A DNA stretch of 64,000 nt from a virus: IMG/VR virus record IMGVR_UViG_3300027736_000026, positions 32,001 to 96,000 of that record. One strand, given 5' to 3'. The notes under the pieces were generated by a model, which was given only the letters and a program-made list of their open reading frames with translations, searched no databases and was not told the origin of the DNA. Within the stretch, counting starts at the first letter, position 1, and every line of letters begins with the position of its first letter. Below are positions 1 to 64,000 of this stretch, in pieces. The position numbers were made by a program, and so were the translations under genes.

Positions 1-3000
1 GTCATAATCGCTATCAGTAGATCCATTTAAATTTCCTGAATTTTCTAAAGCCCAAGTAATTGATTTTGGAGACATCCCTGATGCTCCAGTAAAATAAGAT
101 AGTCCAGTTACGTTTAATCCAGAAGCCATTACTGGCGCTAATCCAGTAATCCTAATAGAATCATAATATTGACCAGTGATTAAGTTGCCGCTTCCTATAA
201 TAAAAGAATTAGTTAATGGTTTCCTGTATTCATTATAATCGTTACTTGTTGTAACTGCTCCATTAATACTAGGATCTAAATTGTATTTAGGAGAAAGGAT
301 AGTTAGCTTATAGTTTTGTCCTCCAGAAAAATTGAAATCAAGTTTTCGATCTAAAGTTAATGTCCCAGTGGTAACGTTTGCATCTCCAGAAATGTCAATA
401 TAATTTAAGCGTCCGCCTACTGTTTTATATTTTTTATTGTAATCATGGACTTTAATTACGTCTCCGGGTTTTAGATAGACGCACTCTGGACCTGCTTCAA
501 AAGAAACGGTTTCTGTTTCATTATATTCTGAGGCCAATAACCATCTGCCTAATCTTTGAGCTTGCCCTCTGCTTGTACATCCAAAAGCGGTTAATTCAGT
601 TTCTTTAAACCCAAATTTCCTAACTGCTTCTATGTTCTCTACATATTCTACTGCTGGCTTATAAAGGTTATTCTTGTCAACGTATCTAACGTAAACAGCA
701 GAATTCCTATCTTTTAGAGAAGTAGATTCATAATTAAAATTACCATCTATAACATTAGAATTTGTAAACGAATAAACAGGGGTCTCTTCTGGCATGTCAT
801 TTATTGCATAAATAAATCCATTAGAATAATAAAACATACCTCTAAATATCGAAGCCATATCAGCCAATACTTTAAGAGCATCTTCTTGAGATTGGATATA
901 AAGATTACAAGAGAATCTTGGCTCTACTCCTCCAAATCCGTCAGATACCAATTGATCGCAGTATTTCGCTATTTGATATAAAGACCACTTGTCTACATCA
1001 GTAGTCGTTACATGATTTCCTGCGCCATATCTCTTGTTGGTCAAAAGGTCAAAGAAGCACCAAGCTGGATTATCAGTCCATTCTTTGTTTGTTTTAAAAG
1101 TGCCATCCCAATAATCGCTTGAAGTCTCATAAGGGGTTACTCCTTGTGGGGCGTATATGATTTGTTTCTTTGGTAGGCCTTCTGTAAAAATAGTTTTTGT
1201 ATAAGCTTTGCTAAGTGACGCTCTATCGAATTCTATTTGGTTTACTCTAATAGAGTCTGCATTTCCTAGTATTTTACCACCAAAAGAAGTGGCGCTTTTG
1301 TCTGTAAATATTTCTATTTGAGAATTATTGTTAATAAAAGAAGCAGGGATGAATGGGCCAGACTTTAATCCATCAGTGTAATTTGGCGCAGTGCCAAAGA
1401 GATAGATTTCATCTTGCCTTACTGGTAAAAGTACGCTGCTTTGCGTGGAGGATAAAGTTATGTTATTAGAGTCGAAAGTAGCGTCTACATCTTTTTTATT
1501 GTATGCTTCTAATGATTGATTTAAGCCTATTATATTGTAAACAAATATAGACATATTTCTAGAATAATTGTAAGTGGAATTATATACGCATATTGCATAT
1601 CCGGGTATGAGAGTAGGGACGTTCGGAGCTATAACCATTGGTCTAACATTGTGACCTACACAAAGTGTCTGATAAGCTTCATAGTCAGCAATATTAATAT
1701 TACATCTTATTTGAGTGTTAAAATCAGTTAAAATATTAATCTCTGCATTTAAAATATCAGGAAAAAAATCGTTAGCAGGGATGCGATCAAAATTTACGCT
1801 ACTTGCTACCGCATTAAGAGAACTTGTAAAAAATTGCATGCCGATAGTTTTCATGCATGTATTAGGAAGATTAGATACTTCGCCATAAGTATCATCTTCT
1901 CTAAAGGTAATATTTGAGACTAAAGATACTGGATCGTATCGTTTTCCATTAAAAAATCCATACTTAGTCGCAATTTCATAAAGTTTATTAGTGCTAATGC
2001 CATTTTGAGAAACTTCAGCCGCTCCGGGTTTGAAATTAATAGTAGGTTTTACTAATTTTGGAAGGATATAAATGCTAAAACGTTTAAAATCATTTTTCAA
2101 CACTGCCGGAGAATAATTAGTAGTATCTAGTAATTTTGTTATTGTGTAGTTTTTATTTGGAGTAATGATAGTAAGAATAAGAGAAGCTTGAGCGCCAAGT
2201 AGTTTAATAGAAAGATTAAATTGATTATCTCTATGTATTAAAGAATATGTGCCATCAACAATATCTGATTTTAATTTTAAGAAAAAGTCGCAATAAAAAC
2301 TACAAAATCCTTGTTCTCTTAAATAAAATTTTCTATCAGAATTTGTTCCGTCCCAATATCTTTGAGGAATTAAATCGAATTGATATGAGTCAGCAGATTG
2401 CCCTTCTGTGCTGTATCCTTTGCTCTTTTGGCCATTTGCACAAATAGTCTTTAAAGGCACTTTCAAATAAGTAGTTGCTCCTACTGTTAAAGAATTGTCA
2501 TTAAGATATTTCGTTGAAGTTGAATAAGTAGTGGCACTATTTTTTGTTACATTCCATTTGTTATTTAACCAGTTCCTTACTTTAATTGCTTCTGTTTTCG
2601 ATAAAGCTCTATTGTAAATTAGAATTTCAAAAACAGTACAATCGCTAGGTTCTCTAACGTTTATAGCTAATCCTTGTGGTGCAGTTGATTTAAAAGTTGG
2701 TTTGGCATAATAAATAGAATTTTGCCAAAATATATTTACATCTTTGGTATCTCTAATCACTGCGCCAGCAATATAAGTATTAGAATCACTTGAAGTGAGC
2801 CAGTAATTTGAAGAATTGAAATTGCCATCGTTGTTGCCCATTGGGCCATAAACCCAAGACCCGAAAAGGAAAGCTTTATTGTAATTACCCCAGTTTCCGA
2901 GCGTCCAGTTGGTGTTAGTATATCCTTGTAAAATTCTCTTTCTTGTGCCAGAAGTTGATGAAGCGCCCCATTTAGACACTACAAAAATAGTGCAGTTGCC

Positions 3001-4614
3001 GTTTGCATCAGCAAAAAATTTATCTCCATCTAAAAAAGTAGCAGTTTGAGCGCTGGTAAAACTTACTCCAAAAGAACCATTTGGACTGGTCTCCCCAGCT
3101 TTGCCATAAGTGGGCTTGCTCGCTGATAAAGTGCAAGTCAAATTGCCAGCAACTCTATTTGCCCATGCAGTTACTGGTGTGGTCGCTCCACCATTTGTTG
3201 TATTCCCTGCATCAAATTGACCAATCAATTCTGCTGTAATAGGGGGGTTGATATTATCTGAATTGGTATAAGCATTATTTTCTCCGACGTAATAATCTAT
3301 AATTTCTGGCTTTATAGTTTGGGAGTAAGAGATCGTTTGATTAATTGTTAAAGTATTCGTTTCTCCATAAGTTTTAGTAAGAGGGTCATAGTTTTGAGGG
3401 ACTTTAACTTTTAACAGCTTTACGTCGTAAGTCCTTTCCGGTATTTTTGAAAAGTACGCAGCATTAAATCTAGAAGTTATGATTGCAGAATTTGGATATC
3501 GGAAAGAAGAAGAATATATTTCAGTAATGCTTTCTAAGCTGATAAACGAACTTCTTGAAGAGAATGTATCTTCTGGGGTGATTTTTATAATCGAAACATC
3601 CCAACCTAACCAGTTTTCGTTTTGATTTAAAGCAGAAAAAGAACTAGACATATCAAGCGTAATTTGTTTTACATAGCCTTGAGTGACTTTGCCTTTACAT
3701 TCCACCTCTATAAATAAAGGTAATTGCATGGCATCTTGCTGTACTATTATTAAATTTTTATCATCGTTTATTACTTTAGGGGTCGAAGACACCATGTCTA
3801 AACTAGGGAGACCGGAATTCGCTCCTTCTTTATATATTGGAGTTGCTCTAATTCTGATTTTAAATTTATTATAAATTACAGATCCTACGCCAGCCTTAAT
3901 TGTAGATTGATTATTTTCTGCTTGGCGGTCAGTAGAGCTAAGTTTAAAAGTGTTGTCTGTCGTGTCTACTCCTGCTACGCCATCAATAGTTATTTTATTG
4001 TCAACAATTGCTTTGCCGTCTTGGTATTTTAAACTTATATATAAGCTAGACACTCTAAAGCTTAGGCTAATTTTTCTACATTCTTTATTTAGTATCCGAT
4101 ATGTCCTTTGATAATCAGAGACTTCGTCTTCGGTTAATGCTAGTTGATTTGGCCCTCTTAGTCTTTCTCCAACAGATCTTATATAAGAAACGTTATCGAA
4201 CCCTCCGCCTAACGCTGTTCCCGCTGGTTCACCTTTTGTTACATTAACATCTATTTGTTGAAAGTTGTACTTATCTTGAGTATCTAATAAGGGGTTTGCG
4301 TTCCATTGGATGGATCGTAAATACTTAGATTCAGTAGTGTCTCCAACAACTAAAGGGTATTCGTTATAAACAATTTCAGTAAAACCTAAATCTCCAACTC
4401 TTCCTTTATAAAGATATTGTCCTTCAACTAAACCTTCAATTGGCCCTTCTGACAATAGATCTTTTACTTTGGCAAACTGATAGACGTTATAGCTTTGGCC
4501 TCCATAAACAAACCCCTCTAAGTCTTCATAAGCAGCAGTCGGTTGCGCTGCTTGAGAGCCTCCCCCTTTTCCTCCAAAGCCTTTTATGTATTTAAAATCT
4601 TCAAGATTGTTCAT
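1..4614 (-). CDS. Tail tip / host-specificity protein J (lambda gpJ-like); 3' end runs off the window; carries a ~750-aa internal insertion
   Basis: Not in the ORF track because it has no stop inside the window. Hand translation from ATG 4614 gives MNNLEDFKYIKGFGGKGGG..DLLSEGPIEGLV..YPNSA..KIPERTYDVK..VPQNYDP..WDGTFK..WTDNPAWCFFDLLTNKRYG..EPRFSCN..AFGCTSRGQAQRLGRW. The segments checked at 4614, 3370, 1110 and 1 share one frame. Confidence 0.92.
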   Translation of the reverse strand, partial: MNNLEDFKYIKGFGGKGGGSQAAQPTAAYEDLEGFVYGGQSYNVYQFAKVKDLLSEGPIEGLVEGQYLYKGRVGDLGFTEIVYNEYPLVVGDTTESKYLRSIQWNANPLLDTQDKYNFQQIDVNVTKGEPAGTALGGGFDNVSYIRSVGERLRGPNQLALTEDEVSDYQRTYRILNKECRKISLSFRVSSLYISLKYQDGKAIVDNKITIDGVAGVDTTDNTFKLSSTDRQAENNQSTIKAGVGSVIYNKFKIRIRATPIYKEGANSGLPSLDMVSSTPKVINDDKNLIIVQQDAMQLPLFIEVECKGKVTQGYVKQITLDMSSSFSALNQNENWLGWDVSIIKITPEDTFSSRSSFISLESITEIYSSSFRYPNSAIITSRFNAAYFSKIPERTYDVKLLKVKVPQNYDPLTKTYGETNTLTINQTISYSQTIKPEIIDYYVGENNAYTNSDNINPPITAELIGQFDAGNTTNGGATTPVTAWANRVAGNLTCTLSASKPTYGKAGETSPNGSFGVSFTSAQTATFLDGDKFFADANGNCTIFVVSKWGASSTSGTRKRILQGYTNTNWTLGNWGNYNKAFLFGSWVYGPMGNNDGNFNSSNYWLTSSDSNTYIAGAVIRDTKDVNIFWQNSIYYAKPTFKSTAPQGLAINVREPSDCTVFEILIYNRALSKTEAIKVRNWLNNKWNVTKNSATTYSTSTKYLNDNSLTVGATTYLKVPLKTICANGQKSKGYSTEGQSADSYQFDLIPQRYWDGTNSDRKFYLREQGFCSFYCDFFLKLKSDIVDGTYSLIHRDNQFNLSIKLLGAQASLILTIITPNKNYTITKLLDTTNYSPAVLKNDFKRFSIYILPKLVKPTINFKPGAAEVSQNGISTNKLYEIATKYGFFNGKRYDPVSLVSNITFREDDTYGEVSNLPNTCMKTIGMQFFTSSLNAVASSVNFDRIPANDFFPDILNAEINILTDFNTQIRCNINIADYEAYQTLCVGHNVRPMVIAPNVPTLIPGYAICVYNSTYNYSRNMSIFVYNIIGLNQSLEAYNKKDVDATFDSNNITLSSTQSSVLLPVRQDEIYLFGTAPNYTDGLKSGPFIPASFINNNSQIEIFTDKSATSFGGKILGNADSIRVNQIEFDRASLSKAYTKTIFTEGLPKKQIIYAPQGVTPYETSSDYWDGTFKTNKEWTDNPAWCFFDLLTNKRYGAGNHVTTTDVDKWSLYQIAKYCDQLVSDGFGGVEPRFSCNLYIQSQEDALKVLADMASIFRGMFYYSNGFIYAINDMPEETPVYSFTNSNVIDGNFNYESTSLKDRNSAVYVRYVDKNNLYKPAVEYVENIEAVRKFGFKETELTAFGCTSRGQAQRLGRWLLASEYNETETVSFEAGPECVYLKPGDVIKVHDYNKKYKTVGGRLNYIDISGDANVTTGTLTLDRKLDFNFSGGQNYKLTILSPKYNLDPSINGAVTTSNDYNEYRKPLTNSFIIGSGNLITGQYYDSIRITGLAPVMASGLNVTGLSYFTGASGMSPKSITWALENSGNLNGSTDSDYD

Positions 4615-4616
4615 TT

Positions 4617-5348
4617 TTATATATTATAAATTTCGTTTTTAACGTCTTTAGCGGTTGACTTAACATCAAGTTCAACATTATTCATTGATATCTCAACTGT
4701 TTGAGAGCCTATCCTCATCCTCCCATATCCAACTGGCACAGGGCCACCTTCTCCAAGAATGTTAGAAGGGCCATCAAATAAGTAGCTAGGTTTACCGCCT
4801 CCGTTATCTATTTTCCTAAAATCATCAAATTTTGGAGGAGACATCATCAATAAAGTGACACCAGTTACGGCCAAGCCAATGCCTGCTCCAATTAACGCAG
4901 CAGAAAGAACAGTGGCAGCAGTTGATGATGCAGCAATGCCCAACATAGCGACTCCTCCTGCGGCTCCAATGCCTGATGCAATTAATAAAACACCAAGCAC
5001 TAAAGCTAAAACTCCTTTTGTTGTGCTATCGCCACCACCGCCAGCACCTTTGATAATTGGAACAATGTCTAAAGTTTCTAATTTTTCATTAATCATTACT
5101 AATTCAGAATTGACAATAGACTCTGGCATTTCTAGAGAAATATTTTCTGGATTTATTATTTCTCTTTTATTGACTAGTACTTTATATTCTACGCTTTTTT
5201 CTGCGGCTCCAATTAGATATTTTAACAATTTACCCTTAGACAATACTTGAATAGCTCGTAAGGCTTCCTTTATGGAAGTTACGTTTAAGCTCCAATTCTC
5301 TCTGCCTACCTGTTCTGCTATTTCACCGTGTAAAGTTATGTTAGTCAT
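4617..5348 (-). CDS. Tail assembly protein I (lambda gpI-like, ubiquitin-like fold)
   Basis: ITLHGEIA..IVPIIKGAGG, Gly/Ala hydrophobic stretch, SYLFDGPSN..GGPVPVGYGR; lies between K and J. Confidence 0.88.
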   Translation of the reverse strand: MTNITLHGEIAEQVGRENWSLNVTSIKEALRAIQVLSKGKLLKYLIGAAEKSVEYKVLVNKREIINPENISLEMPESIVNSELVMINEKLETLDIVPIIKGAGGGGDSTTKGVLALVLGVLLIASGIGAAGGVAMLGIAASSTAATVLSAALIGAGIGLAVTGVTLLMMSPPKFDDFRKIDNGGGKPSYLFDGPSNILGEGGPVPVGYGRMRIGSQTVEISMNNVELDVKSTAKDVKNEIYNI

Positions 5349-6087
5349 AGAGGTTGTTTCTCATTATATAAATTACCCATTTTTTATATCTATTAGAAAG
5401 TCTTTCGGTAATAGAGATTCCGTCTCCCGGATGATGTAAGATCGTGTCTTTACCTAAATAAACCGCACAATGAATAGGAAAATTGAATTTCTCTGTTCTC
5501 ATTATTAGGACATCGTTTTTCTTTAAGTCGTAAACCTGCCTAAAATTATTATACTCAAAATATTTTTTTAAATAATTGTCTTTATTTTTTAAAGATTCTG
5601 CTTCATCAATGAATCTTTTGCTCGCCATTTCATTAAATTCTTCTTCAGAAACATTACTTTTAAGAGCTTCTAATTCTGGGCAAAGATGGATGTTTAAATC
5701 ATGGCAGTAATAATCTTTTACTAGCCACAAGCAATCAGCAAACCCCAAAAGGAAAGGCCTTCCTGTGTACTGAATTTTATAACTATTTGGATTATAGATG
5801 TAGAAAGATCCGCTTTGCTTATTGTAAATAATACAGGCTAAACCAAGCCTTTCCGAAACAATCTTGTCCGCTTCTGAAATAGCATCAAAATTAATATGAG
5901 AATGATAATATGCAGCAATGCCAGACTGACCATTCAAATCCATCATGAACTCAGTAGCAGAATTAATTAGATTTTCTTTTTTTTCAATCGCTAATCCGCC
6001 ATCTGTGCGTACTAAAAATCCACACACTTCATTATTGGAAGTATTAGCGTGTTCAATGATCTGATTTTTTATTTCTTCTGTTAACAT
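5341..6087 (-). CDS. Tail assembly protein K paralogue 2 (JAB/Mov34 + NlpC/P60)
   Basis: EVCG..YHSH..SEAD JAMM motif; DC..HCAVYLG..ILHH NlpC/P60 motif. Confidence 0.85.
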   Translation of the reverse strand: MLTEEIKNQIIEHANTSNNEVCGFLVRTDGGLAIEKKENLINSATEFMMDLNGQSGIAAYYHSHINFDAISEADKIVSERLGLACIIYNKQSGSFYIYNPNSYKIQYTGRPFLLGFADCLWLVKDYYCHDLNIHLCPELEALKSNVSEEEFNEMASKRFIDEAESLKNKDNYLKKYFEYNNFRQVYDLKKNDVLIMRTEKFNFPIHCAVYLGKDTILHHPGDGISITERLSNRYKKWVIYIMRNNLYD

Positions 6088-6839
6088 AATTCCTTGCTCC
6101 TTGCGAAACAGTATATTCTTCTTTTTTCTGCGTCTGTTAGTTTTTCAATAATTGATTTTTTATTTCTTGGCTGGTGTAAAATATAATTTTGTCCAAGGTA
6201 AATACCAAAGTGAGAAGGGTAATTCTCTAAATATTTAAATACTATAATGTCATGTTTCTTAGCGTTTTCTATGCCTTCGACTTTAATGAAATTCTCTTTT
6301 TCGAAAAACTTGTCAAAATTTTGTGATTCACAAAACTCTGCTAATTTATTTTTTACAAACTCTGGATAGTCTTTATCCCAATCTGCTGTTCTTCCATAAT
6401 GGAAAATCTTAATGCCAAATTCTTCATTGTAATAGTTTTCTACTATTGATAAGCAGTCAGATACCCCAATCACAAAGTCTTTATCAATGTATTTATTGTA
6501 GTAATTTTCTGGAGAATATTCTTCAAAAGAATCCCTTTTCAGTATATAAACTATGTTTTTTATGTTAAGCTTGTAGCTTATCTGCTTATCTAACTCTGAA
6601 AAAGAATTATCTTGTATACAATGAGAGTGATAAATACCAACAATTTTGCCATTCATTGCTGCTTTTAAGTAGTCTAGCTGACATACAACAAATTCATTTT
6701 CTTTATCTTGAGCGATATTCCTACAAGCGAAAGCCTCTAGTGCGTTCTTTTTATTTAAAAGCAAAAGGCCGCAACATTCATCTGGGTTTTCCTTTAATGA
6801 ATGCGCTTTTATTTTAGCTTTTATCTCATCTGAAATCAT
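6081..6839 (-). CDS. Tail assembly protein K paralogue 1 (JAB/Mov34 + NlpC/P60)
   Basis: ECCG..YHSH..SELD; DC..HFGIYLG..ILHQ. Confidence 0.87.
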   Translation of the reverse strand: MISDEIKAKIKAHSLKENPDECCGLLLLNKKNALEAFACRNIAQDKENEFVVCQLDYLKAAMNGKIVGIYHSHCIQDNSFSELDKQISYKLNIKNIVYILKRDSFEEYSPENYYNKYIDKDFVIGVSDCLSIVENYYNEEFGIKIFHYGRTADWDKDYPEFVKNKLAEFCESQNFDKFFEKENFIKVEGIENAKKHDIIVFKYLENYPSHFGIYLGQNYILHQPRNKKSIIEKLTDAEKRRIYCFARSKELC

Positions 6840-7963
6840 TACATCGCCCCTCTATTGTAATTAGATACTCCATAAAATCCTCCAAAAGGTAAAGGATTTT
6901 CTCCAAATCTAATTTTACATCCTTTAATGCTTTTAGAGCATTGATCTGCTAGCCAATATTGTCCATTAGGAGGAGGTGTATTAATTGGGACAAGTGATTT
7001 TGCGACGAAATAAAAATTTATATCTTTTTTAGTTATAAAAACTACTTTTCCTTTGACATACTCCGTTGATGATCCCCATTCGCTAGGAGCATTTGCTGCG
7101 ATAGTAAGATCGGAAAATAAAGCCATTTTTTGAATTACTTGATCATCTTCTGTGCCGCAAACTGGTGCTGATACTCCACTTGAATCGCTTTGATTTGATA
7201 TTGGGGTAGTTGTCCCGTGAATGTCTGTATTTAATCTATCTTTATATTCATACAAACATCCTTCTCCCCTGTATTGCCAAGGACAAATATAACTTAAAAC
7301 TCTCCTTTTGGGAAGCTTCACTCTATCTAAGTCTATTATGCTTGATAATTCAAACTGAATGCTATTTCGATTTTCAGAAGATTTTCTATCAAAGTAATAG
7401 ATGTCTCTAGGAAATTCGCAATTAGGATCAGGGTCAAATCCATCTGGTATGATTAATTTATCTGGAGATAGCGCAGAAGTGCCGTCGTTTTGATAAAAGT
7501 TGCTCCTGTCAAGAAACTTAGCGAATGTTCTAATTCTTGTGAACTTCGCACCAATCAAGTCGCCAAAATTAATAGTTCCCCTAAATAAAGAAAAGACATC
7601 AAGCATATCATCAGAAAAACTAATCTGCACTTTCGGTTTTGGGAACACACCTCTAGAAGCTATCTCAAATCCCTCAGTTGAAAGAGGTGCTGGTAAATAA
7701 GCATCGCCTTTCCAATAAATAATATTTCTGCCTAATTTAAGATTATTATGCAATCTAATAACGCTATAATTAAATATCCCGCTTTTTGTTCCGGGTAAAG
7801 TCAATTGAAAATTCCTTAGATTAATTACAAATTGAGAAGCATTTGTTACTCCAAGATTGGTTAAGTCAATTTCAAATAAAGAAATAATCGAAGAAGGTTC
7901 AAGAGAGAAAAATTCTTTATTTACTTTTAAAGATGCGTTTTTAATTTCTTGTTGAGTGGCCAT
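6839..7963 (-). CDS. Minor tail protein L (lambda gpL-like)
   Basis: RIRTFAKFLD, FELSS..LPKR, CPWQYRGEGC...CSKSIKGCKIRF (four Fe-S cysteines), LPFGGF. Confidence 0.9.
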   Translation of the reverse strand: MATQQEIKNASLKVNKEFFSLEPSSIISLFEIDLTNLGVTNASQFVINLRNFQLTLPGTKSGIFNYSVIRLHNNLKLGRNIIYWKGDAYLPAPLSTEGFEIASRGVFPKPKVQISFSDDMLDVFSLFRGTINFGDLIGAKFTRIRTFAKFLDRSNFYQNDGTSALSPDKLIIPDGFDPDPNCEFPRDIYYFDRKSSENRNSIQFELSSIIDLDRVKLPKRRVLSYICPWQYRGEGCLYEYKDRLNTDIHGTTTPISNQSDSSGVSAPVCGTEDDQVIQKMALFSDLTIAANAPSEWGSSTEYVKGKVVFITKKDINFYFVAKSLVPINTPPPNGQYWLADQCSKSIKGCKIRFGENPLPFGGFYGVSNYNRGAM

Positions 7964-7967
7964 AATC

Positions 7968-8522
7968 TTATGCTGGGACTTCTTCGAAGGTAGTTTTTAT
8001 AGAGAAATTATTAAAGAATGGATTAGATGATCCCCATCTTCTACATACAAATAATTTGGCATCTGTAGCCGCAACTGTATAAGGTGCAGATGGGTAATAA
8101 ATAAAAGCTGTCTTGGCTGACCTTGCGCTAAAGAAATGAAGGATAGCAGTACATTCATCTAAGGTTAACCCGTCAAAATTCAATTCAAAATTGAGAAGAT
8201 TAAAGTTAATTTGATCGCTTACTCTTTTTTCGTATCCATCTCCATATTTTATTACGCTAACTTTGGGTTCAAAATTAGCTTGGGTCTGATAAGACGGTCT
8301 CCAAATGAACAAAGGATAATCTTTTTTAATTACTGGGTGTTGAAAATAACCTCCCCAGTAAGCGTCCGAATTAGATATCACGCTAGAGTAAACTGGTGGA
8401 TTATTCGCGGGCACAGCGGCTTTAGCGTAATAATATCGATTATCTGTGTATACGATAATATCATGCTTATTGTATGCGACAGAATTACTCCATGAACTAA
8501 TATTAAAAATTGAGCTAGACAT
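7968..8522 (-). CDS. Minor tail protein M (lambda gpM-like) with N-terminal CBM5/12-like module
   Basis: FIWRPSY..PKV..KYGDGYEKR..IN..TFEEV; N-terminal W..YNKHDIIVY..YYAK..YW. Confidence 0.85.
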   Translation of the reverse strand: MSSSIFNISSWSNSVAYNKHDIIVYTDNRYYYAKAAVPANNPPVYSSVISNSDAYWGGYFQHPVIKKDYPLFIWRPSYQTQANFEPKVSVIKYGDGYEKRVSDQINFNLLNFELNFDGLTLDECTAILHFFSARSAKTAFIYYPSAPYTVAATDAKLFVCRRWGSSNPFFNNFSIKTTFEEVPA

Positions 8523-8548
8523 ACCTTTTACCTTTTACCAACTTATTA

Positions 8549-8566
8549 TTACACTTTTTTGTGTAA
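8549..8566. promoter_or_regulatory. Back-to-back GTGTAA motifs (TTACAC-TTTTTT-GTGTAA); putative bidirectional phage late promoter
   Basis: Inverted repeat in the 57-bp gap between two divergent structural operons; the same hexamer precedes several other genes. Confidence 0.6.
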
Positions 8567-8579
8567 ATATTAAAATAAG

Positions 8580-9398
8580 ATGGCATTCTCTAGAATAAAC
8601 AAGAAAAATTTGGATTTCTACCTGAATCAGAAGCAGATTCATGGTGTTCAGGATATTCAATGCTCTTACAAAATACCAGTTGACCATAACAAGTTCATTG
8701 GTATGAGTAGCAGTACCCATACGCCTCAAGGAGCCAGAATAGGAAGTCTATCTGTAAACAGTTTGCTAACAACAAGTAATGACTTTCTTGCACTAACTGG
8801 TGATGTCGCTAACTATGGGTTCATAACTAAAAAAGCAAATCCTAGTTCCAATATATTATTTGGGTTCCAAGGGTGTTATTTAAATTCTTATTCATGCTCT
8901 GCTCAAATAGATGAAGTGCCTATGGTCAGGGCTTCATTTGATATATTTAATGATGCTGGCACTATCCCTTCTTCGGGCGCTTTTAATTCTTCAAGCGCTG
9001 TTTCTTTAGTTAATTCTAATACTATTGATATAGGTATAGCAGATTTTGCTACAAACAGAGTATCTTCTTTTAATTTAACAATAAATACTCCGAGATATCC
9101 AGTCTATTATATAGGAAGTGCAACTCCTTTTTCTGTTACAACTGACTATCCAATCGGAGTAGAATGTGATTTTACTATTTCTCAAGATAGCTATACTCTT
9201 CAAAAACTATCTACTTTAAGCTTTGATCTGAAAAGTTCCAATAACTTTTATATAAATACTAAAGATTTTAATGGAAATGCTGTTAATTTTAACTTTGCTA
9301 ATGCGTTATCTTATTTTATTGATGTTTCCGAAGACTTCTCTGCTAGTGTAAATTCTGCTGTAGAGGTTGTGGTAAAGTACAAGGGGTTTTTTAAATAA
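8580..9398 (+). CDS. Tail-tube-like / baseplate-tube-like protein 1
   Basis: Beta-rich; two repeated tube-like units (GVQDIQCSY..FIG and RVSSFNLTINTPRYPVYYIG..YPIGVECDFTI). Confidence 0.55.
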   Translation: MAFSRINKKNLDFYLNQKQIHGVQDIQCSYKIPVDHNKFIGMSSSTHTPQGARIGSLSVNSLLTTSNDFLALTGDVANYGFITKKANPSSNILFGFQGCYLNSYSCSAQIDEVPMVRASFDIFNDAGTIPSSGAFNSSSAVSLVNSNTIDIGIADFATNRVSSFNLTINTPRYPVYYIGSATPFSVTTDYPIGVECDFTISQDSYTLQKLSTLSFDLKSSNNFYINTKDFNGNAVNFNFANALSYFIDVSEDFSASVNSAVEVVVKYKGFFK

Positions 9399-9408
9399 GG
9401 AAAAAGGG

Positions 9409-10218
9409 ATGAAATATTTTAATGAGTGTGACGTATTCGTCAATTCAATTTTTGGATCAGGGCTAATCCAAGCTCAGAATGCTTCTGTTAATGTAAATAG
9501 AAGTATAGATTCTACTTATGCATTTGGAAGGAGAAATGCTTCTCAAATGATCAAAACTAAGGCAGATGAAACAACTGTTGATTTCTCTTATTTTTTGTTT
9601 TCTGCTGATCCTATTTTTAAGTGTTTTGATTACCTAAAAACAGGAGTTTTTATTAATAGCTTTCCAGAGTCTAGAATTCCTATAATTTTGAAAATTGCTG
9701 GTGTTAGCGGGATGTTCTATCCTTCTAGATTTTCTTTAAATATTGTACCAAATTCAAAAATTCAAGCTACGGCTTCTTTCTCTAATTACTCTGATATTTC
9801 GGGATCTTTACTTAGCAAGACAACTTCTAATATATTTAGTAGTGGATCTGGATTGGCGCATTCTTGGAATGTTAGAGTGTCTGGTACTGTGTCAAATACA
9901 GCTTATAATGTGCTTGGTCTTGATTATTCTCTTTCCGTAAATTGGAATCCAATCTATTCCGTGGGTCAAAGAAGGCCAAGACAGATAGACCTTTCGGCAG
10001 GACAAGAAGATTTTAATTTTACGATTGAGGACTTTAATTCTAATTTTTCTAATTCTGTTGTCGCTACAGCAGAAAATGCAAAAGTTAATATCCGCACTTT
10101 CGGAGGTGATTCTATTTTTATTATAGATACGTCTGGAAGTAAAATAGATTCATCTAGCATGACAATTAATGTTGATGAATATGCAGAAAGTAAGATATCA
10201 TTAAAAAGGAGTTTTTAA
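9409..10218 (+). CDS. Tail-tube-like protein 2
   Basis: AQNASVNVNRSIDSTYAFG..VDFSYF and LDYSLSVNWNPIYSVG..P; paralogous to both neighbours. Confidence 0.55.
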   Translation: MKYFNECDVFVNSIFGSGLIQAQNASVNVNRSIDSTYAFGRRNASQMIKTKADETTVDFSYFLFSADPIFKCFDYLKTGVFINSFPESRIPIILKIAGVSGMFYPSRFSLNIVPNSKIQATASFSNYSDISGSLLSKTTSNIFSSGSGLAHSWNVRVSGTVSNTAYNVLGLDYSLSVNWNPIYSVGQRRPRQIDLSAGQEDFNFTIEDFNSNFSNSVVATAENAKVNIRTFGGDSIFIIDTSGSKIDSSSMTINVDEYAESKISLKRSF

Positions 10219-11298
10219 ATGTTTTTTAATTATAAAAATTGTACGTTTAGCTTAAGTGGCGTTGATGTTCTCGCCTCTAATGTAAACATGTCCCTTGATT
10301 CATCAAACACTCCTGTTTATAATGAAGAGTTTAAAAAGAATTCTTATTCTTATGCCGCTGAAGACACAGTAGATACGACCTTCTCAGTTTCTTATTACTT
10401 AACAGGCAAAGACTTTGTAAAAGAATATCTATTAGGAGCTAATTCAGAGCAGGGTATTTCTGGAAACTTTTGCGGTTTGTATTTCCAAAGTGGCTACATT
10501 ACAAACTATTCTATAAAAGGTTCTCCTGATGCTCTGGCTAAAGTTGATGTAGAAATCAAAGTTTTCGAGCCTTTGAAAGGGGCTTTTTCTGCTACTACTC
10601 CTATTAATAGACCAGAATTCGCTCCATTAAACTTCTCAAGTTTTTATTTATCGGGCAATTTAGATGGAGTCCCTTTTGATTCAAATGGATATAGCTTTAC
10701 TAATTTTAGTTATCAATATCAGAGAGAGGTACAGAAGTACAATAAAGAAGGTGCAACTACTTTCGATCAAAGCGGCAGAGCGTATTTAGGTAAAAGATCT
10801 CAGTCTCTTTCTTTTGAGTTAGATAATTTTAATGTGTCGCTTCCTTATTCTGGTGTTCCTTGTACTTTTTATATTTCTTTACAAACAGGGGCGGCTCCTT
10901 TGGATACACTTTCTTTTGCAGGAATAGTTTCTTCAAAGAGGACTTCTTTAGAGACTCAAGGATATGCAAGATCAGAGTTTTCGTTAAAACAAGATTTCTC
11001 TCATTTTAAACCAGTAATAACTGATTTTACACCAAGAGTTATTTTACCCGGAGCGACAGTCACTATAAATGGCAGTAACTTTATTAATGTTAAAAAAATA
11101 TTTTTTGGTAATACTGAGGCTACTTCTTTTAACCCAGTTTCTACTTCTCTAATCACTGCTGTGGCTCCTATTAGTTTGAAAGGCGCTGCTGCTATTCTAA
11201 TAGATACAGAAGAAACTAGTTCTTCTTCTATATTCAATTTTAAAACAAGCGTAAATAAAAACGACATAAGACTGTCTATAAATTTCGAAGGATTATAA
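10219..11298 (+). CDS. Tail-tube-like protein 3 with C-terminal IPT/TIG domain
   Basis: ASNVNMSLDS..FSVSYYLTG..FCGLYF..GYITNYS; C-terminal PVITDFTP..PGATVTINGSNF..IFFG..ITAVAP. Confidence 0.6.
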   Translation: MFFNYKNCTFSLSGVDVLASNVNMSLDSSNTPVYNEEFKKNSYSYAAEDTVDTTFSVSYYLTGKDFVKEYLLGANSEQGISGNFCGLYFQSGYITNYSIKGSPDALAKVDVEIKVFEPLKGAFSATTPINRPEFAPLNFSSFYLSGNLDGVPFDSNGYSFTNFSYQYQREVQKYNKEGATTFDQSGRAYLGKRSQSLSFELDNFNVSLPYSGVPCTFYISLQTGAAPLDTLSFAGIVSSKRTSLETQGYARSEFSLKQDFSHFKPVITDFTPRVILPGATVTINGSNFINVKKIFFGNTEATSFNPVSTSLITAVAPISLKGAAAILIDTEETSSSSIFNFKTSVNKNDIRLSINFEGL

Positions 11299-11299
11299 T

Positions 11300-14200
11300 A
11301 TGCCAAGTTACAATACAGGTTTAATCAATCAGAGAATGCGCGTAACTGGCGCTGGTCTTTATGCGGTAAGCGGTTTGCAGCTTCCCGGTGCTGGATTTAT
11401 TGATTTCTCCTATTATGATTCAACTCCTGAATACATAGAGTTTAACGTACCCGAAAGCGTATTGCTAGGAAAAGCAAATTTTTATTTCATTACTGGGACT
11501 ACTCTTTCTTCGCCAATGTATGTTACTGGAATTGATTTTTATCCAATTCCAAGATTAGACGCTGTAATCCCGCAAACACAAGAAGTAGGACAATTTGTTG
11601 CAATTAGCGGAAAATCTTTAAGCGGAGTTCAGTATGTAGCTTTTAATAACCTTACTGGAACTGATATATCTTATCAGCCTACTAGTGGAGTGTTATTGGT
11701 AAAAGTCCCAAGTGGTTATACTACTGGTCCAATTAAAATTAGTGGCTATAATAACACTGGCATAGCTTCTGTATCTAGTGATTTTAACTTTTATGGAAGG
11801 ATATCAATAAGTGGTTTTAGTAATAATTTGCCATATGAGGGAGATATCCTCAGAATTTCAGGTAATAATTTTAATTTATCTTATGTTAATGAAAGCTATT
11901 TCCCTGTAAATTTTACCACTTCTGTAGATAATGGAATCACGGGCTTTATAACTTCTCCGTTTACGGGCTTAGGTGACGTTATTTCAGGCACAGTGCCTCC
12001 AAACGCTAATGCAGGGTTCGTAACGATAAATTCTAAAGATAATACATCTTTCAGTTCTAAAAATCAAATTTCAGTTCTTAAAGCTCCTGTGGTTTTTAAC
12101 GCTTTAAACTATTATTTAAATTCTGGACAGTCCAATATTGCTATTGGAAAAAATTTCAATTACGCCACCGGCATTGTCCTAAGCGGATTAAATTATAGAC
12201 AGCCTAAGACGATTTTAAATAGTGGAGTTAGGAGTTCTCAAGTTGGAATATTTGGAAGATCTTTGTTATTCAGCGGAAGTTCTTACTTGCAGATACCTTC
12301 TCCTTCTGGAGGAGATTTTAATTTTGGAGCAGATCCATTCACTATTGAATTTTTAGTCAATCCATTACCCTACACGACTGCCCAAAGAATTGACATGTTC
12401 CAAGACCAAGGATGGGATGGGAATGGTTTTTACTTTTATAAAGCTGCCGCTACCACTAATTGGACTTTTTATGCAAGCAATACTGCAAAATTTAATATAG
12501 CTACTTCTTTAATTCCAGCTAATCAATGGACTAAAGTATTAATTTCTAGGACATCTGCTAATGGTGATACTTTCTATGCCGTCAGTGGTAATAATAGACA
12601 GAGTTTCACAACAGTATCAGTGGCAACTCCTTATACAATCACAGCAGGTAGCGGATTATTCATTGGAACTCATAATGTAGGTTCTTATGCTACTTATGGG
12701 GTTAATCCATTTTCTGGATATATAGAAGATTTTAGAATTGTCAAAGGCGCAGGATTGTATAACAGCATTAATCAAGTATTCACTGGTTCTGGGATGTTCG
12801 ATATTCCGAATACTGTTCTACTACTTCAAGGAAATTATTCTGATTATGATTATAGAGGAGATAGGACTCAAGTATCGACAATTAGAGATATCTCTGGATA
12901 TGTAGAAGATTATAATTATGGAGCTTATAATAAAGTTTATCCAGTATCTGGTTTTGTAAAGAACTCTGCTAATTCTGCTTTAACATTTACAGGAACAAAC
13001 GCTGATGTCGGTTGCTACGACATTATTATAAAAAATTCTGGAGGCAGAGACTTTCCATTCCAAAATTTTGAAGTAATTAAAAACGATCCAATCATTAAAA
13101 GTATTTCCACTTTTGAAAATTATATTGGCGGAGCTATTGAAATTTTAGGCCACAATCTTTATCCAAACACTCAAGCTCTTTTTCAAGATACTGGTGACGC
13201 TAACTCACTTGTAGACGCAACAGAAAATTCAAATAGTTATTCGTATCAGTCTACATTTAGAAACAAAAAAAACTTAACCATTTCTAGTTCTGTAGCGATA
13301 AGCAATAATACTTCTAAGTTTGATGATAGGAGTTTCTTATTCTCTGGAAGCCCCGGTCCTTACATTAAATTTTCTATTACGGGACAATCTCCAAACGTCC
13401 CTTTAAGTTATGGAAATAGTTTCGCTGTAGAATTAGATTTTAAGTCATTAACTAACCTAAGTGCTTCAGATAAAAAATTCTTAATAGGAAGCGAAAATGG
13501 TTTAAATGTTTTTGCGACATCAAATCAAATAGTCATCTCTGGAATAGAGTGGAATGGGTTTACTCCAGTATTCTCTGGTCAAATAAGCGCTACAGATTGG
13601 AATCACTTATCGATATCAAAGAGCTACATTAACAATGGTAGTATAAGCGGAAAAATATTATTAAATGGAAACCCCGTAAACTTATCTGGATTAACTTATT
13701 CTGGCCCCTCCGCTTCTCAATTAGACTTTAGTATTTCAAATCTTGACTTTAGTTTAAATAATGATAAGAATTTAACTAGTCCAGTTTTTGATATTTATAT
13801 AGGAAGAGACTATGCAAATACTCCTGCTAATTATTGGAGTGGATATATAGACGAGATTAGAGTAGTTAAAGAAAATCCATATCAATATTCAAATTTTGCT
13901 CCGATTAGAAGAGCAAGAAATAATATCAATACAGAAGTTTTAGTTCATTCAAATGCTGGTCTTATCGATGACACTATTAGAACGTTTGGATATCTAAGTT
14001 TAAATACTCCTAACTTATCATCAATAAGAAAATCTAATTTAATATTAAATAATTCATATTCAAGAATAACTGGCGGATTTGATAAAACTTTTACTTTCTT
14101 AAGAACGCCAACTATAACAGGAATATATCCTGCTGTATTGACGCAAGGCCAATTAGCTACTGGTTATGGAAGCGATATTTACTATGTCGGATCTATCAAT

Positions 14201-16828
14201 ATAGGGGACTATCCAGTAACTGGATATTCTATTTCTCAGTTTGGATCAGAGTTTTCTCAAAGATTAATATTTACTGTGCCTGATTTAGTGCAAAGTGGGA
14301 ATAGCTTGACAATAAATTCTAATTACTATAACTATACTTATCCCAGCGGATTGTCTATTAATAGCGGCGTTCTCGTCGTAAACGGGTTTAATCCTACTAC
14401 TGGCATAGCTGGTTCTTTAATTTCTATATCTGGTAAATTCTTAAATACGGTTTCTTCTATTGAATTAGGAAGACAGGATGGCGCATATAAAGTGATAACA
14501 GCTTTTAATAGTCAAAGTATTACTGGCTTAAGCTTTTATATCCCTCAAGTCTATGATATTGCTGATGGCCCAATTGTCCTAAATGGCTCAAGTAGAGTTA
14601 CGACTTCTCAGTCTTTAACATTTTTAAATCCAATTGTCTTAAGAATTACTCCAAATTCAGCTTATTTTAATGATACGATTTCTTTATCAGGAAGTAATTT
14701 AAGCGGTTTTGAATTCTATGGAGTTGGTTTTAATAATGAAGTAATTAAATATCCAAATATTTCTTTAGTGTCTACTACTGGAGTAAGGGTTTCTGTCCCT
14801 AGAGACGTTAAGAAAGCTAGTTTTAGATTCTTTACTTCTGGGACTACAAATGAAGTCAAGGGCTATTCTCCATCATTTAATCCAAGCACTACAATTTCTG
14901 GTTCAAATCTTGGCACTTATAGGACGAGAGATGGAATAGTCATTACTGGAATAAACGCCCACAACTTTCAAACAAGAGACCTCTATATTAGCGGATTCAA
15001 TAATTTAACAAATAAAACTGGGCAGTATTTAATTTCTCAGGCAATGTCTGTTATTGATATATCTACTCTTTCTGGATTGTCTCAGCCATATACTGGATAC
15101 TCTATACTCTCTGGAAATTTAAATATTACTTCAGATGTCTCTTCTCAAATTCCAGATCTAGGGTTGTTGCTTAGTGGTTCTGATGTTGTCGGAATAGGAA
15201 CCACTGTAAGTGCAAATAGTTATGTAGTATTGGATGGGTATATTGGAAGCGGTCAAATCTTCTTCCAAAGGAACAGCTTTGATGCTGATAATCTTTATAA
15301 GACAATAACGATTAAACCTCCTTCTATCTCAACTTCTACTTTAAATATTACAACTGGGACATTTAGATCACTAATTACGTTAACTGGAGCTAATCTTAAC
15401 TATGTAACTGGAATTAGATTTGAAGGCGTAACAACTCTTGCAAGAGGTGCTTCTGGGACAATAACTCCAAACTTCCCTTATTTAGCTGCAAATTATAAAT
15501 CAGGAATAACTGTAATAACTGATGCTAGAGAGCTAAGTAGTAATGTTGTATATAAAGATTATAGTAAATTAAAATTCTATCCTCCATCAATGGCAGGAAG
15601 AGGTATGCATGGTAAAGATGTGGAAGATATCAGACCGATTTCTGGAATGTTCTATCTGCAAACTTACTTGGGAGAAGAATATCCTGTAACTGGAAACTTT
15701 AATTATATTCCTTTTATATCTGTCAATGATGCTTATTTAAACAATAATTTAACTTATAGATTAGATGGGACTACTCAAGTAAGTGGCTGGGATGGCTCTG
15801 TAATTTCTTTTAATGGAGAAGGGATAAGATACCTAACAGGAGTCAACTTCTTTACTAAAGTCAATGGACAAATAATAGAAGACTTCGCAACAACATTTCA
15901 ATTCAATAAAAAACAAACAAAAATAAATTTCTACAATCAACCGGGAGGCATCATTACTGGTTATAATATCGTAAGTGGAGGCGCTGGTTATACATTCTCT
16001 CCTATTAGCATCGGTTTAAATAATGGTGGAGCAGGAGTTCCTACTATAGATGCTATTGTTTCGTTTATGCCTCCTTATGTAGGTCAAGTTACGGGAGTAA
16101 ATATAACATTTAATCCAACTTCTCCTACTCAAGACTTCTGGCAAGGTAATAATGCTATCGTTCCAAATCCTTTATCAGGTTTCATATTAAGAAATCCTCC
16201 AGCTAATCTTGTTTTCTCTGGAGATAATTTTGCAACTCAAAGTGGAGATGGGTCTAAGTATTATGCCTATTATACTGTTTCAACGACTTTTCCATTAGAT
16301 AATGGTTTTGTGGTTGGTGAAAAATTAGACTTGAGATTAGCTAACTATGGTGCAGTTTACGAGACAACTGATCAGCCCTTCTTAAGTATACAAAATCCAA
16401 ATAACTTCGCCAGAATAGTGGACATCATTTTAACTGGAAATGCTTATGTTGGAGAAAGCAGTTTCACCGTTAGATACGATCAGATATATTCAACTGATGA
16501 TGCTGATTTTAATGATATGGATTTGCAATTTAAGACTTCAGTGCTTTATCCAACTGGATACAATGGGAAGAGGTTCTTACTTACCACAACAAAGCCTTCT
16601 AAGAATGGAAGGAACTTAAGAGTTGATTTCTCTACAAAAGTCCCTTCCACGGGTGATTATGTAAACCCAATAGACCCAATTGATTCCAAATTCCTAAAAT
16701 TAAGAATAGAAAGTATAAACTCAGCAGCTTCTTTGTTTAAAGGATTAGGAAGCGTTAGTTCGACAAGTAAAGTATTTGCTGGTTCTGTTGGCGCAGGGTC
16801 TAGTTCGCCCGGAATTGGGACTTCTTAA
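11300..16828 (+). CDS. Large virion fibre/adhesin with multiple IPT/TIG repeats and two LamG/ConA-like domains
   Basis: Repeated P..G..ISG..L..V..P units; FNFGADPFTIEF..GYIEDFRIVKG..TVLLLQG and GYIDEIRVVK LamG signatures. Confidence 0.75.
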   Translation: MPSYNTGLINQRMRVTGAGLYAVSGLQLPGAGFIDFSYYDSTPEYIEFNVPESVLLGKANFYFITGTTLSSPMYVTGIDFYPIPRLDAVIPQTQEVGQFVAISGKSLSGVQYVAFNNLTGTDISYQPTSGVLLVKVPSGYTTGPIKISGYNNTGIASVSSDFNFYGRISISGFSNNLPYEGDILRISGNNFNLSYVNESYFPVNFTTSVDNGITGFITSPFTGLGDVISGTVPPNANAGFVTINSKDNTSFSSKNQISVLKAPVVFNALNYYLNSGQSNIAIGKNFNYATGIVLSGLNYRQPKTILNSGVRSSQVGIFGRSLLFSGSSYLQIPSPSGGDFNFGADPFTIEFLVNPLPYTTAQRIDMFQDQGWDGNGFYFYKAAATTNWTFYASNTAKFNIATSLIPANQWTKVLISRTSANGDTFYAVSGNNRQSFTTVSVATPYTITAGSGLFIGTHNVGSYATYGVNPFSGYIEDFRIVKGAGLYNSINQVFTGSGMFDIPNTVLLLQGNYSDYDYRGDRTQVSTIRDISGYVEDYNYGAYNKVYPVSGFVKNSANSALTFTGTNADVGCYDIIIKNSGGRDFPFQNFEVIKNDPIIKSISTFENYIGGAIEILGHNLYPNTQALFQDTGDANSLVDATENSNSYSYQSTFRNKKNLTISSSVAISNNTSKFDDRSFLFSGSPGPYIKFSITGQSPNVPLSYGNSFAVELDFKSLTNLSASDKKFLIGSENGLNVFATSNQIVISGIEWNGFTPVFSGQISATDWNHLSISKSYINNGSISGKILLNGNPVNLSGLTYSGPSASQLDFSISNLDFSLNNDKNLTSPVFDIYIGRDYANTPANYWSGYIDEIRVVKENPYQYSNFAPIRRARNNINTEVLVHSNAGLIDDTIRTFGYLSLNTPNLSSIRKSNLILNNSYSRITGGFDKTFTFLRTPTITGIYPAVLTQGQLATGYGSDIYYVGSINIGDYPVTGYSISQFGSEFSQRLIFTVPDLVQSGNSLTINSNYYNYTYPSGLSINSGVLVVNGFNPTTGIAGSLISISGKFLNTVSSIELGRQDGAYKVITAFNSQSITGLSFYIPQVYDIADGPIVLNGSSRVTTSQSLTFLNPIVLRITPNSAYFNDTISLSGSNLSGFEFYGVGFNNEVIKYPNISLVSTTGVRVSVPRDVKKASFRFFTSGTTNEVKGYSPSFNPSTTISGSNLGTYRTRDGIVITGINAHNFQTRDLYISGFNNLTNKTGQYLISQAMSVIDISTLSGLSQPYTGYSILSGNLNITSDVSSQIPDLGLLLSGSDVVGIGTTVSANSYVVLDGYIGSGQIFFQRNSFDADNLYKTITIKPPSISTSTLNITTGTFRSLITLTGANLNYVTGIRFEGVTTLARGASGTITPNFPYLAANYKSGITVITDARELSSNVVYKDYSKLKFYPPSMAGRGMHGKDVEDIRPISGMFYLQTYLGEEYPVTGNFNYIPFISVNDAYLNNNLTYRLDGTTQVSGWDGSVISFNGEGIRYLTGVNFFTKVNGQIIEDFATTFQFNKKQTKINFYNQPGGIITGYNIVSGGAGYTFSPISIGLNNGGAGVPTIDAIVSFMPPYVGQVTGVNITFNPTSPTQDFWQGNNAIVPNPLSGFILRNPPANLVFSGDNFATQSGDGSKYYAYYTVSTTFPLDNGFVVGEKLDLRLANYGAVYETTDQPFLSIQNPNNFARIVDIILTGNAYVGESSFTVRYDQIYSTDDADFNDMDLQFKTSVLYPTGYNGKRFLLTTTKPSKNGRNLRVDFSTKVPSTGDYVNPIDPIDSKFLKLRIESINSAASLFKGLGSVSSTSKVFAGSVGAGSSSPGIGTS

Positions 16829-17527
16829 TTACTTGGCTTTTTGAATTCTCTCAATCATTTCAAAGATTTTAATCTTTGGGATGTCGGCTATTGACATAAA
16901 CGAGTCTGCGTTAACGTAGCCTTCTTTTATAAGGCGTTCTTTCAATTTTGCGAAAGTAACGCTTTTGTCTTTCATCACTTTTTCAAGAATGGCATGAGGT
17001 TCAAATACAGCCGAAGACTCAGCAGAGTCATCGACAACGTTATTCTTCGACTTGCCAATTTCGTCTTGACCTACGATATTAATCTTTAAGAAGTTTCGGA
17101 CGCAACGAATGAATGCTCTATTTTCAGCAATCGGACCCAAGAAGTGGCGAGCAAAATCTTTAGTGTTGCCGGGAGAAGCGTCACCAATAGAAGAGAAGGC
17201 TATTGAATTGCCTTGTGTTTCGTAGTTTGCAATCCACTCTATTTTACAAACCGCCACTACATAGTCTGAACTTGGAGAGGTTACAGTGTAATCAACATAG
17301 AAGAATCCTCTAAGTTGAGCTACATATTTAATTCCAGCGAGAAGAATAAGTAGGTCTTTATCTTCTAGTTTGGTGACATCGGTTTCATTGGTCTTGTCCC
17401 TATTTGGGACAAGAAACTCTGGCTTGATCATTTTGCGCCAGTTAATAGAGCCGTCATCATTAAAGTGGTATTCCACACCTTCAATGAGACCATCAGAGGA
17501 ACGAACAAGTTTCTTTACGGTATTCAC
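16829..17527 (-). CDS. Putative Rad52/Sak-like single-strand annealing protein
   Basis: LAGIK..AQLRG..VAVCKIEW..SIGDAS..AENRAFIRCVRNFL..DEI pattern. Confidence 0.5.
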   Translation of the reverse strand: MNTVKKLVRSSDGLIEGVEYHFNDDGSINWRKMIKPEFLVPNRDKTNETDVTKLEDKDLLILLAGIKYVAQLRGFFYVDYTVTSPSSDYVVAVCKIEWIANYETQGNSIAFSSIGDASPGNTKDFARHFLGPIAENRAFIRCVRNFLKINIVGQDEIGKSKNNVVDDSAESSAVFEPHAILEKVMKDKSVTFAKLKERLIKEGYVNADSFMSIADIPKIKIFEMIERIQKAK

Positions 17528-17533
17528 ATAGGT

Positions 17534-17562
17534 ATACTATGCGGCAACCGGCGACTTGTCAA
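17534..17562 (-). promoter_or_regulatory. sigma70-type promoter TTGACA-17-TAGTAT
   Basis: Near-consensus boxes; the -10 box ends 6 nt before the GTG start at 17527. Confidence 0.65.
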
Positions 17563-18709
17563 CTCTAAAAATCCAAAAACTCTCTGCTTCTTTCCAAAAC
17601 TCTGGGCAGTCAATGACTGGTTCAGCAATCTGCTTTGCTTCCATGCCATTCTTGAGAGAAGATTCGCTTAAATAAATTTTACCATTACTAATTATTCTCT
17701 TATTAGACTTATAGAAAGCATTTAAAGTATACTCAATGCCTGTCTTTTGCTTCAAATTAGTTGGCATTTCTACAATTATTTCTTGGTCAAGATACTTAAG
17801 CTTCGCTTGTTCAAGCTTGTCTCCTTGTAAATAAGTAAATAGTTGATAAGAAATATTTTTATGAGCAAGAAAATTAACGAACTCTAGGCTGCTATTTTCT
17901 TTAATTTCATAAAAGATTCGTCCGATATTCTTTTGATTGTTTAAAATTAGATTAGCATCAATTGGCTTATCTGTCATAACGAAACATTGACAGACTTGTA
18001 ATTGCTCGTTTAAGAATTTTTCATCATGTTGCAAATCCATTCTAACTACAATATTGTTAGAATTAAATTGGTTTGGATTTACTATTTGATTAGGCACCAT
18101 TTCTAATCTCATATTATTGTATTCGGTGCCGAAATAAAGAGTTTGAATTGAATTCGAATGAGGGATCTCTAAAAGATTTAAGATGTTTCCTGCAATTGCT
18201 TCTGGTTTAATAGAGTTAATCGTCTTGGGATTTTCTTCAAAAGAAAAAGTTGGTTTGCTATTTCTTTTAGGCTCAAGCAGAATGTGATCCTTGGGGTTTC
18301 CAAAGAAAGGCTTTACGCAGTTAACGTAATTATTAGAATACAAAGCCACAATTTTTTTATTGTATCCAGAAGCGATATGAGTAGGAAAACTATCTGCACC
18401 AAAGTGCAGCAAACAGTCTCTTAAAATAAAAGCAGTTTGATTTATATTAGTAAATCCTACTAAGCTTACAACACCGTTATAGACCTTTTCTTTTTCTTGT
18501 CCAAGCTGAATTATTTTAATACCTTTACTATCTAAGATAGGAGAAATGATATTTATTACTTCTTGCCAGTAATCGTAAGTCTTCGAAGGCTTTGAGCTTG
18601 GATGGAAAGTGATATACTTTTCGGCAGTTACTGGGAAAAACTTTTCGTAAATATATGGCTTCTTAATCTTAACTCCAGAAGCTAGAGAATATTGTTCTAA
18701 AAGGTGCAT
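17537..18709 (-). CDS. Glycosyltransferase family 9-like, C-terminal half, plus an unknown C-terminal domain
   Basis: HLLEQY..YITFHP..KTYDYWQEV..IQLG..LVG.TNINQTAFIL..FGADSFPTHIA..KIVALY. Confidence 0.7.
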   Translation of the reverse strand: MHLLEQYSLASGVKIKKPYIYEKFFPVTAEKYITFHPSSKPSKTYDYWQEVINIISPILDSKGIKIIQLGQEKEKVYNGVVSLVGFTNINQTAFILRDCLLHFGADSFPTHIASGYNKKIVALYSNNYVNCVKPFFGNPKDHILLEPKRNSKPTFSFEENPKTINSIKPEAIAGNILNLLEIPHSNSIQTLYFGTEYNNMRLEMVPNQIVNPNQFNSNNIVVRMDLQHDEKFLNEQLQVCQCFVMTDKPIDANLILNNQKNIGRIFYEIKENSSLEFVNFLAHKNISYQLFTYLQGDKLEQAKLKYLDQEIIVEMPTNLKQKTGIEYTLNAFYKSNKRIISNGKIYLSESSLKNGMEAKQIAEPVIDCPEFWKEAESFWIFRVDKSPVAA

Positions 18710-18710
18710 A

Positions 18711-20618
18711 TTATTTAATATCGAATGCGATCTTATCTTTGCCGTTGTGAAGATAATTGAGCATCTTTTGTGTTCCTATATGGGGAAGAAATGCTATTTC
18801 AAAGTAGCCTTGATGATTACCGTGTCCTTCAAGCCACAGTAGACTATCCATTTGAGGGATATATTCTAGTATTTTATGGATGCATGGATTACCCTCAAGA
18901 ACTGAGAAGTACTCTTTCTTGGTAGCAAAATACAAATTATGATCAGGATAAGTCTCTTTAATTGATTCAAGAAGAGAAGTGCAGAGATAAATATCTCCAA
19001 TACTTTCAGGCATTACAAACAAGATGCGCTTTCCTTTGTCAGCAGGATCTAAAATATCTTCAAAATCTACTTTTCGATTCTTTTGATTTTCTTGTGATGC
19101 TATTTGGCGAAAATAGTTTTCAACATTCTGTCGAGTTTCTCCTTTAGAAAGTTTTTCCATCCAATGCTTGTATCCATCTTCATTCTGATCCACCTGTTTC
19201 ATCTTCAGAATGTTGTGATACATGAAGATCAACCATTCTCCATTGTCGGTTATATTTGGAATAGCTGCATTGGGATCTTTTTCTTCTTCCTTTAAAGAGA
19301 AATCGTAAGTGGTAAATGGAATAGAATCAATATATTGCTCAAACATCTTTCCAATAACAGGAACAGAATAATTCTCTATAGCCCATTTCCTCGCCTTTTG
19401 CCCAAACTGTCTCCTCTCTAGGTCAGACATCTTGTAGGCGCGATATAGCTGCTTGGCAATAGAAGAAGGGTATGTCGAAGCCTTTCTGAATTGTGTTCCA
19501 TGTTCTCTGTACTCTGACCATTCCAAAGGAATAGATGCAGCATCAGGATGGCACATGTCTTCGCCGCAGCTATAATTAGTGACGAGAGTTAGTAATTCGC
19601 AATACTTAGCTTCTTGAATTGGAATTTCTTGACCCCCGCTAGTAAATGGATGACAATACACATCCATCAAATTATAAATCTCACATAGCTGCTCTTCGGA
19701 TACACCGAATCCAGTGTTGGTAGTTGAGCAACTCTTCTCAGACTTGCATACTGGACAGCCTAATTCTTGACCTTGAAAATGCGAGATAAAGTAATTTTTA
19801 CATTTATTGCAAACGTAAGTCGTCTGGATATCTTTTTTATCTATCTTGTATTCGTCAGCAAGCTTATGGATATCCCAGCCTTCTCCCCAATGAGTATGCA
19901 ATAGCAACTTTGCATTTTTAACATCGGGATTATTTTTAACAAAGTCTCTAAATCCTTCTAATAGATTTGGGACAGACTTGCGAAGTTGATTTCTAAATAC
20001 GAAGCCGACAATAAAAGAATCAGAAAGCCCGAAATTAGCCTTTAACTGCTTCTTCTTCTCTGCTCCTAAGTAATTAAATTTAGAATGATTTACTGGGCCA
20101 TGTACAGTTTTGGCATTATTGATGCCAATTTTGTGCATTTCATTTGTAGCAAATTCACTCCAAATCCAATACTGAGAAGACTTTTTAGCTTGATTAATCG
20201 CCTCTTCATAAATGGGCAAAGAATCAAGAGTCACCCAAAGCAGAGAAGTGATGTTCTTATACCAATGTTTATTATAGTATTGAGTGAACGCCCAAGGGTC
20301 TTGTGCGCCAATCCAAACATCAGGCTTCTCTTCTTTGATTACTTGATCAATATAATAAGACCCATAAGAAACATCTCTTGCAAGAGTTTGATCGGCGTTA
20401 ATTCTATTGACCTCGTTTTGATCGGTAGGGATACTCCCAAGACTCTTCCAAGGAGTCTTGGATAAAACGGGAGAACCCACTTGGGTTCCCCCGCAATAAT
20501 GGATAATATCATACTTACCCGTGTTGTATAGGTAAGAGACTAGTTCCTTCGCCGCCCTACCGAATCCAGTTTTAGCGAGGCACCAATCCGTTTGAATTAC
20601 TATCTTTTTCTTTCGCAT
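18711..20618 (-). CDS. Multidomain GT4 glycosyltransferase (Zn-finger insert) + DUF4214-like helical domain + GT9 N-terminal half
   Basis: TGFG..RNQLRK..CNKC..CPVC..YNLMDV..GGQEIPIQEA; MYHNILK..DGYKHW..GETRQ; ILFVMPESIGDI..IKETYP..LEGNP. Confidence 0.75.
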   Translation of the reverse strand: MRKKKIVIQTDWCLAKTGFGRAAKELVSYLYNTGKYDIIHYCGGTQVGSPVLSKTPWKSLGSIPTDQNEVNRINADQTLARDVSYGSYYIDQVIKEEKPDVWIGAQDPWAFTQYYNKHWYKNITSLLWVTLDSLPIYEEAINQAKKSSQYWIWSEFATNEMHKIGINNAKTVHGPVNHSKFNYLGAEKKKQLKANFGLSDSFIVGFVFRNQLRKSVPNLLEGFRDFVKNNPDVKNAKLLLHTHWGEGWDIHKLADEYKIDKKDIQTTYVCNKCKNYFISHFQGQELGCPVCKSEKSCSTTNTGFGVSEEQLCEIYNLMDVYCHPFTSGGQEIPIQEAKYCELLTLVTNYSCGEDMCHPDAASIPLEWSEYREHGTQFRKASTYPSSIAKQLYRAYKMSDLERRQFGQKARKWAIENYSVPVIGKMFEQYIDSIPFTTYDFSLKEEEKDPNAAIPNITDNGEWLIFMYHNILKMKQVDQNEDGYKHWMEKLSKGETRQNVENYFRQIASQENQKNRKVDFEDILDPADKGKRILFVMPESIGDIYLCTSLLESIKETYPDHNLYFATKKEYFSVLEGNPCIHKILEYIPQMDSLLWLEGHGNHQGYFEIAFLPHIGTQKMLNYLHNGKDKIAFDIK

Positions 20619-21217
20619 TAGAATACGAGTTCTTCTGCTTGAGCTTCTGCTTCAGTCTGAGCAGCAGGTTTGACAGCAGGTTGATTTAGTTGGATTTTGC
20701 TATAAGCCGCCTTCGCTGGATATTCTTCCTGTTGAGCTTCTTTTGGAGCAGGTGCAGCGACATCATCTTGAGGATAGAAAGAATTCCTAATGAACTCCAA
20801 AAGGAAAGTCTTAACCAGTACAGATTCTGCAAAAGTAAATCCAATCAAGAAACTTACCTTGTTAACGGTATCTCCCTTTTGCTCCTTGGTGGCATTAAAA
20901 GAAAACCCAATCTGAGCGTTGTCCCTTAGATAAGGACAAAACTTGCCCATCGCGTTTGAATTAGGAGCAGTGTGATAGAACTTGTATTCTGCGTTTCTAT
21001 CAATTGCGTCTACCATACCTGCGGCTTCTACCGCATTGAACTTTAAGACAGTAGTCTTCTCTGGATTCTTAGCGTTCTCGCGAAAAGACCCAAGCTTCTT
21101 GGCTTCATTCCAAGAGTGCTGCTTGATGAAGTTAACGAACAAAGAGGTTCCCTTTGTCTGAAAAGAGCAAGCGGTTCCAGTTACTTTTGCATTTCCCTTA
21201 TAAAATTGTAGGTTCAT
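20618..21217 (-). CDS. Putative ssDNA-binding protein
   Basis: Directly after the DNA polymerase core; beta-rich aromatic N-domain; Ala/Pro/Glu linker ending in acidic-hydrophobic EELVF. Confidence 0.45.
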   Translation of the reverse strand: MNLQFYKGNAKVTGTACSFQTKGTSLFVNFIKQHSWNEAKKLGSFRENAKNPEKTTVLKFNAVEAAGMVDAIDRNAEYKFYHTAPNSNAMGKFCPYLRDNAQIGFSFNATKEQKGDTVNKVSFLIGFTFAESVLVKTFLLEFIRNSFYPQDDVAAPAPKEAQQEEYPAKAAYSKIQLNQPAVKPAAQTEAEAQAEELVF

Positions 21218-21251
21218 TCAGACATTATTTTGCCTGAAAAAAGCCGATTTA

Positions 21252-23810
21252 TCAATTATTTTTTTCGGCTTTTAATTGAGAAAGTTTCGTGTAAACCGTA
21301 TGGGTTTGGATAGCGACCATTCTGGCAAAAACAGAGTCTCCAAACTTTTGTCCGGTAATAATTACTATATCTTCTTCCTTTGGCATTCTGTTATTAAGAT
21401 TTTGCATCTCATCTATTTTATCGGAGAAGATCATCGTGTTGATGGCAGAAGTTTCGTCAGAAATTTGCATTTTAAAATACCTAGTCTTCTTCTCTCTTGA
21501 GACCCCTGACATGCATTCTTTAATTACACCGATGAAACAAACTTCATCTTTCTCACCGAAATTAGCGATGTCTTTTATATAAACTAGATCATCTTTCTTT
21601 GCAATAAACACTTCTCTCAGTTTACTTCTTACGCTATAACCAATAATAGAATTCTCATAATACCAATTAGCAAAACTCTCTGATTTGCTATTGATCTCAT
21701 ATATCTTTTTATAGGCATCTGCTTTGGTTCGCAGCGTTTGGAGTCTTGATTCTTTTATGTAAGGTTTGCCCTGCACATCTTTGTTGTCTTTCATGTGCAT
21801 GAGAATTTTAACCAAATCATACTCAAAAGTCTCGCCAAACAGTTTGGCGTTTATTTTTTCTTTATTAGTTAAGATGTTCCAAAGTTGAGCCTCGTATACT
21901 ATTTTGCTTCTTGATTGCTTGAAGTCTCCGTCTAAGGCTCCTGCTTGGATAAGGGCGCAAAGGACTCCAATGTTTAGATTAGCTTGAGAGGCTGTTTCAA
22001 AGATGTCGAATTTGTTCTTAAACTCTGCTCTGAATTCATTTACGGCTTTAATGGTCTTCTCACTGATGCCTTTAACAGAAAGAAGTCCAAAACGGATATT
22101 ATCACCTTCAATACAAAACTCTTCTTTTGACTTTAATAAATGAGGAGGCAAGAGTTTAATATTAAAATAAGTTAATTCTTTTTCTGTTTTAGATATCTCT
22201 CCAATAGAATCGGGCTCATGCTTACTCATTTTCAATAGGGACAAGAAGAACTGTTGCGGATATTTAAATTTAAGATAGATAGATATTGCGGCGAGAGCAG
22301 CGTATGAGACTGAATGCGATTTATTAAATTGATAATTGGCTGAATCGTTTGCAATTCTCCATAATACTTCGCCAATCTTGGGGTCAAGTTTCTGCTGGGA
22401 GATCTTGTCTTTAATCTTCTGCTCCCACTCCTTCATCTCTTCGACCTTCTTTTTGCCTACGCAGCGTCGAACAATTTCTGCTTCGTCAAGTGAGAATCCA
22501 ACCTTGCTCACCATCTTCATCAACTGTTCTTGATACAAACAAACTCCTCCAGTTACTCCTAAGATATCGTCGAAGAAAGGATGGATACTTTCGTAATGAT
22601 TATTGTTTGTATAGTTAGCATACTTATCAATAAACTGCAATGCACCGGGACGAGCAAGAGCTAATACGCCACTTAACTGTTCAAGATTTTTAGGCTTTAC
22701 CTTCTGGCATACTTTAAAGTTAGTTTCTGCTTCAATTTGGAATAATCCATGAGGCAACTTAAAGTCTTGTAATTGCTGATATATGAAAACATCATTTACA
22801 TCAATATCCTCATATCTGATTCCAAGAGATTTGCAAACATCGTCTACAACTGAGACTCCTCGCAAACCAAGCAAATCAAGTTTAATATTATAAGCTGTAA
22901 CATTATTCATGTCGTAGCTTGAAACGACCTGCTTGTCTGATGACAATTCTACTGGACAGGATTCTTCAAGGAGTGAGTGCGCCAATAAAAGCCCAGACGG
23001 GTGTACGCCTTTATTTTTATTAAGATTCTGGAGCTTTAAGGCGATCTTATAAACTTCTTGGTTTGTGCCGACCCATTCTGCAAATTTTTCGCTTTCAGTG
23101 ACTGCTTCTTCCAAGCTCTTGACTTGACCGAAAAGTTTAGGAATATAAGAAGAGACATTATTCATTTCGCTCTCTTGTTTCTCTGCAACTACTTTACCTG
23201 ACTCTTTGATGCAGAGTTTAGAGCTTAAAGTGTTTAGAGTAAGTATCTTAGATGTCTTGCCCTTGAATTTCTCTTCAAGATAAGCTATTACTCTATGCCG
23301 ATTATAATAACAAATATCAAGATCAACATCAGGAAATAACGAGCCATCAAAATAAGTTACTCCATCAACAATAGTTTTCTTTGCTCTGGCTTTAGAAATG
23401 AATCGCTCAAAAAATAGTTCATATTTAATGGGGTCAATTTTGGTTACATCAATGAGAAATAACAGTAGAGAGCCAGCGCAAGATCCTCTTCCCGGTCCAG
23501 TTGGGATACTCGTCTCTCTGCAATAATTAATAACATCCCAAATGAGGATGATGTAATCAATAAATTCTAACTCTTGAAGAATTTGTAATTCGTAATTAAC
23601 GCGATCAATATACCTCTTGTAAAGAGCGCTTCCTTTTTCGAGATCAAGCTTATGAAACCCCTCTCTAGCTAGGCTTCTTAAAAAGTCGTAATTAGAAGTC
23701 TGAGCAACTAATTTAAGTCTAGTCTTGTGTCTTTGGTCAATTTCAAAGACAGGCATTCTAAGTCCGTGAAGGCCAAGTTCGTATTTTTGAAAGTCTTTTG
23801 AAAAGTTCAT
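21252..23810 (-). CDS. dnaE: DNA polymerase III alpha catalytic core lacking the PHP domain
   Basis: GPGRGS, LFFERF, PDVDLD, HPSG, KLDLLGL, YQEQ, FNKSHS, C-terminal OB fold; start 23810 chosen for its ATGA overlap. Confidence 0.93.
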   Translation of the reverse strand: MNFSKDFQKYELGLHGLRMPVFEIDQRHKTRLKLVAQTSNYDFLRSLAREGFHKLDLEKGSALYKRYIDRVNYELQILQELEFIDYIILIWDVINYCRETSIPTGPGRGSCAGSLLLFLIDVTKIDPIKYELFFERFISKARAKKTIVDGVTYFDGSLFPDVDLDICYYNRHRVIAYLEEKFKGKTSKILTLNTLSSKLCIKESGKVVAEKQESEMNNVSSYIPKLFGQVKSLEEAVTESEKFAEWVGTNQEVYKIALKLQNLNKNKGVHPSGLLLAHSLLEESCPVELSSDKQVVSSYDMNNVTAYNIKLDLLGLRGVSVVDDVCKSLGIRYEDIDVNDVFIYQQLQDFKLPHGLFQIEAETNFKVCQKVKPKNLEQLSGVLALARPGALQFIDKYANYTNNNHYESIHPFFDDILGVTGGVCLYQEQLMKMVSKVGFSLDEAEIVRRCVGKKKVEEMKEWEQKIKDKISQQKLDPKIGEVLWRIANDSANYQFNKSHSVSYAALAAISIYLKFKYPQQFFLSLLKMSKHEPDSIGEISKTEKELTYFNIKLLPPHLLKSKEEFCIEGDNIRFGLLSVKGISEKTIKAVNEFRAEFKNKFDIFETASQANLNIGVLCALIQAGALDGDFKQSRSKIVYEAQLWNILTNKEKINAKLFGETFEYDLVKILMHMKDNKDVQGKPYIKESRLQTLRTKADAYKKIYEINSKSESFANWYYENSIIGYSVRSKLREVFIAKKDDLVYIKDIANFGEKDEVCFIGVIKECMSGVSREKKTRYFKMQISDETSAINTMIFSDKIDEMQNLNNRMPKEEDIVIITGQKFGDSVFARMVAIQTHTVYTKLSQLKAEKNN

Positions 23811-24445
23811 ACTGCGATTTGGAATTTCAGTCTGTTCCATACTTTAATGTTTAAATGTAAATCGTTAAGTGCGTCGTGAAGAGTCTCGTAATCGTGTTCT
23901 ATGCTATATTCTTTTCCAAGGCTTGTAAGGTTAGTTTTCACTCCTTTTCTTCTTTCGTTCAGTACTCTATACTGGTACTCAATTAAGCTCATTTCTTGAG
24001 AGTAAGGGATTTCATATTTAACTCCCTTCGCTAGACAATTAGTATCTATAACTTTACTCACTAAGTGCTTCCATTCTTTCCCATACATTTCGTAATAATC
24101 TTTAATGAGATACATATCAAAGTTTAAGATATTGTGCCCGATTATATAATCACAATTTTCTAACCAATGTGCTATAGTTTTAATAGCTTCGCTAGAATGG
24201 ATAGCAATTTTATTATATTTGTACTGATCGAAACGAGTAATTTGGGCAGCTTCTTTGCTAACATTAATAGGCTTATCCCATTTAATATAAATATCAGAAG
24301 TTTCTAAGACCTCATTTCCTTTAACTTTGATCATGCCGCATTGCCAAGGGCGATTATTTATAAAGCTAAGGCATAAATTCTCGGTCTCTAAGTCTATAAA
24401 AGTATAGACTTTATCTTTATCATAACGAAGAAGATTTTCCATCAT
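23807..24445 (-). CDS. DEDDh 3'-5' exonuclease (DnaQ/epsilon-like)
   Basis: DLET, GHNILNFD, IDT, HDALND. Confidence 0.9.
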   Translation of the reverse strand: MMENLLRYDKDKVYTFIDLETENLCLSFINNRPWQCGMIKVKGNEVLETSDIYIKWDKPINVSKEAAQITRFDQYKYNKIAIHSSEAIKTIAHWLENCDYIIGHNILNFDMYLIKDYYEMYGKEWKHLVSKVIDTNCLAKGVKYEIPYSQEMSLIEYQYRVLNERRKGVKTNLTSLGKEYSIEHDYETLHDALNDLHLNIKVWNRLKFQIAV

Positions 24446-25203
24446 ATAGAATTAACCTCCTTCCAGCTTTCGAAACTAAATTCAGCGCTGCACATGTGTT
24501 CTAAATTCGGCTTGTTAAGGGTAGTTCTGTTATTAATGCATCTAAAAGTCATGTAGGCTTTAAAGTCTTCTCTTGTCTCGTAATAAATACTTTTGCTGGC
24601 AACTGTCTCATATTGATCAGCGCAGAATTTGATTACTTTTTGCCTTACTATCTGATCAAATGGAAGATCATTATCTTCAGTAAAAAAAGTAGGCTTTGTG
24701 AACTTCAACTCTGGGCAGCACAAGGAGTAAGACATTGTATTTTTGAATAAAAAAGAGTCATAGAATGGGACGCATAATTTTAGGCTAGCTTCATCCCACT
24801 CTTGTGTCAAGGTCTTTTCGTCTATTCTTGGTGTATAATAAAAACCATCTGTCGCGGCGATACTAAATATCTTAATGAGTTTCTTGTATCCATTGCCATT
24901 TTTAGCGAAGATGATAATTTTACTGGACTTTTTCAAAGACTCGTCAGTCTTTTCATTGATATCAGGGCATAGCTCTAATCTAAGTCCGTAATAGAATGGA
25001 ACCTTAATAGAGTTAAAGTTTTTAAAAGCGTCAAGAAAAGAACTCATATTCTCTTCTACAAGGAAAACTTGGTCCAGTTTGTTTTCTTTAACGATGTCTA
25101 CGATAGAAGAGGAGCCTTCTTTAGAAGAAGATCCGGCCTTATCTAGGGTTAATATTGATTTGCCGATGCTATAATGGCTTTTAAAAAGAGGTAATATTTT
25201 CAT
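24442..25203 (-). CDS. Stand-alone PHP domain of DNA polymerase III alpha (degenerate metal ligands)
   Basis: FKSHYSIGKS..YGL..IIIFAKNGNGYKKLIKIFS.A..GFYYTPRID. Confidence 0.85.
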   Translation of the reverse strand: MKILPLFKSHYSIGKSILTLDKAGSSSKEGSSSIVDIVKENKLDQVFLVEENMSSFLDAFKNFNSIKVPFYYGLRLELCPDINEKTDESLKKSSKIIIFAKNGNGYKKLIKIFSIAATDGFYYTPRIDEKTLTQEWDEASLKLCVPFYDSFLFKNTMSYSLCCPELKFTKPTFFTEDNDLPFDQIVRQKVIKFCADQYETVASKSIYYETREDFKAYMTFRCINNRTTLNKPNLEHMCSAEFSFESWKEVNSI

Positions 25204-25212
25204 AAATAAGAG

Positions 25213-26139
25213 TTATTTCCATCTGGGGCAACCTTCATACTTAAATTTTTTGATCACTTGAAAATCGTCTTTCTTTGCTGCTTTTGCTTCTTCTGCTGTG
25301 AAAAAGCTTTTTACAAATTTGTCGTTCTTGTCGTAAATAGAATAAAACCACATCTCATTCTTAAAGGGACAAACCCAAGTAGCTCCTGCCTGACATAGCC
25401 ATCTGCTCTTTAAGTCATCTGCGGCAAAGTTTTGTTTTGCATCTTGTTCAGAGAAGTTGCTGACTTTACCGTAAACATGCTTAAGGTAAACCTCAAATCC
25501 TGACAATTCATCATCTGTAAATTTTACCGGCTGCACTGGTGCTTTAGGAAATCTGAGAAATATAAACTCTACTTCTGGCTCGTACTCAGGCCAATAAATT
25601 TTAGAAGCGATAGAATATAGCATCGCCTGTACATTGGCTGTCAACTCTTCTCCCTTGAATTTTGCTTTGCTAGACTTGTAATCTCTAATCTTACTCTTCT
25701 TTTCTTCCTTATAAAGAATTGGGAGATCAATAAATCCTCTGGCCTTATAGCCGTCTCTTTCGATTTTGAATTCGAACTCTGGGTTTTGAATGTCGCCGCC
25801 CTTTGGAAAGAAGTCGCTCTTAAGGCCGACAAGAATCATTTTATTGATTAACGCTATGTCTTCAAGATTGTTGATCCCTTCTCTCGTAGCGTGTTTTATT
25901 ACTAACCTGCCTACTGGAGCGCAAGAGAGAGGATCGCCAGAGGCAATGATTTCCTCATAAAGCTCTTTATGGCGAGGGTTAAGAAGCAACTCAAATACTA
26001 AGTGACAAATTGTACCGCGCTTTGCTCCTGAATTAGACTTCTCGGGAATGTTTAAATGATACTTACAATAATAAGACCATGAACAAGTTTCAAGAGCTTT
26101 AATTCTGGACGCAGATAGGTAGACTTCTTTCTTATCCAT
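25213..26139 (-). CDS. PD-(D/E)XK exonuclease (Cas4/RecB/AddB-like)
   Basis: LSASRI..C..Y, RGT..H, RGFID, DYKS, Q..LY, C..CPF. Confidence 0.85.
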   Translation of the reverse strand: MDKKEVYLSASRIKALETCSWSYYCKYHLNIPEKSNSGAKRGTICHLVFELLLNPRHKELYEEIIASGDPLSCAPVGRLVIKHATREGINNLEDIALINKMILVGLKSDFFPKGGDIQNPEFEFKIERDGYKARGFIDLPILYKEEKKSKIRDYKSSKAKFKGEELTANVQAMLYSIASKIYWPEYEPEVEFIFLRFPKAPVQPVKFTDDELSGFEVYLKHVYGKVSNFSEQDAKQNFAADDLKSRWLCQAGATWVCPFKNEMWFYSIYDKNDKFVKSFFTAEEAKAAKKDDFQVIKKFKYEGCPRWK

Positions 26140-27049
26140 TGAATTCCTTCATATATAAGTCTATCTCATTTTTGCCCATTAATCCAAAGTCTTTTTTAGT
26201 AGGGAGCTTTATCTTCACTTGGTTTTCGTCAAAGAACATTAATAGCTTAGAACGAGCTTTTTTGGCAGCTTCGTTGCCAGCAGAATTATTAAAAGAATCA
26301 TTATTAAATGCGACAACCACTCGTTGGACAGAGTTTTCTAAAAGAAATTTTATTATTTTGGGAGAGATTGCCAATCCAAAAGTGACAATGACATTCTTGT
26401 AACCAGCTTGCCATAAAGCCAGCATGTCTCCAATGCTTTCAATTAGGAATATCGTCTTGCTTTCAGAGATAGAATCCTTCCCAAAGAGCGCTGGGTAAAC
26501 CCACTCTTTTTTTGCTCCAAGATGTTTCCATTTTATGAAATCAGATCTATTTGAATCAATAAGCGATCTGCCGCTAAATCCTACAATTTTGCCAGAAGGA
26601 TTGTAGATAGGAAAGACATAACGATTAATCATGTTTCCTTTCTTAGCTGTTCCTCCTTTGAACTCAGCTATGGTTTCTTCTTTGATTCCTCTTTTGAACC
26701 AATAAGAGTGATCTTTTACAAGACCATCGAGCATTGACTCATTATAAATCTTTACTTGACTGATAATTGTTTTGTCTGGATTAGATACAATTCCTGTGAA
26801 ATTGAACTTCTCAGCAAGCATCTTATCTGCATGAGATAGATCGTTTAGATTAAGCGTGATTTGAACTAATTCACTTAACCTACCCCCTTTGCATAATTTG
26901 TAGTCATACCAGTAACCAGTGTTTTTATTTATGGCTAAGACGGTATCATTATCAGAGCTTCTATAAATTGGACGAGTTCTATACCAACTGCCAAAATCTT
27001 TAAGGTTTTGATAACCGATGTTGTTAAGTATTTCTTTTATATCGCTCAT
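26132..27049 (-). CDS. DNA primase (DnaG-like Toprim)
   Basis: NRYVFPIY..IVGFSGR..KW..IFLIESIGD; adjacent to DnaB. Confidence 0.85.
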   Translation of the reverse strand: MSDIKEILNNIGYQNLKDFGSWYRTRPIYRSSDNDTVLAINKNTGYWYDYKLCKGGRLSELVQITLNLNDLSHADKMLAEKFNFTGIVSNPDKTIISQVKIYNESMLDGLVKDHSYWFKRGIKEETIAEFKGGTAKKGNMINRYVFPIYNPSGKIVGFSGRSLIDSNRSDFIKWKHLGAKKEWVYPALFGKDSISESKTIFLIESIGDMLALWQAGYKNVIVTFGLAISPKIIKFLLENSVQRVVVAFNNDSFNNSAGNEAAKKARSKLLMFFDENQVKIKLPTKKDFGLMGKNEIDLYMKEFNG

Positions 27050-28530
27050 AACAAAGAACCATCATTGGGATTGGCATCATTCAATAAAAATGTCTGGCGC
27101 TCTCTCTCAATAATGTTAGCCAAGGAACCCCTCTCTTCTACGCTGAAATTACTAATCTGAAAGTTGATAAAGTTTTGAACATATTTTTCATCGCCATGAT
27201 CATTTCTCCTTCTCATAAGATCCTGATGTCCAGCAGCATCTTTGCCTTGGAAGCGGCTCTTTAAAGTTATCAATTTATGTGTGCCGAAGTCTGGCGTATC
27301 GCGCTCTATTTCGTCAAGAGTTTTTCTTCGGAAAATCGCAACATAGCTGGCAAACCATTGAAGCCGATCAGACAAGGCGATTGCGGAACTATCATCGGTT
27401 ACGTCTCCAGCATTTCTATTGAAATTTTCACCAGATCTATTCATTTGCATTGCAGTGAATAGAGGGGCATTAATTTCTTCTGAAATCTTTTTAAGTTTAT
27501 CTATCTTTTCGCCAATGGCTTGATGCTCTGCCCAGTTTTGGCCGACCTTTTCTCCGGTAAGTTTGACGTAGTCATAACAAATAAGAGCAGGATTCCCTCT
27601 TCCAACTTTACTGTAATACCATCTACGGATAAAAGATATAATTTCGTCAATTCCTTTATTGCCAACACAATGATGAGTATAGTTATATTTGCTAAACTCT
27701 TTTAAGAAAGCTCTGATTTTGAAAACCATCTCAGGATCTTTACGCCAGTTTCCCGTGTCAATATACCAGAAAGGTACTCCAGTTTTCGCTGCTGCAATAC
27801 GGAGTTTCACATCTTGTGAAAACATTTCTGTATCAAGGTAAAGGACGCTAACCTTTTTATTCTTTAAATAAGCTCCAAGAGACATCTCAACCAAGAACGA
27901 GCTTTTGCCTTGACCGGGGCGACTGACGATTGCATAAACATTCCCATTTCTCAAGCCTCCATAAAGCCTTGCGAACTCTGGATAGTGCAAATCTATGCCT
28001 GATTCTTCTTGAGGATTATTACCTTTTTCTTCTATAAATGCCTCTATGTCATCAAAGATATTTCTAATCTCTTCAGTAGCATCAAAAGAATTAATCTTTT
28101 CGCCATATATAGAGTCTACTTCAGCTATGATTTGATTGGCGTTTTTCTCAGGATTGGTAGAAACAGTTTCTATTATTCTTTGCGCCATGCCTTTTATATC
28201 ACGACGAATAGAAAACTGCTTTAACTCTTGAGCATATTTAATAGCAGAATCTTTATTTGAAACTATTAAAGAAAGACAATCGATATAATCATATATGTCA
28301 AGATCCTCTTGGAAAGAAATGCCAAGATTCTGAATTTTCTGAGCCAGAATGACTTTATCTATTTTTTCTTTAGCGTTGCATATCTGGCGAATTATCGAAT
28401 ATATTGTTCCGTTTACATCGTTTGTAAAATCAATCTCTGATATAAAGTGATCTATATCGTAGAATGATTCTGAGTTTTTAATGAGCGAACCAAGCAAGGA
28501 TTGCTCTACCTTAATAGAGGAAAGTTTCAT
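27046..28530 (-). CDS. dnaB: Replicative DNA helicase
   Basis: SRPGQGKS Walker A, DTEM, YDYVKL, QMNR, KSRF. Confidence 0.92.
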   Translation of the reverse strand: MKLSSIKVEQSLLGSLIKNSESFYDIDHFISEIDFTNDVNGTIYSIIRQICNAKEKIDKVILAQKIQNLGISFQEDLDIYDYIDCLSLIVSNKDSAIKYAQELKQFSIRRDIKGMAQRIIETVSTNPEKNANQIIAEVDSIYGEKINSFDATEEIRNIFDDIEAFIEEKGNNPQEESGIDLHYPEFARLYGGLRNGNVYAIVSRPGQGKSSFLVEMSLGAYLKNKKVSVLYLDTEMFSQDVKLRIAAAKTGVPFWYIDTGNWRKDPEMVFKIRAFLKEFSKYNYTHHCVGNKGIDEIISFIRRWYYSKVGRGNPALICYDYVKLTGEKVGQNWAEHQAIGEKIDKLKKISEEINAPLFTAMQMNRSGENFNRNAGDVTDDSSAIALSDRLQWFASYVAIFRRKTLDEIERDTPDFGTHKLITLKSRFQGKDAAGHQDLMRRRNDHGDEKYVQNFINFQISNFSVEERGSLANIIERERQTFLLNDANPNDGSLL

Positions 28531-28546
28531 TTAACTAAAAAAAGAG

Positions 28547-28831
28547 TTACTTACTAGCAGGACCGTCTTCATTATCATCGTCTTCATCATCTTCTTTATC
28601 AGCAGCGATAATGTTATGGATCGTGTTTTCTAAATTGATTTGTTCAACAGCACTAAGCCAATTATTAATATAATAATGCATAGCCATTGCGTTCTGTGCA
28701 TTATCGAATTTAGATCTCACTTCTGGCATTCCTTTTTTATCAAAGGTGAATAATAAAAACCCTCCTTGAGAGCATTCATCTATTTGAGATAGAATACTGT
28801 CTGGAAACTGGAATTCTTTATTTTTTGCCAC
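28547..28831 (-). CDS. Hypothetical protein with acidic tail
   Basis: Tightly packed ORF; GTG start preceded by GTGTAA. Confidence 0.7.
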   Translation of the reverse strand: MAKNKEFQFPDSILSQIDECSQGGFLLFTFDKKGMPEVRSKFDNAQNAMAMHYYINNWLSAVEQINLENTIHNIIAADKEDDEDDDNEDGPASK

Positions 28832-28839
28832 AGCTTATA

Positions 28840-29259
28840 TTACACCAGTGATATCTTGAATGTATGATATATATAATCGTAGCTTAATTTATTTAAATCA
28901 GATGTCTCTAACTCTAATAGTTGAAAACCGTTCTTCTCTAACCATACAGATTTCTTATAGTCTCTTTTTATAGAGTTAAGATAATTCAATCTAGAATTGT
29001 TATGAAAGAATTTATTAAAAGAAGAATGCTGATCTCCATTAACTTCTATCGCTATTTTGCGGGAAATATTAATAAAGTCTACTTTCATTCTGCTTCCGAA
29101 TACCGGGAACTCTTCATAACAGACATGAGTTTTCCAAAATGGCTTAAGAAACTGTTTAACTTGGAACTGAATCTTAGAGCGAGACTGTTTGTCCCAATCT
29201 ATTAAAAATTGAGAAACATTTTTGTTAATTATCCTGCCGGTTACAGAATATAACTTCAT
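28840..29259 (-). CDS. DUF559/Vsr-like PD-(D/E)XK endonuclease
   Basis: EEFPV..VDF..IAIEVNGDQH..RD..K..W..NG. Confidence 0.75.
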   Translation of the reverse strand: MKLYSVTGRIINKNVSQFLIDWDKQSRSKIQFQVKQFLKPFWKTHVCYEEFPVFGSRMKVDFINISRKIAIEVNGDQHSSFNKFFHNNSRLNYLNSIKRDYKKSVWLEKNGFQLLELETSDLNKLSYDYIYHTFKISLV

Positions 29260-30407
29260 TTTGATTGGACAGCTTTTAGCTTGCCAAAAAGATACTTGGT
29301 AGCTTGTTCGTTTTCTTCAAGCCATTTTCTGAAATTCTCTCTTCCTTGGTGTTGCTTAGGCATTTCAATTCCAGCGTTCTTAAGCTCTTCGACTAAAGAA
29401 TCGTCTACCGTAATCCAAGCCCCCTTTGCAACTACAAGATCCCACATGAGTAGGCAATCAAGAATCTCATACTCAACCCAGATGCCAGAAGGCTTTTTTC
29501 CAAATTTAATAGGATATTGGACGATGTTTTTGCGAGTAGCTTCGCTGGTAGATTTTTGGATCATTACTTTGGAATACTTACCAATCGATTTAGTCTTGCC
29601 ATCATTCATCTTCCCTGCTGGGTTGTCAAGAATATAGTCGCCCATCGCTGTCGTGCTATACTCTAGGATAAAGTCAGCCCAATGCAATAATGCATTTCCG
29701 CCGCTAAACATTCCTCCTCTTGGAGCATTTTTAGCATAGGGATCGATCTTAATTTCAGAAGTGATCTGGCTAACTGCGATCATTAGATGACCATGCTTAA
29801 ACATACCAATACTTAGTGATTGCAGGAGCTTCTTGCTGATGACTTGAGTTCCGGCGACCTTGCTCGCGTCTGCTGGGCTTGTGTCCTTATCTCTCTTTAA
29901 GATAAGACCGTCCATAGAATCAATAACAAAACAATAACGATTATCTTCTTCATTATTAAGGACAAGATCTTTAATAACGTCAATTACTAAATCATAAACA
30001 TTAGATTCAAGGATAAACACTGAGCCGTCAGTCCATTCTGATGCATCGGTGACGAACTTGATCCCGCAGCGTTCTCTGTTTTCCTTAGAGAGACGACCCT
30101 CTGCTAAGACCCAGACTACTCTACTTTTCGGGATTTCTAAAAGAAAATTTCTGCAAATTTCTATCGCTTGGGGTGTTTTGCCTTCATTATTTGGTCCACA
30201 AAGACGGATAAGAGAAGGGGTGATGCCTCCACCTACCGCAGCATCTAAAAGCAAGCTCCCAGTAGAGATCTTCCAAGTCACTGCTTCTTCAAAATTAAAG
30301 TGATCATCTTTGTGATCTTTGTGATTAAGAATAGATTGGAGTCTGCTTGAAGCTCCAATGCTTGAGTTTTTTTCTTCAGGTTGCTGTTGTTTCGGGGGCT
30401 TTGCCAT
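29256..30407 (-). CDS. recA: RecA/UvsX-like recombinase
   Basis: ISTGSLLLD..GGG, GPNNEGKT, AEGR, VIDSMD, SGGNAL, GAW. Confidence 0.85.
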   Translation of the reverse strand: MAKPPKQQQPEEKNSSIGASSRLQSILNHKDHKDDHFNFEEAVTWKISTGSLLLDAAVGGGITPSLIRLCGPNNEGKTPQAIEICRNFLLEIPKSRVVWVLAEGRLSKENRERCGIKFVTDASEWTDGSVFILESNVYDLVIDVIKDLVLNNEEDNRYCFVIDSMDGLILKRDKDTSPADASKVAGTQVISKKLLQSLSIGMFKHGHLMIAVSQITSEIKIDPYAKNAPRGGMFSGGNALLHWADFILEYSTTAMGDYILDNPAGKMNDGKTKSIGKYSKVMIQKSTSEATRKNIVQYPIKFGKKPSGIWVEYEILDCLLMWDLVVAKGAWITVDDSLVEELKNAGIEMPKQHQGRENFRKWLEENEQATKYLFGKLKAVQSK

Positions 30408-30768
30408 GATTAAGAAATTCTTTTAAAGTTCTGGGCTTTTTGACGATAGGAATGTCTTCGCCCACTTTGCTGTCCTCTTGATTATAGCTGGTCGCGACCT
30501 TTGAGTCAAAGCTTTCTTTCAGCTTTTCTTTCGACTCCTTGAGGTCTTTCCGTTGAAGGAAAAGGGAATATCTGTCTTTTAGTATTGTTAAGTTCTTTTT
30601 AGACCGAAAAAATCCAAGATTAGAAACTGTTGGGTGCGGCTCAAGCCATTCCCAAAACCCATGCTCAGGGAAAATTTTTAAAAGCGCCGTAGCAGCCTTC
30701 ATATCCCTAGCCCAGTTTCTTTCGTTTTCCCTGACAAATTTTTCTACAATTGTTTGTTGAATGGACAT
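30376..30768 (-). CDS. Hypothetical protein
   Basis: ORF overlapping both neighbours (TAATG coupling with gmd). Confidence 0.7.
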   Translation of the reverse strand: MSIQQTIVEKFVRENERNWARDMKAATALLKIFPEHGFWEWLEPHPTVSNLGFFRSKKNLTILKDRYSLFLQRKDLKESKEKLKESFDSKVATSYNQEDSKVGEDIPIVKKPRTLKEFLNHGKAPETTAT

Positions 30769-31820
30769 TAAGTTTGATTCAGATCAGAAATTACCATGTC
30801 TTTTACTAATTGATGAAAAGACCATTTTGGCCTCCATCCTAATTCTAGGCGAGCTTTGGAAGAGTCTCCAAGTAAAAGCTCTACCTCTGCTGGGCGAAAG
30901 AATTTTGGATCAATTTTAACCAGAACAGAGGAGTTGACTTCGTTCTTGATGGCGTATTCAGTCGAGAAGGAATATTCTTCACTCGTCCCATGACCATGCC
31001 AAAACCCTTCTACACCAACTTCTTTAAATGCTAGCTCAACGAATTCTCTAATCGTATGAGCTTCATTACTAGAAAGGACATACTCATTTGGATGTTCTTG
31101 GTTAAGCATCTTCCATACTCCATCAACGAAATCAATAGCATGACTCCAGTCTCTTTTTGCGTCAACATTACCTAGATGAATAGGTTCGAAAGAATCTCCA
31201 TTTTTAATAGCTTTAAATATCTTTGCTACTCCTTTAGTAATTTTTCGCGTAACAAATTCTTCTCCTCTTCTTGGGGATTCGTGATTAAAAAGTTGGCCTT
31301 GAATGGCAAACAAATTATATGATTCTCGATACACCTTCATAATGTGCCTTGCGGCGCATTTTGCTGCTCCATAAGGAGACCTTGGGGAAAGCGGATGCTT
31401 CTCGTCTTGAGGTATATACTTGACATCTCCAAACTCTTCTGAGCTTCCAGCGTTGTAAAATCTGCACTTAGGAGAGTGCTTTCGCACGGCCTCAAGACAT
31501 CTTAGCACTCCCATTGCGTCAACGTCAAATGTTTGTTCAGGAATTTGCCAGCTTGAGCCAACAAAAGATTGAGCCGCGAAATTAATAAAGTAATCGGGCT
31601 TTACGTCCCTTACTACATTATCAATAGATTGAGAATCTGAGAGATCAATAGTGACAAGACTGAATCTTTTATTATCTAAGTGATTAGAAAAATTAGAATA
31701 GTTTGGCTTAGAGAGTCTTCTCACTGCGCCAAAAATATTATAATTAGTATTCTCAAGTAAATAATCTGCCATGTAAGATCCATCTTGCCCAGAAATTCCT
31801 GTGATTATTACGTTTTTCAT
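30768..31820 (-). CDS. gmd: GDP-mannose 4,6-dehydratase
   Basis: ITGISGQDGSY, AAQSFV, SSEEFG, PRSPYGAAK, NHESPRRG..FVTRKI, RPAEV. Confidence 0.95.
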   Translation of the reverse strand: MKNVIITGISGQDGSYMADYLLENTNYNIFGAVRRLSKPNYSNFSNHLDNKRFSLVTIDLSDSQSIDNVVRDVKPDYFINFAAQSFVGSSWQIPEQTFDVDAMGVLRCLEAVRKHSPKCRFYNAGSSEEFGDVKYIPQDEKHPLSPRSPYGAAKCAARHIMKVYRESYNLFAIQGQLFNHESPRRGEEFVTRKITKGVAKIFKAIKNGDSFEPIHLGNVDAKRDWSHAIDFVDGVWKMLNQEHPNEYVLSSNEAHTIREFVELAFKEVGVEGFWHGHGTSEEYSFSTEYAIKNEVNSSVLVKIDPKFFRPAEVELLLGDSSKARLELGWRPKWSFHQLVKDMVISDLNQT

Positions 31821-32182
31821 GTTTTGAATTCGGTTATTCTATTAGAAAAAAATTTGTTTTGTAAATTAATCTTCATTTGATACCTTACAAAATTAGTTTT
31901 ATCTAATTCTTTTGATGTAATTTTATTATTTCTAGCAAGCTCAACAGCATCAAAAGTTTTTTTATTAGCATCGACCATGTCTCTATACTCTTGCGAATTG
32001 ATTATTAAAGCGAATAAATTGTTTGGTAATTGAGCTTTTAAATAATTAAAACAATTATGCCAACTTTGCATAGCTTGATCGGAGTGATTCTTTTTTATCT
32101 CAAGTATGCTTAAAAAATCAAAAGCATATGCTTCATCTACGCAAATATTAATCATTTTACTTTTGTAGCTTTTCCCAATCAA
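31817..32182 (-). CDS. DUF6165-like small protein (often beside glycosyltransferases)
   Basis: AFDFLSILEIK..N..R..K..EFKT pattern. Confidence 0.55.
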   Translation of the reverse strand: MIGKSYKSKMINICVDEAYAFDFLSILEIKKNHSDQAMQSWHNCFNYLKAQLPNNLFALIINSQEYRDMVDANKKTFDAVELARNNKITSKELDKTNFVRYQMKINLQNKFFSNRITEFKT

Positions 32183-32945
32183 TAAATGGTGGGATAAAAG
32201 GATTCACAACATGACAACTCAAAGAGCGTATAGGGGTCCAAAATTCTGTATTGAACTTTTGTTTTATTTCGTGACAAAGAGAACAATCGGAATATCCAGT
32301 TTTCCAATATGGGTTAAAATCTCTCATGAAAAGATTAGCAGGAACGATGCTTGAAGTTAAACAATTAGGGACACTTCTCCAATGGCAGTAAGAACTTAAT
32401 CTTATCTTGGAAGTTAAGTTTTTATACATTCCTAGATTAGTTCCATACTCGTCTATGGTTTCTTTTTCATCGATAAAATAATATTTATCTCCATAATCGC
32501 ATAAACAAACCCAAAAATTATCATGACCGATATAGTTTATAATGTAGTCTAATGCAATTTCAGTCCAATTGGGAACATGCAAAAAATCGTCATCTACAAT
32601 ATAAACTAAATCTGTTGAAGATAAATTGTCATTATAAATGACTTCCGCTGCGGCAGCAATACTCCTACTCCAAGCTATGTCTTCATTTGTCTTTCCAATC
32701 CACCTTTCCCTATCTGTGTCTATAAATTTAACCTTAAAAGGGTATTGGGTTTCATATTTTTTTATAAAATAAGAATCATAATCTTCTTCTTTTTCAAAAA
32801 TAACTGTCAGGTCACAGTATTTAAAATTAGTTGTTTTTAAAAGATTAACAAAACAGTTTTCATAAGAGAACCAATTTGGCCTTAAGTTGTTTTTTTTGTT
32901 TCTGCTAAAATGACGGTTGTATATTTTAATTTTATTATATCTCAT
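32157..32945 (-). CDS. GT-A fold glycosyltransferase
   Basis: LVYIVDDDFLH DxD motif, DYGDKY, C-terminal SCH. Confidence 0.65.
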   Translation of the reverse strand: MRYNKIKIYNRHFSRNKKNNLRPNWFSYENCFVNLLKTTNFKYCDLTVIFEKEEDYDSYFIKKYETQYPFKVKFIDTDRERWIGKTNEDIAWSRSIAAAAEVIYNDNLSSTDLVYIVDDDFLHVPNWTEIALDYIINYIGHDNFWVCLCDYGDKYYFIDEKETIDEYGTNLGMYKNLTSKIRLSSYCHWRSVPNCLTSSIVPANLFMRDFNPYWKTGYSDCSLCHEIKQKFNTEFWTPIRSLSCHVVNPFIPPFIDWEKLQK

Positions 32946-33751
32946 ACTGTTTGTTTAGTGATCCCGTTAAAATAGTGAAACCCAAAACTAGTTTTATTAT
33001 TATAGTCCTTTTCGTCTAAAGGATCAATTGAAAATATCTTTGCTTCTTCTACGGATGGGCTATTAAAAAAATGATTAGCTATAGTAGCAAAAAATAAATC
33101 TTCTGGAGGTTTTTTGTTTTCAGTATGCCTTTCTCTAAGGTGAAATTTAGAAAACCGTTTTGATGCTTCTCTGCAAAAATCAGTGTTTCTATAACTGAAT
33201 CCGCCATTGCCTATTCTTGTATTTTTAAAAAACGGGAGCCACTCATTATTTGAATTTAAGATATCAATAGATGGAGAATGTAGCCAAGGCGAGCCAATAT
33301 AAGCAAATTTTTTATTTAGCACATACTTTTCGTAACCTCCCTTCATAAGCATACCGTCTGAATGGATGGTAATAATATGTTTAATGTTCTCAGGGATTAA
33401 AAAATACAGATCTTTAATGCTAAAATCAGAATACTCATCATGCGAAAGTACTGGAATCTTTTTTATTATTATATTATATTTTTTAATTAGATCTTCTTCG
33501 CCATTTAAAAAATTGTTTGTATTGTTGACAAAAACGTATATCGGATAAGAGTACTCAGAAAATACATGAAAAGAATGAAAAGAAGCAAAGTCTTCTAAAG
33601 TGTTAATTTCTCTATTCCTTCCATCAACAAAAACTCCAGCAAACTCGGTGCTTTTATCGGCATCAGGCTTATCTTTTTTCAATATATCATAACAAACATA
33701 TTTTATAAAATCAATATCCTGACTACTCCTTTTATTGTGCAGTAAGTCCAT
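32942..33751 (-). CDS. DUF5672 family (GT-A-like) protein
   Basis: HSDG, YIGSPW, GNGGFSYR, PEDLFF, FGFH. Confidence 0.8.
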   Translation of the reverse strand: MDLLHNKRSSQDIDFIKYVCYDILKKDKPDADKSTEFAGVFVDGRNREINTLEDFASFHSFHVFSEYSYPIYVFVNNTNNFLNGEEDLIKKYNIIIKKIPVLSHDEYSDFSIKDLYFLIPENIKHIITIHSDGMLMKGGYEKYVLNKKFAYIGSPWLHSPSIDILNSNNEWLPFFKNTRIGNGGFSYRNTDFCREASKRFSKFHLRERHTENKKPPEDLFFATIANHFFNSPSVEEAKIFSIDPLDEKDYNNKTSFGFHYFNGITKQTV

Positions 33752-33775
33752 TAGTTTTAAAATTAATTAAAATTG

Positions 33776-34285
33776 TTACAAGTCTTTAAGTTTTCCAAGA
33801 ATAACATTTGCTTGTACGATTTCAAATAGCTTTATTCCCATTTTATCGCAAGCTTCTGAAACTCCATATCTAGTATGACAACCCTCAGAGTCATGAAATA
33901 AGAAGATGGTTTCTGGCTTGGCGCATCCATAAATTATTAATTTTTGAATATCAGAAAAAACATGCGAGTACCAATGCGATCCATCAACGAGGATAACGTC
34001 GTTTCTATTATCATGAAAGTTTTGAAAAAGATTATCGTCTTTAGTAGTATCTCCAATCCTTAAATCCCAAAACTTTTTGTCATATTTATTTAATACTTCT
34101 AACCCGTCTTTAGGCGGACTCATGTCTATCGCAGTATATTTTCCTTTCTGTTTCTCTGTTAAATATTTTAGACATACATCAGCAGTCCATCCGGGGCCAA
34201 GTCCTATTTCTAATATGTGATTCGCATCTGTTTGCCTAATAATGCCTTCTGCGATATATTTATATGAGATAAAATTTTCTTTCAT
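33776..34285 (-). CDS. Class I SAM-dependent methyltransferase (Methyltransf_24-like)
   Basis: ILEIGLGPG, VDGSH, FHD. Confidence 0.8.
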   Translation of the reverse strand: MKENFISYKYIAEGIIRQTDANHILEIGLGPGWTADVCLKYLTEKQKGKYTAIDMSPPKDGLEVLNKYDKKFWDLRIGDTTKDDNLFQNFHDNRNDVILVDGSHWYSHVFSDIQKLIIYGCAKPETIFLFHDSEGCHTRYGVSEACDKMGIKLFEIVQANVILGKLKDL

Positions 34286-34311
34286 AAGTTGTTGTGGATT
34301 AATTTTTTTGA

Positions 34312-34923
34312 TTAAATATTTTTATATAAAAGCCAAGAAGCATTTACTTGGTAAACTTTTTCAATTTTATTTTTTGAACGAAATTCTTTTAAAGCTTTTT
34401 GAACGCCTTCACCAATCAAGTCGTGTCCGGCAAAAATTCCTCCAGATTTAACTTTTGGATACCAAGCGTTTAAATCTTTAAGAACTGATTCGTAAGAATG
34501 CCCTGCATCTATAAAAACAAAAGAGCAACTATTATCTTTAAATTGATCGGCTGCACTCCAAGAATAAGACTGTATCGCTTTCGTTAAATTGCGACCACCG
34601 GGACAATATTTAATATTATCCATGAAGTAATTATAAAACGCTGCCTCTCCAAGTCTTTTACTAAAGTCTATGTATTTTTCTCCCCAAGGCATTTCTGCTG
34701 TAACGTGAAATTGGTCATCTTTTGTCAAGTCCCAAGTGTCTACGGCATAAAATTGTAATTTTTTATTAGACTTTTCTATTTCGTCTAGAATGTAACTCGT
34801 AGACTTTCCTAAAAAACAACCAACTTCTACTAGAATGTCATTTTCTTGAGCTTTGTTTACTACTTCAGTATAGATATCTTGAAAATCAAACCATCCAGCG
34901 ATATGTTCGTAATATTTTGACAT
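34312..34923 (-). CDS. Class I SAM-dependent methyltransferase (Methyltransf_24-like)
   Basis: GWF, VEVGCFLGKS, VDTW, FIDAGHSY, GGIFAGHD; probable start MSKYY. Confidence 0.85.
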   Translation of the reverse strand: MSKYYEHIAGWFDFQDIYTEVVNKAQENDILVEVGCFLGKSTSYILDEIEKSNKKLQFYAVDTWDLTKDDQFHVTAEMPWGEKYIDFSKRLGEAAFYNYFMDNIKYCPGGRNLTKAIQSYSWSAADQFKDNSCSFVFIDAGHSYESVLKDLNAWYPKVKSGGIFAGHDLIGEGVQKALKEFRSKNKIEKVYQVNASWLLYKNI

Positions 34924-34959
34924 TACTATATGATACAATATTAGCGTATAAAAATCAAA

Positions 34960-35724
34960 TCACTTTTCCCTATTGATTGCAGGTTTTTCTAGATTATTTT
35001 TAATATAGAAATCTTCATTAAATTCTAATTGTTTTTTTCCATAGTCCCACAAGTATCCGCAATGCCCAAAATGCTTGATTTGATATTCATATTTTAATTT
35101 TCCATTTTCATGCAGCCAAGTTAAATGCTTGATGTGAGCGACTTCTTTTGGGATAGTTAAATTATTTAATGATTTATAATTAAAAGCTTTATGGTTTATG
35201 TCTTCATATACTAGATCATTGTCCCAATAAAATTTATCTACATTAAGCACATCTGATTTTACCCTAAATATCCTTGGCGGACAGAAACCATCAATCCACT
35301 GTTTGCCATCGAAGATATAATTTTTAAAATTAATACTGTACCAATAGTAATTTGAATTATTATTGATGAAATTTATTATATTTTTAATGTCTTCTGCGGA
35401 ATAAAATTCGTCTCCATCCACCATCCAAATAGCATCGCAATTTGCATTTTTTAAATATTGCAAACAGAGATCTCTAGCCTTGTGTTCTTGAATATGGGTA
35501 GGCTCAGTAAAAACTTTGTCTATTGATTTTTCTTCGCTCAAACTAATTAAAAAATCTGTAGTCTCATCTTTAGTTTGATTTAAATCAGAATATTCTGCAA
35601 AGGGTATTGATACAGATGAAATTTTACTTATGAGACCATTTTGTTTAGCTTCTATAAATGCAGATAAGCTATCTCTTACATAAGAAAAACAATTATACGC
35701 ACAGTATATAATACCAATTTTCAT
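34960..35724 (-). CDS. GT2-like glycosyltransferase
   Basis: IIYCAYN, R..C, WMVDGDEFY, RIFR, IKH. Confidence 0.75.
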   Translation of the reverse strand: MKIGIIYCAYNCFSYVRDSLSAFIEAKQNGLISKISSVSIPFAEYSDLNQTKDETTDFLISLSEEKSIDKVFTEPTHIQEHKARDLCLQYLKNANCDAIWMVDGDEFYSAEDIKNIINFINNNSNYYWYSINFKNYIFDGKQWIDGFCPPRIFRVKSDVLNVDKFYWDNDLVYEDINHKAFNYKSLNNLTIPKEVAHIKHLTWLHENGKLKYEYQIKHFGHCGYLWDYGKKQLEFNEDFYIKNNLEKPAINREK

Positions 35725-35727
35725 AAA

Positions 35728-36681
35728 TTAATCGTTTTTTATGTTGAATTGTTTATTGTATTTTAAGATAGTCCCTTGATAATTTTTCAGGAAACCTGAT
35801 CCTCCAGCCAGATAGTCTTTAAAAGAAAATGTATATCTTAATTGGCTTCCGTCTGGTTGATAGTTAACTACTTCTTTCATGAAATCTTGACCTAAAACTT
35901 CTATTTGAAATAATTCGCTTAATCTAAATTCAAGTTCGACCATCTCTACAAAATATTGATCTGGGGTAACTTCTTTGTCTTTAATTTTCATCATGTACTT
36001 TACCATATCGTCCAAAGTAGATATGTCTAAATTAAGATTATTCTTGCAATACGCTTGAAATTTTCTTCTAAGAGTTTCATGATGATTTACGACTTCTTGA
36101 CCGTATTTTGCGTAGACCAATTGGATGTCATTGCCTAAAGGATAACAAAGATAATATTTCGTTCCATTTATTGAGCCAAAGAATTTAGGGGTTTCTTTTC
36201 TCCTGTTGATAATATATTTATCTTTATCTGGTATAGTTACTATTTGGCCTTCTACATTTTTTAATCCCCAATGAACTGCTCCGACAAATTCCATGTGTGG
36301 ATTGTATTTAAACACATAAGGTCTATCGTCCCAATAAAGTGCCCCGATCCCTTTTTCCTCAAACGAATGCAAAAGAACTGGTAGTTCTTGTATAAATTTA
36401 TCCGTCATCGATTCTGGAGAATCTAAATAAACACAATATTGCCCATCTTTAATACCTCCATAGCAAAGTAAATGATTCATTAGGAATCCATGATTAGGAG
36501 TCCAATTTTGAGTTATTACTTTTCCATTACCTTTATTCGCTTCTAGCAACTCTATCGTTCCATCGTTAGACGGCAAGTTAACCAATGCTATTACTCCATC
36601 AAAAGTTGGATAAATATTTTTTAACATCAAAGAGATATGCTCTTTGCGTTCTTGGGTCATCGTTAGTAGCAAAGGTTTCAT
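35728..36681 (-). CDS. GT2-like glycosyltransferase (degenerate DxD)
   Basis: SNDGTIELL, YLDSPE, F.GAVHWGL. Confidence 0.6.
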   Translation of the reverse strand: MKPLLLTMTQERKEHISLMLKNIYPTFDGVIALVNLPSNDGTIELLEANKGNGKVITQNWTPNHGFLMNHLLCYGGIKDGQYCVYLDSPESMTDKFIQELPVLLHSFEEKGIGALYWDDRPYVFKYNPHMEFVGAVHWGLKNVEGQIVTIPDKDKYIINRRKETPKFFGSINGTKYYLCYPLGNDIQLVYAKYGQEVVNHHETLRRKFQAYCKNNLNLDISTLDDMVKYMMKIKDKEVTPDQYFVEMVELEFRLSELFQIEVLGQDFMKEVVNYQPDGSQLRYTFSFKDYLAGGSGFLKNYQGTILKYNKQFNIKND

Positions 36682-37553
36682 GATTTATTTTTTTTATATA
36701 TATCGACTATACTTTGAGCGACAGTGGTTTTATTCATTAACAATTTGTATTTTTCTGCGTATTCTAATGAAATTTTTTGAAATTTTGTATAGTCTTTATT
36801 GATTTCAATCAGTTTAGCCATAAAGGATTTTGGATCTGGGTCGCATATAAACTCTTGAGGGCATAACTCTACTGCGGTCAAATTATCTCTGCAAGTAATT
36901 GGAATTGACCCAGCGATCATAGCTTCTATCATTGGCAGTCCTAAGCCTTCAAAACTAGATGGGAGCAATAAAAACTTAAAAGTGTTATAAGCTAAATTTA
37001 AATCTTCATCAGATAAAATCCCAGCATACACGCCAAATTTTGGATCTTCAGACCCGCAAATCATTAATCCTTTATGAAGTTCTTGATAATTTTTAAAAGA
37101 TTCTTTAATAAGAGAAAATCTTTTTCTGGGATCATTTGCTCTGCCGACATAAAGGAACGGCATACTTTTCGCAATTTTTGGATCATGAGCTACATCTTTC
37201 GTGGGATTGTAGATCACTGTTGAGTTTAAATTTAACTCATTTTTAATTTGTTCTTGTACAGTTCTTGAAATACAAGTAATTGCGTCGGCTTGAGATAGTT
37301 GCTCTTTTACTTTGTTTAAATTGTATGTTTGATTTCCAATCTGTAAATCTAAAACGTTTAGGATAATAAAAGGTTTCTTCTTTTGATTTTTAGAGTAGTT
37401 TAGAATATCGTCATACATATCGTTATTTGAATAAACAATATCCGGCGATTCTTCAACAAAAAAACACCCAATAGCTTTCAATCCTTGATCTATCCTTGAT
37501 ATCTGATCTAATGTTTGATTTCTCCAACCAAAAGTTTTAATTGTAAGATTCAT
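36678..37553 (-). CDS. GT4 glycosyltransferase
   Basis: YVGR..RK, PSSFEGLGLPMIEAMIAG. Confidence 0.85.
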   Translation of the reverse strand: MNLTIKTFGWRNQTLDQISRIDQGLKAIGCFFVEESPDIVYSNNDMYDDILNYSKNQKKKPFIILNVLDLQIGNQTYNLNKVKEQLSQADAITCISRTVQEQIKNELNLNSTVIYNPTKDVAHDPKIAKSMPFLYVGRANDPRKRFSLIKESFKNYQELHKGLMICGSEDPKFGVYAGILSDEDLNLAYNTFKFLLLPSSFEGLGLPMIEAMIAGSIPITCRDNLTAVELCPQEFICDPDPKSFMAKLIEINKDYTKFQKISLEYAEKYKLLMNKTTVAQSIVDIYKKNKS

Positions 37554-38371
37554 TATTTCAACAATTTATAAATTGAGTCTTTTATTAGCTCAAAATTTAT
37601 ATCTTTTATATTATAATGTTCCAAAGCAATTGCATTTGGATTTCTAGGAGTTCGGTTAATCAGTGGGGCGTAAACAGGATAAGATAGACAAGAGTATAAT
37701 GAAAGGACTTTTGCCTGATATCCAGACATAATATAATTCATTCCTGTATCTGCTGTCAATAAAAATTTGCAAGATAGAGCAATTTTAATATCATCAAAAA
37801 TTTCTCCTCCCAATGGCTCATAAGTCGTATTCAATCTTGGATGTTTTTTTAAACCTAGCTGAATAGTTTTAAGCCCCAAGGAGTGGATATATTCTATAAT
37901 TTTATTTGTAAAATCCATAGGTATATCTCTTATGGCTCCAGCGCTAGAAAATGATGTGATTGCTACGCAATCTTTATACTTCTCGTCCAAATCAAACCAT
38001 TTATTTAAATTAATTTGAAGATTTTTAGGAGGAGTTAAATTATGCATCAAACACACTGCTTCGGTATGATGATACTTTAAATACCAATCTTGGTATTTAT
38101 GTTCTGGCATTGGATTGAAAATAACATCAAACTGTTTTAATTCTAAGTATTTTCTATCATTTTCACTCGGCCAATTGTCGTAGTTCTCCCAAATTTTAAA
38201 ATCATCAATTAATTCATTGTATTTAAAAATTGGAAGTATTGATTCGTATTTTTTATTTATTCCAAATGTTAAATGAGAATCTGGGAACTTCTCTTTAAAA
38301 GCCCTGCAAGCAATTAAATTGATTACAAGATCGCCTATCTGACCTTGGTTAAACCCAATTGCTTTTATCAT
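37553..38371 (-). CDS. GT9 (heptosyltransferase-like) glycosyltransferase
   Basis: GQIGDL..FKEKFPDS, IQLG, LTADTG. Confidence 0.75.
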   Translation of the reverse strand: MIKAIGFNQGQIGDLVINLIACRAFKEKFPDSHLTFGINKKYESILPIFKYNELIDDFKIWENYDNWPSENDRKYLELKQFDVIFNPMPEHKYQDWYLKYHHTEAVCLMHNLTPPKNLQINLNKWFDLDEKYKDCVAITSFSSAGAIRDIPMDFTNKIIEYIHSLGLKTIQLGLKKHPRLNTTYEPLGGEIFDDIKIALSCKFLLTADTGMNYIMSGYQAKVLSLYSCLSYPVYAPLINRTPRNPNAIALEHYNIKDINFELIKDSIYKLLK

Positions 38372-38372
38372 A

Positions 38373-39611
38373 TTAAATTATAGTAATTTCTGGCAGTGGG
38401 AATAAAAATTTAACCCCTCTTTTAATTGTATCTGCTTCTCTTTTAAGAATCTCTTCTTTAAAATGATATGGCCCAACAAGATAAACATCAACTGTTTTCC
38501 TGCTTTCCTTTTCTGAAACCATAGGAATTCCGCTTATGGTTTTCGCTCCATATTTTTCTGGAGTTCTTTCGGCGGCACATTCAATAAGATCAGGGCCAAT
38601 GCCGCAGTAATTTAAAATCGTGTTTAATTTCGTTGACATCCCGTAGATGTGAACTTTCTTATTTTGAGTTTTTAGATCTTTAATAAGATTTGTTAAATCA
38701 GTCTTATGATCTAGAATCCTTTGTCTAAAAGAAGAATAGGTAGACGAATCCTCTAAAGCCATTTGAAATTCTTTAATTTTTAAGTTTATTAGAGAGTCTT
38801 TAAATGCTTCACTGCTAAACAAATTGTTTTCCGACTTCACAACCCACAACTGCAATGATCCTCCATTCGTGTCATTCTCTTCAGCTTTCAAAATCTTTAA
38901 GCCACATCTTTGGATGATGTTCTCAAAGGTAGCTATTGAGTATAGACATAAATGTTCATGAACCATTCCGTCATACGAAAGATTATTAAAAACGAAAGGT
39001 AAGTAAGCGAATTCTACAATCCAAATTCCATCATTATTTAAGTGATGTTTAATTTTATGGCAGAAACTTGTTGGATCTTCTATATCATAAAAACAAGCTA
39101 TTGAAGATATGATATCAAATTTTTCATTAGTAAGACTTGGAGTTGGAAAACAATCATTAATTGTAAAAATTCCATCTTTTTCAACTTCGTTGATAATGTT
39201 ACTGGGATCAATGCCTACTCTTTTAATATGCTTTGGATATTGTTTTAAAGTAAACAAATCGTTTGCACCGATATCTAGGACGCTATTTAAACTAACACCT
39301 TTGTGGCTAAAAAAATCTAATACATCATTAATTATTTTAGATAAGTGGTCCCTCATTGTTTGAGACACAGAGCTTCTGTATCCATAATTAGAATATAAAA
39401 TTTCTGGAGAAATAGATACCAAGTTTTGAACTAATCCGCATCCTCCAGTTTTGATGTCACAAATAACTATCGTTGAATCAATCGCTCTAGTTGGAGGAGT
39501 AGGTCTATTTGGATATACAAAAGATCCTTGAATAGTTTGCTGCCCTAAGTTTAAGATTTGCTCAAGCTTGAAATGTCCACAAGACCGGCAGGAATTTCTA
39601 TACTTTAGCAT
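38373..39611 (-). CDS. NDP-hexose C-methyltransferase (TcaB9/TylC3/NovU family)
   Basis: CRSC..C..CGLVQ zinc site, Y.YRS, LDIGAND, HEH..YS, NGGSL, K.G; probable start MLKYR. Confidence 0.88.
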   Translation of the reverse strand: MLKYRNSCRSCGHFKLEQILNLGQQTIQGSFVYPNRPTPPTRAIDSTIVICDIKTGGCGLVQNLVSISPEILYSNYGYRSSVSQTMRDHLSKIINDVLDFFSHKGVSLNSVLDIGANDLFTLKQYPKHIKRVGIDPSNIINEVEKDGIFTINDCFPTPSLTNEKFDIISSIACFYDIEDPTSFCHKIKHHLNNDGIWIVEFAYLPFVFNNLSYDGMVHEHLCLYSIATFENIIQRCGLKILKAEENDTNGGSLQLWVVKSENNLFSSEAFKDSLINLKIKEFQMALEDSSTYSSFRQRILDHKTDLTNLIKDLKTQNKKVHIYGMSTKLNTILNYCGIGPDLIECAAERTPEKYGAKTISGIPMVSEKESRKTVDVYLVGPYHFKEEILKREADTIKRGVKFLFPLPEITII

Positions 39612-39612
39612 A

Positions 39613-40242
39613 TTATTGTTTTGGGTGTAGGGCCAGAAATCCTTGAGCAATAGTAATTACTTGAGCGGTATGCGTATCTTTAAACATTTCAATAGATCTG
39701 TTTAAAATTTTTCTATACTCATCAGGAACAGCGTCTTTACCTAATCTACTAACGCTATCTTCGTATCTATCTAATTCATCGTACAACATGGCATCATCTA
39801 ACAAAATAAAGTCTTTCGCACCTTTATCTGTTCTTAATTCTTTGATGATCTTTAATTCGTTTAATGCGGGGAGCCTTACGTCTGGGTCTCCATCTGAATG
39901 TTTTGTTAAAGGTTTGTGACCTAGATTGTAATCACTATTTGCGAAATGACTATCTAACCAAAAGAATATTGGAGAGTCAAGAGGAATTCTCGGAAGCAGT
40001 CCGCGAAGCAATGTCGGCCCTTCTTCATTAAAAATATTAACTCTAGTGTCAAAAGAAAAAGTCCTAGCAGAGTGTTCGGCTAAATCTTTATCGATGTCAC
40101 AAGAGATAAGGAGGTTTTGCCCATATTCCGGCTGAATCATCCTCATCAATCCAGAACCAAGGCCGGTGCCCGTTTCAAAGAAAATTCTTGTGTTGTATTT
40201 AAAAATCCAAGGAATTGTTTGGATGTCTCTTAATGCGCTCAT
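39613..40242 (-). CDS. Class I SAM methyltransferase-like protein
   Basis: FFETGTGLG, FWLDSH, P..EL, ILLDD. Confidence 0.7.
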   Translation of the reverse strand: MSALRDIQTIPWIFKYNTRIFFETGTGLGSGLMRMIQPEYGQNLLISCDIDKDLAEHSARTFSFDTRVNIFNEEGPTLLRGLLPRIPLDSPIFFWLDSHFANSDYNLGHKPLTKHSDGDPDVRLPALNELKIIKELRTDKGAKDFILLDDAMLYDELDRYEDSVSRLGKDAVPDEYRKILNRSIEMFKDTHTAQVITIAQGFLALHPKQ

Positions 40243-40272
40243 CTTTTTATTATAATGTGTTTATAGTAAATA

Positions 40273-40863
40273 TCAATTTTTTTCTACAGTTTCGACCATC
40301 ATTCTCGCTTTGATTTGATCTCTTTTGTATAAAGCCATTTTGTGCCCAATTGGTGAAGGCCAAGTCATTTCAAGATGATTGGGATATTTTTGAGAAAGGA
40401 TTGTCCCTTTCGAAGAAAAATCATCAACGAATACTACCGAATTATTCAAATTCATTTTTTCAAAACATTTTATAGTAAGGATTGGATCATCGGAAACGTC
40501 TAAATAAATTAAACTGGTAGATTCATTATGATACATTTTTGCATCTAACACTTTTAATGCATCTCCAATTAGAAAATTAAGTTTTGGTTTAAGTTCGTTG
40601 AATTTTGGATGGGTTGAGAGCATGGTAACACAGTTTTCTACATTTTCTTTAACAAGATCTATCGTAGTAAATGAACCGCCATATTTGCTAATGTATTCAA
40701 GAAAATGAAAAGACGACCATCCGTCTCCCAGTCTTGCTCCAAAATGTCTAGCGCAACCAAGCTCTAATATATTTATTGGCTGTCTGTTAAAAAGACTTAA
40801 TGCATAATTGAAGTAAGCATCTCGATTTGATTGTTGATTTTTAAATTGTTCGTAAAAATTCAT
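40273..40863 (-). CDS. Class I SAM methyltransferase
   Basis: ILELGCAR, GWSS, TID, GDA, IYLD, VDD..KG. Confidence 0.75.
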   Translation of the reverse strand: MNFYEQFKNQQSNRDAYFNYALSLFNRQPINILELGCARHFGARLGDGWSSFHFLEYISKYGGSFTTIDLVKENVENCVTMLSTHPKFNELKPKLNFLIGDALKVLDAKMYHNESTSLIYLDVSDDPILTIKCFEKMNLNNSVVFVDDFSSKGTILSQKYPNHLEMTWPSPIGHKMALYKRDQIKARMMVETVEKN

Positions 40864-40875
40864 TATAGTATAATA

Positions 40876-41688
40876 TTAAAAATAATTTAATGCATCCATA
40901 AAATCTTTTATTAAATGGTATTTAACCCTGCAATTTTCATATTTCCACATTTCTGGTTTATACGCATAATTATCAAATAATAAACCATTACTGTAACCGA
41001 AGGAAGGGACTAGCACATGGCAAAACGCTCCAGAAGCAATGGCTGCGTGGGTTAGTCCGCTCTCTATTCCCAAGAATTTTCCACAAGCCCTCATAATAGC
41101 GCACTGTCGTCTAATGGGAAAATCTAAACATTGAACAGTGTTATCAATTGGATAGTTATTGTTTTTAATTCCAAAACATAGTACTGTATATTTTTTTAAT
41201 AGTTCTTTTAACATTATGTTCCACGTTTCTATCGTAGGCATTCTTCCTAGCGCATTTGGGCAATTTTTATAATACCCACCAGCAAATGGACAAAGAGCTA
41301 TCGCCGGTTTGTCAAATTGAGCGCAAAATTTTAAACCCCAATCAAGCTCTTCATCATTAAGTTTTATATAGGGAATATAATCATCAGAAGATACTCCCGC
41401 CATATCTAGAATGTTAAATGCCGAATGGTGTCTTGGGAATCTTGACTCATACCAAGTATAATCATTCCATTTATACTCATTAATTTCTTCTATGGTAGCA
41501 ATCTCATTGAAAACGGAAGCAATGTTGTAAGCATTAGGATTTGTTTTAACTGGATTAATTACAATATTTGGATTTATTTTGCACAAAGTGGTGTAATAAA
41601 ATGTTTCAGCCAAGCCAAGACCATCCAATGGGATACAAATTCTTCTATTGTTGTCTATCTTTTTTTCTGATTGAGGAATAAATTTCAT
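40876..41688 (-). CDS. GT9-like glycosyltransferase
   Basis: GLGLAE, IALCP, FLGIESGLTHAA. Confidence 0.65.
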   Translation of the reverse strand: MKFIPQSEKKIDNNRRICIPLDGLGLAETFYYTTLCKINPNIVINPVKTNPNAYNIASVFNEIATIEEINEYKWNDYTWYESRFPRHHSAFNILDMAGVSSDDYIPYIKLNDEELDWGLKFCAQFDKPAIALCPFAGGYYKNCPNALGRMPTIETWNIMLKELLKKYTVLCFGIKNNNYPIDNTVQCLDFPIRRQCAIMRACGKFLGIESGLTHAAIASGAFCHVLVPSFGYSNGLLFDNYAYKPEMWKYENCRVKYHLIKDFMDALNYF

Positions 41689-42368
41689 GCTTCAAATGGG
41701 ATTTTGTAGTTTGGAGTTTTAATTATATGATTTTTTAATTCATTAAAAATTTCATATCTAGAATCATTAGATCTTCCCGCTAAATGTATTACAAAATCTC
41801 CGTGTTGATAGTTGTCTTTTGGATGCCATGAATGATAATAAGAATTAAAAAATCTTAAAGGTACTATTTTTATATGTTTTTTTGCTTCTTCAACGTGAGT
41901 AATGTTTATATAATCAATTACAGCTTGTTGACACGGCCAAGGATTGGAAGATGTTTTGGCTACAGAGTTAATATGGTTTAAAAAATTTTTTGACCACTCT
42001 GATCTTTTTATCAACATCGACCCATCATTTATTTCTATCAAACCTTCCGTGCGTGTTTTTGCAATAATTAAATCATAATTATCGTCTATTAAATTTTCTA
42101 TTCTAATAGTTTGATTCATTATCATTGTGTCTGTATCTAAATACCAGATCCAATCATAGTTATCTATTTCATTTATTAAAATATTTACTCTCTCTGTCCT
42201 GTATACCCAAGAAGGATCGAAATCTTTATCTTTTAAAGAAAAATCATACCCATGAATTTTGCAATATTCCTCTTTGGATTGTCTTGACAATTCTCCAATT
42301 ACTTTGAAAGTGGGGCCATAATGAGAGTTTTCATCATGATACGAAAAGACTAAAATTTTTTTTTCCAT
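41685..42368 (-). CDS. GT34 (GMA12/MNN10-like) glycosyltransferase
   Basis: YCKIHGY, WIWYLDTD, INDG, WS..FL, QQA, FNSY, GDFVIHLAG. Confidence 0.85.
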   Translation of the reverse strand: MEKKILVFSYHDENSHYGPTFKVIGELSRQSKEEYCKIHGYDFSLKDKDFDPSWVYRTERVNILINEIDNYDWIWYLDTDTMIMNQTIRIENLIDDNYDLIIAKTRTEGLIEINDGSMLIKRSEWSKNFLNHINSVAKTSSNPWPCQQAVIDYINITHVEEAKKHIKIVPLRFFNSYYHSWHPKDNYQHGDFVIHLAGRSNDSRYEIFNELKNHIIKTPNYKIPFEA

Positions 42369-42369
42369 T

Positions 42370-43269
42370 TTAAAATTTATGAAGTAAAATATGCTTCCAA
42401 AAAATGTTTTTGTTTTTGATTTGGTTTAGTACTATCTTTCTATCCATTAATAGGGTTTCTGGATTCTTTATATTTTCAACTATTAAATTAGATATATTAA
42501 GATAGTTTTCATTTATATCAATGCATTCTTCGTAGTCTTCTTTCCATCTAGTCATCCATAACAACTTATTAAACTGGGGGTCTAAAATTAACCTTGGAAT
42601 TCCAATTTGATAGGCTATATGACTTGGGCCATTGCAGGTGAAAATTCCATACTTAGACTTTAATAAGATATCTAAAGACTCTTCAAATTTTGGATCTTCA
42701 TGAATGTAAACGTTTTTAGGAAACTCAATATTAAAATTTCCCATGTTTACTTCTCTGTCCCAAGATTTAATATTTGGAAAATAAATTTGATAATCAGGAA
42801 GAGACGTAGCTAAAGCGATTAAAAGATTTTGTATGTCTTTGTATAGATATCCTGAAGTTGATGTGGCTAATCCACAATAGACAATTTTTTCTTTCTTTAC
42901 ATTGCTATCTATGAAAGCCCTATGCTTCTTTATTAGAGCAGTGTTTAAATCATATTTTTCACAATCTAAAGCTAAAGGATGGTGAAATAATAAATCAGGT
43001 ACATTATAAGTTATTTCAGAACACTCATAAGAAGTTTTTAATTCTTCTTGTAAATTAGTATTTAAAACGATGTTGTTATCGTGAGAATATTTTTCATCTA
43101 CATGGTGAATGGTAAGCTTATTTCCAAAAACATGGTTTAAAGGATTGAAAACTTGCTTCCTAGTAGAGAGGCAGTTTACATGAGGTATATTTTTTTGGGT
43201 TAGTAATGAAGAGATCTGCAAAGACAGAATGCAGTCTCCTAGCCCATGTCCTCCTAAATTTAGCAACAT
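42370..43269 (-). CDS. GT9-like glycosyltransferase
   Basis: GHGLGD, TCNGPSHIA..GIP. Confidence 0.55.
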   Translation of the reverse strand: MLLNLGGHGLGDCILSLQISSLLTQKNIPHVNCLSTRKQVFNPLNHVFGNKLTIHHVDEKYSHDNNIVLNTNLQEELKTSYECSEITYNVPDLLFHHPLALDCEKYDLNTALIKKHRAFIDSNVKKEKIVYCGLATSTSGYLYKDIQNLLIALATSLPDYQIYFPNIKSWDREVNMGNFNIEFPKNVYIHEDPKFEESLDILLKSKYGIFTCNGPSHIAYQIGIPRLILDPQFNKLLWMTRWKEDYEECIDINENYLNISNLIVENIKNPETLLMDRKIVLNQIKNKNIFWKHILLHKF

Positions 43270-43276
43270 AATAGAG

Positions 43277-43561
43277 CTACTTACTTCGCTCTATAATATT
43301 ATCTAACTTTACTTCCAGTTTATCAAATCTAGCGTTAATGTTCTCTGAGAATTTATTAAGATCTTCTTTATTGACGTACTCTTTAGGAAGCGCTATTTCA
43401 ATCCCATAGATTTTCTTTTCAAGATCTGATACTTTGTTTTCTTGTTTGTCTATCATTTGGAAGTTCCTTTTGAAAATCCAAGCAGCTAAGAAGCTGAGAA
43501 TAGACAATGCTATATTAAATAAAGTTTGCCAATCCATAGTCGCTCCTGTTGCTGGTGTCAT
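43277..43561 (-). CDS. Small single-TM membrane protein (holin-like candidate)
   Basis: MDWQTLFNIALSILSFLAAWIF followed by a coiled coil with LPKEYV.K..RFDKLE.KLD. Confidence 0.55.
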   Translation of the reverse strand: MTPATGATMDWQTLFNIALSILSFLAAWIFKRNFQMIDKQENKVSDLEKKIYGIEIALPKEYVNKEDLNKFSENINARFDKLEVKLDNIIERSK

Positions 43562-43611
43562 ATTAGTTATTAAATATAAGTTTCAATAGCGATTTTTACA
43601 TTTTTAAGGCG

Positions 43612-43737
43612 TTAAGACAAGAAAAGAGCGACTCTCTGAAATAGAAAGTCGCTATAGTTTAGCTCAATACGTTTTTCGTGTCCGTATTGCTTTTTTAATG
43701 CTTTAATTTCGTTGGAAAAACCAACAGTAAAGTTCAT
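43612..43737 (-). CDS. Small 41-aa ORF (MNFTVGFSNEIKAL...)
   Basis: Hand-translated; preceded by the variant GTGTAG; overlaps a terminator-like hairpin, so doubtful. Confidence 0.3.
   Translation of the reverse strand: MNFTVGFSNEIKALKKQYGHEKRIELNYSDFLFQRVALFLS
43618..43653 (-). terminator. Probable intrinsic terminator
   Basis: AGCGACTTTCT-ATTTC-AGAGAGTCGCT stem followed by CTTTTCTT on the minus strand. Confidence 0.5.
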
Positions 43738-43788
43738 ATATTACTCTACACGCTAGAAGCACCATATGAATAAAAAAGACACAAAAGT

Positions 43789-45756
43789 TTACAAACTAAC
43801 TGGCTCGCATTTCCCTCCAGCGCAAGCAGCTTCTTGAGTATGACTTGTCTCGTCTTCATCCTCAATAAGTTTGGTGAAATCAACCTGTGACCATTCTGCC
43901 TGAAGCTTATTGAACTTTTCTTCGTCTTCAGGGGTTATGACGGCTTCCATTGGAGCTTGTTGATAAATTTTATCTCCAGAGTAAGGCAGTAATGAAACAG
44001 CAGTAAAGTATTCTTGATTCTTGTAAAGGTATTCTGTAACAGTTTTCCATTCGTCATCTTTAACGATAACTGTGCAACTAACTGAATGATTTAATGGCTT
44101 CTTGTTGGCTTCGGTTGTCCCGCAATTTACCCAGTTGGTTTGGGTCAACTTAATAAGGTCTAGATGTTCAATGGCATTAAGTCCAGACTTAATCTTGACA
44201 TTCTCATCTACTTCAATAGGGAATGTAATAACATCATCTACCTTGTTTGCGCTCCAAACGCTCTCTTCGCAAGCATACTCATTAAACATCTTGAAAAACT
44301 TATAGACGTTATCTTCCTTGTTGACTTGAATTCGGCGGAAGTATTTGCGAGCGTGATGAGGGTGAATTCCAGAAGCAGCAGACAATACAATTGAATTCGT
44401 TCCTTCTGGCTTAATACAAGTTACTCTAGAGGCTTGATTGACTCCAATCTTCTTGGCCCATTCAATATTAGTATTAACAGATACCTTGGCAGCTTCTCTT
44501 TGATATTCTGGATTAAAAAGAATATCTGGATTATCCATCATTCCAGTAATAGAAACCCCAAGCAAGGCTTCTTGTTCAGTTAATTCTTCTGATGTATGAC
44601 CAAGATAAGGGAAAGATGTATACGCTGCTTGTAATGTGCCTATCAATGAAGCCGCCCAAGAAGCGTTTTTAAAATCTTCTAGAGACTTAACTTTAGCGCC
44701 ATTAATAGAAGTGAGGTTACAGAACTGGAATCCACAACGTCCATCTTTAGTAATAGGAATAAATGAGATTTCAAAACAAGGATTTAAAAGCTGATCCTCG
44801 TCAACAACATATAGGAATCCCGGCTCACCAAACTCTTTAGTCTTATTAATGAGAGCTTCAAACTCTGCATAAGAAGTCTTGCCGCGAATAATAATTGCTG
44901 AATTATTTGACCTAGCTCTCTGGGGGTTGTCAAGGAACCAGTCGCCAGTCTTGGCGTTCATCATGTCCTTGTCTTGAGCATCAAAAATAACACTGCAAGC
45001 AGAACGGCGAATGCCTCCTGACAGGACTGCGTCAGCGCAATGCATTAAAATATCATAGGCATTGACGGTCTTAAGGCGAGTTTGATTGCTGTCTTCAATA
45101 ATAGTGTCAAGCAAGAGCTTAACCTTGAAATGGCAGTTCTTGAGCCCCTTGTAACCGGGAGCTTTTCCGCCGCCAGTCTTGAGCTTTGCGCCCTTTGGGC
45201 GAATTTTACTATAATCAAAAACAATCTTGCGCCCAGAATAAGCAGTGTTCTTGAAATAACAATTTAATAGAGCTTCAATAGAGTCGCCCCAACCTTCAAT
45301 ATTATCAGTTACAGTATAAGTGATTACCGCTCCTGTCTTATCTTTAGCGTTAACGAGATCAGGGAGCCGATTGAGGAGCTTATCAGTGATGCCAAATCCA
45401 ACACCAGTACCACAAAGAAGAGTATAAAAGGACTCAGCAAAAGAACGGATAGAATCAATATGGCGCACAGCACAGTTAAAGATTCTTCCATTATGCGCTT
45501 CAACAGCCTTGCCGCCGAATTGCATACTACGCATTGAAGGAGTGACTTTCCTTTCTCTAACCAACTCAAAAGCTTTTGAGATTTCATATTTGTCTTCTTT
45601 TGGTAGGTATTTGAATTTCTTCAAGTGCATGGTCTCGACTCTTGTAACAGTCTCGTCCCATGTTTCTCTACGCTTCTTCTTTTCATCGTATTTTGCGTAT
45701 TTTGTAACAAACGTAAAGTTCGCCATTTCATCTAGGAAGTTAATAGCCTTGCTCAT
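43789..45756 (-). CDS. nrdJ: Class II (adenosylcobalamin-dependent) ribonucleotide reductase
   Basis: PSMR, FNC, GGIRRSA, NPCFE, FCNL, KPEGT, C-terminal ACAGGKC. Confidence 0.92.
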   Translation of the reverse strand: MSKAINFLDEMANFTFVTKYAKYDEKKKRRETWDETVTRVETMHLKKFKYLPKEDKYEISKAFELVRERKVTPSMRSMQFGGKAVEAHNGRIFNCAVRHIDSIRSFAESFYTLLCGTGVGFGITDKLLNRLPDLVNAKDKTGAVITYTVTDNIEGWGDSIEALLNCYFKNTAYSGRKIVFDYSKIRPKGAKLKTGGGKAPGYKGLKNCHFKVKLLLDTIIEDSNQTRLKTVNAYDILMHCADAVLSGGIRRSACSVIFDAQDKDMMNAKTGDWFLDNPQRARSNNSAIIIRGKTSYAEFEALINKTKEFGEPGFLYVVDEDQLLNPCFEISFIPITKDGRCGFQFCNLTSINGAKVKSLEDFKNASWAASLIGTLQAAYTSFPYLGHTSEELTEQEALLGVSITGMMDNPDILFNPEYQREAAKVSVNTNIEWAKKIGVNQASRVTCIKPEGTNSIVLSAASGIHPHHARKYFRRIQVNKEDNVYKFFKMFNEYACEESVWSANKVDDVITFPIEVDENVKIKSGLNAIEHLDLIKLTQTNWVNCGTTEANKKPLNHSVSCTVIVKDDEWKTVTEYLYKNQEYFTAVSLLPYSGDKIYQQAPMEAVITPEDEEKFNKLQAEWSQVDFTKLIEDEDETSHTQEAACAGGKCEPVSL

Positions 45757-45809
45757 ATAGGGATAATAAATTACACTGACAATAAACTGCTTTGGGAAAT
45801 CAAAAAAAA

Positions 45810-46154
45810 TTAGAGTACGACTCTATTCGTATGCTTTGCGCCACGACGTTTCTTGGAATATTCTTTTAGAGACTTCTCTTTAACAGGGTCTACTCCACGT
45901 TCTTTTTCTCTCTTTTCAGAAAGATCTTTCGAAGCATCCCACATGTCACCAAGATTATAATTCTTTCTCTTAGTTTTTTCAACAAAATCTTGCTCAGAGT
46001 TTGCATCTATCTGAGTATCTACACTTACATTAGGAGATAGGAAAACTCTTTGCCATTTTATCTCGCCTTCGCTGTAGACCTTCTCTGAGTCAATCGAAAG
46101 AAAAATTTCTTTGTACTCTTTTGTCTTGGGATTTTGAAAAATGTAAACGGGCAT
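45810..46154 (-). CDS. FmdB-like zinc-ribbon-type protein (Cys-less)
   Basis: MPVYIF..E..WQRVF..P pattern. Confidence 0.5.
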   Translation of the reverse strand: MPVYIFQNPKTKEYKEIFLSIDSEKVYSEGEIKWQRVFLSPNVSVDTQIDANSEQDFVEKTKRKNYNLGDMWDASKDLSEKREKERGVDPVKEKSLKEYSKKRRGAKHTNRVVL

Positions 46155-46155
46155 A

Positions 46156-47235
46156 TTAAAAGAGAGACAAAATTTGTTCCGTGGTCTTTTTGACGGTGAA
46201 CTGCTCCTGAAGCTTCAAACCTTCTTGATTTACTTTGCTTCGCTTGACTCTGGCGATAGCTTTTTCGCAGCCTTCAATGAAAGCATCTTCAGACCATTCA
46301 AAAATATTTCCTTGATTGAACTCTTGTCCTTCATGGAAAAACATATTGTCATAAGCGGGAGTCTTCCCAGATGCTTGCAACATAACAGAGTTCTTGTCGT
46401 TTGCCCAAGCAGTATATGCGTGAGCATTAACAATTACGGAATGCTTGCCGATTGCAACAGATTGGAACTCTGGTAAAGCCCATCCTTCACCGCCAGAAGC
46501 TCCAAGGATGACATCTGCTGAATTTAGAAATTCATTGTAAAGATTGGTCTGAGCCATGTGGCCGAAGAAACTAACATTAAAGAATTTCTTTCCTTCCACC
46601 GCCATGTTGATCAGCTTGGTGTTATCTTCTTGAGAAATGAAGTTGTTATAAAGAGCGCATTGCAAAGAATAATTACTATTGTTTGCATACTTATTGACCC
46701 ATGCACGAATAGCTTTTACATGATGTTTGCGCTTTTCAAACTTACCACAGAGATTAAACGTAACCCTTCCGTCATTAAAATACGTTTTGTTTGTGGCTTT
46801 AAAATTCTTTGCATCAAAGAACAGGGGTAGATAAGAAGTGTTACCTACCCCATGCTCGTTGAATACCTTCACAGAATAAGGAGAGGAAACTAATACCTTG
46901 TCATTATTTTTTAAGATATTAATTTCAGACTGAGTGAGGGCATCAAGTTCGTGGAACGTAAGGAGAAATTGCCTGTCACTATAAGACTCAAGTGAACCAT
47001 TAATATGCCATAATTTAAAAATTGGATCTTTTCTTGAATGATATCGAAGACCTTTCTTCAAACAAGAATTAAACCAGTTCTTAAAATCTTCCGTAATCTC
47101 TTCCTGCCCGAAGTCAGGAGCGCCAATCATAAATAATGACGGCTCCAACTTCAAAGAATAGATCTCTTTAAGAAGCTGAATAGAAACCTGACCAAAGCTG
47201 GTCGAATTTACTGGAAGATGCAAGGCAAATTTCAT
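46156..47235 (-). CDS. GT4 glycosyltransferase
   Basis: SFG, GKFEKRK, SGGEGWALPEF. Confidence 0.8.
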   Translation of the reverse strand: MKFALHLPVNSTSFGQVSIQLLKEIYSLKLEPSLFMIGAPDFGQEEITEDFKNWFNSCLKKGLRYHSRKDPIFKLWHINGSLESYSDRQFLLTFHELDALTQSEINILKNNDKVLVSSPYSVKVFNEHGVGNTSYLPLFFDAKNFKATNKTYFNDGRVTFNLCGKFEKRKHHVKAIRAWVNKYANNSNYSLQCALYNNFISQEDNTKLINMAVEGKKFFNVSFFGHMAQTNLYNEFLNSADVILGASGGEGWALPEFQSVAIGKHSVIVNAHAYTAWANDKNSVMLQASGKTPAYDNMFFHEGQEFNQGNIFEWSEDAFIEGCEKAIARVKRSKVNQEGLKLQEQFTVKKTTEQILSLF

Positions 47236-47236
47236 A

Positions 47237-47602
47237 TTAGATCAAATCATCATCTGCGCTAACTTGATTAACCGGAGACTTAACTAAAGTTTTAACCCCT
47301 GCTGGGCGAGGGGCAGTATTTGTCGTCGGGGCGGCAACAGGAGCAACCTGAGTTCCTGTCAAGGTTTCGTATTGAGCCTTCTCCATAAAGATCTGAAAGT
47401 CAGGAGAGCCGTCGCTCTTCTTCTTGTTATTTGGGAAAACAATAATCTTAACTTCATCAAAGTTATCCTTGATGTCCTTAAGGCGGAATTTCCCGGTTAG
47501 ATACTCAGAACCACTAGAGCCTTTACGGCTCCAAAGTGCGCCAAGTTCTCGTCGAATTGTATTGCTTTCAGTATTGCTAGTATTAGGAGTAGGAGTAGGC
47601 AT
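47237..47602 (-). CDS. DUF736-like putative ssDNA-binding protein
   Basis: ELGALW.RK..YLTG..F.N.KK..SPDF, acidic DDDLI tail; own TTTACT-17-TAGTAT promoter at 47618-47646. Confidence 0.55.
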   Translation of the reverse strand: MPTPTPNTSNTESNTIRRELGALWSRKGSSGSEYLTGKFRLKDIKDNFDEVKIIVFPNNKKKSDGSPDFQIFMEKAQYETLTGTQVAPVAAPTTNTAPRPAGVKTLVKSPVNQVSADDDLI

Positions 47603-47652
47603 AATTTATGCAAATAAATACTAGCTACTCGCGAAGGAAAAGTAAAGACAAT

Positions 47653-48240
47653 TTATACAAAATCTTGCATCTCTTTGCTCTCAATTTTAGTCTTTAAAAA
47701 TTCAAGAGCTTTTTTGTGCAAAGTGATTGCTGTCTGATATGTGACTCCAAGTTCTTTTGATATATTCTTCCATTTGCGGGAGGACTTGTCTCCGTAATAT
47801 CTTAACAGTATTATTTTTTCAAGTCTTTTGTCTTTCATTTGACAAAGTAGATTAAAGATGTAATCTTTCTTCTCTTCAAAATCATTTGACTGTTGACAGA
47901 GATTTGCTGCTAATGTCTTTTGATTTTCATCATCAAGAGAAATTGTCCATTTGTGTTTTGTAATGTTTGTTAAACATTTGTATTTAACATGATTAGCCAG
48001 CCAAGTCGAAAACTTACTGTTCTGATTTTCATCAAAATTAAGAGTACATTTATAAATAATGTAATCTTTTTCATTGACAAGATCTTCTGGGCTTATTCCT
48101 CTTTCTTGAAGAATTTTATTGTACTTCTTAAAAATGTCAAAACAAAGAGGAGAATGCCTTTCTATAAGAGTTTTTAATGATTGGTTGCATTGATGAAGTT
48201 TTACCTTCGTTACAAGTTCGTTGTCAGTTGAGTCTATCAT
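47653..48240 (-). CDS. Phage-encoded sigma70-family factor (region 2 + region 4 HTH)
   Basis: TDNELV..LIERH..FDE..KFSTWL..; IILLRY..WKNISKELGVTYQ..HKKAL. Confidence 0.8.
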   Translation of the reverse strand: MIDSTDNELVTKVKLHQCNQSLKTLIERHSPLCFDIFKKYNKILQERGISPEDLVNEKDYIIYKCTLNFDENQNSKFSTWLANHVKYKCLTNITKHKWTISLDDENQKTLAANLCQQSNDFEEKKDYIFNLLCQMKDKRLEKIILLRYYGDKSSRKWKNISKELGVTYQTAITLHKKALEFLKTKIESKEMQDFV

Positions 48241-48856
48241 GTGTATAAAGCTTACCTTCTTTTATAAAAATGTCAAGGGTTTTTTTGACTAAATCTTTTA
48301 AATATTTTTCAGGCCATCCATGCCTCCAACAAAGAGAATAATCAGCATTTTTTCTAAGAAAAGGATCATTTCTTCTCTCATCATCGTTTGCAGGAGCGCA
48401 AACTGAACCGTCTTCAAAAAATTTTTCAACATAAATTAAAAACCCTTTATTTTCTCCCTTTAACCAGACGACTTCATCACTAGGATATTCGAAGTGTCTA
48501 ATATCAGTTACACAAAAGATATCTGACTGTTTAAAATTTTCAGATCTTTTATAAGCTTCGATTTCAGACTGAAGCTTTTCTATCCAATACCTACCTTTAG
48601 TATTTTGCCGCATTGTCCTTGCGTGATTTACTAACTCATGTCTTACTTTGTTTTTGTCTTCAGTAGAACAATTAAAAATATCAACATTGTATTTTTCTAA
48701 GATAAAAGAAAACAAGTCTTTTTTTAAAGAATCTGCCAAAGCAAATCTAATTACGTTTACTCCAAAGTCTTCTAAGCAAATTTCTTTTAGTAATTTATAG
48801 TAAGTATCCTTACCGACAGTAGCAGCACCTGCAATACCTAGAAACTGGTTAGACAT
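48224..48856 (-). CDS. Deoxynucleoside monophosphate kinase-like P-loop protein
   Basis: GIAGAATVGKDT, ALAD.LK, YWI, VTDIR..E. Confidence 0.75.
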   Translation of the reverse strand: MSNQFLGIAGAATVGKDTYYKLLKEICLEDFGVNVIRFALADSLKKDLFSFILEKYNVDIFNCSTEDKNKVRHELVNHARTMRQNTKGRYWIEKLQSEIEAYKRSENFKQSDIFCVTDIRHFEYPSDEVVWLKGENKGFLIYVEKFFEDGSVCAPANDDERRNDPFLRKNADYSLCWRHGWPEKYLKDLVKKTLDIFIKEGKLYTHDRLN

Positions 48857-48864
48857 AGTAAAGT

Positions 48865-48893
48865 ATAGTATTTAAGAAAGGCTGGTTTGTAAA
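48865..48893 (-). promoter_or_regulatory. sigma70-type promoter TTTACA-17-TACTAT
   Basis: -10 box 8 nt upstream of the kinase ATG; the -35 box sits in the loop of a hairpin made by a repeat copy. Confidence 0.5.
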
Positions 48894-48947
48894 AGGAACT
48901 GCCAGCTTTATGATTTTTCTTTGAGTTAAAATAGGAAAGGCTTGTCA

Positions 48948-49303
48948 TCTCTAAATTAAAATAGAGATTTCAAAATAATCAAGAGTTACCCATTTCAATC
49001 CTTCGCAGTCTGTTTATCAGATTTTCGGCCCTCTCAAGAGAGCCTAGCTAATGACTAACTCTTTGTTTAAGTTCTTTACCTTTGCGGGTGGGATTTCTCT
49101 TAGGACGGAACTGCCAGCTTTTTCTTTTGAGAAAAATGAGGTTGCAGCTTTTTCAAAGTCTTCTCCTTGCGGAACGTCGCCTTTTCCCGAAATGGCGTTG
49201 GATTTCTTAGATCCAGTTGACTAGGGTCTTTTTACGGGCCTGATGTCTCTGATGCGTTTGAACTGGGATATCCCCAGTAGGCTGTTCACCCAGATAAAGA
49301 ACT
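48948..49303 (-). ncRNA. Candidate large structured non-coding RNA (family not recognised)
   Basis: 460-bp ORF-free gap. Closing helices AGUUCUUUAUCU/AGGUAAAGAACU and AAGAGUUA/UAACUCUU; nested hairpins; G-U pairs and a GCAA loop favour the minus strand; upstream TTGACA-18-TAGGAT. Confidence 0.65.
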
Positions 49304-49308
49304 ACCTC

Positions 49309-49338
49309 ATCCTAGTCATGAGGTCTTGGTTTTGTCAA
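49309..49338 (-). promoter_or_regulatory. sigma70-type promoter TTGACA-18-TAGGAT for the candidate ncRNA
   Basis: Predicted start site coincides with the first base of the closing helix (~49303). Confidence 0.5.
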
Positions 49339-49732
49339 AAGTTTTTTCGCGCAAGCCGTTGAAAATTACCAGAAGGTTCTTGATGTCCTTCTCGCTGATC
49401 GAAATTGGGTTGCATCTTTCAGATTCATTTTCAATCAGAGAGCAGTAAGAATTGATTACTTCCGAGATGACGAAAGAAGTTTTGGGAGAGATGGTCACGC
49501 TTTGTTCGTATGCGTCAAACTTCTTAGAGAGAATCCAATAATTATTATTTTTAAAACTAGCCTTTTTTACGATCCCGTTCTTCTCAAATTCCTCAAGCGC
49601 ACACAACACGCAAGCCCTTTCAGATTCTGGGTTTTCTGAAATGGTAAGCAGTTTAGTGAAATCGTTCTCACAGAAACTATCATTCTGAAAGTACCATTGA
49701 TATAATTTTGTAGACGCATCTGAAATTGTCAT
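49316..49732 (-). CDS. Hypothetical protein
   Basis: Probable start MTISDAS at 49732; the longer ORF-track start overlaps the divergent gene. Confidence 0.7.
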   Translation of the reverse strand: MTISDASTKLYQWYFQNDSFCENDFTKLLTISENPESERACVLCALEEFEKNGIVKKASFKNNNYWILSKKFDAYEQSVTISPKTSFVISEVINSYCSLIENESERCNPISISEKDIKNLLVIFNGLREKTFDKTKTS

Positions 49733-49773
49733 ATTTAATAATAGAAGAATGCCAGAAAAAGCTCCAAATAAAC

Positions 49774-49802
49774 TTGACTTTTCTTTCCCGATGTGTGACA
49801 AT
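49774..49802 (+). promoter_or_regulatory. sigma70-type promoter TTGACT-17-GACAAT
   Basis: 7 nt before ATG 49810, at the strand switch. Confidence 0.55.
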
Positions 49803-49809
49803 ATTATCC

Positions 49810-50268
49810 ATGAGACTTTCTTGGCATGAATATGGTTGCATGATGGCTCTTGCTGCTTCATCTAGAAGCGAAGACCCTCACACCAAAGTCGGAGCTTGCA
49901 TTTTAAACAAAGAGGGAAGAGTTCTTTCAACCGGCTACAACGGATTGAAAAAAGGGTTCGCTGTCAAAGAGTGGATGAAGAAGGAAGAGAATCGTCCAAA
50001 GAAGCGAGAGATAATGATCCATGCGGAGACTAACGCCTTGTCATTAATAAGGAAAGGAGAGGCAGAGAGCATATGCTTGACAATTTCTCCTTGCTTTGCT
50101 TGCGCCAAGGACATAGTCGCTCATGAGATACAAAGAGTATTTTATATCAAAGAATACGAGCAATGCAATAAATTCAAAGAGGTATTTGATTTTTATAAAA
50201 TCCATTACCAAGAGTTAAAAGAAGAAAACATCTCCAAGATCAAATCTCATTTACAATCATGGCTATAG
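49810..50268 (+). CDS. dCMP deaminase
   Basis: RSEDPHTKVGA, TGYNG, HAETNA, SPCFAC. Confidence 0.9.
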   Translation: MRLSWHEYGCMMALAASSRSEDPHTKVGACILNKEGRVLSTGYNGLKKGFAVKEWMKKEENRPKKREIMIHAETNALSLIRKGEAESICLTISPCFACAKDIVAHEIQRVFYIKEYEQCNKFKEVFDFYKIHYQELKEENISKIKSHLQSWL

Positions 50269-50744
50269 AATCAATAGTTCCTGTTAAATTCGTAAAGCTA
50301 AATAATCTAGCGATTACTCCAACTCGTCAAAAGACTGGAGACGCAGGTTACGACCTTTACGCAACTGAAAACGTTAGGGTCAAACCGATGAGTCGCGCTC
50401 TCGTTAGCACTGGCCTTTCAATCGAAGTGCCCGAAGGATACTACGCGAGAATTGCTCCTCGCAGTGGCCTAGCAGTTAAGAATGGTATTGATGTCCTTGC
50501 TGGAGTTGTAGATTCTAGTTATCGTGGAGAAGTTAAAGTTGTATTAATGAATCTAAGCATTGACCTTGCAAGTATGATGGGGCTTACTCCAAATATTGCT
50601 GGTTCAAATTTTGATTTCAATATCAAAGCTGGAGATCGAATTGCTCAGTTAATTATTGAAAAGTGTCACGCTATTGATTGGCAGCAAGTTGAATCCTTGT
50701 CTACAACCGAAAGAACGGGCGGATTTGGAAGTACAGGAGTGTAA
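50259..50744 (+). CDS. dut: dUTPase
   Basis: AGYDL, PRSGLA, GVVDSSYRGE, GDRIAQ, RTGGFGSTG. Confidence 0.95.
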   Translation: MAIESIVPVKFVKLNNLAITPTRQKTGDAGYDLYATENVRVKPMSRALVSTGLSIEVPEGYYARIAPRSGLAVKNGIDVLAGVVDSSYRGEVKVVLMNLSIDLASMMGLTPNIAGSNFDFNIKAGDRIAQLIIEKCHAIDWQQVESLSTTERTGGFGSTGV

Positions 50745-50814
50745 CTCTGTCACTGTGACAGCCAATTTTGTCTCAGAATGTCTCAAATAAGCAGTAAAAA
50801 TGCTCTTTTTAAGA

Positions 50815-50831
50815 TTGGCACGGTTCTTGCT
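50815..50831 (+). promoter_or_regulatory. sigma54 (-24/-12) promoter TTGGCACGGTTCTTGCT
   Basis: Matches TGGCAC-N5-TTGCW with GG-N10-GC spacing; 14 nt before the hsp20 ATG. Confidence 0.75.
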
Positions 50832-50845
50832 AGAAGAAATCGCTT

Positions 50846-51184
50846 ATGATATATTATATTCAAACAAGTAATGGTCAAACTCAAAAACTAGATCTTTATA
50901 ACAAAGATTCATTCTCGCTAGATAAAATGAGCGGCGAATATGTTTCTGAAATTGAAGTGCCGGGTTTTTGTAAAGAAGATTTAGACATTACAGTGAAGAG
51001 GCTAGAGCTTGGTGATTCTGTTACAATTAAAGCCTCCAATACGAAGAGAAAAGCTGAAGCTTCGCTATGGATTCCTTCCGCAGCGGACGCTTCTCTTTTG
51101 AGGGCTTCTGCTGAAAACGGACTACTTACATTGTCGGTTCCTGTTAAGGGAGCTTATCAGCCGAAGAAAGTTAAAGTAACTTAA
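50846..51184 (+). CDS. Small heat-shock protein (Hsp20/alpha-crystallin)
   Basis: EVPGF.KEDLDI, A..ENGLLTL.VP, PKKV. Confidence 0.85.
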   Translation: MIYYIQTSNGQTQKLDLYNKDSFSLDKMSGEYVSEIEVPGFCKEDLDITVKRLELGDSVTIKASNTKRKAEASLWIPSAADASLLRASAENGLLTLSVPVKGAYQPKKVKVT

Positions 51185-51190
51185 GTTACT

Positions 51191-51217
51191 CCCCGCCTTT
51201 GGGCGGGGTTTGTTTTT
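51191..51217 (+). terminator. Intrinsic terminator
   Basis: CCCCGCC-TTTG-GGCGGGG-TTTGTTTTT. Confidence 0.85.
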
Positions 51218-51877
51218 ATGCCTTACCTAAGCGCCTCAATTCCAACTCAAACAGCATACTTAGACACTTCATTTCTTGAAGATTCTCCGCCAAGACAAAC
51301 GGGGAAATGGATTGCTGTTGAAATATTTTCTATAGTTTCAATAACAAGGAGATGCTTGTTATTTAATGTAATGAGCGAATGCGGGGCGCAATTTGCTAGA
51401 GTCCCAATTCATTATTTATCAAAGATTCCAGACCCAAAAACAAACTTTGAACTGCACTGGCTTCAATTGTGGGATAGTTTTAGTTACTATTTTACTATTC
51501 AAAGATTTGACTATCTTAAAAATGCTTCAGCTTATATGTTGCTTAAAGATAAGACTAAACATGTAGCTAAGTATATTTTCACAATTGATTGGTGTAATGG
51601 AGAGGATTATAATTTAGGATACTCTGAAATCTCAAACGGACACAAGTGCGCTCATATTTTTTGGGGAGAAGGCGGGCAGATGTTCGCTCAACCAAATAAT
51701 AGAATAGTTTGGCGCGATTCAGGAGCTTTCATTGGGTCATCGTTACCTCCAGAGTCAAAAACATGGAGACCTTTCAGCCAAGAATTCTCTTGCGAAGGGC
51801 TAGCTCACAAGTGGACTGCTGGCGATGAAGAGCTTGTGTATTATGAGTTCGAGGTTGAGCCAGAACTAGCCAAATAA
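51218..51877 (+). CDS. Conserved-looking phage hypothetical protein
   Basis: MPYL..IP, LQLWDSFSY, YIFTIDW, HKCAH, QPNNR. Confidence 0.8.
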   Translation: MPYLSASIPTQTAYLDTSFLEDSPPRQTGKWIAVEIFSIVSITRRCLLFNVMSECGAQFARVPIHYLSKIPDPKTNFELHWLQLWDSFSYYFTIQRFDYLKNASAYMLLKDKTKHVAKYIFTIDWCNGEDYNLGYSEISNGHKCAHIFWGEGGQMFAQPNNRIVWRDSGAFIGSSLPPESKTWRPFSQEFSCEGLAHKWTAGDEELVYYEFEVEPELAK

Positions 51878-51917
51878 ACATGATAAAATAGAATGTGTAA
51901 TATAATATATAGCTGAG

Positions 51918-52181
51918 ATGACTGCTGAAGAAAATAAGATTTTTGAAGATGCTCTTTTACTTCAGGAAACTACTGCTTGGTGGATTAATAAGACCGCTGA
52001 AGTTCTCGATGAAATAGATAGAGTTGAACGAAAAGGATTTTCTTTAGCAAGAGAAAAAAAGTTGGAATCTCTTTATAAAAATCTTGAAGTCTTTTTGGCT
52101 AGAAAAAGGATAGAGGAAGACAAGATTACCGAAATTTTGTCTAGGATTGATAAAATAAAGGATAAAAAATGCCAAAACTAA
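51918..52181 (+). CDS. Hypothetical coiled-coil protein
   Basis: ORF preceded by GTGTAA (51895-51900). Confidence 0.65.
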   Translation: MTAEENKIFEDALLLQETTAWWINKTAEVLDEIDRVERKGFSLAREKKLESLYKNLEVFLARKRIEEDKITEILSRIDKIKDKKCQN

Positions 52182-52330
52182 AAAGAGAAAAATTCTACAT
52201 GATAATCTCAAACAAAAACAATTACACATATGGAGCTTTTCCATATACTAAAGAAGGAAAGATAGCAGCTAAAGATTACATTCAAGAAAAATCAAACAAA
52301 AATTTGCAGTTAAAAATTAAAATCAAATAA
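52169..52330 (+). CDS. Small basic hypothetical protein (53 aa)
   Basis: Hand-translated MPKLKREKFY..YGAFPYTKEG..; fills the gap. Confidence 0.6.
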   Translation: MPKLKREKFYMIISNKNNYTYGAFPYTKEGKIAAKDYIQEKSNKNLQLKIKIK

Positions 52331-52331
52331 T

Positions 52332-52478
52332 ATGCCCGTACCAAACAAACGCAAGAACGAAGACGCAAAGAAATTCATGGAGCGTTGCATGAGCGAACTT
52401 CCAAAGAGCGAATTTCCAAACCCAAAGCAGCGTGTCGCCGTCTGCCTAAATCAAGAAAAGAAGAAGCCGAAGAAGTGA
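52332..52478 (+). CDS. Small phage protein (48 aa)
   Basis: MPVPNKRKNE..FMERCM..EFP..QRVAVC, a pattern I recall from other phage small proteins. Confidence 0.65.
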   Translation: MPVPNKRKNEDAKKFMERCMSELPKSEFPNPKQRVAVCLNQEKKKPKK

Positions 52479-52485
52479 TTATTTT

Positions 52486-53151
52486 ATGAAGTTAGTTATT
52501 TGTATGCCCGGAAACAGTTTTTCCGGGTCTTTTTTTGACTCATTCATTGAATTTTACCATTGGTGCCTCCACAATGGAATTACCGTCTTCCTGTCAAGGA
52601 AAGAATCATGTAATATTTACTACGTTAGGAACATGTGCGTCGGCGGCAACGTCCAAGCTGGCAAGCAGCAAAAGCCTTGGGGCGGAAAGCTCGATTATGA
52701 TTACATGTTATGGATAGACTCTGATATCATCTTCAAACCTGAAGACTTTATTAAACTTCTTCAGATGGAGGTTGATATTGCGTCTGGATTATACTTAATG
52801 GCAGACGGCTCAAGAGAACCCAAAAAGTTTGCGACTGTTGTGGATTGGGACGAAAAGTTTTTTGAAAAAAATGGTTACTTTAAGTTCGTTGAGAGAGAAG
52901 ATATAGTAGGCGAAACAAAACCCTTCGTAGCTGACTACACTGGTTTTGGTTTTATGCTAATTAAGAAAGGCGTATTTGAGAGTTTGGATTATCCTTGGTT
53001 CCAGCCGATCTTCTTTAATATTGGTAACGCTCACGACTTCTGCATGGAAGACGTTGGCTTCTGTTTGAAAGCAAAAGAAAAAGGTCACAAAGTATGGATA
53101 AATCCACAAGTAATAGTGAAACACGAAAAGAAGATCCTTCTGAGTACATGA
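52486..53151 (+). CDS. GT2-like glycosyltransferase
   Basis: RN, LWIDSDI, GFGFMLIK.GVFE..PWF, EDVGFC, H.K. Confidence 0.85.
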   Translation: MKLVICMPGNSFSGSFFDSFIEFYHWCLHNGITVFLSRKESCNIYYVRNMCVGGNVQAGKQQKPWGGKLDYDYMLWIDSDIIFKPEDFIKLLQMEVDIASGLYLMADGSREPKKFATVVDWDEKFFEKNGYFKFVEREDIVGETKPFVADYTGFGFMLIKKGVFESLDYPWFQPIFFNIGNAHDFCMEDVGFCLKAKEKGHKVWINPQVIVKHEKKILLST

Positions 53152-53447
53152 GAGGTCTAAAGGTTGATCGACTTTGCTTAGTAGAGAAATTCTTTAACAC
53201 AAAACTGGAACTGCTGGTCGAAATTTGGAAAGGCGAAACAGAAGATCAGTATTTTACTCTTGATTTTGCTTATAATTATACTTCTTGCGCCGTTATGGGC
53301 TCCATAAGCGACAGAGAATCTACTCTAGGGGACTACAAAGAAGTTCTTTGGGCGAAAGATGAATTATTTGATATAATGGCTTTAGAAAAGTATCTTAAAT
53401 GGGACACCTCAGAAGCAATAATTGAAGACCTATCTGAAAGAACATGA
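53148..53447 (+). CDS. Hypothetical protein
   Basis: ATGA-coupled start at 53148. Confidence 0.6.
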   Translation: MRGLKVDRLCLVEKFFNTKLELLVEIWKGETEDQYFTLDFAYNYTSCAVMGSISDRESTLGDYKEVLWAKDELFDIMALEKYLKWDTSEAIIEDLSERT

Positions 53448-53896
53448 ATGTAAAGCTAGAAAATTATCTTTGTAAACGTTTCTCTTCGTTTTTCGAAGGC
53501 AAAGGCCACTCGTTTGACTGTTCTGACGGCTGGTTTTTTATCTTAAATTGGGTGTTTTTGAGAGTTGAACGTTCTTTAAAATACATAAATGAAGAGAAGG
53601 CTCCAGAAGACAAGGACTCTTTCATCGTTTTGCAAACCAAAGAAAAGTTTGGGACTCTTCGCCTCTACTACGCAGGGACACACAGCGAAGAAATTCGCAC
53701 CATTGTCAACAACGCAGAGTCTTTGAGTGGTTTTGTTTGCGAAGAGACCGGAGTTTTTAACGAAACTGTAGGGAGCAATTCCAAGGGGTGGATTAAAACT
53801 CTTGCTAAAGATCAAGCCGGTTTTAATACTGGATGGACTAGTCAATATGATGATGATTTACTAGCCATCTTAGAAGAAATAAAATTAACCAAATGA
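53444..53896 (+). CDS. Conserved-looking phage hypothetical protein
   Basis: DGWF..QTKEKFGTLRLY..CEETG..GWIKT. Confidence 0.75.
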   Translation: MNVKLENYLCKRFSSFFEGKGHSFDCSDGWFFILNWVFLRVERSLKYINEEKAPEDKDSFIVLQTKEKFGTLRLYYAGTHSEEIRTIVNNAESLSGFVCEETGVFNETVGSNSKGWIKTLAKDQAGFNTGWTSQYDDDLLAILEEIKLTK

Positions 53897-54120
53897 CTGA
53901 AAAAGAAGCCAAGCAGCAATGCTTAATGATTAAGAAAACTTCTATTTGGCTAAAGAAGGAAATCGCAGCGACGATGAAACTCGTCAGAGAGTCTAAAAGC
54001 GGGGAAGAAACTCTTCTTCATTTAAATCATCTCATTTGTTTGAAGAACAAGGCTGGAGCAGAGGTCAGCCGAATCGACAAGCTAATGGAGAGGATGGGAG
54101 AAGAAGATTCTGAATTTTGA
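53893..54120 (+). CDS. Hypothetical protein
   Basis: ATGA-coupled ORF. Confidence 0.6.
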   Translation: MTEKEAKQQCLMIKKTSIWLKKEIAATMKLVRESKSGEETLLHLNHLICLKNKAGAEVSRIDKLMERMGEEDSEF

Positions 54121-54156
54121 CCTTGCTTTTCCCTTGGAGCCAGCTAAAGTGAGGGC

Positions 54157-55068
54157 GTGATAAATTATGGACTTTGCTGTATTTCCCTTGTTTTGTCCGA
54201 AAAAGGGGAGAAATTCCAAACGCTGACCTACACAAGATTCAAGGCCCTTGGCAGAGAGGAAGGGATGAAAGTCCTCTCTAACAGAATACTAAATAATTTC
54301 AATGTTACTCTTAAAACGATTTCTCATTGCGCTCAAAGCGGAATTGGATCTTACAGACTTTCTAGCGAGATTACTCCTCTTCTCAGTCATCCTGACCTTG
54401 ATATTGATCTCACTGAACTTGACCATGCGAAAGAAATTTTTGACATCATTGATGAGACTAAGAAAGAGATAAAAAGATCAGGATTAAGGATATCTTCCCA
54501 TCCTCCTGAGTTCGTTAGCTTTACTTCCCAGAAAGAACAAGTCATTAACAACTCAATTAGAGATCTAGATGAACACGCTATGCTCTTCGATCTCTATGAC
54601 TGTCCTAAAGATTATCGCTCGCCCCTAAATATTCACATTAGACAAGACGGCGACCCAGAAGAATTGTCTCAAAGATTTATGTCGGTTTACAATCGCCTCA
54701 AGCCAAATGTAAAAGATAGACTGGTGCTTGAAGTTAACGACAACAAGAATGGCACTTGGTCAGTCAAGAACTTAATTAAGTATTTTTATGAGCGTCACGG
54801 TATTCCTATAACCTTTGACTCCTTGCATCAATCTCTCTTGCATGGTGATCAATCTGACGAAGAAGCTTTCAATGACGCTTACCGCACTTGGCCCACCAAG
54901 CCTCTGTTCCATTATTCTGAAGGAGTAGATGGCACTCGCAAACACGCAGACATGCCAATAAATCATCCAAAAAACTTTGGACAAGTTGTTGACTTTGACA
55001 TAGAATTGAAGAGTAAAGATTTAGCGATCTTTAAATTGCAGGAATTTGCTAAAACAACTTGTAATTAA
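54157..55068 (+). CDS. uvsE: UV damage endonuclease
   Basis: GLCCI, YRLSS, SSHP, NIH, LEVND, FDSLH, FHYSE, HAD, DIELKSKD. Confidence 0.9.
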   Translation: MINYGLCCISLVLSEKGEKFQTLTYTRFKALGREEGMKVLSNRILNNFNVTLKTISHCAQSGIGSYRLSSEITPLLSHPDLDIDLTELDHAKEIFDIIDETKKEIKRSGLRISSHPPEFVSFTSQKEQVINNSIRDLDEHAMLFDLYDCPKDYRSPLNIHIRQDGDPEELSQRFMSVYNRLKPNVKDRLVLEVNDNKNGTWSVKNLIKYFYERHGIPITFDSLHQSLLHGDQSDEEAFNDAYRTWPTKPLFHYSEGVDGTRKHADMPINHPKNFGQVVDFDIELKSKDLAIFKLQEFAKTTCN

Positions 55069-55074
55069 TTCGTC

Positions 55075-55146
55075 GCCAAAATAGCTCAACGGTAGAGCGC
55101 CGTTTTTGTAAAGCGGGGGTTGCTGGTTCAAATCCAGTTTTTGGCT
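55075..55146 (+). tRNA. tRNA-Thr(TGT), CCA not encoded
   Basis: GCCAAAA/TTTTGGC acceptor; GCTC/GAGC D-arm; CCGTT-TTTGTAA-AGCGG anticodon arm; GCTGG-TTCAAAT-CCAGT T-arm. Confidence 0.92.
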
Positions 55147-55187
55147 CGAATCTTTCTAGCGGCTCCATTTTGAGTGTAAAATATAAT

Positions 55188-55859
55188 ATGACAGTAACTA
55201 AAACTCAGTGCGAGCATTGTAAAAACGAATTCAATAAAAGCATTTCTGAATACAACAGATCTTTAAGATTAAATCTTAAGCATTTTTGCTCGCGTTCTTG
55301 TTCTGCTAAACACAATGTAGCATTGCAGAGGCAAAAGGTTGATAAACAAAGTCAAGACTATTATCTCAATCCTAATAGATGCAAGAGTTGTGATAAACCA
55401 ATCTCATATAAAAATAAAAATAATAATAAATTTTGCGGGCATTCATGCTCTGCAATATTTAATAATATAAAGAGACCGAAGAAACGAACTTGTATTTTTT
55501 GCGGGAAAGGAACTAGTAATCAAAGATTTTGTAACAAACGATGTTTTAGCGATCACAAGATGGAGTCTACTAAAAAATTAATAGAACAAGGCAAAAAAGT
55601 AGGACCCAATAGTTTTAAAAGACATCTAATTGAAAAAAATGGACACAAATGTCAAATGTGCGGTATAATTGAATGGGGAGGCAAGCCCGTTCTTCTAATA
55701 CTAGACCATGTAAATGGTAATTCTGGAGATTGTTCTCTCGGTAATTTGAGATTAATTTGCAGTAATTGCGACACATTGACTCCAACTTACAAAGGAAGAA
55801 ATAAAGGAAATGGAAGGCATCTAAGAAAACAAAGGTATTCAGAAGGCAAAAGTTTTTAA
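55188..55859 (+). CDS. HNH endonuclease with repeated Cys zinc-finger (CxxC..FCSxxC) units
   Basis: Three CxxC/FC..C repeats; LDHVNG..NLRLICSNC; ATG 55188 follows GTGTAA. Confidence 0.85.
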   Translation: MTVTKTQCEHCKNEFNKSISEYNRSLRLNLKHFCSRSCSAKHNVALQRQKVDKQSQDYYLNPNRCKSCDKPISYKNKNNNKFCGHSCSAIFNNIKRPKKRTCIFCGKGTSNQRFCNKRCFSDHKMESTKKLIEQGKKVGPNSFKRHLIEKNGHKCQMCGIIEWGGKPVLLILDHVNGNSGDCSLGNLRLICSNCDTLTPTYKGRNKGNGRHLRKQRYSEGKSF

Positions 55860-56606
55860 ATGACAATTTCAAGCACAGATAAGAAAATATTAATCATTTC
55901 AGATATCCACAACAACGTGGATAAACTGGATAAAATTATCAAAGCAGAGAGCGCAGATATTAATCTGGTTCTTGGCGATTGGTTTGATAGTTTTGAATAT
56001 GACGAAACTCATCATTATGCAAAAACTGCTGAGTATTTAATGGGCTATTTATCTTCTCCAAATAATCACACATTGTTTGGTAATCATGATCTCCATTACA
56101 TGTATTATAATTCTTATTTGATGTGTGGCGGGTACGAGCAAAGGAAGCAAAGTGCTATAAATCAAGTATTCGGCGAAAATCGTCTTAGTATTTGTAAAAA
56201 ATTTGATTGGTTTGCATGGGTAGACGGTTACCTATGCACTCACGCAGGGCTATTCCCTGACTTTATTGATCCAACAGCAAAAGACAGTTCTGACATTAAT
56301 CTTTTTCTAATTAAAGAAAGAGAACGAGCAAATGTTAAATTAATTAGTGGCGATGACCATTGGTTTTATGCTGCTGGCAGAGCTAGAGGAGGTCATTGGA
56401 ATAAAGGAGGGCTTGTTTGGTTGGACTTTGATCGGGAATTTGCGCCTATTAAAGGACTTAATCAAATTGTCGGCCACACTCCTCGCAGAGACAGCAAGAT
56501 CGCAAAATATGCAAAAACTGAAAACTATTGCATTGACACTCATTTAAATCAATGGTTGACTTTCACTAATGACAAGATTGAGGTTAAAACTTATAAAGAT
56601 CTATGA
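55860..56606 (+). CDS. Calcineurin-like metallophosphoesterase
   Basis: DIH, GDWFD, GNHD, THAG, VGHT, IDT. Confidence 0.9.
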   Translation: MTISSTDKKILIISDIHNNVDKLDKIIKAESADINLVLGDWFDSFEYDETHHYAKTAEYLMGYLSSPNNHTLFGNHDLHYMYYNSYLMCGGYEQRKQSAINQVFGENRLSICKKFDWFAWVDGYLCTHAGLFPDFIDPTAKDSSDINLFLIKERERANVKLISGDDHWFYAAGRARGGHWNKGGLVWLDFDREFAPIKGLNQIVGHTPRRDSKIAKYAKTENYCIDTHLNQWLTFTNDKIEVKTYKDL

Positions 56607-56986
56607 GTTATTATCTGTTTATTGATGACATTCGTTATCCAAGCGACGTTACTTGGGTGAATATTCCTAATTACGAGTGGATAATTGCCCGTGACTTTTT
56701 CCAATTTAGGGATATAATAAAGATAAAGGGGATTCCATCTTTTGTCTGTTATGATCATGACCTTGGGGCGCAACATTATCGTGATCTTAAAACAATCCTA
56801 GAAACCAATAAAATTGACTATGCTAAGTATAAAGAAAAGACTGGCTACGATTGCGCTAAGTATTTGGTTGAGGTTTGTCAAGATCAAAAAGTCTCTCACC
56901 CAGCATACGAAGTCCATTCTATGAATCCAGTAGGTGCTGAAAACATTAAAAAATATATAGACAACTACAATGCAAAAGGAATTTGA
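56603..56986 (+). CDS. Cyclic-phosphate-processing receiver-like domain protein
   Basis: LFIDDIR.P, YDHDLG, TGYD, VHSMNPVG. Confidence 0.8.
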   Translation: MSYYLFIDDIRYPSDVTWVNIPNYEWIIARDFFQFRDIIKIKGIPSFVCYDHDLGAQHYRDLKTILETNKIDYAKYKEKTGYDCAKYLVEVCQDQKVSHPAYEVHSMNPVGAENIKKYIDNYNAKGI

Positions 56987-57620
56987 TTTCAGGACACCAG
57001 AAGAAGTCGCTGAACATAAAAAGATAGCCGAAGAAAACGAAAAAGCTTTTGATCTTATGTTTAATTCTGATGAACCAGTTTATAATAAGTATGTAGATTT
57101 TTTACTTGACCTTGTTCCTTTTAGGTTGGGTTGGAAAGCTAGGTATTGGCCTAATGAAATTCGTTGGTGGGCGAAATGCAAGTATCAGAAGATTCGTTAT
57201 GGGGTTTCTGATGATGAGGTGTATTCTTTGGGATACAATATTGCTCTTTTCATCCTGCCTCGACTTAAATATTTTAAGAAAAAGGGCAAAACTGGAATCT
57301 CTTGTTGTTTCCTGCCAGACAACTTCCATCTGCTTGAAGGCAAACAGCAGACAGCCGCTGAAGAAAAAGGCATAGAAGAAATGAATTTTGCGCTTGACGA
57401 AATGATTTTCGCTTTTGAGTATATTATTGATGGAGATAAGTTTTGCGAATTGCCAGAGAGTCTTTCTTTTAAAACAAAAGGTCTTAATCTCAACTCTGAA
57501 AAGACTATTGAAGAAAAACAAGCTTGGGGAGAGTACATGGAAAAGGCTAATAAGCTTAATGAGAGAAAAGAAAACGGCTTAATGCTTTTCGCGAAGTATT
57601 ATGACATTCTTTGGATATAA
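56970..57620 (+). CDS. Hypothetical phage protein
   Basis: LA..ILPRL..F, LDEMIFAFE, GL.LFAKYY..LW pattern. Confidence 0.75.
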   Translation: MQKEFDFRTPEEVAEHKKIAEENEKAFDLMFNSDEPVYNKYVDFLLDLVPFRLGWKARYWPNEIRWWAKCKYQKIRYGVSDDEVYSLGYNIALFILPRLKYFKKKGKTGISCCFLPDNFHLLEGKQQTAAEEKGIEEMNFALDEMIFAFEYIIDGDKFCELPESLSFKTKGLNLNSEKTIEEKQAWGEYMEKANKLNERKENGLMLFAKYYDILWI

Positions 57621-57958
57621 TGAAATTATTTTTAGGAATTTTATTGCTTAGTATAGTTTATATAATTGGGTGGTATCAAATTCATGGGCAATTTATATCA
57701 GAATGGTTTAATAAATACCAATACTATTTGATATGGATAAGCGTCCCCACTACATTAATAACTATTAAAGCTATTAAATTAATTAATGAATATTTCAATG
57801 GTTTAATTTGGCCTAATCGAATCCTTACTTTTGGGATAGGAATTATACTATTTACGATTTTAACTTCTTTTCATTTTAACGAAAAGATAAATGCAAAAAC
57901 TTTAACCTTATTATTACTCTGCGGTATGGTAGTCGCAATTCAAGCGCTTTGGATATGA
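57620..57958 (+). CDS. Small multi-TM membrane protein (EamA/SMR-like)
   Basis: Four hydrophobic segments; TAATG-coupled start. Confidence 0.6.
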   Translation: MKLFLGILLLSIVYIIGWYQIHGQFISEWFNKYQYYLIWISVPTTLITIKAIKLINEYFNGLIWPNRILTFGIGIILFTILTSFHFNEKINAKTLTLLLLCGMVVAIQALWI

Positions 57959-58152
57959 AATTTACAACTCAACAGCGAGAACTAATTAAAGACACTCGCA
58001 ATAAAATTAATAAACTAAAAATCGAGCAAAATGATTTATATAGCAATTTGCTTTCTCAATTAAACATGTCCGAAAGAGCAGAGGATTGGATCTTTGATTA
58101 TGTTTATAACAATTACGGGACGATAAAGAAAATAGAATCTTTTCTTAAGTAA
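57955..58152 (+). CDS. Hypothetical protein
   Basis: ATGA-coupled ORF. Confidence 0.55.
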   Translation: MKFTTQQRELIKDTRNKINKLKIEQNDLYSNLLSQLNMSERAEDWIFDYVYNNYGTIKKIESFLK

Positions 58153-58153
58153 C

Positions 58154-58504
58154 ATGTCAAAACTGCATTTTGTGCCCAAAGGCTGGGGATATGAGAAGTG
58201 GATTGTTAATAATGAAAAGTATTGCGGAAAAATTCTTTTCGTCGTTAAAGATCGCAAGTGTAGTCTTCATTACCACAAGATTAAAGATGAGACTTTCTAT
58301 ATCCAAAGCGGAAAAATTGTCTTGCATTACGGTATGGACGAAAAAACCGCAAGGAACTACTGGACTACTTTGGGTCGAGGCGATACCTTCCATATCCCAG
58401 TAGGGATGATCCATCAATTCTCTGCCCTAAAAGATAGTGAAATCATTGAAATCAGCACCCAGCACTTCGACGAAGACAGTTACAGAATCGAAAAAGGAGA
58501 CTAA
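58154..58504 (+). CDS. Cupin (mannose-6-phosphate isomerase-like)
   Basis: VPKGWGYE, SLHYH..KDETF, H.F, EIST.H. Confidence 0.85.
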   Translation: MSKLHFVPKGWGYEKWIVNNEKYCGKILFVVKDRKCSLHYHKIKDETFYIQSGKIVLHYGMDEKTARNYWTTLGRGDTFHIPVGMIHQFSALKDSEIIEISTQHFDEDSYRIEKGD

Positions 58505-58685
58505 ATTCTTGCAAAACAAAAAACTCTTAAACGAACTGGCGCAAAGTATCAAAAATGTTGATGCCAGCGAAGAACCAAATCGTATAGTTAAGGATATTGA
58601 TAAGATTATTCAGAGCTATTATACTAAATTTTACGACACCGTTGACGGCAGGAAACAGATGACTCAACAAAAGAATGGACACTGA
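58437..58685 (+). CDS. Hypothetical protein (start uncertain)
   Basis: Fills the gap; the 5' part overlaps the cupin gene. Confidence 0.4.
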   Translation: MKSLKSAPSTSTKTVTESKKETKFLQNKKLLNELAQSIKNVDASEEPNRIVKDIDKIIQSYYTKFYDTVDGRKQMTQQKNGH

Positions 58686-58860
58686 TGCTAAGGTCTCAAC
58701 CCCTTGCATCAGACTTTGTAAATTAAAAGACGGTTTCTGCACAGGTTGCGGAAGGTCTTGGCAGCAGATCGCTGACTGGACCCAGTATTCTGAGAAAACT
58801 AGACTAGAAATAATGGCCTCTCTGTTGATAAACGAAAAACATGAACGGAAAAGGAAGTAA
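58675..58860 (+). CDS. DUF1289 family Cys-rich protein
   Basis: TPCIRLC..CTGCGRS..I..W. Confidence 0.8.
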   Translation: MDTDAKVSTPCIRLCKLKDGFCTGCGRSWQQIADWTQYSEKTRLEIMASLLINEKHERKRK

Positions 58861-59005
58861 ACCTAGAAATTGTTTTAGCAAACGATTCAAAACCAATTAT
58901 GATGAAATTAGCTGGAATAAGCCAGCGCATCATGAACAGACCAATAAACATCATAGAACTCAAAGAAAAAGAACTTCCAAAGTATCACCAACCAAAAATG
59001 GGTGA
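58841..59005 (+). CDS. Small basic phage protein (54 aa)
   Basis: Hand-translated MNGKGSKPRN..F..NYDEI.W, a pattern I recall from other phage small ORFs. Confidence 0.5.
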   Translation: MNGKGSKPRNCFSKRFKTNYDEISWNKPAHHEQTNKHHRTQRKRTSKVSPTKNG

Positions 59006-59135
59006 CAACTTTCAAGCAGGAGACCTCCTACATCTAGTCGAAAACGAATATGTAGTGATCTCCAAAGAAAGCAATCTCTTAAAGCAGATAATTACTAAAT
59101 ACAATAAAGTATACAGAAAAAATGGAAAAAGATAA
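58932..59135 (+). CDS. Hypothetical protein
   Basis: ORF track; probable start MNRPIN. Confidence 0.5.
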   Translation: MNRPINIIELKEKELPKYHQPKMGDNFQAGDLLHLVENEYVVISKESNLLKQIITKYNKVYRKNGKR

Positions 59136-59628
59136 AGACGGCTATCTCTTGGTCCCAAAAGAATTCACTTATAAACACTACTTATTTAAGTTCATAAATG
59201 AGCTTGAAGGAGGCTGGATGATTTATGAGAAAATGAAAGAAGCTACTAAAACCAAAAAATACGAATTGGTTAAGCCTAAGAGGCAAGATCAATTTGTACT
59301 TCATGGCAATATTATTGAGGCTAAGTGGGTCTATCCTCACAGTAATTCTTTTGGCAGGATTGGTTTTGACTGCATTTCTCTGGATGTCGCCATTAACAGG
59401 CATAAAGAAATGTTAGCCGACAAGCAAGAACAAGTCGAGACTACTCAAGTGGAGTTAAAGATTCCAAATGGAGAATTCACCATGAAGGATCTACTTGTTA
59501 CAAATAAAATTCCTTATCCTAAACTTTATCTTAAAGTTAAAGAAATGGTCATCGGCAATACTATTAAAAAAGTGGGTGAAAAGAAAAATGGTAGAGGAAA
59601 ACACAGTAATATTTTTAAATTAGTGTAA
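59122..59628 (+). CDS. Hypothetical protein, possible C-terminal winged HTH
   Basis: EFTMKDL..KVGE..GRGK.SNIF. Confidence 0.65.
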   Translation: MEKDKDGYLLVPKEFTYKHYLFKFINELEGGWMIYEKMKEATKTKKYELVKPKRQDQFVLHGNIIEAKWVYPHSNSFGRIGFDCISLDVAINRHKEMLADKQEQVETTQVELKIPNGEFTMKDLLVTNKIPYPKLYLKVKEMVIGNTIKKVGEKKNGRGKHSNIFKLV

Positions 59629-59638
59629 TAAATAATCT

Positions 59639-59890
59639 ATGGAAGAATACATGGGAAATATTAAACTATTCGCAGGAACTTTTTATCCAAAAGACTATAT
59701 GTACTGCGATGGTCAAACTTTATCAATTCAGCAATACACTGCATTGTTTTCTATTGTAGGCACTCAATATGGAGGAGATGGAAGAATTACATTCTGCCTT
59801 CCTAATTTAAATAAAACCCCGATAGTAGAGGGAACAAATTTAAAATATATAATTTGTACCCAAGGTTTATACCCTACTAGGCCAGATTAA
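59639..59890 (+). CDS. Stand-alone phage tail collar domain protein
   Basis: YMGNIKLFAG.F.P..Y..CDGQ.L.IQQY.ALFS..G..YGGDG..TF.LPNL..YIIC..G.YP.R. Confidence 0.88.
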   Translation: MEEYMGNIKLFAGTFYPKDYMYCDGQTLSIQQYTALFSIVGTQYGGDGRITFCLPNLNKTPIVEGTNLKYIICTQGLYPTRPD

Positions 59891-59901
59891 AAAACGTTCA
59901 C

Positions 59902-59923
59902 GCCGCCGAAAGGCGGCTTTTTT
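59902..59923 (+). terminator. Intrinsic terminator
   Basis: GCCGCC-GAAA-GGCGGC-TTTTTT. Confidence 0.9.
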
Positions 59924-59937
59924 GTGTAATCATAGGC

Positions 59938-60894
59938 ATGAAGAAGTTTCTGTTCCTGCCTTTCGTCCTGTTAATACTAACTGGGTGCTTCTCTACAATT
60001 AAGCCTTCTAAGCAGATAGATGACAATCAAAAGATCATTGCCAAAGAAGAGAAGAAAGTAGATAACACTCTTGTAGATATAGAGAAGAACGACAAAGGCA
60101 AAAAAATTCAAACCTCTGCATTGGCGCAAGGTATCCAGTATTCTCTTAATCAAGTAACCAATCCGCCAATTCAAGTAGATACAGCAAAGTCTTTAAACGA
60201 AAGAGTGGTCTCTATTGTTGGCTCGCCCCACATAGACGAGATAAATAGAATCAAAGCAACAGTCGATTTATTAAATTCCGCAGTAGAAGAAGAACGTAAG
60301 AAAGGGCAAGAATTACTCCTTAAAAGAGACGAGCTAATCAATAAATTACAAAAAGAAAAAGTAGAGCTAAACGAACAATACGACGATCAACTCTGGCAGT
60401 TAACCGACAAAGCTAAAGAGGTCGCCAAAGAAGCAGATCAAAATAAAGCAGTGCTAGATTCAATGAGCGGGATGTTCGGCCTTAATGCTGTATTTTGGGG
60501 ATTAAAAAAGTTTTTCATGAGTGCAATCACAATTATTATTATTTTTGGAGTTATTTTTCTTGTGTTGAGAGTCCTCGCTATGGTAAACCCAGTTGCTGCC
60601 GCTGCATTTTCTATCTTTGATATGATTGGATCTGCATTTGTTGCTTTAATAAAAGTGTTGACTCCCAAAGCTTTTGATATTGCAAAGTTCACTCATAAAG
60701 ATAATGTTGACGAATACAAATCTCCCTTGGTTAAAATTGTTGATGTCATCCAAGAATTCAAAGTCAAGCAAAAAGAAACGCCAAACAAAGTTTATTCTTT
60801 AAATCAAATTTTAGATAAATTTGAAAAAGACTTAGACAAACAAGAAAAAGATCTAATAGACGAGCTTTTGAAAGAATTAAAGTGGACCAAGTAA
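59938..60894 (+). CDS. Lipoprotein with long coiled coil and internal TM segment(s)
   Basis: Lipobox LTGC at residue 17; coiled coil; hydrophobic AITIIIIFGVIFLVL. Confidence 0.7.
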   Translation: MKKFLFLPFVLLILTGCFSTIKPSKQIDDNQKIIAKEEKKVDNTLVDIEKNDKGKKIQTSALAQGIQYSLNQVTNPPIQVDTAKSLNERVVSIVGSPHIDEINRIKATVDLLNSAVEEERKKGQELLLKRDELINKLQKEKVELNEQYDDQLWQLTDKAKEVAKEADQNKAVLDSMSGMFGLNAVFWGLKKFFMSAITIIIIFGVIFLVLRVLAMVNPVAAAAFSIFDMIGSAFVALIKVLTPKAFDIAKFTHKDNVDEYKSPLVKIVDVIQEFKVKQKETPNKVYSLNQILDKFEKDLDKQEKDLIDELLKELKWTK

Positions 60895-60940
60895 AAAAAA
60901 GTTGACAACTCCTAATTTTGCCCGATAATATTTCAAATAT

Positions 60941-61114
60941 ATGGAAAACTCTCTAAAACTAGTCCAGCAGTTGATCGAAGCCAGTTATGAGAAAGATCGT
61001 CAAGATAAGATTAACGACCCTTCTAAGATTGGAGAATCATTTTTTACTCATTATTTGAAATTACTTAAGCAGTGTATCGAAGAAGACTATGTCAAAATCA
61101 AAAAAGATTCATAA
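60941..61114 (+). CDS. Small hypothetical protein (57 aa)
   Basis: Hand-translated MENSLKLV..; preceded by TTGACA at 60902. Confidence 0.55.
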   Translation: MENSLKLVQQLIEASYEKDRQDKINDPSKIGESFFTHYLKLLKQCIEEDYVKIKKDS

Positions 61115-61268
61115 CGAATACTCTAAAGCTTGGGACGAACTTTACAAAGAGCTTCCCAAATGGAAGAAAGACATGATCGACGAGATGAAAATCTCTAAGA
61201 AAGAAGACGCTTTTTACGTTTCCTTCATAAAAGAAGTCATAAAAAAAGCAGAGAATAAAAGTTTGTGA
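61089..61268 (+). CDS. Small hypothetical protein (59 aa)
   Basis: Hand-translated MSKSKKIH..LPKWKK.. Confidence 0.5.
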   Translation: MSKSKKIHNEYSKAWDELYKELPKWKKDMIDEMKISKKEDAFYVSFIKEVIKKAENKSL

Positions 61269-61270
61269 AA

Positions 61271-61687
61271 ATGGCGAATTTGGAAAAGTGCATTAGCCTC
61301 ACCAAGGCTTTGCACGAACTTGATTCTGACTTGAAATGCCAACACTTTTCATTCATCTTTCACAAGAATCGTATAATTACTATTGGCAAGAACTCTAAAA
61401 AAAGCAATCCTACCAATCGCAGAAACCCCAAAACAGGCACCAACGGAGAGCAGATATCGGACAAATATACTTGCTCTGAGTTAAACGCTTTCATAAAATT
61501 CAAGAATCTCACTAACATTGACTTCTCTAAGACAAATTTAGTAACCACAAGGATAGACCGAAACGGAGAGATTAGAAATTCTAAACCTTGTACTTCTTGT
61601 CAAAATCTGATTAAATTTTTAAATCCCAAGAAAATATTTTACTCCATTGATTCAAACGGAGAGAATACATTCGAAGAGTATAAATAA
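61271..61687 (+). CDS. Cytidine/deoxycytidylate deaminase-fold protein
   Basis: H..I..IG.N, CSE (in place of HAE), SKPCTSC. Confidence 0.7.
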   Translation: MANLEKCISLTKALHELDSDLKCQHFSFIFHKNRIITIGKNSKKSNPTNRRNPKTGTNGEQISDKYTCSELNAFIKFKNLTNIDFSKTNLVTTRIDRNGEIRNSKPCTSCQNLIKFLNPKKIFYSIDSNGENTFEEYK

Positions 61688-61690
61688 ATT

Positions 61691-62293
61691 ATGTTTGCCA
61701 TTGAAAATCTAACCTGTCTAAAATTAAACAAAAATTGGATGGGCATTGGAACTGAAGGCATTGAAACCGCTATCAGTAAAGTATTCAAAGGCACATACTC
61801 TGCTATGGACGTTAATTATCCTTTAGTGGATGGAGAATATGATTTTGAAAGCCCAGATTACAGGCCAGTTTCGTGGGAAGTTTGGGAGACTTTGCCAGTT
61901 CGGTCTTTCGATTATTCAATCTCCTCTCCTTATCAGACGTTTAGAATTCCCACAGTCGTTATCAGCAAGAACTTCTCGAAAGTTCCAATCTACCATACTA
62001 AATTAACCAAAAGAGCAATCCTTGAAAGAGACAACTGGACCTGCCAGTATACAGGCCGAAGATTGTCGAAGGACGAGGCAAATATAGATCACCTGATACC
62101 TGTCTCAAGGAACGGCAAGAACACTTGGGAAAACATGGTAGCTTGCGATATCAAAATCAATAGTTTAAAATCTAATAAAACTCTTGAAGAATTTGAAATG
62201 GCGTTAATTAAAAAACCCAAGAAACCCAATTCTCATCCATTTATCATTAATATAGAGAGCAAGCACAGAGATTGGCAGTGGTTCCTTTACTAA
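61691..62293 (+). CDS. HNH endonuclease (McrA-like)
   Basis: LN, P.V, RDNWTCQY, IDHLIP.SRNG..WEN.V.C..N..K. Confidence 0.88.
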   Translation: MFAIENLTCLKLNKNWMGIGTEGIETAISKVFKGTYSAMDVNYPLVDGEYDFESPDYRPVSWEVWETLPVRSFDYSISSPYQTFRIPTVVISKNFSKVPIYHTKLTKRAILERDNWTCQYTGRRLSKDEANIDHLIPVSRNGKNTWENMVACDIKINSLKSNKTLEEFEMALIKKPKKPNSHPFIINIESKHRDWQWFLY

Positions 62294-62294
62294 T

Positions 62295-62522
62295 ATGTTA
62301 CAAAAAATTCAACAATCCATTCAAGAAGCTCAAAGCAGAGGATACAAACTCGGCGAGTATTTTAATGCTGTAATTATTCCTTCTCATCTTCTTGAAGAAT
62401 TTGAGAAAGACTTGGAGGCTCATTTAGTAAACAATACTAATGATAGCAGGACCACGATCTTTGGCTTGGAGGTCTTGATCTGCGGGAAAAACGAGCAGAT
62501 AAGATTTGGAAAGATTTTCTAA
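62295..62522 (+). CDS. Hypothetical protein
   Basis: ORF track; tight packing. Confidence 0.55.
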   Translation: MLQKIQQSIQEAQSRGYKLGEYFNAVIIPSHLLEEFEKDLEAHLVNNTNDSRTTIFGLEVLICGKNEQIRFGKIF

Positions 62523-62531
62523 ATCTACCCC

Positions 62532-62560
62532 TTGACCTTTCGGAACTCTTGATCTAGTCT
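62532..62560 (+). promoter_or_regulatory. sigma70-type promoter TTGACC-17-TAGTCT
   Basis: 8 nt before ATG 62569. Confidence 0.55.
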
Positions 62561-62568
62561 GTCCGCCG

Positions 62569-62808
62569 ATGAGTGAACTCTTGAAGACCAGAGGCCGTCC
62601 TACTGGCGGCAAAAACCTTGTATTCGTTAGCATTTTGCAGCTTCGCGAGAAGATGACCGATGCTGCGAAAATCCCAATCAGCGTCAAGTTCGCCAAACAG
62701 GTGAACCTGATCGACGAGGAAGAAAACCTACCTCAAACCACAAGTTCTCCCAAGCAGCAGAACCCTGCAAAGCCAGTCGTTTCTTTCTCAATCTCAGAAG
62801 AATTTTAA
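62569..62808 (+). CDS. Small putative DNA-binding protein (RGRP motif)
   Basis: RGRPTG..FV.I..L..IPIS. Confidence 0.55.
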   Translation: MSELLKTRGRPTGGKNLVFVSILQLREKMTDAAKIPISVKFAKQVNLIDEEENLPQTTSSPKQQNPAKPVVSFSISEEF

Positions 62809-62809
62809 T

Positions 62810-63772
62810 ATGAACAATCGTTTTGATTCAATCATTGGTCAGGAAGCAGTTAAGAATAAGTTAGATTTTTATCTTGATATTTACGACAAGAGTCAGATTT
62901 CCCCTAATTTCCTTTTTGTCGCTCCGCGAGGATCTGGCAAGACTACAATTGCAAAGCAGTATGCTAGAAACCTACTTAAGGCAGATAAGTCTAAGTGCAA
63001 GCCTCTTATTGAAATTAATTGTGCAACTATTGGTTCATCTGAAAGTTTCTTTAATGATATTTATGTTCCTGCGATAGCGAATAAAGAAGTCACTATCCTT
63101 TTTGATGAAGCTAGTGAACTTCCCAAGACTCTTCAGATCAATTTCTTGAGTCTATTTAATCCTAATCCGGTTAATAAGAATACGCTCAATCTTCCTGACT
63201 ATTCTGTTGACTTTGACTTCTCTGTCCAAAGCTTCTTATTTTGCACAACTGAGCCTCAATTAATTTTCCATGCTCTCCTTGATCGTCTTGAGAGAGTTGA
63301 GCTTCAAGAGTATTCTCACAATGACCTTTCTCAAATAATAAAGAAAAGCGTGAATTGTGATTTTGATGAAGAATCTTTACATGACATCTCTTCTTGTCTG
63401 AGAGGCAATGCCCGACAGGCGCAAGTCATGGCTAACAAGATTGATTCTTATCTCAAAACCAAGCAAGAAAGAATCTTTACTAATGAAGACTGGCAGCTTC
63501 TAAAAGATAAGCTTACTATCTTACCTCTGGGACTCAATCAAATTGAATTGAGAATCTTGCAAACTCTCAAGATCAAACCAGAGATGACTCTCACCAATCT
63601 CTCTGCGATTATCGGAATGACTCGCTCCAGTCTGCAAAAAGATTTTGAAACTTGGTTATTGAGGAATAATCTGATACAAATTGCAGAAAAGGGTAGAATG
63701 CTTACAGGTAAAGGCCAAGATTACCTGAAGCGTTATGAAGAAAAAGAAGCAGAATCAAATCAACCTTTTTGA
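62810..63772 (+). CDS. ruvB: RuvB-like AAA+ ATPase
   Basis: IIGQ, APRGSGKTT, FDE, TTE..LLDR, RGNAR, PLGL..E, E.WLL..GR.LT. Confidence 0.8.
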   Translation: MNNRFDSIIGQEAVKNKLDFYLDIYDKSQISPNFLFVAPRGSGKTTIAKQYARNLLKADKSKCKPLIEINCATIGSSESFFNDIYVPAIANKEVTILFDEASELPKTLQINFLSLFNPNPVNKNTLNLPDYSVDFDFSVQSFLFCTTEPQLIFHALLDRLERVELQEYSHNDLSQIIKKSVNCDFDEESLHDISSCLRGNARQAQVMANKIDSYLKTKQERIFTNEDWQLLKDKLTILPLGLNQIELRILQTLKIKPEMTLTNLSAIIGMTRSSLQKDFETWLLRNNLIQIAEKGRMLTGKGQDYLKRYEEKEAESNQPF

Positions 63773-64000
63773 CTTTTGTAAAGTATTAGATACTGATTAC
63801 GCTGAATACGGGGGGAAAATAACAAGGGCAGATGGCAATTATCGCTATCTTGATTGTAGTGTCGGCTGCAAGCATTTTATTCCCCTGTATGACGAAGTAA
63901 GTAAAGACTTAAATTTAGACTATGGAGTCTGCACTAATCTTCGCAGCAAGAGGTGCGGACTCCTTACTTTTGAGCATCAAGCAGGGTTTGGTTGTTTTGA
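63735..64000 (+). CDS. Cys-rich hypothetical protein, truncated by the window end
   Basis: Hand-translated MKKKKQ..LDTDYAEYGG..DCSVGCKHF..DYGVCTN..RCGLLTFEHQ..C; open to position 64000. Confidence 0.7.
   Translation, partial: MKKKKQNQINLFDFCKVLDTDYAEYGGKITRADGNYRYLDCSVGCKHFIPLYDEVSKDLNLDYGVCTNLRSKRCGLLTFEHQAGFGCF

What the first reader, a model, noticed from the sequence alone, without database searches (positions are those of the whole stretch)
48948..49338. Unrecognised ~350-nt multi-domain structured RNA with its own promoter
Seen: this is the only large ORF-free gap (460 bp) in an otherwise tightly packed genome. On the minus strand, TTGACA-18-TAGGAT places the start at ~49303, exactly where a 12-bp helix begins (AGUUCUUUAUCU at 49303-49292 pairs with AGGUAAAGAACU at 49081-49070), continued by GGGUG/CACCC. 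Enclosed are a GCCU/AGGC arm with hairpin ACUGGG-GAUAU-CCCAGU, a four-way junction (AGUC/GACU closing UGGAU/AUCCA, CGCC/GGCG and UUCC-GCAA-GGAG), and UUUUUCU/AGAAAAA. A second domain is closed by AAGAGUUA/UAACUCUU (49063-49056 with 48988-48981) and holds GGCUCUC/GAGGGCC and UCUG/CAGA. An AUCUCUA/UAGAGAU hairpin follows. The mismatches I checked are G-U on the minus strand and A-C on the plus strand, as expected for RNA-level selection. I see no RNase P, tmRNA, 6S or SRP signature. Inference: a phage ncRNA of possibly new family, transcribed ahead of the kinase and sigma-factor genes.
Basis: partly seen in the sequence, partly recalled or inferred. Interest (0 to 1): 0.85.

Follow-up and report, generated by a model that had tools for sequence, protein, structure and literature searches.

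The report
New knotted phage RNA beside sigma
The gene-free gap is a real gene for a large, intricately knotted RNA that a group of uncultured lake and ocean phages keeps more strictly than its neighbouring protein genes, almost always just ahead of the phage's own sigma factor, and whose job is still unknown.

Summary
The 459-bp gap (48857-49315) is real.

- **Known families:** nothing in Rfam 15 matches it.
- **Conservation:** it is 89-95% identical to diverged relatives, whose flanking genes are 76-88% identical.
- **Structure:** I collected 79 distinct copies from viral and metagenome contigs, reduced to 58 representatives. Covariation supports P1-P9, a second domain, and four knot-forming helices (P3, PKa, PKb, PKc).
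- **Context:** an ECF-like sigma gene follows on the same strand in 52 of 58 representatives, directly in 18 and after the kinase-like gene in 34. A new winged-helix protein gene precedes the RNA in 44 of 58.
- **Expression:** metatranscriptome contigs from three studies cover the RNA.
- **Unexplained:** a direct repeat inside the RNA changes in concert between clades, in 51 of 58.

My best reading is a separately transcribed, stable early RNA tied to the phage's transcription-takeover genes. A cis-acting leader is the main rival.

This scan had already met the family on other phage genomes, with the same verdict.

The parts
49309..49338 (-). Sigma-70-type promoter of the RNA: TTGACA (49338-49333), 18-nt spacer, TAGGAT (49314-49309). 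The predicted start is at or next to A49303.
   Evidence: Consensus scan, 10 of 12 matches. A -35/-10-like pair is kept at the same distance from AGUUCUUU in all clades. The start site itself is inferred, not mapped.
48865..49303 (-). The RNA gene, about 435 nt. Its 5' end is predicted from the promoter. Its 3' end is placed at the hairpin plus U-run just before the kinase start codon.
   Evidence: Covariation. It is 88.8-95.4% identical to four diverged relatives, against 76.3-88.3% for the flanking genes. Metatranscriptome contigs cover 48863-49284 (X16), 48854-49182 (X17) and 48865-49026 (X19).
49070..49303 (-). Domain 1, closed by P1 (49303-49292 with 49081-49070) and P2 (49291-49287 with 49090-49086). 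It contains hairpin P3a (49278-49273 / 49267-49262), P4 (49222-49219 / 49160-49157), P5 (49215-49211 / 49203-49199), P6 (49198-49196 / 49176-49174), the clade-specific P7 (49173-49171 / 49166-49164), P8 (49149-49145 / 49113-49109 and 49141-49140 / 49115-49114) and P9 (49136-49130 / 49125-49119).
   Evidence: Coordinates. Variant tables for P1, P2, P4 and P6 show many compensated changes. P5 is 95.8% paired and P6 is 99.4% paired.
49179..49282 (-). Knot-forming helix P3: GCCU 49282-49279 with AGGC 49182-49179. AGGC lies in the loop closed by P6. P3 crosses P4 and P6.
   Evidence: 99.6% of cells are paired. Pair types are UA:32 GC:13 CG:12 at one position and UA:47 CG:10 at another.
49186..49238 (-). 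Knot-forming helix PKb: CCCG 49238-49235 with CGGG 49189-49186.
   Evidence: 100% paired but almost invariant. There is one compensated change (C-G to U-A) in L059, and the same pair occurs in L076. This is the weakest of the four.
48946..49245 (-). Long-range helix PKa: CAUC 49245-49242 with GAUG 48949-48946. It ties the 3' tail to domain 1.
   Evidence: 98.7% paired. Four Watson-Crick variants are seen: CCAC/GUGG, CCUC/GAGG, CAUC/GAUG and CAAC/GUUG.
48997..49095 (-). Long-range helix PKc: AAUCC 49095-49091 with GGAUU 49001-48997. It ties domain 2 to domain 1.
   Evidence: 97.2% paired. Variants are AGUCC/GGACU, AAUCC/GGAUU, AGUUC/GAACU and AGUCA/UGACU.
48981..49063 (-). Domain 2: D2a (49063-49056 / 48988-48981), D2b (49044-49038 / 49033-49027) and D2c (49021-49018 / 49012-49009).
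   Evidence: D2a covaries at 6 of 6 pairs and is 89.6% paired. The outer four pairs of D2b are kept family-wide. D2c is present in 11 of 58 representatives and covaries there.
48947..48968 (-). Variable hairpin AUCUCUA (48968-48962) / UAGAGAU (48953-48947), directly 5' of the PKa 3' strand and overlapping it by three bases.
   Evidence: A hairpin with different sequences sits at this place in several clades and is absent in the largest clade (alignment A3). It was not counted formally.
49107..49121 (-). Direct repeat, copy 1 (15 nt). It forms the 3' strands of P9 and P8.
   Evidence: Exact 15-mer match to 48909-48895, and the only such pair in the window.
48895..48909 (-). Direct repeat, copy 2, in the 3' tail. 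The tail 48945-48895 resembles a partial duplicate of the P8/P9 arm.
   Evidence: The exact 11-mer of the tail copy recurs upstream in the same RNA in 51 of 58 representatives, although the 11-mer differs between clades.
48874..48909 (-). Terminator-like hairpin: AAAGCUGG 48909-48902 with CCAGCCUUU 48885-48877, followed by CUU to 48874.
   Evidence: Read from the sequence. The duplex of copy 2 with the next 45 nt has z = -1.94 against shuffles. The 3' arm can still pair in 5 of the 7 representatives of the window's clade (sequences printed). The scan did not list it as a terminator.
48865..48893 (-). Promoter-like site for the kinase-like gene: TTTACA (48893-48888), 17 nt, TACTAT (48870-48865). 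It ends 8 nt before the ATG.
   Evidence: Consensus scan, 9 of 12 matches. TTTACA-17-TAnnAT is kept in 7 of 7 representatives of the window's clade (sequences). This is a consensus match only.
49316..49732 (-). Upstream gene for a 138-aa winged-helix protein of no known family. The listed 181-aa ORF starts too early.
   Evidence: No Pfam, PHROG or NCBIfam match. Homologues start at MTIxDAS. AlphaFold model has pLDDT 90.7. Only weak matches to winged-helix proteins, E 0.02-0.08. It lies upstream on the same strand in 44 of 58 representatives.
48224..48856 (-). Downstream gene for a 210-aa P-loop kinase-like protein (dNMP-kinase-like).
   Evidence: PHROG 139, deoxynucleoside monophosphate kinase, E 3.5e-9. 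Only a sub-threshold Pfam match.
47653..48240 (-). Gene for a phage ECF-like sigma-70-family sigma factor, 195 aa.
   Evidence: TIGR02937 scores 46.2 bits against a cut-off of 42.9. Pfam Sigma70_r2 also matches.

Best explanation
The gap is the gene for a new family of large (about 410-440 nt) non-coding RNA. The RNA is compact, with two domains locked together by four knot-forming helices. Host RNA polymerase transcribes it early from its own sigma-70-type promoter, and it ends at a hairpin just before the next gene.

My best reading is that it is a separate, stable, trans-acting RNA. It belongs functionally to the phage's transcription-takeover cassette: winged-helix protein, RNA, (kinase-like gene), ECF-like sigma factor. 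It most likely acts by binding a protein of that cassette or RNA polymerase. That would make it 6S-like in logic, though not in fold.

**Shown:** the RNA-level fold, its conservation, its absence from Rfam, the gene linkage, and its presence in RNA libraries.

**Inferred:** the exact ends, that it is a separate transcript, and everything about its partner and effect.

**My odds:**
- real structured RNA: 0.95
- no known family: 0.85
- separate stable transcript: 0.6
- acts on sigma or RNA polymerase: 0.3
For: **Fold**
- 58 representatives out of 79 distinct copies. 79.5% of cells are paired against 35.6-49.2% in slid controls.
- 607 cells have changes on both sides, against at most 216 in controls. 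0 of 500 shuffles reach the observed score.
- Clean variant tables for P1, P2, P3, P4, P6, PKa and PKc.

**Strand**
- One-sided changes keep G-U pairs only on the minus strand.

**Conservation**
- The RNA is 88.8-95.4% identical to four diverged relatives. The flanking genes are 76.3-88.3% identical.
- 1-nt indels exclude a conserved ORF.

**Not a known family**
-. ARAGORN finds only tRNA-Thr.

**Own promoter kept in all clades**
-.

**Separate unit**
- A promoter-like site for the next gene is kept in 7 of 7 members of the window's clade.
- In two representatives (L204, L216) the RNA lies apart from the sigma cassette, on the other strand.
- In related phages a different RNA in the same slot ends in a strong terminator, and in the one relative read in full (L011) a new promoter follows it.

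**Linkage**
- Sigma lies downstream on the same strand in 52 of 58 representatives. The winged-helix gene lies upstream in 44 of 58.
- 6 of 6 directly following genes tested are sigma-70 family.

**Expression**
- RNA-library contigs from three studies cover the RNA and stop at 48854-48865.
Against: - No experiment shows a discrete transcript. The runs are assembled contigs, so they show neither strand nor ends, and contig breaks may simply mark where strains begin to differ.
- One RNA-library contig (X15) runs from the RNA through the promoter into the upstream gene.
- The RNA abuts the next gene. A kinase or sigma ORF opens within 65 nt of the aligned RNA end in 54 of 58 representatives.
- In one clade (L128) a hairpin plus U-run lies about 10 nt before the sigma start codon, with no room for a promoter. 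That fits a leader.
- The promoter calls are consensus matches only.
- Nothing tested here shows binding to sigma, RNA polymerase or the winged-helix protein.
- The fold is unlike 6S RNA.
- Folding energy alone is not significant (z = -1.64).
Confidence: 0.5

Rival explanations
1. It is a cis-acting leader, in the manner of an attenuator or riboswitch. The RNA is the 5' part of the kinase/sigma transcript. Its fold, perhaps on sensing a metabolite, protein or temperature, decides whether transcription or translation proceeds into the sigma gene. The second repeat copy would toggle between the core and a local hairpin.
For: - It has the same strand and is immediately upstream of kinase or sigma in 54 of 58 representatives.
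- In the L128 clade a hairpin plus U-run lies directly before the sigma start codon.
- In the window, copy 2 forms the 5' arm of a terminator-like hairpin. Its z is -1.94, and z is below -1.5 in 16 of 58 representatives.
- A repeat that must stay identical to the core's own strand is what an either/or pairing predicts (51 of 58).
- RNA-library contigs cover the RNA but not the kinase body in X16 and X19.
Against: - The toggle test is not general: mean z is -0.52, and 42 of 58 representatives are not below -1.5.
- At about 435 nt with four knot-forming helices, it is far larger than known sensing leaders (general knowledge, not tested here).
- A promoter-like site for the kinase is kept in 7 of 7 members of the window's clade.
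- In L204 and L216 the RNA is not upstream of sigma.
Confidence: 0.25
2. It is a self-standing 'ornate' RNA whose role has nothing to do with sigma. It might form an RNA-only homo-oligomer like GOLLD, ROOL or OLE, or act as a decoy against a host defence. Its position next to sigma would then only reflect early co-expression.
For: - It is large, rich in A-rich junctions and knots, phage-borne, and more conserved than the neighbouring proteins.
- The concerted direct repeat could reflect pairing between molecules. In the ornate RNAs, covariation also marks intermolecular contacts (abstract of PMC12286853).
- A tRNA gene lies next to the RNA in L063 and near it in L204.
Against: - The link to the sigma gene holds in 52 of 58 representatives across deep divergence, which is more than chance placement suggests.
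- There is no sequence or model match to GOLLD, ROOL, OLE or raiA.
- Oligomerisation was not tested.
Confidence: 0.15
3. It is a ribozyme, for example a self-processing RNA or one acting on another RNA.
For: It has a compact knotted core with near-invariant unpaired stretches: 25 invariant columns in the 110-column core alignment. This is typical of catalytic RNAs, but that is an inference.
Against: - No known ribozyme family matches.
- The helix order differs from group I introns and RNase P.
- The RNA is not inserted in a gene.
- No cleavage site is evident, and RNA-library contigs run across most of it.
Confidence: 0.05
4. It is a DNA-level element, such as a replication origin or operator cluster beside the strand switch, or a very diverged member of a known RNA family.
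For: - It lies near the point where the minus-strand and plus-strand gene blocks diverge.
- It carries a 15-bp direct repeat, with one copy abutting a -35-like box.
Against: - Compensated changes in more than ten helices, and G-U asymmetry on one strand, are RNA-level constraints.
- The repeat occurs nowhere else in the 64-kb window.
- No Rfam family gives even a consistent weak score on seven diverse members: the window and six others.
Confidence: 0.05

Closest known systems
GOLLD, ROOL, OLE and raiA-motif RNAs (large 'ornate' bacterial and phage RNAs; PMC12286853, abstract and outline read)
   Same: It is a large, highly structured, strongly conserved non-coding RNA carried by phages, found by comparative genomics, and of unknown biochemical role. 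It has A-rich junctions, and there is a hint that some covariation may not be intramolecular.
   Different: There is no sequence or covariance-model match. It is smaller than GOLLD, ROOL and OLE (sizes recalled). It is tightly linked to a sigma-factor gene and a winged-helix gene. Oligomerisation was not tested.
6S RNA (a regulator that binds RNA polymerase holoenzyme)
   Same: The proposed logic is the same: a stable RNA that acts on the transcription machinery, encoded here beside a sigma factor.
   Different: 6S is a rod of about 180 nt with a central bubble (recalled). This RNA is about 435 nt, branched and knotted. No 6S model matches. Binding was not tested.
Transcription-attenuating leaders and riboswitches, and processive antitermination RNAs such as HK022 put (recalled)
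   Same: It is promoter-proximal, on the same strand, and directly upstream of a long co-oriented gene block. The window and some clades have a terminator-like hairpin at the 3' end, and a repeated strand could support alternative pairing.
   Different: It is several times larger than such elements. The alternative-pairing test is not general. A downstream promoter-like site is conserved in the window's clade. In L204 and L216 the RNA is unlinked from sigma.
Group I intron catalytic core
   Same: It has a knotted core with several long-range helices and A-rich joiners. Some short motifs look alike by eye, but that resemblance is recalled and is only a lead.
   Different: The order of strands does not fit P3-P4-P5-P6-P7-P3'-P8-P7'. 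No Rfam intron model matches. It is not inserted in a gene: both flanking ORFs are complete and align end to end with homologues.
Sigma-E / dCas12f / guide RNA systems for RNA-guided transcription (PMC13472631, abstract and outline read)
   Same: A non-coding RNA gene is genetically linked to an ECF-type sigma factor.
   Different: No Cas12f- or TnpB-like gene lies nearby. The neighbours are proteins of 138, 210, 195, 121 and 359 aa with other or no family matches. No variable guide-like segment with a target in the window was found.

Membership tests
Any Rfam 15 family (4227 models) | Score at or above the family's gathering cut-off | tested here: not met
   On the window the only hit is tRNA at 55075-55146. 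On 18 related loci the only hit is a tRNA in L063. E-value scans of 48700-49500 and of six diverse members give only scattered chance-level hits, none inside the RNA shared by members.
tmRNA / tRNA-like | tRNA-like domain and tag reading frame detectable by ARAGORN | tested here: not met
   ARAGORN finds only tRNA-Thr at 55075-55147 in the window.
RNase P RNA | Match to RNase P covariance models, with all helices enclosed by P1/P2 and the P4 pseudoknot | tested here: not met
   No Rfam hit. About 200 nt of conserved, paired RNA lie 3' of the P1 3' strand.
6S RNA | Rod-like fold with a central bubble, and a match to 6S models | tested here: not met
   No Rfam hit. The fold is branched, with four crossing helices.
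6S RNA | Binds RNA polymerase holoenzyme | not testable with these tools
   Needs pull-down or gel shift.
Group I intron | Inserted in a host gene with exons, plus the canonical order of core helices | tested here: not met
   The flanking ORFs are complete. The strand order differs. No Rfam intron hit.
Attenuator or riboswitch leader | Same strand and immediately upstream of the regulated gene | tested here: met
   A kinase or sigma ORF opens within 65 nt of the aligned RNA end in 54 of 58 representatives.
Attenuator or riboswitch leader | Mutually exclusive terminator and antiterminator pairings conserved across the family | tested here: inconclusive
   For copy 2 against the next 45 nt, mean z is -0.52, and z is below -1.5 in 16 of 58 representatives, mostly two clades.
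Attenuator or riboswitch leader | Downstream gene has no promoter of its own | tested here: inconclusive
   A promoter-like TTTACA-17-TACTAT is kept in 7 of 7 members of the window's clade, but this is a consensus match only. In L128 there is no room for a promoter.
GOLLD / ROOL / OLE / raiA | Match to the family covariance model | tested here: not met
GOLLD / ROOL / OLE | RNA-only homo-oligomer | not testable with these tools
   Needs mass photometry or cryo-EM.
Sigma-E / dCas12f guide RNA | Adjacent dCas12f gene and a guide segment with DNA targets | tested here: not met
   No such gene among the neighbours. No extended match of any RNA segment elsewhere in the window apart from its own repeat.

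The most novel reading that the evidence does not exclude
The RNA is a cofactor of the phage's own sigma factor or of the winged-helix protein. The resulting RNA-protein complex would reprogram host RNA polymerase during takeover. That would make it a natural RNA-dependent transcription factor of a new kind, with the two identical repeat modules as paired docking sites. Alternatively, it assembles into an RNA-only multimer by swapping the repeated strand between molecules.
Probability: 0.12. Interest if true: 0.9.

Novelty: categorically new. Interest (0 to 1): 0.75.

Why it matters
Large, knotted, strongly conserved RNAs are rare. Nearly every class understood so far turned out to be a ribozyme, a sensing element or the core of an RNA-protein machine.

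This one has about 435 nt and four crossing helices. Dozens of uncultured lake and ocean phages keep it more strictly than their proteins. It sits in a fixed cassette with the phage's own sigma factor and a new winged-helix protein. That points to an RNA layer in how these abundant phages seize host transcription.

The concerted change of a direct repeat inside one RNA is itself unusual. It gives a concrete handle for experiments: mutate one copy, or swap the copies.

The family is absent from Rfam 15 and from the papers I could search, so it is open ground for structure and function work.

Tried and rejected
- **Cultured-phage relatives.** Neither the gap DNA (blastn) nor the kinase protein (tblastn) matches any of the 50,697 phage records.
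- **Whole genome.** None is held for this window.
- **Prokaryote genomes.** The 21-base pattern gave 12 stretches in 185,579 species genomes. All 12 lack the neighbouring motifs. I estimate about 11 chance matches, so these are chance. This shows only that exact pattern matches are absent, not that diverged copies are absent.
- **P1 partner.** Pairing of the 5' end with the tail (CAGAGGAA), as RNAalifold proposed, is rejected. Divergent members whose 5' end changed are compensated at the internal partner, not at the tail.
GCCU/AGGC and CGCC/GGCG are replaced.
- **Second RNA type in the same slot** (L050, L055, L058, L067, L072, L078, L081, L107). Model R1, built on the 104-position core, finds none of these 8 (best E 4.6-8.7). 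It does find one more family member, L076, at E 1.3e-24. 36 loci were searched. I therefore treat that RNA as unrelated or beyond detection.
- **Toggle model for the repeat.** Not general.
- **Guide-like targets.** No segment of the RNA matches elsewhere in the window.
- **Fold search of the winged-helix protein.** Only weak rows, E 0.02-0.08.
- **Literature.** Two full-text searches listed nothing that describes this RNA. For PMC5737381, PMC2864571, PMC8040213 and PMC11109978 I saw only the search listing.
- **RNA-library cover.** Parts of the stretch without contig cover are no evidence of silence.
Full report
**Observation**

The gap between the minus-strand ORFs ending at 49316 and starting at 48856 is 459 bp. 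It is the largest ORF-poor stretch in the window at an 80-aa cut-off. Gaps of 436 bp and 370 bp also exist.

A sigma-70-type promoter match, TTGACA-18-TAGGAT, lies at 49338..49309 on the minus strand.

Single-sequence folding gives -92.9 kcal/mol with z = -1.64 on the minus strand, and z = -1.00 on the plus strand. Energy alone would therefore not have carried the claim.

Rfam 15 at gathering thresholds finds only a tRNA in the window. A permissive scan of 48700-49500 gives only chance-level rows.

**Relatives**

Searching IMG/VR with the two flanking proteins gave close relatives. Their gap is 87.5-99.3% identical to the window's (14 of 16 loci held it).

Against four diverged relatives, the RNA is 88.8-95.4% identical. 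The winged-helix gene is 76.3-85.1%, the kinase-like gene 78.6-82.7% and the sigma gene 84.5-88.3% identical. Single-base indels rule out a conserved reading frame.

Eight close copies already showed 7 pairs with compensated changes. They also showed one-sided changes that keep U-G pairs only on the minus strand.

A profile of the kinase found 80 loci. 36 of these have at least 350 nt without an ORF upstream of the kinase. All-against-all blastn linked the window's gap to much more distant ones.

A 21-base gapped pattern from the invariant core gave:
- 39 stretches in viral contigs;
- 94 stretches in metagenome contigs, of which 80 were listed;
- 12 stretches in prokaryote genomes. All 12 lack the neighbouring motifs and match my chance estimate.

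After removing chance hits and incomplete copies, 79 distinct sequences remained. I reduced these to 58 representatives below 96% identity.

**Structure**

Variant tables on my own alignment, and the formal count on alignment A3, support:
- P1 and P2, which close a first domain;
- hairpin P3a;
- a three-way unit P4/P5/P6;
- P8/P9;
- a second domain, D2a/D2b (D2c only in some clades).

They also support four helices that cross others:

| Helix | Window coordinates | Support |
|---|---|---|
| P3 | 49282-49279 with 49182-49179 | 99.6% paired |
| PKa | 49245-49242 with 48949-48946 | 98.7% paired, four Watson-Crick variants |
| PKc | 49095-49091 with 49001-48997 | 97.2% paired, four variants |
| PKb | 49238-49235 with 49189-49186 | 100% paired, but only one compensated lineage |

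For the whole structure:
- 79.5% of cells pair, against 68.1% in shuffles and 35.6-49.2% when partners are slid.
- The covariation score is 0.331, against at most 0.116 in slid controls.
- 0 of 500 shuffles reach it.

P1, P2, P4 and P9 score lower in that count because MAFFT shifted those segments. The tables show them cleanly.

His last hairpin abuts PKa, so the RNA continues into a conserved tail.

**Ends and expression**

The promoter is kept in position in every clade, which places the start at about 49303.

In the window the tail ends in a hairpin, 48909-48902 with 48885-48877, followed by a U-run. A promoter-like site for the kinase overlaps that hairpin.

Six metatranscriptome runs hold part of the stretch. 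Laying four of them gave contigs at:
- 48863-49015 and 48988-49284 (X16);
- 48854-49182 (X17);
- 48865-49026 (X19);
- 49033-49731 (X15), which runs on into the upstream gene.

These are assembled contigs, so strand, ends and level are not shown. Breaks may also mark strain differences. I take them as presence in RNA libraries, plus a weak hint of a 3' end near 48860.

**Context**

Local profile searches on the 58 representatives show:
- A sigma gene lies downstream on the same strand in 52: directly in 18, and after the kinase-like gene in 34.
- Of the other six, four contigs end too early. In two (L204, L216) the cassette lies upstream on the other strand.
- The upstream gene is present on the same strand in 44 of 58.

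That upstream gene encodes a 138-aa protein with no family match. Its confident model (pLDDT 90.7) resembles winged-helix nucleic-acid binders only weakly.

The window's sigma is ECF-like (TIGR02937, 46.2 bits). 6 of 6 directly following genes tested in other clades are sigma-70 family.

Few genes in the window have a Shine-Dalgarno-like motif (10 of 51). Its absence before the kinase therefore says nothing.

**The repeat**

A 15-nt direct repeat (49121-49107 and 48909-48895) is unique in the window. The first copy forms the 3' strands of P9 and P8. The second lies in the tail, which looks like a partial duplicate of that arm.

The exact 11-mer recurs in 51 of 58 representatives, although its sequence differs between clades. 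Pairing between the copies cannot explain this.

I tested an attenuator-like toggle, in which copy 2 pairs either with the core or with the next 45 nt. Mean z is -0.52, and z is below -1.5 in 16 of 58 representatives. The toggle is possible in the window's clade (z = -1.94) but is not general. The repeat remains unexplained.

**What it is not**

- It is not a tmRNA.
- It is not RNase P RNA, 6S RNA, a group I intron, GOLLD, ROOL, OLE or raiA by covariance model or by architecture.
- It is not a guide RNA of the sigma-E/dCas12f kind (abstract read; neighbours; no targets).

A different RNA of about 400 nt fills the same slot in other relatives. It has covarying helices and a strong terminator (6 valid rows), and in L011 a promoter at each end. 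Model R1 does not detect it (0 of 8 loci).

**Reading**

I commit to a separately transcribed, stable early RNA that belongs to the transcription-takeover cassette and acts in trans on one of its proteins or on RNA polymerase. Overall confidence is 0.5, and about 0.3 for the partner.

The main rival is a cis-acting leader (0.25). The others are an unrelated ornate RNA (0.15), a ribozyme (0.05), and a DNA element or diverged known family (0.05).

**Novelty**

No catalogue or paper I could search describes this RNA.

Earlier agents of this scan found the same family on other phage genomes and reached the same verdict. That is not independent support.

Noticed in passing
L050:2013-2500, L067:2018-2497, L081:2017-2497, L107:958-1427, L078:1923-2467, L055:1870-2500, L058:2135-2488, L011:2542-2994: In more distant relatives the same slot (winged-helix gene, gap, kinase) holds a different ORF-free region of about 400 nt. 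In L011 it has its own TTGACA-17-TATACT promoter, and a second promoter follows the terminator. Across the set there are covarying helices and a strong CCCCCC/GGGGGG terminator. The core model of the present family does not detect it.
   Followed up: partly
window 49316-49861: The listed 181-aa ORF overlaps the plus-strand dCMP-deaminase ORF (49726-50268). Homologues show that the real start is the MTISDAS methionine at 49732, giving 138 aa. The product is a confident winged-helix fold of no known family.
   Followed up: yes
L063:2367-2439 and L204:2675-2745: A tRNA gene lies directly after the RNA in L063 and about 630 nt after it in L204. Large phage RNAs such as GOLLD are often near tRNA genes (recalled).
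   Followed up: no
L204 and L216 (whole loci): In this lineage the RNA sits after a dUTPase gene and before a conserved small hydrophobic protein (MEILENIL.../MLENILIP...). The winged-helix, kinase and sigma genes lie upstream on the opposite strand.
   Followed up: partly
window, all genes: Only 10 of 51 ORFs have a Shine-Dalgarno-like motif in the 20 nt before the start. Several starts, including the kinase's, sit within about 10 nt of a -10-like box. Translation in this phage-host pair seems largely independent of Shine-Dalgarno pairing.
   Followed up: partly
window 58686-59121 and 60895-61264: Two further stretches, of 436 and 370 bp, have no ORF of 80 aa or more. I did not examine them for RNA genes.
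   Followed up: no
L128:1060-1125, and the same place in L149, L156, L198: Two extra hairpins follow the tail in this clade (GAAGAAGUU/AACUUCUUC, then GCGUUC/GAACGC or ACGCUC/GAGCGU). The second covaries. In L128 it is followed by a U-run about 10 nt before the sigma start codon.
   Followed up: partly
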